DNA of 64,000 nt from Cyanophora paradoxa CCMP329. Its lineage: Eukaryota; Plantae; Glaucophyta. Each line of letters starts with the position of its first letter. The first letter of the stretch is position 1. Made by a program: the position numbers and the translations under genes. This document shows positions 1-64,000 of the stretch, in pieces. The DNA lies in assembly GCA_004431415.1 (NCBI GenBank), contig QPMI01000109.1:1-64000 (forward strand), given 5' to 3'. The notes beneath the pieces are model-generated. The model did no database searches. It worked only from the letters and a program-made list of their open reading frames with translations, and had not been told where the DNA came from.

Positions 1-11619: not shown

Positions 11620-12674
11620 ATGACCTCCCTTTTAGAGATTCCAAACTATGAACTTGCCGCAAAATCACTCCATAGCACCTCTCATGGAGTAGTTGATTCA
11701 ACCCCTGGGTATATTTGTACTGAAACTTCAAGTAATACCTCTTTCACAGAGAATAATATACTCAGAGTCAAAGAAATTCGATGTGATAGAAATGGAGGCA
11801 AGATAAGAACCACAGGAATTATTATCTCGAATAAAAATCAGGATCAAGCAGGTCAAGTAGTCCCTGATTTGGCAGTCTATGATAATGTGGGTGGATTTAC
11901 CACAGCACAGATAGTTACTTTTGGTAACACAAGTAATAATTCTGCACTTGTGGTTAAAAGTGGAGGAGCCTACATTGGTGATGGAGCAAATGTAGCAGGA
12001 ACTGTCACAGCTAATCAATTAAATGTGGGTGGGATAAGTTCATTCACAGGATTGATGTCTTTGAATGGTGGTCTCTCAGGAAATATCCAATATGGAACTC
12101 TCACAGCTACTACAAGAATTAATGCACCTGAGGTAGATAATGGATCAGATACCAATGCGAACTATAAACGAAATGGTATTACGATTTTCTCTCTTGAAAA
12201 GATACCTTCCAATTTACAGACACCCACTCATTACGAAACTCTGACACTATCAAACGAAAAGTATTTGAAAAGAAATGGTTGCCCAAGATTTTTTGCTGCA
12301 AAGCAATCGCCAAATGGAGCTTTAACTTTCACAATACCTTCTGGATCTGGTCCAATAACTTCTTATGGAACAGAGTTGGTAGATCAGGGAAATTGCTTTG
12401 ACCCACAACAGGCACTTTTACAGCACCAATTGCTGGATGTTACAGGTTCTTCTTCTCAATTGGAACTTCATCGACAATATTTTATCTAATGATATACAAA
12501 AATGGAGCAGATACCGGATTGCAAGTGTATAACCAAGAAAAAGGTGGAGTCACTTGCTATGGACTTGACATTTTAATTAATCTTTCCCAAAATGACTCTA
12601 TACAACTTTATTATCCTTACTCAACATATCCCTCCCGTTTACTTTTTGGTGGGATGCTTGTGAGTTTAACATAA
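11620..12674 (+). CDS. Fibre-like protein 2: shared N-terminal module plus C1q-like tip (1 frameshift near 12405)
   Basis: After the shift the frame reads TTGTFTAPIAGCYRFFF...LMIYKNG...LINLSQNDSIQLY...FGGMLV, a C1q pattern. Confidence 0.8.
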
Positions 12675-12696
12675 TATTGTCTGTCTAATGTAAAGA

Positions 12697-13724
12697 ATGA
12701 CTACTCAGATAGCAGTACCTGTTTTCTGTTATGCAGCACCAAAAATACATCAACTTAATCACACTGTCACAGATGCTACACCAGGTTTTATTTGCACAGA
12801 GACAACAGGAGCTGATTCATTCTCTCAGAACTCTGTCATTAGATGCAAAGAAATAAGATGTGATCGCAATAATGGGAAGGTGAGAACCACAGGTCTCATA
12901 GTATCAAATAAAAACCAAGTCCAATCAGGATCGATTGTTTCAGATTCAGCAATTTATGATGATGTGGGAGGGTTCACCACACCCAAACTAATAAATTTTG
13001 ACAACACAAGCAATAATGCAGCTCTTGTTGTCAAGAGTGGAGGAGCTTACATTGGAGATGGGGCAAGGATTGATGGAAATCTTGCAGCCAATCAAGTAAA
13101 CATAACAGGAACAAGCACATTTACAGGGTTGGTGACAGCAAATGCTGGTATTTCGATACCCAATCAGTCCCAACAGATAATCCAAGCATTAACAAAAGTG
13201 ATTACTCCTGAAATAGATACTGGATCAGCCACAAATCTGCTTTTTAAACGCAATAGCAATACTGTGGCATTGCTTGAATCGAACTGTCTGACAATTAACA
13301 CACAGAACTATTTTAAATATCAGTCCCAACCAAGATTCTGTGTTCAGCTAAACTATAATCATACAGCAACAAGCGCCACTGCTTTGATAAATTGGGGAAT
13401 CGTTCATTTAAATCATCCTACAAATCATTTTGCAGTTGCTAATGGGAGATTTACTGCTCCTGTTTCAGGGCATTACCGTTTTTCAGCAGTTACCTTCTCA
13501 CAAGCCTCATCACTACCCATAGAGCTTACTCTTCAAGTAAATGATGCAAACCCAAGTGGTGTTGCAATAAATGTAATTGCCTCAAACACTGCTGGATACA
13601 AAACCATTTCGCTAAATTGTATTCTCTATATTGCTGCTAATGAGTATGTAACACTTGTTACAAATACAAATGGGTTTATTCTTCTAAAACAGCATTTGCA
13701 GGTGAGCTTATCAGCATCACATAA
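12697..13724 (+). CDS. Fibre-like protein 3: shared N-terminal module plus C1q-like tip (frameshift near 13678)
   Basis: 'GRFTAPVSGHYRFS'. The shifted frame ends 'TAFAGELISIT*' (TAA 13722-13724), parallel to the end of fibre 2. Confidence 0.78.
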
Positions 13725-13746
13725 ATTTTCTCACCATAAAATAGGA

Positions 13747-14013
13747 ATGTCGAATATCTACCAAGTAGTCCTCTCAGATACTGAAAAACTGGGAATGGAA
13801 TATTGCTCTGCTTCTGTTCAGAATTGGATTGACAATGCAGCCCACAACAGAGCAAGAATTGCAATTGATGAGATTGTTCAGAAAGAAATTCAGTCTTGCA
13901 TTTCGGGAGGAGTTCAAATACCAACCTCAAAGGAAGCTATTGTTTTACAGGCATTCCAAAGGGGGACTGTGAAAAAAGCAATCGAGTATAACATTGTCAC
14001 AGAAGAACTGTGA
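13747..14013 (+). CDS. Small 88-aa protein resembling phage proteins found downstream of tail-fibre genes (putative fibre chaperone)
   Basis: Own ATG after TAAAATAGGA; 'LSDTEKLGMEY..VQNWIDNAAHNRARIAIDEIV'. Fused to fibre 3 in the ORF track only because of the frameshift. Family resemblance is from memory. Confidence 0.6.
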   Translation: MSNIYQVVLSDTEKLGMEYCSASVQNWIDNAAHNRARIAIDEIVQKEIQSCISGGVQIPTSKEAIVLQAFQRGTVKKAIEYNIVTEEL

Positions 14014-14048
14014 ACATTATTTTTCTTTCCTTCTTAGTAAAAGAAGCA

Positions 14049-14893
14049 ATGGGTGAATATAATCGAGTTCAACTGCCTATATATTCCCTTGGATCCCCTG
14101 CAATGCATTTTCGCCAGCATGAAGTAAATGATGAGGTTCGTGGTTTAGAATCCACAGAGAGACCCAATTCCAATGGCAACTCCTTTGATAAAAATTCGAT
14201 TATTCGAGTTAAAGAGCTGAGAGCTGATAAGAATTCTGGTGTGGTTAAAACAACTCGACTTCTTGTCACAAATGCTAACTTTTTCCAGCCTACCAATGGA
14301 GGTCCTGATGCTTACAGTGTTGATCTGAAAGCCCTTGATTTCGATAAGAATTCTGCTGCTGTTACTGTGAGATCAGGAGGAGCATTTATTGGGGTGGCTG
14401 TCGAATTTCAGGTCAGCTTTCATCCTCAATTTCGTATAATGATGTCCCAGATACTCTAGAGCAAAATGTAGAAGACCCCCAACGAATTCGATTATATACT
14501 CCTGTTGCACAGCAGCCATTAATTCAATTTTACATTGGATATACTGTTACTCTTGAAAACTCGGAATTAATTGAAGGAACCAAAAGAGTACTGAGAGGTC
14601 TTGCGATTCCATCTGCAATGCTTTCCCTTTGTAGAGCCAACAACAATCAAGTAGGTCATAAATACTATTTCAATGTTCAGGGATATAATCATTTCGGTTA
14701 TGGCTACTGTGTTTATAATAATAATTTCACCTTTGACTTGTTTGTTACAGATATTGGGTTATATACTATAACTCTTATCGGTTTGAGAACAGATATAGCC
14801 GCTGTATCAGCTCTTAGAGGTGTAACTCCTGATACTCTTTCAGTTACAGGGTTTTACATGGAGCCAGATGTAATTGATGACCCAACCCCATAA
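14049..14893 (+). CDS. Fibre-like protein 4: shared N-terminal module plus distinct C-terminal domain (frameshift in G-run near 14392)
   Basis: One shift joins 'RSGGAFIG' to an open frame that continues into the 14618-14893 ORF. Confidence 0.75.
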
Positions 14894-14916
14894 AAGATAT
14901 ATCCCTTTAATGTAAA

Positions 14917-15750
14917 ATGGCTGAGCAACCCCCACTTGAACGAATTATTACACCACAGCTATCATTAGCTGCCCCAGCAAACCATGTTTTACAGCATGCT
15001 ACCTTTGATGATGTAGAGGGTCTCCAATCCACAGAGGTCCAACCTACAATGAACACCTTTGGTTCCACCCACAAACTGAGATTACAGGAACTCAGATGTG
15101 ATAAAAATAATGGAATAGTTAAGACAACTAAGCTACTTGTCACAAATGCAAACTTTTCTGCTCATTATGGAGACCCAGATAGCTATGGAGATCCTCTGTC
15201 TACTTATTCTTTTGAATCTAGGTCTGGAGCTATTAACTGCAAATCGGGGGGAGCTTATATTGGTGATGGTCTTAGGGTTGGTGGGGCTGTTGGAGCGCCT
15301 CTATTTGTGAATGATCAACCCAATCCCATTGATCCTAACACAAGAATTCGAACCTATGTCCCCAGCATGAATGCCCCATACATTATAAAGATATTCCCCA
15401 TTGTTGTAAATGAACAAACAGCAGTAGTAGACTCTCTTGTTGAAATTGGTGACCACTACAAGGTAGTTGTGGATATCCCACCAGATGTATATGCTGTATG
15501 TCAAGTAGAGGGTGGAACTCCTAATTTTGCAGTTGTGATCACCCCATATGATAATTTTGGTATTGCTTATCATGGAGTCAATTTCGGTTTGGAAGACTAT
15601 CAGTTTCTGGTGAGAGCCACCAAGTTTGGTATCTACAAGTGTGTATTATATGCTGAGAGAACCGATTTTATTGCAAGGCAGAATACCTATGCTGAGTATT
15701 ATGGCACAAATCGATATTTCCCCATTTTTGGGCAGGATACTGCTCCATAA
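14917..15750 (+). CDS. Fibre-like protein 5: shared N-terminal module plus C-terminal domain related to that of protein 4
   Basis: Intact 277-aa ORF with 'LRLQELRCDKNNGIVKTTKLLVTNANF...KSGGAYIGDG'. Confidence 0.8.
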   Translation: MAEQPPLERIITPQLSLAAPANHVLQHATFDDVEGLQSTEVQPTMNTFGSTHKLRLQELRCDKNNGIVKTTKLLVTNANFSAHYGDPDSYGDPLSTYSFESRSGAINCKSGGAYIGDGLRVGGAVGAPLFVNDQPNPIDPNTRIRTYVPSMNAPYIIKIFPIVVNEQTAVVDSLVEIGDHYKVVVDIPPDVYAVCQVEGGTPNFAVVITPYDNFGIAYHGVNFGLEDYQFLVRATKFGIYKCVLYAERTDFIARQNTYAEYYGTNRYFPIFGQDTAP

Positions 15751-15772
15751 GAATATTGGTTATATATAGAGT

Positions 15773-16045
15773 ATGGATAGTAAAACAAAAAAGTTTATTG
15801 ATGCTGCTATGACAGTTCATGGTAAAGATAAATTCGATTACAGTGAGACACATTACATCAAAGCTCAAGAGAAAGTATCTGTTAGATGTTTGCAGTGTAA
15901 CAAGGTGATCCTTACATATCCCTTTAATCATGTGAAGGGATCAGGTTGTAGGGAATGCAACAAAAAGCATTCTCAGGCTTACAGGAAAAGGGCTACTTCA
16001 TCAATCAAAGTAGAGTACAGGGATATTTGCATTAGGTTCGATTAG
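15773..16045 (+). CDS. DUF723-like zinc-ribbon protein
   Basis: 'KFIDAAMTVHGKDKFDYSETHY...KVSVRCLQC...PFNHVKGSGCREC'. Confidence 0.75.
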   Translation: MDSKTKKFIDAAMTVHGKDKFDYSETHYIKAQEKVSVRCLQCNKVILTYPFNHVKGSGCRECNKKHSQAYRKRATSSIKVEYRDICIRFD

Positions 16046-16074
16046 GATTAATTAATTTTTCTAAGGTATTCTTA

Positions 16075-16473
16075 ATGGAGACTAAATACAGAGGCTTTCA
16101 TGTAATGCTTGATTACAAGGCTAAAACAGCTATAGCAACAGGCTATGAGCATGTTAGCTTTCTTGGTAATTGGATTATGAGAACCCTTGAACAAGCAATA
16201 TTGAGACAAGGTATTAGGATTGTTCATAAACACTGTGAGATATTTGATGGCAAACTATCACCTCCTGGTTTTGCATTGGTTCTGCTATTAGATGAAAGCC
16301 ATTGCACAGCTCATTGTTATTCCAATGAAGGCATGTTAGCAATTGATATATTCAGTTGTGGTAAAGAAGCTCAGCATAAAACACAATCAGTAGCAGATGA
16401 GATCGATAAAACAATGAATTTCTTAACATTTGAGAAGACTGAGAGACATAAACATGATAGATTCCCGTTTTGA
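16075..16473 (+). CDS. speD: Pyruvoyl-dependent S-adenosylmethionine decarboxylase-family proenzyme (short prokaryotic type)
   Basis: 'GFHVMLD', 'PPGFALVLLLDESHCTAHCYSNEGMLAIDIFSCG' with the E-SH self-cleavage site; 132 aa. Confidence 0.88.
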   Translation: METKYRGFHVMLDYKAKTAIATGYEHVSFLGNWIMRTLEQAILRQGIRIVHKHCEIFDGKLSPPGFALVLLLDESHCTAHCYSNEGMLAIDIFSCGKEAQHKTQSVADEIDKTMNFLTFEKTERHKHDRFPF

Positions 16474-16523
16474 TGGGTTTCTATAATGAATTTCTAAAGG
16501 ATTCCTTTGTTTTCTAACAATAA

Positions 16524-16588
16524 CATTGATAAGCTACTGTAACAAAAAGATATAATATATCCTTTCACTACAGTAGCTTTATACAATG
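16524..16588 (+). terminator. Stem-loop downstream of the last viral gene
   Basis: Perfect 11-bp stem AAGCTACTGTA (16531-16541) / TACAGTAGCTT (16569-16579) with imperfect extensions on both sides. Function inferred. Confidence 0.45.
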
Positions 16589-16934
16589 ATTATTTTCCGG
16601 ATTCCGGACATTTTTTACGATAGAATTCTATTGTAAGTAATTGGAATAATGTTCGATTTCATTACAGTAAAACTCAACATTCCCCTAGATTCCCCCTATT
16701 ATATAATATTTATATTAAAGTGGACTCTAGGTTGACTCATATTAATCGTAAAAGTAGTAATAGTATATGGATTTTGTTACGAATTCAATGCAAGGGTTGA
16801 CTAAGTGGGTTGAGTTGACTCAAATTTCACAGGAAATAACAATGAATCAGAGTATAAAATGCATTTTTTGAATCAACTACACCAACTAACACTGAGATTT
16901 TCACAATATATGAGATCCTTACTGAATATGGTAT

Positions 16935-17025
16935 GTGTCACAGGTGTCACAGGTTTATCCCAGCTCAAGCCCTATAAAGAGTGATTTTCCCTTTCGATGG
17001 GATGGACCTGTGACACCTGTGACAC
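16935..17025. repeat. Inverted pair of tandem iterons (candidate replication origin)
   Basis: GTGTCACAGGTGTCACAGGT (16935-16954) and its perfect reverse complement at 17006-17025. Confidence 0.8.
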
Positions 17026-17279
17026 CCAATTATTCATTAAATTCCTAAGGGTCCCCCCTTAGACTCAATAAAACAATGATAAAAACATATAAGTTTCATG
17101 TATAATTACGATTGAATTCAATAAGAGATCGATTTGTTTTATTTAACAAATGAATCTTTTATGGATCTTAATCGAGTTTAGCGATATGTTTCCGATTAAA
17201 TGAATTAAATTTAATTAAATTTAATCGAGAAAGTACATGAATATAATATCGATTAAATCAATTAACTTTTAGACCAATC

Positions 17280-17562
17280 ACACATAGTAAAATGCGGAGT
17301 TTTAACCAGAGGCAAGATCTAATTGAGATTCAGTTATATTATTCGGAAATATATACAGATTATCGATAGACTCAGTAAGACTAATCGGAAAATAAGAGAA
17401 ATTTACGATAAAATATCGAAAAGAATACAAAATAATCGAAATAAATGAATATTCGATAAGATATACACAGATTATCGATTGATTGAAATAGAATATACGA
17501 GATATATCAACAAAATCAATTAAGATAAGCCGAGGGTTAAAACTCCGCATTTTACTATGTGT
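17280..17562. repeat. Terminal 283-bp unit bounded by a perfect 28-bp inverted repeat
   Basis: ACACATAGTAAAATGCGGAGTTTTAACC at 17280-17307 with reverse complement at 17535-17562, ending exactly at the AT/GC junction. Confidence 0.92.
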
Positions 17563-17587
17563 CCCGGCTGCAGCTGCAGATGCAGAC

Positions 17588-20500
17588 CTGCGGGTGGGCG
17601 AGGATGGCCTGCGCGATCACCGTGACCGCCTTCCTGCCCGGCCAGGCCTCCTTGCGAGCCGGCGGCGCCAGCCTGCCGGCGGCACGGCCCAGCACGTGCA
17701 GCTGCGCGTACAGGCTCGGGCCGCGCGGCGGGGCGAGGGCGCGCTGCAGCTGGGGGGTGCACGCGCACGGGGGTGCGGCCTCGGAGGTCGCGGGCGGCGA
17801 GGTCCGAGTGGGGCGCGAGGACGGCGGCGAGCTGCCCGTGCACCCACGCCTCGCTCCACCTGCCCCCGCCCGCCCCGCCCCCGTGAGCCTCGCCCGTGCG
17901 CGCCCGGTTGCCTCGAAGAAGCAGCGCACGAGGAAGCTGTGAGCAGGTGGAGGGGCGTGCTGCCCTCTCGGTTCTTCGCCTTCGCCGCCTGCCGAAGGGG
18001 GCGGATTGATTCCATTATTCCGAGGCGATAAACAATCGAATAAAGAGAAACGAGGGCCGAATTATGAGAAACGAGCTTCTAACTCGAACTCGCGCCTGAG
18101 GGCAGCGGGCGACGAGGAGGGGCACGATGAGGTCGCGGTCGGTCTTGCGGCCCACATAGGATGGCCCCAGGCAGAGGTGCAGCACCGTGTCGCCGTCCAT
18201 GTCCTGACCGCGAGGCGGTCGCGAGGCGGTCAGGAAATCGAATGGAGTCCGAAAGAAATCGCAAGGTATAATGTCGCACGGCGGTCAACACGTCGGAGTG
18301 CGGGAGGAACGCCTCGACGGCAGCGAGGTTCCCCGCCAGGCACGCCGCCATCAGCGGGGTGAGGCCTGCAAGGCGGCGAGGCGGCGCGGGCCGGGGCGCG
18401 GTCAGCTGCAGCTGCGGGCTAGCGCGCGCGCTGCGGCGCCGGCGCGCCCGTCGGGTCGCAGAGGGCGAGGGCGGCCTCCTTGTCCTCCTCCTCCTCCAGC
18501 ACCGTCGCCGGGTCCAGCCCCTGCCCACGTGCACGCCCTCCCCTCAGTCCCGGCCCGTGGGGCAGGGCCGGAGGGGAGATCTAGGCAGATTTGGATCTGA
18601 CGGGGTCGCGTGCCTTCTGAACAGCTGCGTAGTGCAGGACAGACTTGCCGTTCTCGTCTGGCAAATCGCTAATTAATATTCAACGGCAATTTCGATCGCG
18701 AATGGCGAGTGGAACGTCAGGACCGCGTTTTGCCACACTAGCGTATACAGCTAGCAAGCGCACGCGTCTGGAGAATTCACCCAAGCAGACATACATCGCG
18801 AGAACTTTATGAATAGGGGCGTCAGCGCCGGCGCGGCGCACCAAGCGGCTCAACGACGGCGCCCTTCAACGCGAAGAGGCGGCGAAGCTCCGCCTGCCGA
18901 CCCGGGGGCGTAACTGCCCAGCCTCGGGGAAGGCTCGAATAAAATTAAATGTGAAGTTGAGATCGGGTCGAGGTCTGGATCTTAAGCTTGGAAGCTTGGA
19001 AGCCTGCAACAGGAGGACGAGGACACGAGCTCAATCGGCGAGTTTAGCGAGGCGGACCTGGACGGCGGGGGGTAGGATCTTGTGGTCGCGCGCGAGCTCG
19101 CGGTAAACGCTGCTCCAGCCGTCCACCATAGGGCCCGGTGGCATCTGGCGACGACCCGCCGGCCCCAGGGGTTGGGGGAGGAAGAGGAGGAAAGTTCGAA
19201 GGGAAGTTAAATATAATCCTAGAGCGACACGAAACTGAGCTGCGCGGCTTTGCACCTCCTTGATGAGGCACAAAATGGGCGACGGGAGCCCCGCGGGCCG
19301 CGCCTCCGGGTCCGCCCCCGCCTCCAGCAGCCTTCGGGGCGCTCAGCGCGCGCGCAAGCTTGAGGCTTTGCTGGACTGGGGCGCGGACTTTCGGACGAGG
19401 TTCACAGAGTGGTTCATGCAGGCGCCGTACAGGGGGGTTGCGCCCTTGCAGCTCGCGTTTAGGTCGATGCCCCGGGCTACCGCCGATTGCGAGAGCAGCT
19501 TCTGCGCAGCACACGCAACGTCAACGGTCCCGCATCGCGGAGGCGCGCGTCGACGTTCCGGCAAGGCCTAGGGATCCCAGGGGCCGGGCCGGGGGAGGGG
19601 GGAGGGGGGAAGGGGTGGGGTGTGGGGGGGGGTGGGGGGGGGGGGGGGGGGGGGGGGAAGGGGCGCACATCGACGGTTTCCTCGCAGTTGGAGAGCGCGG
19701 CAACGTAGAGTGGTGTCCGTCCTTCGTTGTCAGTGGCGTTCACGTCGACCTCGGGGCGCACTGAGTGGCAGCGAAGATGGTCACGAGGAGCGCATAGAAG
19801 TATTCGATTGCGGGGTGATAAACGAGGGCACCCAACAGCATAGCGACGACCGTGGCTCGCACGAGGGCCTCGAGCTCGGCCGGCGCGAGCGGCGCGAGCC
19901 GACGTCCGCCCGCTGCCTCGTGGAGGGGAGAGAAGCCACCGGGCCCGGGGATTCCCGCATTGGCCCGGGGCCCGGGGCGCTCCTGGTCGATGTCGAGCAG
20001 GGCCGTGATGCAGTTTAAGCATTCGCTCAAAGCTGCGCATGCAGAAGCTGATTCCGGAGCTGCGGCGCTCGATACGATATAGATCTCATGATCAGCAGAA
20101 GCTGAAATTTTAAAGGCGGACGCTCTCGCGAACAGTGAAGAGAATAACACGCGCATGCGATGACGCACATAAGAATTTTGCACCGATGTTGGAGATGGCG
20201 AGGAAGAGAGCCGTGCGGCCGGAGTTGTCTGCGCATGCCCACGCCTCAAAAACCGATGGCGAGAGGACCTGGCGAGGAGCTCGTGACCTCGCGCGTTGAT
20301 GACGTCGGGCCGGGCTTCGAGGATCGCGCTCAAGTCCCTGGACCGGCTGCTCTTGGCGGCGACGTGGAGGGCCGTCTGGCCGAGCGCGTCCGTCAGGGAG
20401 GGGTCGGCGCCGAGCTCCAGCAGACCCGCGATCTCGAGCGGCCTCGGACTGGAGGATGCAGGGGGGAACACGTCAAAGGAGTCATGATCAGCGAAAGCTA

Positions 20501-21320
20501 GACAAAACATCGACGTCGACTAATTATGAACCGATTTTGACTGAACGAGTCAGACGCACCGCAGTCCGCGGCACACATGGAGAGGCCGGAGGCGGAAGCG
20601 GCCCCAGGTCGGCTCGTTCGCGAGGCCGGCGGCGCCCCAGCCCCGGAGCATCTGAACGCGCGCGTCAGGTGGGGATGCGGGGGAGGGCGGAGGAACTCGC
20701 GGCGGGGATCTTGCAGGCGAGCTTCCGATCCTCCGCCGTTCGAGCGCAGCTGGAATATCGATCGACATCAGTTTTAGTTCTCCGTCGGCAAGATCTCTAT
20801 ATTTAGAGGGTGGCCGCACGACAAGTAGGCGAAAACATGCAGGACCGAGGCGCCCGCCGGGAACTCGGGGAACGACAGAGAGAACCCTGGGGAAATTAAA
20901 TGGAACCCGCGAAGGAGCCCCCGCGAAGCGCATGCCCACCGGTACCGCTGCTGTCCGCCTGCTCTGCTTCGGGAGGAAGGACGTCTCCCGCGGTGGGGTA
21001 GGGCGCCGTCTGCGCCGGCCGCGGGGCGGTTCAGGCTAGGGATGCGGCGGGGGCGGGCGGGGAGTGGGGATTAATATCGCGCGCGCCCAGGGGTCGTCCA
21101 GGGCCCGGAAAAAAGACGGGCGGCAGCGGGCGAGCGGGTCGGCCCTGAACTCCTCCACGAGCCGCTGCGCCGCGACGTAGCGCTGCCGAGCGCCGAGTGA
21201 GATGCGAAGCGGGGGAATGAAATTCGGAGCAGGGGACAGCGCAGGCGGCGTGCCCCGTGGTATATGGCGGCGAGGAAGGTCGAAGCTCCGCTTCGGAGGC
21301 GCGCGTCGACTCCTGCACAC
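17588..21320 (-). CDS. Host multi-exon ankyrin-repeat protein, 3' part cut off by the viral insertion (boundaries approximate)
   Basis: Repeated ankyrin motifs across exons: GQTALHVAA, GFSPLHEAA, GRTPLYVAA, GATPLYGAC, GKSVLHYAA, GLTPLMAAC, GDTVLHL, GSTPLHL, DLRGRTP. Confidence 0.75.
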
Positions 21321-21449
21321 CGCCGGACGATCGGAAGCAGGGCTGAGACCTGGCATTCGGAGGAAATCAAGGAGCGGCCGCGCGCGCCACAAGCGTGAAA
21401 ACTCGAATGCATTCTAGATCTGTTACAAATTAGATCATGCCGAGAGTGA

Positions 21450-23247
21450 GGCGCACCTTTGAGTAGGCCTTCTTGGCGCGCCGCGCGCCCTGGTCGGGCG
21501 AGCACACCGCTCGCTCCAGCTGCGGGGCGCGGCGCCGGCCTTGTTATCAACGCGCGCGGGAACGGAAATTAAAGGGGCGGGCGCGGGGACAGCGCGGACG
21601 AGCTCCAGAAAGCCTTTCCGCACGAAAGAGACGCCTCGGGCCTGCAGCTGGGCCGCGAGGCTCTTCCCGCTCCTTCGAGGCGGCGTCGGCGCGCGAAACG
21701 CGCTCCAATATATTTATGCAGGTTGCGGGGGCCGGGCCGGGCACGCACCAGTGGCCCAGCTCGATCCAGTCCTTCCAGCCGAGCGCCTTGACGTTCGCTG
21801 GCGGCTCCCGCCTCGGCTTCACCTGCGCCGAAGCTCAATACAGTCGATCGGCAAATTAAAGCAATATTAATATCGACTGCAGTGCGAAAACGCTTCGCGG
21901 ACGAGGAAGAGTTCCTTGAGGGAGGGGAGGCGGGCGAGGAGCGCCGCCAGGTCCGCCTCGCCGCAGACCGTGTAGGAGAGGTCCAGCTCCTCCAGCAGCG
22001 GCAGCCTGCTCGCGCCGGCGTTCGAGAGTTCGCATCGAGTTCGAGAGCGTAACGCGATCGGGCACACTCGATGCTCTCGAAGGCGCGCAGGACGCTCGTC
22101 GCGTGCGGGACGGTGGACGAGGGGGATGACGGGGGCTCGAGCTCGGGACTATCCTCGTCGCTGTCGGCTCCCCCCGCGGCCGTCCCCGCTGCAGAAGAAC
22201 GAACAGTGCTTATAACGCCAGTCTGCGCCACTTTCTTCGGCACAATCAGGGTGTTGCTGCGCGTCGCGTGGATTGAGAAATTGAACGGACAGCGCAGCGA
22301 AAAAGGGGCGGCCAGAGGCCGGGGTGAGGCGGGCAGGGGTCTCGCGCGCCTCAGGTACAGCTTCGTGAGCTTTCCGTTGCAAGATTGGTGAACTGACGCG
22401 AGGCATTCCGCCGTGATGGCGACGTCCGACGCATTCAGATGGGCGAGGTTCTGCGAAAGGCGGGCGATCATAAATTGCATTAATTGAAAGCCCTAATTAT
22501 CAGAGGAACAGGGCGCACGGGCATCCGCGGGAACCGCTTCCACACATGCGATCGAGAGCGCAGATAATCATGCATGTCCAGGCCGCTAGCGCTACGCGAC
22601 TCGTATTGTACGCGTTCTTCAAAGTACGAATGGCTCTCCTCCGAACCCTGCGGCCGCGGCAGAAAATTCATGATCAGGGGCGATTATATTTAGTATTTGT
22701 CATTCGCCAGCTGCAGGCCTATAGCTAGGGAAAAGAGTAGACTAGAGGCTGTGGCCGGTAATTCACCAAAAAAAAAATAGGGAAAAGAGAGAAAAGACCG
22801 TCGGGCGCACGCGCAGACCAAAGAAGCCTGAAATGTTGAGGTGCGTCAGGTTCGAGCAGTAGGACAGGCCCTTCGAGGCGTCCGGCCCTGGAAGGAACGC
22901 GAGGCCGGAGACGCAGAGGCGACGGAAGTGCCGCCCGTATCGCTTGCACGCGAAGACGAAGTACGCGGGCGGATCGGAGCGCTGGAAGCACGGATTCTCC
23001 CAGAGGGAGGGCGTATCGCACATCGCGCGAAGACGCTTGGTCGTCGCAGCGACCTGTGCTAAGCACCGCGAAGATTCCCGCGCCAGAATCGCGAGGATCG
23101 CCACCATAATCTCATCTGCGGCGCGCGCGGGGCAACGATGATCATGAGCGCCTCAAGAAAGATGTCGGTTGCATGCATATGAGCGCGCGCGCGCTCACCT
23201 GGGAGCGATTCCAGCGCAACCGCGCGAGGCGTGCGCGTCTTAGCCAT
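21450..23247 (-). CDS. Host F-box/leucine-rich-repeat protein (multi-exon; 3' end approximate)
   Basis: 'LESLP|DEIMVAILAIL...LAQVAATTKRLRAMCDTPSLW' F-box; LRRs 'CSNLTHLNIS', 'LAHLNASDVAIT' and 'LPLLEELDLSYT..LPSLKELFL'. Confidence 0.8.
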
Positions 23248-23973
23248 GCTTCGCAGCGATCGGCAAAATGCTGAAGCTTGCGTGTGCGGTACCCCCCCTA
23301 GGCCTCTCCGCGATGATTTGTTTCGGTCATCGGCGCCCGCGCCGGTATACGTAGGGCGTGCTTCTTCGCGCCGGCTCAGCCATCTCCGACATGTCAGGCC
23401 CGCGACGCCCCGTACGCTCGTACGCTCACGGGCGGATCGATATATATATCCGGATCCGGAGCTCGAGAGCAGCGCGGATGCAGCGCGGCTGCGCATGCAC
23501 ATGCGCATGCATATGCACTAGTACTGGTCGTGCGCGCATGCGCATGCGCAGTGGCCTGCAGCTGGCCGCCTCCACGGTCGAGGAGTTGCCGCAGTGCCTC
23601 CGCGGATTCATTGATCATGATGCTCCCCCCCCTGATGCTGCCCCGAGGCTGCCGCGGGCCGCGCGCGCCCCCGGCCCGCCGCCCCGCTTCCCCGCGCCGG
23701 CGCCGGCGCCGGCCGTCCCTTGTGCATGCGACGCGCGCTCCCTTCGGTACGGTATAGAATCGATTATATTATCATAATTAAAACTCCCTGGGTAAACAAG
23801 TCTACGACACCTACACTCCGGTCCAGGTCAGCGTCACACTGTCACTGTAAGAATGCAAGCAAAGTTAAAGAATTCTGAATCTCGAGCTCCGATTTAGATT
23901 CCTGAATCCCCGATTCGGATGAAAGGCGAAATTAAAAATCGCGCGGTGTGCAGATTGGCTAGGAAGGCTAGTA

Positions 23974-26900
23974 CTAGTCGCCGAGCTCGGACATGTGGCG
24001 ATCGACGTAGGCACGGATGGAGTCGACCTTGTCGAGGATCTCATCGGGAATGAGCTGCAGCATGTGGTGCGTCCGCCGCGTCTCGTCCCGCAGCCGCCGC
24101 ACCATCGGCCGGTACTGTAGGAGCACGATCAGAGCCAGGAAGCCGACCGTAACCTGCGCGGGCAGCAACGCGAGCGGCGCGTCAGAAGGGCGCTGCCGAT
24201 TGCGTGGGGCGCTTCATCCCGAGTCGGCCGACGCCGACGCGTCTGGGGCGCACCGCCATGAGGCTGCCGTGGATGGGGACGAGGCGGCCGACTGCGTCGC
24301 GGCTCTCGCGCATGTACAGCGCCTCCGCCGCCGTCAGCGCGCCCAGCACGTCCGAGAGCCCTTGGGGGGAGACGGGGGCGTCGACGTCGACGTCGGGGGC
24401 GGGGGGCGGGGGGCGAGGGGCGGACCGGAGCGCCAGAGGAAGGTGAAGGGGGCGGAGGTGTAGCTCCGCAGGCGCGCGGGGGCCGAGGCCAGCAGCCGCC
24501 CCTGCTCCGCGAAGAGCGCCACCAGGCCTGCCCGCCCGGCCCCCCGCGATCCAAGGCGCTCCAGGGGGCGCGTGCGCGGGGCCGGGGCGCACCGGAGACG
24601 TCCCCCGTCGCCACGTGGTCCCCCGCCGGCCACGCGCGGGCGCTGCACGAGTCCTCCCCGTACCGGAAGCAGTTCGTCCTGCCCGCACGCCGCGCCCGGC
24701 GAGGTCAGCGCGGGCGCGGCGGGGCCGGGCGCGGGCTCTCAGGTCGGCGGCGGCGGCGCGCCCGAAGTTGATCTCGGCGAGCTCGGGGGTGAGGATCGAG
24801 GCGGGGCGGAGGCGCGCGTCGGCGGCCGCGAGCTCCTCCACGTCGGCCGCCAGCGTCGCCAGCACATCCCGCACCTACCGCCCCGTCGGCGTCGGCCGCG
24901 AGCTCGAGCCCGAGCGCCGGGGGCGGCAGGGGCGGACCTGGAGGGAGAGGGAGCTGGTGGGGCCGGCGGGGGCGGCGGCGGCGGCGGCGAGGGAGGGGAG
25001 GACGGCCTCGCGGGCGAGGAAGGTCGCGCGCGCCGCCGCCACGCGCCGCAGCGTCGCCTCCGTCACCGTCAGCGTGTGGCCCTCCAGCTCCTGCCCGGCC
25101 CCGCGCGCCCCGCCCCCGATCAGCTGCCGGCAGGGCGATCCCGAGCCTCGGACGGTGCTCCAGCGCAGTACCCCCCATCCTCCTCCCCCCGCCCCTCCCC
25201 TCCCTCGCGGGCGAGGCGGACCGAGCTGATCAAGAAGCCGGCGGCGAAGGTGGCCGCGAAGCACGCCGCGATGACCGCCGAGGCCGCCAAGTACTGCACC
25301 GTCAGCTGCGCCCCCGCTCTCAGGCCGGGGAATCGAAAAGGGGCGTGGGAGGGGGTGGGGGGCAAAAGGGAGTGGGCAGGGCCGGGGAACCTTCCGGAAT
25401 AGCTTCTCGGATCCCTGCGCCAACGCCGCCCCGCACCGTCAGGGAAGGCCGCAAGGTATCCCGGGGCGACACCCAGCGGGCCAGCGGCACCTTTCCGTGC
25501 GCCGCGTTGAGGGTCGCCATATGCATCTTGGGGAGCTCTACGGAGGCGCGCCGCCCGCGCCGAAACTGCGGCTGCGGCTCCGGGTCCGCCTGCCCCCGCG
25601 GCGCATCAGGCCTAGGCTCGGGCGCTCGGGCGCTCGAGCGTGGAGGGAGGGAGAGGGGGAGGGCAGAGGGGGTGGGGTGGGGTGGGGTGGGGGCAGGGGG
25701 GAGGGTTTGCTCACGCGGACAGGGGCCCAGACGGAGACGCCGCGGTTGAGGAGGGCCCCGAGGAGGGAGGAGCGGCGAGGGATGCCGCGCGGCTCCTTCG
25801 CGCGCCGCTCCGCGATCGCCTCGCCGTCGCCGTCGCGATCGCCCGCCTCCGGCCGCGCCGCCCCGCCGCCGGCGCCGGCGCTGGCGGGGCCGGTGGCGGG
25901 CGGGCGGGGGCGGGGCGGCGGCCTCGAAGTCGACGGCGCGGACGGCGCGGAGGGCCGCCTCGGCGACGCCCGCGACCTGAAGCCCCGGCGCCTCAGGGGG
26001 GGGGGGGGGGGGGGAGTGGCGCAGCCACGCGCACCGCCCCATCCGAGCTCTTGCGGGCCCCAGCGCGCGCTCCGGCCCCGCGTCGCTGCCGCTGCCGCCG
26101 CCGTCCTCCAGCCGCGCGCCGGCCCTCGCCGCTCCCTCCGCACCGGCCGCGGCGGGCGAGAGGGGGCCAATGGCGCCGGAAAGGGGCGAGGGCGGCGGGC
26201 GGGCGGGCGGGGGCGGGCGGCGGTCGGTGTTGGTGCGGAGGGCGCCGGCGAGGTCCTGCTCGCGCTGCCGGTCGCCGTCCGGGTCCGAGTCCGAGTCGGA
26301 GGAGGAGCTCCCGAGGGCGAGACGGGACTGCTTGCGCGCGAGCACCCGAACGACGCTCTTCGGGATCTCCAGGAAGAGGTCCTGCGCCGCCCCGCCCCAC
26401 GCGCAGCTCAGCGCGCGAGGCCGAGGCCGAGGCGGGGCGGGGGCGGCCCTCCTCGGGGCGCACGAGGACCTGGTCGCGCTCGGCGCGGACGCGGCGGAAG
26501 GCGGGGCGGAAGGCGAGGGCGGCGGCGGCGGCGAGGACGGCGATGCCGACGGCGATGGAGACGGAGTAGACGGTGGCGAGGCTCTCCTGCGCCCCCTGCA
26601 TCGAGCCCCGCCGCAGCTGCTCCGTCCGCTTCGCCGCCTCGCAGACTGCCGCGGCGCCGCCCCGGCGTCAGCGGCGCGCCCCGCTTCGGATTCGAGGCGC
26701 GGGGCCGGCCCCGCGGTCGAGCGCACTCGCGGCCGGCCCGTTGCGGAGCACGAAGAAGAGGCTCGGGCACTCGCCGATGCGCGCCGCGCACGCCGAGCGC
26801 AGGTCCTCCACCCCCTGCCCCGCCCCTCAGCGCCCCCCCGCGCGAGGGGCCGGGCCCCCGAGCGGCCGCCGGCCGACGGAAGAGGGGCCACCTGGGAGGT

Positions 26901-29900
26901 CATGCCGGCGAGCGCGGAGCCTTCGGCGGTGCCGAGGAACGCCTCGTGCTCGGAGGCGCCGGCGAAGAGCCCCGGGGCCGCCTCCTGAGTGCTAGTGCTG
27001 TTCGGCAGCGAGGCCAGGATGAAGGCGTGCTGCGCGTATCTGGGGAAAGGCATGAGCGAGAGGGCCCTCAGCTCGCGATCGCGCGGAGAGAGCGAAGCGA
27101 ATTCGATTCGAAGGAGGTGGAGAGGGGCGGACGCACTCCTGCCCGGCGTACCAGAGGCCGTCCGTGTAGCGCACGACCTCGCCGTTCTTCAGTGCCTCCA
27201 TCTGCATCCGCGTCTTCCCCAAGACGAGCTCCCGGTTCTCGGCGCCCGTCGGCTTGGAGTAGCCGTTCAGCCCGAGCGTCAGCTCCTGCCCCGCGCTTGT
27301 CAGCGCACCGCCAAGCGTTGCGCATTTATGTATACGCATGGAAAAGAATTCGAAGGAGAGAATGCTCGTAAGAACTAGCAGAGAAGCCGTGCTGGACGGG
27401 GGCGCCCGCGGGATACAATGGCAAGGGACGCTGGCGATGGCCGCGTAACGTTATTTGCGACCGGGAAAGCTTAAGAGTGCTCGCCCGCATGATCTTGATG
27501 AACTCGGCGGCGTACGAGCGGAGGCGCCGCCCGGCCCCCGCCGCGTCCCCGAAGACGGGCCTCCCCTCCAGCGCGACCCCCTCCACGCTCCCCGCCAGCG
27601 TCCGCGCCTGCGCAACGCCCGGCCTCGAATTCGCGCTCGACTTCGCCTGGCGGCCGGGCAGGCGAGCGGTCACCTCGAGGGCCATGAGGACGCCGAGGAC
27701 GCTGCGAGCGCTCGCCGCGGAGAGGTGCTTGAGCTGGGCGGCGCGCCTCAGCGCGCGCACGCTCGGGCCGCAGGAAGCTGAAGGGGCGGGCGGGCGGGCA
27801 CCATGTCGGTGTAGTTGGCGACCATCGCCTGCGCCGCCGCGAAGCTCGCCACGGTGATCAGCAGCAGCGCCAGCGCCGAGAGGAGCAGGTTCCGCCACTG
27901 CGAGCGCGCGCGGCGCCGGCGCCGGCTTTGAGTTGCGCGGCGCAGGAGCTCGAGCTCGAGAGGCGCGGCCGGGGCGCGCACGAGCCGCTGGACGGTGACG
28001 TTCGGCCTCGTGCTGAGGGTAACGAGGGCGCGCCGGCGCTTCTTGAGGCGCCGGCTCACGCTGTTGCCCGACGTCACGCTGTGCTGTTCCGACTGCGAGT
28101 GGCGGTGCGCCGGCCCCGGTCGCGAGCCGGCCCGCTGCGACGGCCGCGGCGGGGGACAGCAATCAAGAGCGAGCTTGCAATTGCGGCGTGCACGTGGCAG
28201 CGGCGGGCGGAGGCGGGCGCACCTGCAGGGGAGAGCGGGGCGAGCCCTCGCGATCGTCCGCGCCGTCGGCCGCGCCCTCCCCGCCGCGCGCCCTCCGCGC
28301 CGTCCTCGCGCCCCCGCCAAAGCCCTCCTCTCCCTCCCCCGCCGCGTCCCCCCGAGCGCTGCGCGTCGGGCCCCAGTCTTAGCGCCCGAGTAGATGGGCC
28401 GCGGCGGCGCGCGCGCTGCGCTCCGCGCGCCTGTCGTGCGCCTCCCCGTCTGCTGCCCTCTCGCGGTGCTCGGCGATGGAGTCGAAGTTGCTCAGGCGCA
28501 CGAACGTGTGCGCCTTCTCCGCGGCGGCCTTCGCATTCGAGGAGAGCCGTCAGCGCCTGCGTGCGTGGGGTCGGGCGGCTCGGGGCGGCTCGGGGCACCA
28601 AGCTCTCCGTCTTGCGGGCGACGGCGGCGGCCTGCCGCTCGCGGTCGCGGGCGATGCTCGCGAAGACGGCGGCGGCCGCGCGCAGCGCCTGCTGCCCCGC
28701 CGCCTCGCGGTCGCCGCCCGGGCTGCTGCCCCTCCGCGCCTCGTTCTTGCTCTCGCCGGCGGGCAGCAGGAACGAGATGCGGCCCACGAAGAGCGTGATT
28801 CCGTCCGCTTCGAGGCTCGCGTTGTGCGGGCCGAGTGACAGCGTCAGCAACGCCGGCAAGCTCGATCTGCGCGCACATCAATGCAAATTAGAATTCTCAA
28901 TTACAGACGGTCTCCATCGAAGGCGTCGGTTCTCGCACCCGTCGCGGTGCACGAGGGTGACGTTGCGGGGGCCGGCCCCGACGAGCCGGCTCTTGCCCGG
29001 GTCGGCGAGGTAGCGCGCGAGGTACTCGTCGTGCTGCTCGGCGACCTCGGGCGGCATGAGGACGTTCACCGAGCGGCCGACCAGCTCCCTCGCCAGGTAC
29101 CCGATCTGCTCCTGCACCGGCCCCCGCACGCTCTGCACGACCCCGCGCTGGTCGATCGTCACGAAGACGTTCTTGCCCTCGAAGTCGTTCCTGCATTCGT
29201 TCCGGTCAGGATTCGGCGTCAGGAGGAAAGGCGGGACGCACTCGGCCGTAGTGAAGCGGGCGCAGAACATGATTTCTCCTGAAGGGGCGCGTGAGCAAAT
29301 TGTCACAGTGTGCAAAATGCAGCGGTTCGCCATAAAGTATGTCGAGTACCTCCGACGTCTGCCCGCTCCAACTGAATCTTCACCGCGAAACAGTGCCCTG
29401 CCAAACGGCCTTCAGCGCGAAGGTTCTTCGAATACGTGCACCTCGGGAGGCATAGGCACCGTGCTTGTGCTGCCCCTCCACCACGCGCGTCGAGTCTAGC
29501 GCGCGCGTTTTGCCCCGAGAGGCGATGTATCGCTCCATAAAGCGGTTGTGCATTCGCGAGAACGGCGGCGGCACTGGAAAGGGTCAGCCAGACCATGTGC
29601 ATTGATGGCACGTGCACGCGCGGTTTCAGAGCACGCACTGAGCATATCGATGAGACAGCCGATTATTTCGCTGGGCTCGAAGCTGCATCAAAAACGGTGG
29701 TCAATACTTACCGGAAATGTGCAGTCAAGAGCATGTTTGATCACAGATAACGCACCCCCACTGCTGGACGACTCGACGGTTCACACTTTTTATGATGCCC
29801 TTAGAGTCAGCGATGACGACTCCATGAGTCTCCGCTTGAACCTTGAAGAAGCATTGAGACGCCTGCGTGCGCGCGCGTTCATGTTACATTGAAATAGTAG

Positions 29901-32900
29901 ACGTACGCGACGGCCGGCTATCATGGCATAATCGGCAGCAGGCACCATCACGTCGTTTCCGGAAGAAATCCGTTGGACACGAACGGATGACGAGAACACA
30001 CAGCCGTCACGCAACAGCCCATCAATCTCCCCGCCGCTCTGAGAAGCCGCTCCAAAACGTCCCGGGTTCGAAGCAAAGCGAAGGCAATGAGCATCCAGAC
30101 CTCGTCCTTGTTGACGGAGCCGGCGCGGGCGTGCAGGGCCGCCATTTGCATGCTCCCCACGCGCTCCCCGCGCTCCACGCGCTCCCCGCGCTCCACGCGC
30201 TCCGCCTCGATCTCCCGCGAAGGGCGTCTCGATCGGGCAGTCAGTCCGGGTATCTGAAGAGTCGGGCCGCAGCTGCCTCTCCTCTCGCGCGTCCCGCCTG
30301 GCATTCGCGAAGATGAGGGCGCGTCCAGAAGCTGCGCGGAGAGCGAAATTGCACCTTGTCCGTAATCTCCAGAAACCATATCCATCATCTTCACCGAGTG
30401 CCTCTGCGAAACGAGTTCCTGCACACAAAACCCGCGTGCGAGTGAGATGAAAGTAGCACATTCCATTGGGAAACACGGAGAAAGACATTGATGCTGCATT
30501 GGACGAGATCCTCGGTCGTTCGGTCAAACAGAAGGCGCCCCCGCTCATTGCAGCCAAGAATGCGTCCGTTTGGAGTCGTGAGGAGCATCGGGATCGAGTT
30601 GTCCAGCGGCCGAATGCTTCCGACGAAAGTCGCCTTGCCGACGACCTCGACGCGCGACACGAATCTGCATTCGAGAAGTAAATTTTGAGATGTTTTGGCA
30701 TTTCGTTCTGCTCACATTCGGACAGGAAAGAGAGCTCCGTTTCTGTGAAGAGCTGGAAGCTCCCGAGAGGCATTGATCATCTAAAGCCGAGAAAACAATC
30801 GTTCCCTCGCCTAAACAACCAGGGAGAAGGAAGCCATCCGCACCCGAGCGACGCCCGTTTGCATATAAGACTGCAGATACGAAGCGTGGACCTCTTTGAA
30901 TGGGGACGGGATCAAAATCTCAAGCTGCGAACTGAAGTGTAAAGGAACGAAAACTTGAAAGGCACGAGTGGCGCGAAAATATATTGAAAGAGATCGCACT
31001 CGTTTTCCAATCAGCTCTGCTTTCTTGTACCTAAGCTGGCGCATTAGCAAGATCGCAAGAATTGCAACGGCACGCAAGTCTTCTATTCCGTGGCGAGGTT
31101 ATCATGTTTATTTCATTCGCGATCGCGAACCCGAAGATGCGACATGCGACGGCATTGGCACTGGTTATCACGCCGGCAGTACTGCACGCAGTTCACGATT
31201 AGCTATAGCCGCGACCATCGAAACGTACGAGAAAGTGGAAGTCCGTACCTCGCAACGATGACGGCATCGACCGAGTGGTCGATGGATGCGTCGCCGTTGT
31301 ATTCGTTCCCATCCTCCCCCGAACGCTTGCGGCTCTGCTCCTCCTCCTCGGCGTCGGCGCGGCGGTAGTACGACTCGGCCGCTGCTGGGTCGTTCTTGAC
31401 GCTCTCGACAAACGACCCGTACGCCCGCAGTAGCCGGATGCTCCGCGGGTACCTGCCCCGCCGCCGCCGCGGCCGCCGTCAACATACGCATGCAACCCCG
31501 AGCCCCGCTTGAGCACGCACTTCTCGACCAAGACTTGGTAGTTGCGAGAAGCTGAACGACGTCAGCTTCCTTCAATTCGAAAGAGAAGCGGTAGCCACTA
31601 CGCTGGCTAGGCGCACCCTGCTGCTCGAAGGAGTCGATGGAGCGGCAGACCTCGCTGGCCTTGGAGAGGGCCTCGGCGTCGTCCCGCTCCAGCAGGCTCG
31701 TCCAGAAGATCCGCGTCGCCTTGAGCGCCCGCCGGTGGCCCTCCCGCGCCAGCCGGAACTTCTCCTGGAACTGCGCAGCGGCGATGGCGAGCGCGTCAGG
31801 CGCGCCGGCGCGCAGAGGCGACGCTGGGGCGGAGGTGGACGCGAGCCTCGACGAAGCTGACGATGTCCATTGCAGCTCCGCCCGCGCCGCTCGTCTCGCG
31901 CTCGCGGTCCTTCAGTTTGCTGCGAAAAATTAGAGGTTCCTTTGAAGGGGATAGGGAGCACTCGCACCGGAAGACAAAGAAGCGGCTCTGTAGGTCGAGC
32001 TCGAGCATGCGGGCCCGGTCGACGAACGACGCTTCCTGCACATTGTCCTGCGCACATCATTAGATACAACACGGCAAGCTTGCCAAATACAAATACCTTA
32101 TAGTAGGCTCTTATCAAACCGGCATCTGGTGGGGCGTGTGAATGCAGAATTGGGCGCTCGAACTCAACCACGGTATCATTAGATCTGGAAGCACATGAGT
32201 ACGCACACTGCAGGTGAACCAGAGCGCTCTTCGGAAAGCGCCGCAGCCCCGCCTGCGTTCAGGACATACACGCGTGAGATTTGTTCGCGCGTGAGAACCA
32301 GCTCCGAGGCGCGCACCTTGTAAATCGCGTCTGCCTTCTCCAGTGCTTCTTCCAGCGCGGCGGCCGCCTGTTCGGTGCTCTCTCCCTCCATCTCAGCTTT
32401 CTCAACCGCGGCGGAATACTTCTGAAGGAACCGTGTCGCAATCTCCACTTCTGCGCGACGTCGGACACAGGCGGCACGGTCATCGCTCAAATGCGGGATA
32501 TCGGAGAACGGATACCGTGCTGCCATCTGAAGGTGCCGCGCCAGGCCCATCCCGAGTCGGGGTTGTAGACTACGAGCCGGTCCGGGTTGCAGAGGAGCCT
32601 GTGCCTCGCGTAGACCGCTAGCGCGCTGGCCGCCGCCGAAAGGGGGAACCCAATCTGCGCGCGCGGAGGTCAGAGGCGAGCGCGGGGGAGAAGGCGCGCC
32701 GGCGCGGAGAGGGGCCGAGCTCGAGCACCACGAAGGCCAAAGAGAGGGAGCGCGGGTGCTGGGGCGCCACGGTGAGCCCCAGGGCGACCACAGAGCACCA
32801 GGCGACGGTCCCGTACAGCGCCGAGCGCTGCAGTGCAAGCGCATGAGACGCCCAGCGCGAATGCGAAGCCGCGGGCTTCTAACTACCAGCTGGTTGATCG

Positions 32901-34984
32901 CGTTGTTGTAGTATCTGATGCGATCCGTGCACGTGTGAGGCGGGCGCGAAGACTAGAAGTGATTTTGGGGAGGATTTGCAATTGCCGGCGCACGGGAGGT
33001 AGAAGATGATTGACCCGACGAGGAAGAAGCTGCGAGGGTGCTTTCAGAGGCGGGCTGGGAGCGCCCCTCTTGCTACTGCCTGCTGAACGGAGCTCGCCTG
33101 GAGATGCCGGCGGCGATGGCGAGGAGGCTGGGGTAGGAAGAGGCGGCGACGGAGACGGCGACGAGGAGCGCGCGGGCGACGGTGCCGTACAGGGACTCGT
33201 ACGACGTGGCGGAGGAGGTCGCGTGCGTCGCCGACGGGTCCGTGTCCGCGTCCACCAGCGAGAGCTGCGCGCCGTCGGCGAGGGGCGCGCGCGTGAGCCG
33301 AGGGAATGGAGGGCGGGAGGAGAGAAGCGGAGAAGGCCGCGCTCTGCGCACGGCGAAGGCGAAGATGCAGACGAGGGCGGAGGTGAGGAGTGCAACGACT
33401 GCAACCCCCGCGTTGGGGACGCCTGCGCGCGCGATGCTTCTTCAACTGCAGCAGAGCGTGCCGTTGAGCTTCGGAACGGATTCGCGTGTGCGCACCCCAG
33501 CACGAGGTCTGCAGTTGGAAGTGAGGCGGCGCCGAAAATTCTTCTTAGAAGGCGCTCAGGGAGGGCAGGAGAGGGTGCCAGAACAATCGCACGTCGGGAT
33601 ACGTGGTGAGTTTGAACCGTTGCGCCCCCGAGCTCTCCACATAGAAGCAGTCGAGGGAAATGAAGAGAACCCCGAGGGACGACAAGTAAAGGCTGCGCCA
33701 AGGTTTCTCCAATGCCCCGCTCGAGATCGCAAAAGCCTCGCAGCTCTAGATTACCTGCTAAAAAACAAGGACTGCACAAAAAGAAAAGAGAGCGAGCGAA
33801 ATTAGATATCGATGTTGATGGTGTATTCGTGCAAGCCGCGGCCTGCAGACGCACCACGACGAGCTTCAGCAGCTTAATTGGCCTGCAGCGAGTTTTTGTT
33901 TCAGTCAGAGAAATCAAAAGTGCAGCCGTTTAAGCAGAGGAGCGGAGTGTGCGTGAAAACTCGCCAGAGCTGATTGAACTGTGGGCCAGGCGGGATCACC
34001 CTCACTATCAGAGACGAGAAACGACAGAGGGGATGGGGGAGGCGGGTGAGCGCGTGCGGCAGACCTGGTTGGTGCGGAAGCTGTGGAGGACCCACATGGC
34101 ATCGAAGATGGAGAGGACAGTGAGAGCGACGACGACGCCGAACACGGCGGTGTACGTCGCGTAGCCCGACATCGCGAGGAACTGGCGGGGGACAGCCGCG
34201 AAGACGATCTGTACATTTGGCGAGCGCGATCATGAGGGCAGCCGGTCAAGCGCTGGGGTACATAGAGGCCCTTACATCGAATGTCGAGTTGAGCCACTCG
34301 AACTGGACCTGCGCAGTGCTCAACGGGAACGAAATCCGCACTCTCTTTCGCTTTGGCTCGAGCGCTCGTATACGTACCCAGTTGTAGCGCTTTGTGTCCT
34401 GCGCAGAGCCGCAATTAGCTGTAGATATCGATGACACAAATGGAAGCGCGCCGGCGCCTAGCTAACGAAGCGCCGCGTGGCTCAAAAAATATCAGAACAG
34501 CGGCACGAACGCACAGCGACGAAAGCAATCATTTGAAGATAGTCAAGGCTGTTGGGCCCGGGCCCGGGACCGATCAGCCATTGAAGATCGAAGTACGCTA
34601 CTACGCGTGCACGTGGCGGTCGCAAGGTATGGTCCGTATAGAACCTCGCCCGCAGCCATGAGGCGGGCAGGTACTTACAGAATGGACAATATGTCGAGCC
34701 ACCGGAAACCTTTGCTCTTTTTGTCTCCGCCGCGGCTGTGCATGACGAAGAGAACCCTACGGGCGTGCGCATGCATATGCTCGTGAGCGGCGCGCACGGC
34801 GTGAGAAGAGGGTAGGGCCCAGGACTCGAGCTCACGCGAAGAAGCTCTGCTCAACACTCTGCTGGGAGAGTCCCCCGCTCTTGCCGGCGCCCCCGCGCTT
34901 CTCAGAGCTGACGGCGGAAGCGGCATCGCCGCCGCGCCCAACATCGACATCCACATGCATGTCGGTCGAGTGCGCGACTGACAT
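23974..34984 (-). CDS. Host TmcB/TmcC-like multi-pass membrane protein with several PAS domains, paralog A
   Basis: PAS motifs 'IGYLARELVGRSVNVLMPPEVAEQHDEYLARY', 'MPPPFSRMHNRFMERY' and 'LIPSPFKEVHASYLQSY'; hydrophobic exons; C-terminus 'RRLRDETRRTHHMLQLIPDEIL...MSELGD*'. Start inferred by alignment to paralog B. Confidence 0.8.
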
Positions 34985-36051
34985 CCTGCTAGATCAGCTG
35001 CAGAGAGGCGCGAGCTACAGATCCAGCTTCGAAGGCGCGAGCTGCCGGCTTGCGCCCCAGCTATAGCTAGCTATGTATACACTGTCGTACTGCTGCGCCC
35101 GGCTGGTCTCGCAATCGGCTTAGCGCTGATTATGCCGATCACGATAGCTATAGGCTGAAGAGCCGCAGCCTGGCAGCCTGAGCCCTGATCATGATCATGG
35201 CAATCTCCTGGGGCCATGCATATGCATATGGATCACCCGCGGCCGGTTGGAGACCGGGGATCGAACGCGTACGTACACGTAGCGGACCGTCTGACGTCGA
35301 CGCTGAGCAGGTGCGGTTTAAAGAGCGGCCGCGGGCGTCGACCGTCGGACGTCAACGTTATTGATGCCCCCTTGACATTGCAATTGCCTCCGGCCCAGCG
35401 CCGTTCCGGCAATTCCGAGTTCGGCCGCAGCCGCCCTAGGCCTAGGCCTCCAACTGCAGACAACGTTGATCTCAGACCTCCAACTGCAGACAACGGGAAT
35501 ACTGATGCTATATATAGCTATAGCTAGCTTAAGGTTAGTAAGATGCTACCGCGTGCCGGTCCTTTCAAGTTTGCAGGGACCTACTAGCCTAGTAGCGGCT
35601 AAGTAGCCTAGTAGGCTAGGGCGCGCTAGCGCTGTAGGCTGTAGCTACTACTACTATATTAGCTAGTCGCTGGCATATGCTGCGAATCCTGCGTTGATGC
35701 TGTGTGCATAATGCATGTACAAGCTCGCCAAAGATATATATATCGATGCGCCGGCGAGGCTTCTTAGGGAATCTTAGCCGCTCAGCGGCTGTCACGCCGG
35801 CTGATCATGAGCAGCGCGCCGGCTTCCGAAGTTCTGCTACGTACTGGCCCAGTACTAGTACCGTACTAGTGGTAGCGCTGTTAGCCTAGTACTACGGTAG
35901 CCTGCTAGCCTAGTACTAGCCTAGTAGGCTAGTAGTGGTGGTACCGTACTACGGTAGTACTGTGGTACAGTGCCGCAGTGCCACTGGTACTACTACCGTA
36001 CTAGCTATAGCTAGTCTAGCGGCTCTAGCCATATATATAGCTATATAGCTA

Positions 36052-36316
36052 CCGTAAAACACAATATTAATTCGCACGATATTAGTTCGTTTCTCGACCC
36101 GGACCCCAACCATAGTAATTAGTTCGGTCTCAAATTAGTGCGTTTATTCGTTTCCAGTGTATGGGGCGGGGGGTACACGCTGTACCCCAACAGCATTTTC
36201 TTAGCGTCCTGTTTTTAGTGCGGTCTCAAATTAGTGCGTTTTCACGGCAAAAAACGCACTAATTTGGTGCCGAACTAATTTTATGCGCGAACTAATATTC
36301 TGTACATGTCTTACGG
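36052..36316. mobile_element. MITE, Tc1/mariner (Tc2/pogo-like) type
   Basis: TA|CCGTAA...TTACGG|TA ends, imperfect TIRs sharing AATATTARTTCGC, internal repeated AATTAGTKCG motifs. Confidence 0.7.
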
Positions 36317-36488
36317 TAGTACTAGCCGCTCGAGCCGCTTTTCGGGCTGGCTAGGCTTGGCTCGAGCCGGCCTGGGACCCCGCTAGCCGCAAGCCTAGTG
36401 CAGAGTCAGGTAGACCGTAGACCGTATACGTATACGGCCCCGGCGGTATACCGAATATACTATGATACCGGTACCGTAGTACGTACTA

Positions 36489-36670
36489 CCGTGTAACAGG
36501 AAAATACCAGATCGGAAATTAGTGGATCGTAAAACTTCGCCCTCCCACAATGGGGTGGCTTAGCGTGCCCGTATTATGAAGTCCCCAAATTATGTCGTTT
36601 TGTCGAGTTTTAGGCGACATAATTTCGGGACGACATAATAAAGTACAGACGTTAATATTCTGCATTACGG
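36489..36670. mobile_element. Second related MITE or remnant
   Basis: TA|CCGT...TTACGG|TA; right end TAATATTCTG is shared with 36052-36316. TIRs are imperfect. Confidence 0.5.
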
Positions 36671-36825
36671 TATATATATATACAGACTAGCTCTCCACAT
36701 TCTATTCAGCATTCATGATCAGTGGCATCATGCACTGCCATCACTGCCATGGCCATGGTTGGTCCGCTGGTCGCTCAAAAATTAAGAGCTCATGCATGAT
36801 CAAACGTTAAATTTTAAGGTTAATT

Positions 36826-37132
36826 GACGGATATCCCGGCCCATTATTCCCGGCCCCGAATCCCGGGGCCCGCAGTCCGATCGATCGATCCGATCCAATA
36901 TATATTAATCCGGGATCCCGAGACTCCGGGATCCGCGGGCCGGCGCCGCGCCGCGCGCGGCCGCGGCGCGCGGCGACTCGAGCTCCGGCCGCGCGGCCGC
37001 GGCCGGATCCGATCATCGATATCGGATATATATCCCGGATAATATCCGGATCCGATATCGATCCGCGGTATCCGGATGGTCCGGAAATTGACCGGAATCC
37101 GGATCCGGATTCCGGATCGGACGTACTCGATC
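36826..37132. repeat. Tract composed of short palindromes (GATC, CCGG, ATAT, CGCG, TCGA)
   Basis: For example GATCGATCGATCCGATCC and CCGGATCCGATATCGATCCGCGG. Confidence 0.75.
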
Positions 37133-37289
37133 ACTGTGCATTGGAGTCACCGGACCACTCAGGAGCAGTGACGCCGAGTGACTCGCCTGTTCTGGTCCCC
37201 GTCACGGCGTCTGGACCGTCGCCGATCGCGATTCGAGAATCGAGATGGCCTTGCCGCACTGCGGCAGTGCCGCCGAATTCGAAGTTGGG

Positions 37290-37774
37290 CACTGGCCAGC
37301 CAGGTCTCCCTCTGGCCAGCGGGCCAGCCCAACTTGCTGCCCAAGCCGACGAAGCCTTGCCAGCGGCCCGGGGCTGGCCGCCAGCTTCCAGCGAAAACTT
37401 GGCCGGCCAGCTGGTAACCAGCCTCCAGCTAGGAGCCGAAGACTCGGCTAGGCCAGCTGGCCAGCCGACCAGCCGCAGAGCCCACGTTCTTAAATGAAAT
37501 CGGTGTCTTGGAAACGCTTTTGTAACTGTTTTATTGTGCACATGTACCGGTACAGTTAAGAATATTAGCTGTTGATCTTATCAAGCCACCCCCTCAAGCC
37601 CCACTCCTAGCCCGGAGCCGACCCCCCAGCCAGTGTCGCCGACCGGTTGGTCGCCCGTTAAAGCAGAAAAAGGCTGGCCCGGCTGGTCAACAAATCATCG
37701 GGCGGCTGGGCCAGCCTAAATTTAAAAAGTCCAAAACCAGCCAGCCAGCTGTTCGGCCGGGCCGCTGGCCAGTG
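37290..37774. mobile_element. Possible CACTA-type non-autonomous element
   Basis: 11-bp inverted ends CACTGGCCAGC and many internal GGCCAGC/GCTGGCC motifs; no TSD found. Confidence 0.3.
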
Positions 37775-38388
37775 AAACGGTAATAGTTACGTTATATATA
37801 ACGTATACGTACGGTTCCGAAGTTTAGCAGTACCGTAGTACGGTACAGTCGGTAGGACTCCGGGACTCGGTACGTATACTACGTTACCGTGGTACCGTCA
37901 CGGTAGTACTAATTATAAGGTACGTCGCCGGGTCGGCCGGAGACCGTCGGACGTCGACCCGGAAGGGCCGGCGCCGCGCCGGGACCGTCGGACGCGGAGT
38001 CCCCGACGGACTCGGATCGGACCGTCTCCGATCGGATCGTCGGACGTTGACACTGACATTCCGCGACGGTCAACCTGAGCTCCAGATCTACTAGGCTAGA
38101 GCGGAGCTCGGTCATCGGTCCAAATCCGTCACGGCTTAGCAGCGCTTAACTTAGCGGGTGCTTAAAGCTTCGCGACGTTCGCGTACGAACGTTGCGTATA
38201 CGTACTTGGAGTACATTTGGTCCCTCAAGGCCTTGGCTCTAGTTTTGGTAGTACGGCTTTCGAGGATCCGGCGGGCCCGGGGGAAGCAGAACTTCGGTGG
38301 CACTGACCGGAGCCGCTCAGCCGGGACCGGACGCTAGCTACAGCGCCGCGGCGCGGAACCACATCGGGCGGCAGATCGGATCCGGAGG

Positions 38389-41300
38389 ATGACGGCGGGG
38401 CACGCCTATTCTGTGGACCGAGGCGGCGGCGGCGGCGGACGCGCGCACAGCGTAGTCGAGTCCATCTCGCACATCAGCGGCGGGACGACTCCCAGGCGCA
38501 CGGCCGGCTCAGGAGGGAGCGGCGGTTTCAGCAGGCAGAGCATCGAGGAGGGTGCTTTCCGCGCCGGCCCCCCCCCCCCCTCCTCGAACCCGCGTGTTTG
38601 CGCATGCTCACGATTCGCATGCGCATGCCCACAACCGAACGGCCCTTTTCTGCAGGCTTCTTCGGTGCGATTTTTCATTCTCTGCTCCCGTAACCTCTTT
38701 GGGGCAATTGCAACTCGCTCCCGCTAGCGCTCATGATCAACCCCCCCAAATCCCCTCCAGCCCCGGCTTGTCATCTCCATCTCCGCCCGCGGCCCGCGCA
38801 GCCCCCGCCACCAGATCTAGACATGCCCCCCCCCCCCCCCCCCCCCGCCCCCTCCCGCTCCCTCTTAAGGTCTGCAAGCTACAGCTCAAGCGTATAGCTA
38901 TCCAGTTTCCTCTCCAGTTTCCTCTCGAGATCGACGAGCTGATCTCTCGTGCCTGCTGTGTACGATTCGGTGGTACTTGCAGCTGTCCTCTTCGGTGCGC
39001 GCACTAATGCGATCTTGTCTCCTGAGACCTGACGTGAACCTCGCCCTTCAGTTTTGCACAGCCGAGGAAAAGGCAAGAGCAGGAGCAGTCGCAATCTACT
39101 TTCCATAATACTCGTTCTCATCGGTCCGCCATCTTATCGTGGCTTATTTCCCCCCTTGGTCTTGCAGTTGATCACAAAGCCCTGATCGATGAGGCTTCCG
39201 CCAGATTGGCTACAATTGATGGCGTATGTTGCGGATACGCGGCGTTTCAACTGGCAGCAGTTTGATTGGCTCGAACAGGCATTCAAGGTCATGAATGTGG
39301 TCAAACTGATGAACCCGAATATTGCTAATCGCGGCTCCGGATCCTTTCGCCGACAGGCTGTGCTCTCGCCCGTTCCTCGACAGTTCCTACCCGGCTCCGT
39401 GTTAGCCTCGGCCGCGGCCGGCCGTTCGCTCCCGGCCCTTTGCGACTGCTGACCGAGCGCTTCGAGCAGCTACCCCGCGTACCTCGGATGGTTCGGATTT
39501 GTGTTCGGCCTGACAGGTACGCCCGGCGGGCAGAGAGCGGGACCTGCCTCCGTCTTAGCCGACTGAGCCACGCCGCAGTCGCGCCTGTCCTCGCCGGAGC
39601 ATACGTGTTTCAGTCCTACAGAACGAACCAGGTGCGCATGCATACATGCAAAAGTGGACTCTTCTTAAGAACACCACGTACACGGCACATTTCCATCCGC
39701 CGCTGATTATGAGCGTGTTCCTCTCTTTCCCTCTCCGGCTAGTTTTCTCGCGCGTGGTGCGTAACCCCCCCCCCCCCCCCCCCGGAAATAGATTTGGCGG
39801 CATAGTGGTCGCCCGTGCAGCCAACGCGAGAGGTGTGCAGGCCTGTCCGGCTGCTGAGGTTGACGTGTGCTTTCATTTTTGGCACCTGCTTCATTTCGAC
39901 GCTGGGGATCTTCTGGACGTCGCTCGACTGCTCCTACATCGAGCAGGGCTCCCTCGGCAGGCGCCTCCGACTCTCCCTGTATCCGGAGGTGCGTGTCTTC
40001 TGCCAGCCAAGATCAGTCGACGTCTCCGGATCCTGCGGCGCTCACGCTCCAGAACGGAACAGGTGCAGTGCTGGGGCGTCCCGAACGCGGTGAGGCCGGT
40101 TGCCGGCTCGAAGAAGCGCGCCCTCCTTTTCTCTCTCAAGGGCGGGGCGGGGAGTGCAGATCGTGCAGGTCCTCTCGATTGCGTCCACGCTACTCGTCCT
40201 CCTCCTGGGCCTGGCGGTGCGTCCCCTGGCCCGGCCCCGGCTTCACGCCCCGCACTCTAGATCTGATCGCGCACTTCAAAACTGGCCCTTTTCGACCCAT
40301 CGCCAGAACGCGCTGCTCGAGGGGGACAGCAACCCGCTGTCGCCACACTGTCTCTCGGCAGCGACGCCGTACCACGCCGTGCACGGCCTTGCGGCCCGCG
40401 CGCTCCTGGTCGCCGTCTCCGTCGCTGTCACCTGGATCAACGGAAGCGGGGCCCTCGTCGCCATCGCCACCGTCCTCTGCAGGCGCGCTGCCGCACTGAA
40501 AATTGCGCTTCGTGTTCTTTTGCTAATCAGAATGCAGCCTGTTTCTTCTCGCATCTGTCGTGTTCTACCTGGTTCGTTACTCAAACCCTGCTGCGAGTTT
40601 TTGAGCGTGCCGTTGCGCAAACTCTTCTCCTTCATGCCATGCATATGAGCTTGGGGTTGGGGCGACAGCCGTACTACCACAACTGGGCGAATCAATTCGT
40701 GCGTTCATCTATTGCAGTGCGGCGCGAAAGCAGCAGCGTCGTGGCTCCCTGACTGCCTGCAGCGCGCCGCGGTGTACGGGAGCGTCCTCTGGTGCTCGCT
40801 GTGCGCCCTAGCGCTCTCGTGGACCCCCCAGAAGGAGTGGGCCCAGGCGAGCGCAAAGCGGATTGCCGCCTGCGTGGCGCGCTCTCAGCTTTCGTTCGCT
40901 CAGTTTCGTCGGCGCAGGCGCGCTCCATCACGGTCGCCTTCGTCGTCGGGTTCTTCGTCGTCGCGTACCTCAGCGGCCTGGCCGCCTACGCCCGGTTCCG
41001 CCTGCTGTGCGACCCCGACAGGCTCGTCCTCTTCAACCCGGAGTCCGGCTGGGTCTGGCGCGGCACGCTCCGGCACCCCCACGAGGCCGAGATCGCCACC
41101 CGGTTCGCCGGCCTTTCATTCGAGTCGGCGCGCCAAAGCGGCGTCGAGCCTCCGACCGAGTGCAAACGGCAGGTTCGTGCGGGGGTCGGCAGCGCGGGTC
41201 GAGATGGAGGAGGTGCTGGGCGGGAGCCCCGAGCAGGCGGCGAACGCCCTGGAAGAGGCCCTCGAGCGCGCTGACGCCATTTACCGGGCACGCCTTTTCG

Positions 41301-44300
41301 AACGCTTCCGTTTCGCTGCTCGTTCATGACATCGGCCACGCACGTCGGCGCTCACGTTCGGTCTTTATTTTGCAGGCCGGTCTGCGGCGTTTCCCGAAGA
41401 GCGCAATCGTTCCACTGCAGTGTACGCCATTTCAATCTGAGTGATCATGACCTGTAGAAAAGCAGGTGGTGCTTCGGGTGTTCGAGCCTTCGCGCGGCAG
41501 ATGCTGGCTTCGCGCGGGCGTTCTACAAGGACCCCGCCATGGAGACGACGTACATCGACCGCGCCCGCGCGATGGAGCTCGACTTCCCGGGACGCTCCTT
41601 TATCTTCAGGTGCGCTTCGCTTCCGAAATTTTTTAAAAACGCACTCTCGCGCTTCTTCGGATTCTATGAAATGCATTTTCACGCCTTGCCGTCCACGTGC
41701 ACATGCGCAGGAAGCTGAAGGACCGGGAGAGCGAGACGAACGGCGCCGCAGGGGCCACCATGGACATCGTCAGCTTCGTCGAGGTTCGCGCCCACCTCCG
41801 CCCCAGCGTCGCCTCTGCGCGCCTGCGCGCCTGACGCGCTCGCCATCGCCGCCGCGCAGTTCCAGGAGAAGTTCCGGCTGGCGCGGGAGGGCCACCGGCG
41901 GGCGCTCAAGGCGACGCGCATCTTCTGGACGAGCCTGCTGGAGCGGGACGACGCGGAGGCCCTCTCCAAGGCCAGCGAGGTCTGCCGCTCCATCGACTCC
42001 TTCGAGCAGCAGGGTGCGCTCCGTTCCTGTTTATTGATACTGATCATGAGCTGCAATGGATGCTGACTGCGCGAACTGTATGCAACTCTGGCAGCCGATC
42101 GAAACTACCAAGTCTTGATCGAGAAGTGCGTACTCGAACGCGGTCTAAAGACGCGCGCTGACGGCGGCCGCGGCGGCGGCGGGGCAGGTACCCACGGAGC
42201 ATCCGGCTGCTGCGGGCGTACGGGTCGTTTGTGGAGAGCGTCAAGAACGACCCGGCGGCGGCCGAGTCGTACTACCGCCGCGCCGACGCCGAGGAGGAGG
42301 AGCAGAGCCGCAAGCACGCGTGCGTTGTCCGCATTGACTTGTGCCGTGCAGTGCCATCGATATCTGTCTTTTAGCGGCCGCGGCGGTCCGGCTCACATGG
42401 TCTCGAGCACCGCGCGCAGTGGGGAGGACGGGCAGGTCAACGATGGCGAGGGCTCCATCGACAACACCGTGGACGCCGTCATTGTCATCAGCGCCCTCGG
42501 CGTCATCACGAGCGCGAACGCCGTCGCGTGCCGCATCTTCGGCTACAAGAAGGCGGACCTGATCGGGAAGCGAGTGCGCCGTTAACGTCTGTTCGACGAC
42601 CAGTCTTGTGTACAGGCTGGACTGACGGGCGGGCGCTCTGCGGATCAGGTCGAGTGCTTGATGCCGAGTCCCTTCAGGGACCAGCACCAGAGCTACATCC
42701 AGAACTACCAGCAGAGCTCGGTCAGCCGCATGATCAACATGCCCCGCGAGCTCCCCGCGCAGCACCGCAACGGCGTCATCTTCCCCATTCGTCTGTGCGC
42801 CAGGCGTTTCCGACGACGTCGCTGCCATCGTCGAATCTTAACGCCATACTCTTCGCCTCGATTCCTGCTTCTTACAAAGATGTGTTGCAGCTTCGTGTCT
42901 CGCGTCGACGTGGCGGGACGGCTTACTTTCGTCGGGAGCATCCGGCCGCTAGACAACTCCGTGCGCCTCGCGCGAGTTTTCTCTACCGAAACCAGTTCGC
43001 ATCGACTGCAGCTAACGGCAGGGGTAGGCTCCGATGATCCTCTCGACGGCGGCGGGACGCGTTCTGGGCTGCAACGAGCGCGCGAAGCAGACCTTTGGGA
43101 GGACGGCCGAGGAGATGGCGGCCTGCGACATCAAAGCCCGCCCATCTGCTTTACTTTCCTTTCGTTCCAAAGGCGTTGCCCGTTTAACAGCTGGCGATTT
43201 TCATGCAGGAGCTTGTGAACTCGAGACACTGGCCGCGGATCGGTGACATGCTCAGTGGCGAAATTAGCCAAAGTGCTCTTGGTCTTTTCACTTATCAACG
43301 CGGCCGGCATCAGGATCACCGCGATTGTTCGCAGCGCGCGAGCCCCGCACGGCCACGCTCCAAGTTCCTCCGGTGCTGGTCCCAAACACGACGGCGAGGA
43401 GGCAAAGCACGGAGCGCATCGCGCGGCAGGCGCCAGCGGCGTTGCACAGAAGCGGCGGATCGATGGGCGCCGCCCCGAAGGACGAGGTTCGTTTGCCGCC
43501 GCTGCGGTTGGCGTGTCCGCGTATGTTGAATCCAACTCGCACTCGATACCGATACCGATGGCTGCGCGCGCGAGCAGATGACCGCTCCGCTCGACGCGGT
43601 GATGAAGGACGGGTGCACGCTGGGGACGCAGGCGAGGGTCCTCCGAATGAGCGTGGGAAGCTCCAACGAGACAGTGGTGCGCTCGCGCTCGCGCTCGCCG
43701 CAGCCGATCGCGACTCGCGCTCGTTCCCGTCGTGAAGTATCGCTCTCCCCCGCGCAGGCGGCAGCAGTCTACCTGAAGCCCGTGAACGAGACGCGGGCCG
43801 TCGTAATCGCAGATGCTCAGAGCATCATCAGGAGCGTCAATCGTCAAGTGTGTGAGCTTTGGGGGTACGTTTCTGCGGCGTTCGGCTTTTAGCTTCTGCC
43901 GAGGCCTTCCTGATTTATTTCTATCGCAGATACGAAGCAAACGAGATCTTAGGCAATCGAATCGAGATGCTGAGTGCGTTCACGCTTGCAATTGTATGTG
44001 ATGTAAATCTTAGATGCTAACACGAAGACTCCAGTGCCGCCGCCGTTCGCCCAAATACACTCTCATTTCATGGAGGTGCGATCTTTCACTTCGTCAACGT
44101 TAACCGCTGTAACACGCTTTCGTCGAACTCATGTTCATCGCGTTTGCAGAAGTACATGTCCAAGGCAAAGAGCCGGGTTCTAGATCTGAAGCGCATCGTG
44201 GAAGCTAGGCACAAACAAGGTGCTGTCCATGGCCCGGATCTCTTTTCAACTCCAGCTTCCAAGTTTAACTCGAGCTCCGCTGGGCGGAGCAGGCCACTGC

Positions 44301-47300
44301 TTCTGCGTCCAGCTTGTGGTCGAGCGAGCCGACGTGAACGGTTAGTCGCATGGCGCGATTCCGGCATCTTGCGCCCAGATTCGAATTCGCGCTATGCGAC
44401 TAACGAGGCGCCAGGCGAAATGATGTTCTGCGCCCGCTTCACGGTGACCGAGTGCGCCTCTCTTTTGGAGCCGCGCCCGCACACGCGCAGCACACCACTC
44501 AACCCTGCCAGCAGAACGGAGCCCGATCGCCAGGATGTGACCATTACGATCGACCACAACGGTTTCGTCCAAAGCGTGAGGGGCCCGGTCAGCGACAAGC
44601 TGGGCTACCACCCGCTTGAGGTCTGCAGAGGATGCAGCGAGTCGCAAGCCGCAATTCGGGCTAACGTCGACGGCCGCGCAGCTGGTGGGCCGCTCCGTGA
44701 ACGCGATTATACCGCCCGAGGTTGCCGAGCACCACGATGAGTACCTGAAGCGCTACATCGCCGACCCGTCCAAGAACCGCTTTGTTGGCGTCGGGCCCCG
44801 CAGCCTCCAGGCCGTCCATCGCGACGGGTGCGAAAGCTAAATCAGCCCGTGGAGTACTCGCGATTTCCCTGATGCGGAGCATCGCAGGACTCTGCTGCCC
44901 ATAAGCATTTCCGTGTCACTCGGTGCGAACAAACCGCTCGAGGAGCACGGTGCGCCATGCATTTCGCTTCGGATCCGTGCGCACGTGGCCGCTGGCTAAG
45001 CGTCCGCGTCGAGGCAGGTCTAGGCATTACGCTCTTCGTCGGGCGTATCACGTTCTTGAACACGGGCGTGGAGAGGTCGCCCCCGGGCTCGGGTTTGCCG
45101 ATGCAGCAGAAAGGGTCTGCCCCGGGCCTTGAAGGCAGGCCGCTGCTGGAGCGCAAGGTGTCCGGAAGCGAGAGGGAGATGCCCAGGAGGCCGCGCATGA
45201 GCAGCGTGAGCTCGGCGGAAGAGAAGACTCTCGCTCGGAGCGCGTCGCTCGCCCGCAAGCTGGAGGCCTCGGCCGCGCAGCCGAAGGCAGCAGGAAAAAG
45301 GGAGAATCCGAACGCCAAGCTGAAGGCTACCGTTGAGCAGGTGCCCCGCCGGCCCCGTCGTTTTCTCGGACTATGAAGTTATCGAGTCGACACCATCAAC
45401 AACGCAATAACACCAGCGACAAAAAGCAACACCAATATTAACGCTGCTGCACCTTCCGCGATCTCGAGCCGAAATTACTGAGACTGCCGCCTCTTCTGCA
45501 GGTCATAACGGCCAAGATCAAGACGATGGCGCTGCACACCGAAGGCGGCGAGAGGTAATTGCGCCGACGAGCAGCACCGCGCGCTGTTCAATCGAATTCG
45601 AACGGCGTCTGACCCGAGTCTGTCGGGGCGGCAGCGACGGGTCGATGGAGGAGCCAATCCATCTGCCCGCTTTAGAGCCCGCCAAGTCAGCCCGCTCTTT
45701 CTCCGCCTTCTGAAGCCGCGAGAGCGCGCTCACGAGCGCGCGTGCACGCGGCCACGGGCGCAGGGACGCGGACTCGAACTCGAAGCTGGGGCGCGCGGAG
45801 GGCGAGGCGGAGGTGGACGGGAGCCCCGGCGCCAGCGTCCGCGCCGAGAACGCGAGCGAGGGGTCGGCGGATGAGCGCAACCGTAACCCGCCGCAGCTGC
45901 AGGTGAGCACAACAGCGAAAGAGCTTCCAGCACTTCACGCAAAGCACATCTCTTTTGGGGCTCATTGGCGTCGCAATGCCAACCGCACCTGCGGCGCCGG
46001 CCGCTTGCATTGCTTCTTCAGTCGCTGACGCTTCTCCGCAGGCGCGGGTCGCGGTAATGCCAGCGGCGGGGGGCATTCCAAAGCGCCGAGTGCGCGCGGA
46101 CCAAGCGAGGTGCGCAGATTCTTCTCGCCCGGCCTGCGTTACGCCCACAGCCGACGCCGCGTGACGGCTTCGCGCAGCATGTCCTCCGCGGGGTCCCTGC
46201 AGCGGCGCCTCAAGAAGCGCCGGCGCGCCCTCGTCGCTCTTGCCAAGAAGCCCAACGCCACCGTCAACCGCCTCGTGCGCCCTCGCTGCAGAGAGCGTTT
46301 CGTGCTCCTGCGGCGTTTCCTTGCAGTCTCTGACCCGTTTCGCTTCCTCGCACGGCCGCGGGCAGTGGCGCAACCTCCTCTTCTCGGCTGCCGTGCTGCT
46401 CGCGATCACGGTCCGCGCAGCACGCGGGCGCACGCGAAGCAGAGGTCTCCCGCTGCTGACATGTACGTGTACGCCGCCGCAGGTCTCCTCGTTTATCGCG
46501 GCAGAGTCGATGTCCGTCAACTACGCGTCCCTCCTCAAGCACCTTTCGTGCGCTTTGGCCCGCGGAGTGCCGGCTCGCTGAAGGCGCTGACGTTGCCTCC
46601 TCGCGGCTGTTCGAAGGGCGGCGAGCACGCGCACGGTCCTGAGCCAGCTCATCGTGCGCGCGGCTTGCAACTGCGAGGGACGGCCCTCCCAGCGCCGACC
46701 CCCCCTGGCAGGCGGTGGAGGCGAGAACGCTGGCGACGGGCATCGACGCGCTCGCCGGGCGCGGGTTCGAGTGGTTCCCGAGCGTGGTGGAGTCGGGGGA
46801 GCGGCTGCGCGAGTACGCGCGCGACTTCGCGAAGGACGTCAAGGTGCTCGGAGCCGCGCCGGCGCCCGGCCGCAGCTCCGCGCCGACGCTCGCGCACGCG
46901 CGCGCGCCGCGCAGGACCTCACGTTCGGGATGGAGGGCTTCCAGGCGCCCACCGACCCCGACAACCTCAACCTCGTCTTCGGGAAGACGGCCCTGGAGCT
47001 CGACGACCTGCGCAACGGGGAGGAGGTCAAGTACACCGACGGCTTCTGGGCCGCCTCCCAGAAGTGCGTTCTTCAACGCCGTCGCTCTCGCTGTCCAATT
47101 TGCAGTTGATTTCCTCCTCACTTTTCTTGCGCCCAGATACTACCAGCACGCCCTCATCCTGGCCTCGCTGTCGAACATCACTCACGAGGCCCCGCCGGGG
47201 CTCTTCGCTGGTGTGCCCGAACACGAGACGTTCCTCGACACCGCCGAAGGCTCCGCAGTCGCCGGCATGACCTCCCAGGTGGCCCCTCTCCCGTCGGCCG

Positions 47301-49090
47301 CTCGGGGGCCGGGCCCCTCGCGTGGGCGGGGGCTGAGGGGCGGGGCAGGGGGTGGAGGACCTGCGCTCGGCGTGCGCGGCGCGCATCGGCGAGTGCCCGA
47401 GCCTCTTCTTCGTCCTCCACAACGGGCCGGCTGCGAGTGCGCGCTCCCCTCCGCCGCGCCGGCGCCGGCGGCGATCGCGAGCGTGCGCGGCGCAGTCTAC
47501 GAGGCGGCGCGGAGGGCATCCCTCTTCCGGCGCCGCTCGATGAGCAAGGCGCAGGAGACGCTCCTCGTGGTCCGCGCACCGCCCCGAGGCGGGGCCGCCA
47601 GAGCCCCCCCCGCCTCTGAGCGCCGGACCGGCGCCGGCGCAGGTCTACTGCGTGTCGCTCGCCGTCTCGATTGCCGTCCTCTTCTTCGTCGGCGCCTTCG
47701 CCTTCCGCCCCGCCTTCAAGGCCCGCCCCCGCCCCCGCCCCGCCCCGCCCCGCCCCGCCCGGCCCCCGCGCCACGCGCCATCCCTACCGACCTGACCTGG
47801 CGCTGCGCGCAGCGGGTCCGCATGGAGCGGGACCAAGTCCTGGTGGGCAGCCCCCACTAGCCCCTCGCGCCGGCGCCGGCGCCGGTGCACGGGGCGGGCC
47901 TGACACTTCGACGTGGGGCGGCGGGCGCAGGACCTCTTCCTGGAGATCCCGAAGAACGTGGTGCGGGTGCTGGCACGCAAGCGCTCGCGGATGGCCCTCG
48001 GGAGCTCCTCCTCGGAGAGCGGGTCCGACGAGGAGGGCAACGGCAACGGGGAGGAGGCCCCCGCCGCCGCCTCCACGCACCGGCCCCACGTCGAGCGTGA
48101 CCGCAGCGCTGGTGCCACTGTCGTCCCGGGCGCCAGCGCCCACTCGGGCGGCCCAGAGACGCGCATCGACATCGAGCGCGGCGACGCCGACAAGCGCGCG
48201 CCTGCGTTGCACCCGATCGCGAGCTTCGACGACTCGGACTGGGCGGAGGGCGCTGCCGCCAAGCCCGGCAGCGGCTCGCAGCTCGCACTCCCCCCGGCTG
48301 CGGCTGCCGGCCGCCGCGAGGCACCGGGCACACACGCCGACGGCCCCGTCCGCCGGAGCCGCCGGCCGCAGCAGCAGCGGGCGGCGGCGGTGCACCCAGC
48401 GGCGGCGCCTCGAGCTCGGTTCGAGTCGAGCAGGCGGGCCGGCGGCAAAGAGGATCCGGACGTCGAGCACGGGGAGCACGGGTCGGACGTGGAGCACGGC
48501 TCGGTGGCGAGCGTCACCATCGGCTCCCTCCTCGCGCGTGGCCCATCCCTCTGGTCCATCCCCGTCCCCCGCCGCCGCGTCGTGCCCGCCCCCGAGCGGC
48601 CCGAGGGGCACGGGCATGGGCACGGGCGCGCCCTCAGCGCCGCCCACGGCAAGGGCAGCCAGAAGCTCTTTCGAATCGTGCGCTCACTTGTTTTCGTCCT
48701 CCCCCATCCATCGCCCCGCATGAAGGCGCCGGTCTGACGACGGGGGCGCCACGGGAGGCAGCTGACGGTGCAGTACGTGGCGGCCTCGCTCGTGATCGCC
48801 TCGCTCTTCGTCGCGACGTTCGCCGCCGGCTACATCCTCACCAGCGAGCTGGACGACCACACGCTCGCCGTCTCCGAGGCCACGCGGCGCCGCGTCGACT
48901 GCATCCATGCCACCTTCCTCGCCCGCGAGGCCGTCCTCCCCTCCATGAAAGCTGCCCACGTGCGCCCGACGCCGAGCATAGCTTGGCCTTATCCGAGCTT
49001 GCCCTAGCATCATCCATTCGCCTTCACGACGGCTCGACCTTACGCATTTTATGACACACCCGTGCCCGTACATGTGCAGGCGGCGCGGGA

Positions 49091-49122
<32 letters not shown>

Positions 49123-50411
49123 AGGCGGGCGCGGAGCTCGGGGGAGGGCACGGGGTGAGCGAGGCGCCCGAGTCTTGGCGGATCGTGATCGATGGCATTG
49201 ACGAGTACCTCAAAACCGACCTGGAGGTGCCTGCGCTCGCGGCACCCCGGGCCCGGCCCCCGGATCCCGTTAAGCTCTAGATCTAGAGCTCAAAGCCACC
49301 CCCCGCCGCGTTCTGTCTCGTGCTTGGACAGCCCCCGCTCACCGCCATTGGCCGGCGGGCCGGGGGCAGGACATTGAGCTGGCAAACGAGGACCTGCGGC
49401 GTTCCTCCACGTCCACCCCACAGCTCGCCGCCCTCAACTACGGGTAACAGCCTCACACGCGCGATAACATTCATATGCATGCGATAGAATACCTGTTTGA
49501 AGCACCTGGATTATATATATGGGTTACAGTCGATGCTAGACTTCGTAACACACATCGCGGCATTAAATTTGCTGAAGTCTGTGTAGCATCCTACCTAAAG
49601 TGCACAGCTAGCTATAGTGACCAGCGACGGCTGCGTATCGAAGTTCACACGCGACCATGACCGCGCCCGTGACGATCAGGTCCGGGTGCCTGCGCTCCGC
49701 TACCGGCTCCTGCGAGAATCGGGCGGGGCCAGCTGGTGACCCCGCCGCGACCGAGGGCCTCATTGGTGCGGCCCTCGAGCTCGTCTCGATTTGATTCCTC
49801 TCGGTTTGGGTCGTCCCGGGGTGGGTCGTGCTGACGGCGTCCCTTCGACGGCGGCAGCGCTCATCGCTCTCTTCCTGGAGCAGGGCAGGCTGCTCGCGGA
49901 AGCCCCCGCCGCGCTGAAGAGCTACACTTCCGCGGCCTTCACGTTCGTGTGGCGGGCCGGCCTCTCGGACATGCTCGGCGGCACCTCGCTGGCCGAGACG
50001 CTCTACGTCGAGGCCGCCCACGAGTCCGTGCGTGCCCCCCGCCCCTCTAGCTATAAAATCTGCGCCCCCACCCGATCCGGGCCGCTTCGAGAAATGGGAT
50101 GTGAGGGCCGGTCCGGATCCGCCTGTCGCAGGCTCTGTTCCTGATCCCGGTGCACGGGGGTTTGATGGCGGTGCGACCCGCTCTTCCTCTCCATCTCGTT
50201 GGTCGCACCTAATCCGAGTACACTGCGCCAGGCCACCATCATCGTGATCGTCGGGGCGATTTTCGTGCAGTACCGGCCGATGGTGCGGCGGCTGCGGGAC
50301 GAGACGCGGCGGACGCATCACATGCTGCAGCTCATTCCCGACGAGATCCTCGACAAGGTCGACTGCATCCGTGCCTACGTCGACCGCCACATGTCCGAGC
50401 TCGGCGACTAG
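38389..50411 (+). CDS. Host TmcB/TmcC-like PAS-domain membrane protein, paralog B
   Basis: 'VDAVIVISALGVITSANAVACRIFGYKKADLIGK', 'MPSPFRDQHQSYIQNY' and 'LVGRSVNAIIPPEVAEHHDEYLKRY'; last exon nearly identical to paralog A. Confidence 0.85.
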
Positions 50412-51406
50412 TACTAGCGTGAGCTCGCGCGCCGCGGAAATTCTCGCACGACTTCTGCTTATCTTTCGCACACTCGCCTGCAATTGTCCAAATCTAGATC
50501 TGCTCATCAAGTCGCATGTACACTTGAGTTTTCTCGGCCTACTGTCACGATACTAGTACAAGTAGTGTATGACGTGCCATTCGACTCTAGATCTCGGCGA
50601 GCCGGGACGTAGCCTAGTAGATCAGCTGCAGATCTAGATAAGCTAGAATAAGCGAATAATCAACATAAGCAATCGGTATTTTAGATCTAGATATCGATCT
50701 AGACAGTCCGGCAGCACTTCTGGGTTAGCTATGTATACGTATAGACTTAACTAGAAAGCTTGCATCATCAAGTTGCATGCCATGATCATGCAACTTACGG
50801 TAGCATGATCATGCCATGATCAAGTTGCATGCCATGATCAAGTTGCATGACGGTACTACGGTAGTACGGTCATCATGGCATGTACCGTCACCCGGTACTA
50901 GGGCCGGTAGGTAAACCGTACAACCGTAGTACCGTGGTACGTATAAACGGTACATCACCGTACATGACCGTGCCACGGTTCGTGGACCGTGGTCTCTAAA
51001 AACAAAAACAAGTTAAAAATTCGCCGCAGTTAATTGGTCCGGTACGGCAATTTTGCAATTGGTCCGCAGACGAGAACGGCAGACTGGTCGACCGGGACTC
51101 GACCCGTCACGGTCCGACGGACCGGCGACGGTCCGCATTTCAGTCGGTTGGTCCGGTCGATTTTTATATATGCATAATATGTGTCACATCGACTCACATG
51201 CACTGCGGCAATGTCACAGTGTACATGTGTGGATTACCGTAGTACGTACTGTAAGTCGGGAAATATTTAGTATACTGGATCTTTATAGTACCAAAGTTTT
51301 TTGGCCTGAGTACTAAAGTTTTATCGTATAATAAACACGTGTTGCGGGAGGGGGGGTACATAGCATAGAGGCGTCGGCGAAGCCGTAGTTGCAGCGCGGG
51401 AGATGC

Positions 51407-52727
51407 ATGCCGCCGAAGGGAGCGCAGAAGCGGGCAGCGTCGCTTCCGAGCTCGAGCGACGAGCGTCCATCCAGCCGCTCGGCCACGCCTTGGCCTGATG
51501 CGACCGCCGACTCGACGACGTACCAGAAGGCGAAGCCGCTCGACTCCGGCCAGCTGGTCACAGTGGTCGTCGTTCATGGGGCAGCTCGCCTCGCAGGCGG
51601 GCAAGGGCAAGGAGCCCGTGAAGCAGAAGCCCGTCGGTCGCGCCGCCGTGGCTGCTGCTGATCTCAGCTGCTGCTTTGCCGATCTCCGAGCCTGGAGGGC
51701 CCCACCTCTTCTCTGCTGGGGACGGCGATCACGTACGACAGGCGGCAGCGATCGTCCCCCATCACCGCCTACACTTACACTTTTGCAAGTGCGGAGCCAA
51801 GCTCTACCAGGGTTCACAACGGGATGGAACCACTCACAAACCCGGGCGCGTTGGCCACGGTGCAGCAGCGCATCTGCAAGCCGTGTGTCCCCTGGGCAAG
51901 CGAGCCTCTCGAACTGGACTCCGGGACGACCCAAGGCCGGCGACTAGCTAGACCATCGCCTACTCTTAGCTAGTCGACCGCGTCGGAAGGGCGCGTCGAT
52001 CAGGACATTAGGACATGTGCCGTGGTGTTCTTAATGAGACGTCCACTTTTGCAAAAAAAAAAATGCTGCTTTGCCGATCTCCGTAGAGAGCTGCTCGCTG
52101 TACGTAACCGCGTCCTTGGTGGAGTGGTAGAGCGCCGCACTCTCCATTCTTGGGCCTCTGGGTTCGACTCCAGGCCGGCCGAAGCAATCCCGCTTCGAAT
52201 CCCAGTGTGGTCGTTGGGGGGTTTGATGGTAACCCAACGCTGGGCGGACCCCATAGCCGCACCCAGTGGACCCGAAAGGCCGAAGGTGGGGGCGGTCCTG
52301 TGCGTTCCCATAAGAACACGCGCATAGGGAGAAGGCTGTGCGAGGAAGGGTAATTGCCCCAGTACGGCCCGGCCCGAGAGCCCCTAAGGGGAGCAAATTT
52401 TTTTTCTGCTCGCTGTACGTCTAGATCTGGTGCTTCCTGCCCTTGTCCGTCCGGCCGCGCTTCTGCACCGGCTCCTGCGGCGGCGCCGACGCAGCACGTA
52501 AGCGGCGCGCTGCGGCTCGCGGCAGACGCGAAGCACCTGCTCGTAAAAGTGGAACTGCTGCAGGGCGTACTCGTAGCTATATAGCTATAGGCGGCGAGCT
52601 CCAGACTCCCTCCCGCGCCGCCGACGAGAAGGGCGAACAGAAGCAGAAGGCGAACAAGGGCGTGCTCGAGGAGGAAGAGCAGGTGCTTGAGCAGTGGTAT
52701 CCGCTCTGGAACGCGGACGAGATCTGA
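51407..52727 (+). other. Possible small host gene or gene remnant
   Basis: Coding-like stretches 'MPPKGAQKRAAS...' and '...EEEEQVLEQWYPLWNADEI*'. No domain recognised and exon structure unresolved. Confidence 0.2.
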
Positions 52728-54162
52728 ACTCTAGCTAGTTCTAGCGCTAGCTGTAGTGCTAGCGCTGTTCCTTGAAGTGCATAAGAGCTCGAAGTGCAGC
52801 TGTGCGTAGTGCCACGGTGCGGGGGGCCCGGGCGCCCCAGCAGACCCCCTCGCGATCGCGCGCGCCGCGCCCACCCCCTACTAAAGACCCCTACTAAAGC
52901 GCTCCGCGGCCAAGTCTTAATTATTTTCAGCCTACTAAACCAGCCAAACCCCGGCATTACTAATTATTTTGGGGTCTTAAATATTACCCGAATTACAGTA
53001 TTTGTTTTTGGTGAATTACCGGCCACCGGTAATAGTGAGCTAATAGTCTACTCCAGAACTGTGGGGGTATATGCATGTACATGTGTTCCGTGTGGAAATG
53101 ATACCCGTGTGGAAATCACTTTTCCACACCAGGCAGGCCGGCAGGCTGCACCCTTGTATGCATAGCAGTCTGACTTGACGGTTCAGATAACGATCCGCGA
53201 TCTCCACAGGCTCGCTCTCAATCGGTGCGTCTGGCCTCGTGTTGTTTTGATCATCCATGTGTCCTGGTGTGCCGGCTGTGCCGCGGCCCATGAGTCACAC
53301 GAGATCTGGCCAATGGGCGCGCACATCGATTCGATGTGCCGGCGCAAGCTGCCATGGGCCAGGCACGGCTAGCTAGCCTAGTAGCGCTCTAGCTAGGGCT
53401 AGCGCTAGCTAGCCGCGCGGGCTACTAGGCTAGCAGCCGCTAGCTAGCTGCAGCAGCGCTAGCCTCGAGCTCGGCGCAGTGCGCGAGCCCAGCTGCAGGG
53501 AGCGCTCGCAGCCCGGATCGAAGCAGCTACAGACCTAGCTAGGACAGCGCAGCAGGCTCGCTAGCTGGCGCGAGCCTCGCAGCGGCGCGCGTGCGCGCAC
53601 GCGCGCGCGGCCCGGCGACGCGCGCGCCACGTATTCGCGCGTCCCTAGGCCGAGGCCTGGCCTGGCATGATGAACTGCGCATGCAGCCCAGGCCCGCAGC
53701 GCCGGCCCCAAACACCCCCCGCCGCCCCCCGGCATGCCCTGGGCCCCGGCACGCCCCGCGCGCCCCCGGCCCTGCACCCCACCAGCTGTGCGTGCAGCCC
53801 GCACTGCGGCAGCGCCGGCCGGGCCCCACCCACCCCTGCCGCGGGCCGCCGCCCGGCACGCCCGCGGCCCTGGGCCCCGGCCCGGCATGTCCCGCGGCCC
53901 CCCGGCCCTGCACCCCCGGCCCCCCATCCATATGCACCCCCGCCGCCGCCTGCCACGCCTGGGCGCTGGCCCCACCCATATGCATCCCCGCCGCCGCCCG
54001 GCACGTGTACGCCCTGGGCCCGGCACGCCCCCGGCCCCCCGGCCCCTGTCTTCCCGGGGCCCGGCCGTGGCGTGCCCTGCGGCCCCCGGCCCCGTCCCCC
54101 CCCAGGGCGGGCTGCTGCGCCAAGCGGGCCCGGGCCGGCCCGGCGAGGCCGCGACAGCATGC

Positions 54163-54712
54163 ATTATACATGGATTCGCAATGTATAAGATGAGCTCGGG
54201 GCGCCGCGCGTGAGACACAAGGCCGGCCTCGACGGAGTGGGGGGGGGCACATGAGGGGATGGGCCCGCGGAACCGCGCCCGTTCTCCCCAGGGCGGGCCC
54301 CGCGCCTGCGACGGAGCACTGGGAAACAACATTTATTATACATGGATTCATAATGTATAAGATGAGCTCGGGGCGCCGCGCGTGAGACACAAGGCCGGCC
54401 TCGACGGAGTGGGGGGGGCACATGAGGGGATGGGCCCGCGGAACCGCACCCGTTCTCCCCAGGGCGGGCCCCGCGCCTGCGTCGGAGCACTGGGAAACAA
54501 CATTTATTATACATGGATTCATAATGTACAAGATGAGCTGGGGGTGCCGCGCGTGAGACACAAGGCCGGCCTCGACGGAGTGGGGGGGGGGGCACATGAG
54601 GGGATGGGCCCGCGGAACCGCGCCCGTTCTCCCCAGGGCGGGCCCCGCGCCTGCGTCGGAGCACTGGGAAACAACATTTATTATACATGGATTCATAATC
54701 TATAAGATGAGC
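54163..54712. repeat. Tandem repeat, ~172-bp unit x3 plus partial
   Basis: Units start at 54163, 54335, 54506 and 54680 (ATTATACATGGATTC...). Confidence 0.95.
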
Positions 54713-56939
54713 CGGGGTTCTCGGGCCCTAGGGGGATGGCAAGAGCGAGACCAGGGCACCATGTGCCATCCACATTAGTTTCTTTTCGAACTGAATATCT
54801 TTTGATGGAATTCAGATCTATTTAATCAAATTACATCACAAGAACGACAATGAAAAGGGCTTTCAGGATATATAAAAAGTTCGGGACTTGCAAAGTAACC
54901 TAACCCGTAAGAGCCCGCCGAAATGTCTGACAAGCTGTCAAACCTGACAACTGTGTGTCACCCAAATCTCAGAGTCTGTCATCGTGAAAACTGACCTCGG
55001 TGGGCGACTCCATTACCACTGAACAACATCATGTACATTGGTATATAAAGGCTTAAACAAGCCTCATATATCACTCACTCACTGGGCATCGCTTGTTGGA
55101 ACGAGATCTCAGAAATAATTGCGGCCGTGCCCCAACGTGCCCCACCATAACCCGCCGCCGTGCCCCAACGTGCCCCGACGTGACCAATCATGCCCCACCG
55201 CCATGTCCCGATGTGCCCCGCCCCGCTATGTCGTGTTCTAGCGTGTCCCCTACGTGTCATTCCTGAGCGCGATCGCGCGCGGCGATGTACATGTGCCCGA
55301 TGTGGTAATATTAATATTGCCACTCAAACATGTGGGGAACAAAGCAAATATAAGCTTCTCATGATCAAATCCACGTCTATATCTCAGCGACAAGCCACGG
55401 ACCTGCAGCTGGGGCAGCGGCAGGCCTAGGGGCCCGGGACAGCCTACAGCCCTGGGCAGACAGGTCTATATGGGCCGGGGCTCGCCCTCAGCGGCCCATA
55501 GCCCATAGGACCGGGGCGGGATCGATATGAGGCGGGGGAGGGGGGGGGAGGGGAGGCGGCCGGGCAAGGGCCGAGGCGGGATCAATCTGGGCTGGCCATG
55601 GGAGGGGCGGGCGGGGGGTGCGGGGCGGCAGCCCCCCTAGGCCTGCGGATGGACGGGGGCCGCGGGCCGGGCCCGCCGGGCGCGCCACGGCGCCCAGGGC
55701 CGGGGCCTGCTGCCGGCCTGCTTTATCATGATCATGAGCACCTGGCGCCAGCGGGCTGCAGCTGCAGCTGGCCATGCAATAGTCAACACCGAGGGTGTAA
55801 TAGGAATCCGACTCCCAGTGGCAGGGGCCGCCGGGCCGCGGGCGTGCCGGGCCCGGCCCATGGACAGTTGCAGGGCATGCATATGCCGGGGGCGGCGGGG
55901 GTGTTCGGGGGCGGCGGGGGGGGGGGGGGGGGGGGGGGCGGGGGGGGGGGGGGGGGGGGCGGCTGCGGGGCGCCCCAGGGGCCCGTGCCGGGGGCCTGGG
56001 ATAGCGCTCGGGCTCGGGGCGGGTGCGCGGAGATCCAGACCCACAGCGGGCGCCGCTGAGCTGCAGCTGGGACGGCCAGCTGGCAGCTGCTGATCATGAC
56101 CTAGGCTAGGCCTAGGGCCCGGGGCGCGTGCGCGCGCGGGCCGGGCCGGGGGGCGCGCGGGGCGTGCCGGGGCCCATGCATATGGCCAGGGCGTGCGGGG
56201 GGCGGTGGGGGTGGGTGGGGCCGGCGCCGGCCGGCGCTGCATGCGCAGGCTGTTCATGTATGCATATATATAGATGCGCAGCTGGTGGGGGGCCGGGGGC
56301 CGGTGGGGCCGCGGGACGTGCCGGAGCCCAGGGCCAGCGCTAGCTGCAGCTGCAGGGCATGCCGGGGGCGGCGGGGGGTTGGCGGGGCCGGCGCTGCAGA
56401 CTGCATACGCAGCGTGGCGCCGCCCACCCCCCGCTGCAGACCCCTGCCCGCTGCATCCGCGCGCGCGCCACGAGGATCCGCTGCAAACCGGCGCGGATCC
56501 TCGTGGCGCGCGCGCCGCCGGGCCGCGCGCGTGCACCGTCGCGCGCGCGCGCGCACCCCTGATATGGATCCGCACGCCGCTGCGAGGCTCGCGCGAGCTA
56601 GCGAGCCTGCTGCGCTGTCCTATCTAGAGCGCCCGCGCTGCCTGTATACGTAGCTGCTTCCGGGCTGCGAGCGCTCCCTGGCTCGCGCACAGGGCCGAGC
56701 TCGAGGCTAGATAGCGGCTGCTAGCCCGCGCGGCTAGCTAGGAGCGCCCTAGCTAGAGCGCTACTAGGCTAGCTAGCCGTGCCTGGCCCATGGCAGCTTG
56801 CGCCGGCACATCGAATCGATGTGCGCGCCCATTGGCCAGATCTCGTGTGACTCATGGGCCGCGGCACAGCCGGCACACCAGGACACATGGATGATCAAAA
56901 CAACACGAGGCCTGGTGTGGAAAAGTGATTTCCACACGG

Positions 56940-57306
56940 CGCTACGAGTTGGCGCCTAGGAAGAAAATTTCCTGGCCATGGGCGAAACTGGCAGATCTTG
57001 CCCTTATGTAAATTAGCTACCTGGAAGGTTCTAGTAGCCTCCTGGTATAGTCCTAGTAACTGCCGGCTAGTAACTGCCAACAGCAGCTTTTATATAGCAT
57101 GCGAAATATACCGGCACGTGCCCAATCAGAAAACACTGGCATTTTCAAGTCGAATTAGTACGGGGACCTCGACAGCCCCAGCGCTGTACTAATTTGACTT
57201 GGAAGGTGGCCCCAGTCTAAAACTCGGCCGAGTTCAAGTCAATCGACTTGACTCGGAAAAAGGTTTGTATGGCGGAAATCGCGCCATAGAGCCATAACTC
57301 GTAGCG
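56940..57306. mobile_element. CACTA-like MITE with CGCTA termini, nested in the right arm of the foldback element
   Basis: TIR CGCTACGAGTT; 3-bp TSD CGG (56937-56939 and 57307-57309). The empty site is preserved in the left arm (53101-53115). Confidence 0.85.
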
Positions 57307-58438
57307 CGGGTATCATTTCCACACGGAACACATGTACAGGCAAGGTAGCCTTAGGAAGCCTAAGGTAGGGCATGATCGATCGAAATTGTGGATCGGGCGG
57401 GATTCGATAGCGTGATTCGAATTCTCATCGCAGGGCGATTCGAACACGGGAGGCATGAAATGGACAGCGCGACGTCGGACAGTGTTGACACCCGGGACCC
57501 TGACACGGCCGCGGTGACACTGTGACACCCCGCCGGCGCCGGGCCCGCGGCCCGCTGATCGATATCGCCGAGTCGCGACGACCTCGACGTCGACTCGAAT
57601 TCAAAACATGCACACTGGAACTCTCGATCCCGGTTGGTCCGCTGGTCCGGGAAACATTAATTTTAAGAGCTCAGGCTGCAGCTGGGGTACTTCGATCATC
57701 TCTGTCAGTCAGCGAGCTCGATCGATATCGCGAGACGGCCGCTACCTACTAGGATATATATATATATATAAATAGTACCGTAGTACAGTAGTACCGTAGA
57801 ACGCCCGGCGCCCGGCCCGGCCCGGCGGCGCCCGGCGAGTCGCCGCCGACTCGGCTAACTTAGTAATATAACGTTAACTCTGCGCATGCATGCATGACGT
57901 CGACTCCGATCCGCCGTAACAGCTCCGAGTCCAGGCCTTCGAATTCGGTTAGCCTTAGTGGAGGCGACGACCGTCGGACTCCGAGTCCCGCGCTGACTCG
58001 CCGACGCGACCGTCGAAGACGTCGACCTTCGGATTCCGGGACAGCCTGGGACGTCGACAGGCCTAGCTAGACCGAGGCGCCGCGCGGCGCGCGCAGCATA
58101 TGCATGCATATTGCAGCAGCAATCCAGCTTAGGATGCTCGACTCGGCGATGATCATAGGATCATCGGATGCACATATATTTATATATAGCTATAGCAAGC
58201 GACGTTCCAGCTAGCGCTCGAAGTTCAGCGGACTCCGGGAGCACCTAGCTATAGCCGCGGCTGCCCTTGCAATTGGCAGAACTAGTGATGAGCTGCCAGG
58301 CTGACAACATCCCGACTCGGCGAGCTAAAAGGCCTGCTGCAGCTGGCTAGCACAATAGAACTTCAATCTCAAGCCGGTGTACATGTCGTGCATGCGCAGC
58401 TGCTCATGATCATGATCATCCCGTCGAAGTCTGGACAC

Positions 58439-61400
58439 ATGGCTCGCGTGAATACGCGGGGCCGTATCTGGCGAGCGCGTTTCCTCCTGTTCATCCACGT
58501 CGTTGCTCTGCAGCTAGCCCTGGGTGCGGCAAACGCCGTTCAATACGACGCCGTGACGAGCGGCCAACGAGCAGCAAAGGACCCCACACCCTCAACCTCG
58601 GCGGGTGCATATAGCAGCTGCATGCGCAGTGATCCCACTGCCTGACTATATATGATCATGATCATGATACGCTCAAATAATAATCTTGAACTCCCCAGGC
58701 TCTTCCCCACAACGGAACCTACCTTCGGTCGACGGCTAGAGGGCATTTACCGGTTCTGCGTGGACCTAATCAACAATAGAACGGACATTCTCCCCCGACA
58801 CCGCCTCATCCCAAAAGTGTACGACACGGGTGCGCACGCATGCGCACTGCATGCCGGCCAGCGCTTTGCTCGACTTAAGATTGCAAGAAACGACGACACA
58901 CGCACCTATATATTGCTTTGCACACCTCTTTGATTTGGGTTCGCCACTGTTCCTTGGAAGATCACTAATTGCGAAGCAGACTTCGACAACTCGCAGGCGG
59001 CCCAGGCTGCTATGCTGCTTCTCTCAACGAGCCCCATCGCGACAATCGGCCCAGTGACGTCGCGGACGGCGAAGCCTGCGGCCAGTGTCTTGGGGAAGTA
59101 CGAAGTTACGGCCGTCTCTCCCTCAGCGACCGACCCAGATCTCTCAGAGAAGGTTTGCAAACCTGTGGCCAGTGCTGCAGCGTGCTCACGTTTCTTGAAT
59201 GACGTTCCGGGCCGGGGGTCGCTGTAGAGCCAGTATAAATTCTTCGCAAGGACTGCGCCGTCGGAGTGCGTATAGATCTTTTGTTTTCTTTTTCCATCTA
59301 CGGCTAGCGCTTGCATTTCGCTGCGGAAATCAAACGCGTATGCGACGCTGACTCGAGCTCGCGGGCAGCACGCTGCAGGGGCGCGCGCTGGCCCGCCTCG
59401 TGCTCGCCCTCGGCTGGAGAGCCGTGGGCCTCCTCAGCGCCGACGAGGCTTACGGTTCGCCCCGAGCGCGAGCGCTCATATAGCTGATCATGATCATAGT
59501 ATGAGCGCGCGATGCTAACAACGAACCAATCTCACAGGTCAGAACCTCGCGAAGGTGTTCCAAGAGGAGGCGCAGGTGCGCTTTTCCATCGATTTTGTGT
59601 AAATCCGCAAATCGTTCGGAACCGGCACCGGTCCCGCAGCTCATCGGTTTGCGCGTCCTGGCCTGGGCCTCTTTCTCGCCTAGTACGTCTGTTTTGAATC
59701 CAGTTTTTGATTCGATTTCTTATTTCTCGTCCGGGCATCATGATGACGTTCCTCCGCAGGCGACGCAGAAGTTGTGAGCCCATTGTCAACGCTGAAGAGC
59801 GCCGGGGCGCGCGTCATCTGCGTGTTCTACGCACAGGCGCGACAATTTTCTGCCAAACACCATAAGCACTATTGCGGAGACCGCGTTTTGAGCTTCTGAG
59901 TTGCCTAACGCAGGCGTACCACAAGGTCTTCACGAGCGCACAGAAAATGGGCATGATAGGTGGGCGTAGCTTATGCATGCTTTGCACTGTTTTCTCATTC
60001 AGTTGCAAGTGTCTTCTCGAGCTCCGTTTTCCCTAATTCAACGTGCCCAACAGGCCCGGACTATGTATTTCTGGGGGGGGATACGCTGACGACGGGGTTC
60101 CCTTTGGATGAAATTGTAAGCTTAAGCTTATCGCCGAGCGTCAGAAATGAGCTAGTCAGAAACTGATTGCTCTCACAGGGGGACATAGTCGAGGGTACCC
60201 TAGGTCTTCAGCCCGACAGCGCGATTGTGCGCATATTTCGATCGATATATCCGCGCGATTGCTTTCCTCGCTCACTTTTGCGAGGAGGATGCTGCGCCGG
60301 CGCGTACGTTCATCGAGGCGTTCAAGAGGCAGAGCTCGGCCGCGTACTACGGAGCAGGCGAGGTCATCTCCGACCCCTACTTCCTCTTCACAGCCGGTGC
60401 AGCACCCGCGCCCGGCCTGGCGCGCCCTTCCCTTGGCTGCAGTTCCCTGAAGCTGTTGTTGCAGACGCGGTAAACGGTGCAGCACCTCCTCCGGATCCCC
60501 GTGCCCCCGGCCCCTTCGCGGCATTCCTGACATGCATATATGCCGCAGTCATCGCCAACGCGCTGCACACGCTCATCGAACGGGGCGTCGCCCTGAACTC
60601 GAGCTACTCGCGGCCCGGCGAGCTCTTCAGCGTGAATCCATTCGGCAAGCAGGTTCTGGAGGCGGTACTTGAACAGAAGGTCGCCGGAATCACGGGTCTG
60701 GTGGAGCTCGACAAGAACGGCGACCGGCTCGGAAACTTTGTGCTCGTGAACTACGTCAACAGCGTGTGGAAGCCGGTCTGCCACCAGCTCATGCATATAC
60801 AGATACAACATAACAGATACATAACGCATATCTTCGAGGATCTTTCTTATCTTGTAGCGCGCGGCTTTTAGGTCGGCAAGCTCGACAACACAGGCGTCCT
60901 GACGCTGCTTCCTGCACACGTGGCTACGATCAAATGGCCCGGACCCAAGAAGCCCTTTGACGGATCATGCGTTGCGGGACAGGCCCCCAATCAGAAGGGC
61001 CTCTGCGAACCTTGCGACAGCGGCTCCTTTGCGCGGGTCGGGTTTGCCACCTGCGAACCTTGTGCGTGCTGTAATGCGGCTCTTATCTAGTATGCACTTG
61101 AGCGCGTTTCGCAACTACTAATCATGATCATGATCGTGATCCCGCCCGCAAACAGGCCCACCGGGCTCTTTCGCGGGCGTGAGCGGGAGCGACCGCTGTA
61201 TTCCTTGCGCGCCTGGAACCGCAGCCGCGAGCATTGGCTCTGCGGTTTGCAAGCCATGTGCGTAGACCTTTTTCCTGCTGCTGCAGGATCCTTAAGAGTG
61301 CGCATGCGCTCACGCTTTTCCAGGCGAGCCGGGATTTTTCGCATCCCAAGTCAACTCCACATCATGCACGCCATGCCCAAGGGTTTGTATGACGCTACTG

Positions 61401-64000
61401 GCTGCATACTTTTCGTTGTTAAAGGTTTCGAGGCTGAAAGTTGCACGGCTCGGGCAGGGATCTTGGGAAAACCGTGTTGGCAGCGTGGCCTGCACTCCGG
61501 CGGACTACACGGAATTCGTTTCAGAGGAGGCAGCAAGCAAGGTCGGAATTCTCATTCGTAGCGCTTCGATCCGCTCCAACTACGTCGACTGCGCAGGCTG
61601 CCAAATGCCCTGAGAACTCCCTCGCAAACCGCGTTGGCAGCAGCAACATCTCGGAATGCATGTGCTCTACGGGCTACTACAGCACTGAGCTGCTCGACGG
61701 CCGAGCTTACTCCGAGTGCAAAAGGTGTCCTTTTCCTGGGGGCATCTGCAGGGGCGGTCCAGCTCTCCTCGTCGAGCCGGATTACTACCGACTTCCCTGG
61801 TCCTATTCCACCCTGGTGAAGTGTGAGCACAGCGGCTGCGCGGGCGGAAACGCGACCGGACACGCCAACCAGTGTCGAGACGGCTTCCTCGGCACTCTCT
61901 GCTCCACCTGCGACGTTCGTTTGTTTCATGATCGATATCTTCGCAATCTCGTTCGCGTTTTTAATTAAAGGCTCTTTAGTTCGGCTACGGGTCGATCGGC
62001 GGAGGCGGAGAGGCCACGAGCTGCGTGCGATGCGCAAATCCTGACGTGCGTCTGCTGTGCGATGGCAGCTGCAGCTGCAGTCGCGAAACGCATTTGTGCG
62101 GATCCTGATGTTGGATGCTGGCGCACATGCGATTGCAGATTTCCGCCGCGATTGTCTTTTTCAGTGTAGTTCTTATTATCGTGGCCGCTGGCGTAATGTC
62201 GTGGTTTGCAATTCGATCTGCCTTTACGTGAGTGACTGCCATTTACATGTCGACGTCCCCAGTGGGCCGACCTGACATGGATTCCGTTCGCAGTACTTCC
62301 TCTCAAGTTTCCGTCATCCTCCGCATCCTTATCAACCACCTTCAGTGCCCTATATTTTATTCGACGTGCTGCAATTGCACGGGCGCGCGGTGTTCTGAAG
62401 CTTTTGCGCATGCCTCCCTCAGATTCAATAGCTTCGTGCAATCAATCCCGCTTCGGTGGCCAGAGGTGATCGCCCGCATCCTCCGCATCGGCGGCTCCGC
62501 AAACAGTCCGTTCACGTCGACATTCCGCATACTTAGCGTCTCGACTACAAGCCTCTGAGCGGACGTCGCGTGTCCGCAGATCCCATGGACGCATTCATCT
62601 CAATCGACTGCATCATGGCCGAGCGGCCGGTGAGGCACTGTTAGACGCGGTCTCGATCGTGAATTCAAACGGGTTGATCATACTTGTGATTTAACACGCA
62701 GTACCAACGCGAGCTGGTGTACTTTTACAAAGGTTCGCGTACTTTCACGAGTATGATAATGAGTTCAGTTGATCACATCTTAAAGCCGAACTAAGAAGCC
62801 CGCACGTGAATCAGCTGCGGGATATCTCTTTCTGCCTCTCCTTGCCATCAGTCTGGTGCGGCAATCCGCCATATAGCTACGTAGCTAGACCTGCTTGCGT
62901 TCGAAGCTGAAGTGCTTATATCTTTTCATTTTTGAAGCCTGTGGTTGCCGTGTCGATCATGGCCTGGTTTTCAGTCTTCCGTGCACGACGGGAAGCTCGG
63001 CGTTCAAGTTGTGACCTGAGCCAGTGCGCGCAATCGCCCGTATTCTTGTGTTCGAATTCGAGCTGTGATGCCTCCCGCCCGCCCAGGGGTACCGGCACCC
63101 CTGGTCCCAAGTCAAACTCAATGAAGCCGCTGAATTCGATGCATTCAAAAGTCAGTCCCGCGGCATCGGTATCAGACCACACAGTTGCAGCATGCGCAGA
63201 TCTAGACGACGCCAGCTTAAGACAAGACGGCCCCACGAACATTGCCCGGAAGCGCCGGCTGGAGGTGCCCTCTACTTCACCTATCGTTTTTGTATGGGTC
63301 CACCTATCTATATATATATATATCTAGATTTATGCTTGTTTCCGGGTATAAATATTTCAATTTGCATCCGGACACAAAAATTTAGTCGCCTTCGCAGCGG
63401 TCTGACAGCACATTGTCTTTGATTGCGAGGCGGGTTTCGCAAACGGTGTGGCCACATCGCGAAGTGTGAGTCCTGTTTACATTCAATGCCAGCAATAGCT
63501 GTGGCGCTATTCGTTTGTTACATTTTCAGCGTCGCCCTGCAGCTGGATGCAGTCATTGAGACACGCACACTCGGCTCGCAGGAATTCGAGTTCGACCTTC
63601 ACGGCCCTCCGACAGCCTAGCCTTGTCGGCATCATCTCTCCTTCTCAACGCTTCGAGCCTTCGTGGCCTGATTATTACGTCGTCATAACGATGGTCTCTA
63701 TTTTCCTGGTGATCACGTGCATGGTTTCCGTCCTCTTGCTGGCATTTTTTGCGGCTCTCATTATCACTACAACCGTTGACGTGCACATCTCATGCTGCGT
63801 GCACGTGCACGTAGGTCTTTCCGATGGTCGCGGCCAAGGCACTGGACATCTTCCGCTGCAAGACCCTGTCCGGCGATGGATTAACCAAGTCCTTCGTTCG
63901 TAGCAGCATGAATATCCTGGTGAGGCCTGGCCGGACGAATTAGAATTCGAGGCTGTGCATGTCACGCATGTGATCATCTATGCGCGCACAGTGCTTCTCG
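58439..64000 (+). CDS. Host receptor-like protein: signal peptide, Venus-flytrap (ANF-receptor) domain, Cys-rich repeats, multi-TM region; incomplete at window end
   Basis: 'VDLINNRTDILPRHRL..YDTG', 'IGPVTS..AVSPSATDPDLS', 'FFARTAPS', 'GITGLVELDKNGDR'; 'CPENS..ECMCSTGYY..CKRCP..CRDGFLGTLCSTC'; hydrophobic exons downstream. Confidence 0.8.

What the first reader, a model, noticed from the sequence alone, without database searches (positions are those of the whole stretch)
11620..15750. Cassette of four genes with one conserved N-terminal anchor and interchangeable tips
Seen: all four begin with a ~120-130-aa module (P..L/Y...H...D...G...TE...F....RxxE[IL]RxDxNxGx[IV]xTTx[LI][IL]xxNxN...xSGGA[YF]IG) and then diverge. 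Two end in different C1q-like heads. Two end in a related domain (RIRxYxP...FGxxY...GxY...[AG]xRTD) reminiscent of fibre C-terminal chaperone-like domains. I do not recognise the shared module. Inference: a common capsid-docking adaptor displaying alternative receptor-binding domains, giving a multivalent or switchable host-range or helper-virus attachment system. This is the best candidate for an undescribed system in the window.
Basis: partly seen in the sequence, partly recalled or inferred. Interest (0 to 1): 0.8.

Follow-up and report, generated by a model that had tools for sequence, protein, structure and literature searches.

The report
Algal virus fibres with swappable tips
A virus-like element present in many copies in what is likely an algal genome has four neighbouring genes that start with the same unnamed 115-residue piece but end in different heads, and related proteins join that piece to yet other heads, so it likely builds several short attachment fibres with exchangeable tips on one predicted three-stranded base, as some bacteriophages do.

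Summary
Observation confirmed, with corrections. The four genes lie in an AT-rich, multi-copy Polinton-like element; the host is likely Cyanophora. They share a 114-119-aa N-terminal module that has no family match and is predicted to form a homotrimer (0.59 against best control 0.00). Genes 1 and 2 end in C1q heads. Genes 3 and 4 end in a domain whose model weakly resembles H-type-lectin-like fibre tips (Z 5-6), not a chaperone. A fifth small gene, which follows C1q fibre genes in phages, lies between genes 2 and 3. Three frame breaks are likely assembly errors.

Tips are exchanged. Cyanophora proteins with 86-95% identical modules carry three unrelated kinds of head, switching right after GGLRV[NS]G. 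Short-read contigs leave the window after the modules of genes 1-3 and rejoin at the next gene. Gene 4 keeps its tip.

Capsid docking is inferred, not shown. A programmed switch is unsupported; homologous exchange is likelier. It works like the Ackermannviridae tailspike cluster or the DSLV2 virophage triple-fibre array, with a different anchor. New variant of a known kind.

The parts
11620..11979 (+). Gene 1, shared N-terminal module (to SGGAYIG)
11980..12674 (+). Gene 1, short shaft and C1q head; frame break near 12401
   Evidence: Pfam C1q E 7.8e-7; frames; indel in short-read contig
12697..13056 (+). Gene 2, shared module; predicted homotrimer
   Evidence: 0.59 vs best control 0.00 for residues 1-128
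13057..13724 (+). Gene 2, short shaft and C1q head; frame break near 13671
   Evidence: Pfam C1q E 3.8e-6
13747..14013 (+). Separate 88-aa gene of a phage family that follows C1q-tipped fibre genes; likely an accessory of the C1q fibre
   Evidence: 42-51% identical relatives; upstream ORF has a C1q motif in 17 of 25 loci, Pfam-confirmed in the 10 such ORFs scanned
14049..14393 (+). Gene 3, shared module; frame break near 14391
14394..14893 (+). Gene 3, linker and head related to the gene 4 head
14917..15264 (+). Gene 4, shared module
15265..15750 (+). Gene 4 head, predicted beta-sandwich resembling H-type-lectin-like fibre tips; conserved in two orthologues
   Evidence: model pLDDT 65; Z 5.0-6.2
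7267..11600 (+). Context: long fibre gene (one frame break near 7679) with phage tail repeats and a weak C-terminal H-lectin match; lacks the shared module
   Evidence: Pfam PTR E 1.9e-6, H_lectin E 4.5e-4 below cut-off; PHROG tail families
5672..7223 (-). Context: patatin-like phospholipase followed by a discoidin (F5/8) domain, in three frame pieces
2201..3594 (-). Context: probable major capsid protein in two frame pieces
   Evidence: 55% and 65% identical to the 456-aa Cyanophora protein P0023; fold not tested
3620..5340 (.). Context: two divergent ORFs (3620-4630 on -, 4660-5340 on +) read as minor capsid or penton genes from recalled motifs only
   Evidence: no Pfam or PHROG hit for either, no PDB hit for the first; identification untested
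1517..2132 (-). Context: A32-type packaging ATPase in two frame pieces
   Evidence: Pfam Pox_A32 E 5.5e-8
17280..17562 (.). Context: right end of the element; 47-nt inverted repeat, then G+C jumps from about 40% to about 65%

Best explanation
The four genes share one N-terminal module and end in different heads, and they likely encode four short attachment fibres of a Polinton-like virus, each predicted to be a homotrimer, whose heads are likely exchanged between virus copies by homologous recombination. Anatomy: residues 44-128 of the module form the predicted trimer core (model). Residues 1-43 carry 8 conserved residues, including two invariant histidines, that the model does not place with confidence in the self-interface; they are the candidate arm that binds the capsid, probably a penton or vertex (inferred). 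A short beta-shaft follows, then a C1q or H-lectin-like head that would bind cell-surface glycans or proteins (inferred from family). Each head sits between its own conserved module and the conserved start of the next gene. A double crossover between co-resident or co-replicating copies, or capture of a foreign head at the shaft motif, would therefore change the head and keep the anchor (inferred). Slots 1 and 2 are the variable ones, slot 3 varies less, and slot 4 is conserved. Shown: shared module, different heads, unrelated heads on near-identical modules. Predicted: trimer, head fold. Inferred: virion location, capsid docking, receptor binding, the recombination route.
For: (1) Context: packaging ATPase, capsid-like gene, patatin plus discoidin, and a long phage-type fibre directly upstream on the same strand. 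(2) Heads: C1q twice. The best 7 solved matches of the gene 4 head model include a cyanophage tailspike domain (Z 6.2, rmsd 2.2, 69 aligned), Helix agglutinin (6.0, 3.0, 87), R-pyocin fibre and phage AP22 gp53 tips (5.4) and discoidin I (5.0). The best viral-model match has E 4.8e-6, and named rows are mostly tail or fibre proteins. (3) Trimer: 0.59 vs best of 3 controls 0.00; runs agree in at least 67% of contacts; partner pLDDT at least 51. The mark was reached by 21 of 30 solved self-pairs and 0 of 23 single chains. All 13 conserved positions from residue 44 on are in the named interface, none of the 8 before it. (4) Exchange in proteins: P0006 vs P0007 have modules 91% identical and unrelated remainders (z -0.4); P0006 vs P0014 94% and z -0.9; P0004 vs P0005 76% and 27%. 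Among 7 Cyanophora proteins the first 90 residues agree at 81-88 positions; after GGLRV[NS]G five different continuations agree at 0-6 positions of the next 15-30. C1q-tipped modules are rejected as one clade, p-AU 4e-5. (5) Exchange in DNA: in run X1, contigs leave genes 1, 2 and 3 after the module and rejoin at or near the next gene (12111 to 12670, 12131 to 12693, 13228 to 13621, 13486 to 13724, 14392 to 14932). 7 of the 10 joints have depth 82-108, close to the host flank contig's 98. One contig alone (depth 451) covers 12260-12543, while up to 24 contigs with variant letters cover single places in the module. In 3 of 4 runs the listed rows show a contig going from the end of the gene 2 motif, in frame, into sequence like the long fibre gene at 10423. 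(6) Heads are phage-type parts: the P0006 tail is 40% identical to the end of a 997-codon phage ORF; the small gene follows C1q fibre genes in 17 of 25 phage loci.
Against: No particle, proteome or binding datum exists for these proteins, and docking on capsid proteins was not modelled. The trimer test was calibrated on dimers, did not use my alignment, has pLDDT 51-55, and on eukaryotic proteins without a solved relative passed only 1 of 7; residues it does not name are uncertain, not excluded. Head fold Z stays below 8, where a common arrangement can explain a match, and Foldseek found nothing at E 0.001 in PDB. All 10 joints are 'between: not known' (they may be deletions), come from one run at 80% likeness with sides of 37-64 letters, and the tool says contig depth cannot rank parts of genes. 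The side lengths of the 13058-10423 joint were not shown. The Cyanophora proteins with the sharpest swaps have no genomic context here, so their viral origin is assumed. Head type largely follows the module tree (5 changes, minimum 4, as low in 1 of 200 shuffles): the gene 3/4 type is one group, and no swap between the C1q and lectin-like slots was seen.
Confidence: 0.65

Rival explanations
1. The paralogues assemble with each other through the shared module, as heterotrimers (like the three tandem tail proteins of virophage DSLV2) or as one branched complex (like Ackermannviridae tailspikes), so one appendage shows several heads.
For: Tandem, same-strand paralogues with conserved slot identity: gene 4 orthologues are closer to each other than to neighbouring slots. 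The same pattern is reported for DSLV2 (PMC12724248, results sections read). A conserved trimer interface could accept paralogues.
Against: C1q and H-lectin-like heads are each homotrimeric folds (established knowledge) and could not pack with one another; shaft lengths differ between the pairs; a homotrimer already passes. Mixed trimers are plausible only within the 1+2 or 3+4 pair. Not tested.
Confidence: 0.12
2. The module is only a trimerisation and folding base, and the proteins are not capsid-bound: they act as secreted or cell-surface lectins or decoys made from the integrated copies, or bind the helper giant virus or bacteria free of the particle.
For: No docking evidence. The module has no likeness to known penton-binding tails. 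The host gene caller annotated module-bearing or related genes on 17 different contigs.
Against: No signal peptide or membrane segment is evident in the N-termini (read by eye). The genes follow the long fibre in the structural block. Phage relatives of the heads and of the small gene sit in virion gene regions.
Confidence: 0.12
3. Ordinary tandem duplication followed by fast divergence of the exposed heads; no exchange is needed.
For: The four window genes form two pairs by both module and head. Paralogous modules are only 57-65% alike in DNA, so they are old and rarely recombine with one another. C1q heads could diverge fast under selection.
Against: Divergence cannot turn a C1q head into the unrelated P0006 or P0022 tails on modules 86-95% identical. 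It may still explain part of the C1q-to-C1q variation.
Confidence: 0.07
4. A programmed switch (site-specific recombination or inversion at the SGGAYIG codons) selects which head is expressed.
For: Sharp boundary after GGLRV[NS]G in the second family; one joint right at the motif.
Against: All genes are complete and on one strand, with no silent heads. No inverted repeat pair lies inside the cassette. Departure points are staggered: 11993, 12044, 12111, 12131; 13058, 13151, 13228. A sharp boundary also results from homologous exchange that ends where constraint ends. The left part of the element is outside the window, so a recombinase there is not excluded.
Confidence: 0.04

Closest known systems
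Ackermannviridae (Kuttervirus) tailspike cluster TSP1-TSP4 (PMC11414711, passages read; PMC8432352, search listing only)
   Same: Up to four adjacent receptor-binding genes with conserved N-terminal assembly domains and variable C-terminal heads, exchanged by homologous recombination in the conserved 5' ends.
   Different: Tailed bacteriophages with XD/TD domains and a baseplate. Here a tail-less eukaryotic element, a module with no match to phage families, C1q and lectin-like heads, and no sign of extra adaptor domains for branching.
Tripartite tail proteins of virophage DSLV2 (PMC12724248; abstract, first part of results and section 24 read)
   Same: Tandem paralogous short fibre genes in a small capsid-encoding eukaryotic DNA virus, with a conserved base, variable tips, conserved slot identity and phage-derived parts.
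   Different: T4 gp37-like collar (PF07484) heterotrimer of three homologous chains. Here no PF07484 hit, four genes, heads of unrelated folds and a predicted homotrimer.
Modular phage-like fibres of Polinton-like viruses (PMC12220804; passages and two supplements searched)
   Same: Reports PLV fibres with many domain combinations, one Cyanophora paradoxa PLV protein with PTR-PTR-H_lectin (the architecture of the long fibre here) and discoidin with patatin in glaucophyte PLVs.
   Different: Describes long fibres by Pfam domains. 'C1q' occurs 0 times in text and searched supplements, and the passages seen describe no shared anchor, four-gene cassette or tip variation among copies.
Adenovirus fibre (tail, shaft, knob; two fibre genes in avian adenoviruses), from the passage in PMC12220804 and otherwise recalled
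   Same: Trimer with an N-terminal part that would dock on the penton and a distal receptor head; more than one fibre gene per genome.
   Different: No sequence match; four genes instead of one or two; heads of phage type.

Membership tests
Polinton-like virus (host element) | A32-type packaging ATPase | tested here: met
   Pfam Pox_A32 E 5.5e-8, above cut-off
Polinton-like virus (host element) | Double jelly-roll major capsid protein | tested here: inconclusive
Polinton-like virus (host element) | Minor capsid (penton) protein | tested here: inconclusive
   Two candidates by recalled motif; no family or PDB hit; no significant likeness to each other
Polinton-like virus (host element) | Integrated, multi-copy, compositionally distinct from the host | tested here: met
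   G+C 0.36-0.41 against 0.53-0.79; thousands of variant contigs on the element, single contigs near depth 100 on the flank in X1 and X2. The junction contig has only 26 letters on the element side, so it does not formally bridge.
Polinton-like virus (host element) | Terminal inverted repeats, replication and integration genes | not testable with these tools
   The left part is outside the window and no genome is held
Trimeric viral fibre or spike | Homotrimer | tested here: met
   Model support only: 0.59 vs 0.00 for the gene 2 module
Trimeric viral fibre or spike | Distal receptor-type head | tested here: inconclusive
   C1q above cut-off; H-lectin-like at Z 5-6; binding untested
Trimeric viral fibre or spike | Attached to the virion by its N-terminus | not tested
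   The one complex job went to the trimer; full capsomers exceed the size limit
Ackermannviridae-type tailspike cluster | Conserved N-termini with exchanged C-terminal heads | tested here: met
   DNA joints
Ackermannviridae-type tailspike cluster | XD/TD (gp10-like) domains and branched assembly on a baseplate | tested here: not met
   No PHROG, Pfam, PDB or phage-genome match for the module. It works like this cluster but is not a member.
DSLV2-type tripartite tail | Phage tail collar domain PF07484 in each paralogue | tested here: not met
   No such hit at E 0.05 or, for relatives, E 0.1
DSLV2-type tripartite tail | Heterotrimer | not tested
   No Pfam match at E 5. The model is a beta-sandwich whose best matches are lectin-like tips; no chaperone is among the 50 rows shown, which does not exclude it.
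Shufflon or invertible fibre switch | Silent heads between inverted recombination sites | tested here: not met
   Four complete same-strand genes; no inverted pair within the cassette

The most novel reading that the evidence does not exclude
The module is a new capsid-docking adaptor of eukaryotic viruses: a conserved histidine-bearing arm plus a trimeric base that lets one Polinton-like particle carry four short fibres beside its long one. The many copies integrated in a single algal genome act as a standing library of heads, partly captured from bacteriophages, which recombine into the variable slots and retune binding to host strains, helper giant viruses or carrier bacteria.
Probability: 0.3. 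Interest if true: 0.75.

Novelty: new variant of a known kind. Interest (0 to 1): 0.52.

Why it matters
How Polinton-like viruses attach to cells, and how their fibres attach to the capsid, is largely inferred from domain names. This cassette gives a small, defined candidate anchor (43-residue arm, 85-residue trimer core) and natural variants with different heads, so docking and receptor choice become directly testable. It also extends the phage strategy of several receptor-binding proteins with a conserved base and exchanged heads to an endogenous eukaryotic virus, with variation visible among copies in one species. The limits: modular fibres are known in phages, virophages and PLVs; the family found is small (7 representatives among 1.84 billion); docking is unproven.

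Tried and rejected
No whole genome is held, so copies could not be read end to end.

The module was not found in IMG/VR (117 and 38 pattern matches, none confirmed), JGI metagenomes (257, none confirmed), annotated phages, PDB sequences (best E 0.2), or in the 23 viral loci fetched with the small gene. The capsid-like protein found nothing in IMG/VR. These are limited-sensitivity blanks.

ESM Atlas gave leads only: unnamed viral clusters at 0.93-0.94 for gene 4 with low recognition, and 0.85 or less for the module.

The full-length gene 4 model was poor (pLDDT 41.7). Its searches test only the head, so the module's fold remains unsearched. Foldseek against PDB with the head model gave nothing at E 0.001.

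No RNA holder was listed; this says nothing on expression.

Summed contig depth as a copy-number measure was set aside on the tool's warning. The apparent drop over the gene 3 head may be partly an artefact, since three long contigs of depth 4528, 3358 and 945 cover it. No joint was seen in the gene 4 head, but only 50 letters downstream were laid.

My first upstream-ORF script wrongly skipped one frame and was redone.

Paper searches with no result: 'polinton-like virus' + fiber + C1q; polinton-like + fiber + penton + cryo-EM; virophage + endogenous + receptor-binding + C1q. Searches listed no title or abstract start describing such a cassette; most listed papers were not opened. A DOI recalled for the Gezel-14T paper was not held, and subscription papers and bioRxiv supplements were not visible, so a prior description there is possible.

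Rejected: chaperone reading of heads 3/4 (fold points elsewhere, weakly); programmed switch; reading 12697-14013 as one 438-aa protein.
Full report
SETTING. Window positions 1 to about 17562 have 36-41% G+C and the rest 53-79%. The AT-rich part encodes an A32-type packaging ATPase (Pfam E 5.5e-8), a patatin plus discoidin gene, a long fibre with phage tail repeats and a weak H-lectin end, and an S-adenosylmethionine decarboxylase. A capsid-like gene in two frame pieces is 55% and 65% identical to a 456-aa protein labelled Cyanophora paradoxa; its fold was not tested. Public DNA runs of one organism lay 2240-5288 contigs each on positions 1-18500, against single flank contigs near depth 100 in two runs, so the element is a large multi-copy family. 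A paper on Polinton-like viruses reports a C. paradoxa PLV protein with the same PTR-PTR-H_lectin build, and discoidin with patatin in glaucophyte PLVs (PMC12220804, passages; supplements). I read the element as an endogenous Polinton-like virus and the host as likely C. paradoxa. The host name rests on homologue labels and on unchecked earlier notes for this genome. The element's left part is outside the window and no genome was held.

THE OBSERVATION. Four genes at 11620, 12697, 14049 and 14917 begin with a module of 114-119 residues up to the GGA motif, with 27 invariant columns. A profile from five non-window relatives finds these four segments at E 3e-32 to 7e-22 and nothing else below E 0.19. 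Genes 1 and 2 end in C1q domains above Pfam's cut-off. Genes 3 and 4 end in related domains (E 2e-5) that are unrelated to the C1q pair. Genes 1-3 each change frame once. Short-read contigs of run X1 differ from the window by a one-letter indel at each of these places, at full depth for genes 1 and 2 and in a part of the contigs for gene 3, so the breaks are likely assembly errors. The long ORF of gene 2 runs on into a separate 88-aa gene at 13747-14013.

THE MODULE. It matches nothing in Pfam, PHROGs, PDB sequences or annotated phages. A profile search of 1.84 billion representatives found 7 proteins at E 0.001 (the profile included the gene 4 head). Word-based searches found 1 of 7995 and 5 of 7996 scored candidates and added P0001 and P0022. 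Five relatives come from unnamed assemblies; the rest are C. paradoxa gene models, 17 sequences on 17 contigs, one of them without the module. Three copies of the gene 2 module (128 aa) scored 0.59 against a best control of 0.00, with at least 67% agreement between runs and pLDDT at least 51. The mark was reached by 21 of 30 solved self-pairs and 0 of 23 single chains, but it was calibrated on dimers and passed only 1 of 7 eukaryotic proteins without a solved relative. The named interface covers residues 31-33, 44-72 and 85-128. All 13 conserved positions from residue 44 on lie in it, and none of the 8 before it (P8, A13, H18, H22, G30, T34, E35, F42). Unnamed residues are uncertain, so this is a lead: a conserved arm that may bind a partner or a metal, on a trimeric base.

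THE HEADS. The gene 4 head, folded with a four-row alignment, reached pLDDT 65. Among 48161 solved chains 7 scored Z 5 or more and none 8: a cyanophage tailspike domain (6.2), Helix agglutinin (6.0), R-pyocin fibre tips and AP22 gp53 (5.4), a white spot virus envelope protein (5.1) and discoidin I (5.0). Five of these seven are, by my knowledge of the folds, H-type-lectin-like trimeric tips, but the Z values are in the range of common arrangements. Viral models gave three matches at E 0.001 or better, with named rows mostly tail or fibre proteins. This favours a lectin-like tip over the chaperone reading. The small gene has relatives at 42-51% identity in 23 IMG/VR loci and 3 phage records. 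Of 25 loci examined, 17 have a C1q-motif ORF directly upstream, 5 have another ORF and 3 have no upstream sequence. I scanned 13 of the 22 upstream ORFs: the 10 with the motif pass the C1q cut-off, the other 3 match nothing. C1q head plus small gene is therefore a phage-type unit. The tail of P0006 is 40% identical to the end of a 997-codon phage ORF.

ARE TIPS EXCHANGED? In proteins, yes. P0006/11/12, P0007, P0014 and P0022 have modules that agree at 81-88 of the first 90 residues and then carry a DYAEY-type tail, two C1q heads only 36% alike, and a fourth unrelated tail. The switch follows GGLRV[NS]G directly. On a tree of 15 modules the six C1q-tipped rows are rejected as one clade (p-AU 4e-5), although head type overall still follows the tree (5 changes, minimum 4, as low in 1 of 200 shuffles), and the lectin-like rows form one side of a branch with long branches meeting. 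Gene 4 and its two orthologues keep module and head alike (56-62% and 62-67%). In DNA of this family (run X1, 80% likeness), ten joints are listed, all with unknown middle and sides of 37-64 letters. Five leave genes 1-3 after the module and rejoin at or near the end of the gene or the start of the next; four skip parts of a shaft or head; one links the start of gene 1 to the end of the gene 2 module. Seven have depth 82-108, near the flank's 98. One contig alone covers 12260-12543, while places in the module of gene 1 show other letters in up to 24 contigs. In the rows shown for three of four runs, a contig passes from the gene 2 motif through 14 other letters, in frame, into sequence like the long fibre at 10423; how far the match runs was not shown. 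Contig depth cannot rank gene parts and the joints may include deletions, so this is supporting, not decisive.

MECHANISM. Most likely (0.65): four short homotrimeric fibres share a capsid-binding base, and heads are replaced by homologous or micro-homologous crossover, with the conserved module on one side and the next conserved gene on the other. Departure points in this family are staggered, the genes are complete and co-oriented, and no inverted repeat pair lies in the cassette, which argues against a programmed switch (0.04). Paralogous modules are only 57-65% alike in DNA, so exchange should be mostly slot-to-slot between copies. Rivals: mixed or branched assemblies (0.12), non-virion lectins (0.12), plain divergence (0.07).

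COMPARISON AND NOVELTY. It works like the Ackermannviridae cluster of four tailspikes with conserved N-termini and recombining heads (PMC11414711, passages) and resembles the tandem fibre genes of virophage DSLV2 (PMC12724248). It is a member of neither: their defining domains were not found. PLV fibres are known to be modular (PMC12220804), but 'C1q' is absent from that text and its two searched supplements, and searches returned no paper. A Tetraselmis PLV preprint mentions one tail fibre gene per element (10.1101/2025.10.09.676808, passages); the adintovirus paper mentions fibres only in passing (PMC8502044, passages). Earlier notes of this scan hold nothing on this cassette. Verdict: a real feature and a new variant of a known kind, with an undescribed module. 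Interest 0.52; the bold reading (new docking adaptor plus genome-resident head library) has probability 0.3 and interest 0.75.

Noticed in passing
window 2246-2363 and 5299-5416: A 118-nt stretch of the capsid-like gene is repeated at 99% identity, on the opposite coding strand, inside the second penton-like gene. Contigs of three runs skip 5306-5416 and carry 24 other letters, so it is an assembly slip or a copy-specific insertion.
   Followed up: partly
window 17280-17562 and 16935-17025: The element's right end is a 47-nt inverted repeat around a 189-nt spacer, and a second 35-nt inverted repeat with GTGTCACAG repeats lies 250 nt inside. Earlier notes describe hairpin ends and iteron blocks in other elements of this genome.
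   Followed up: no
window 7267-11600: The long fibre has an internal duplication (9189 and 10242), acidic 22-residue repeats, and at least eight 12-residue HTH repeats. Many contig joints fall inside it, so it too is mosaic among copies.
   Followed up: partly
window 16075-16473: An S-adenosylmethionine decarboxylase gene (Pfam E 2.5e-11) inside the element, after a zinc-finger or HNH-associated fragment at 15773-16045.
   Followed up: no
window 10421-10450 and 14346-14375: A 30-nt inverted repeat at 73% links the long-fibre site of the 13058-10423 joint with the stretch just before the gene 3 motif; probably chance.
   Followed up: no
window 3620-4630 and 4660-5340: Two divergently transcribed penton-like genes with no detectable likeness to each other. 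Two vertex types could match the long fibre and the short fibres.
   Followed up: no
L025 1053-4303 (Synechococcus phage S-SRM01): The small gene's relative sits after a C1q-tipped gene and between two genes annotated as endosialidase, in a virion-protein region.
   Followed up: partly
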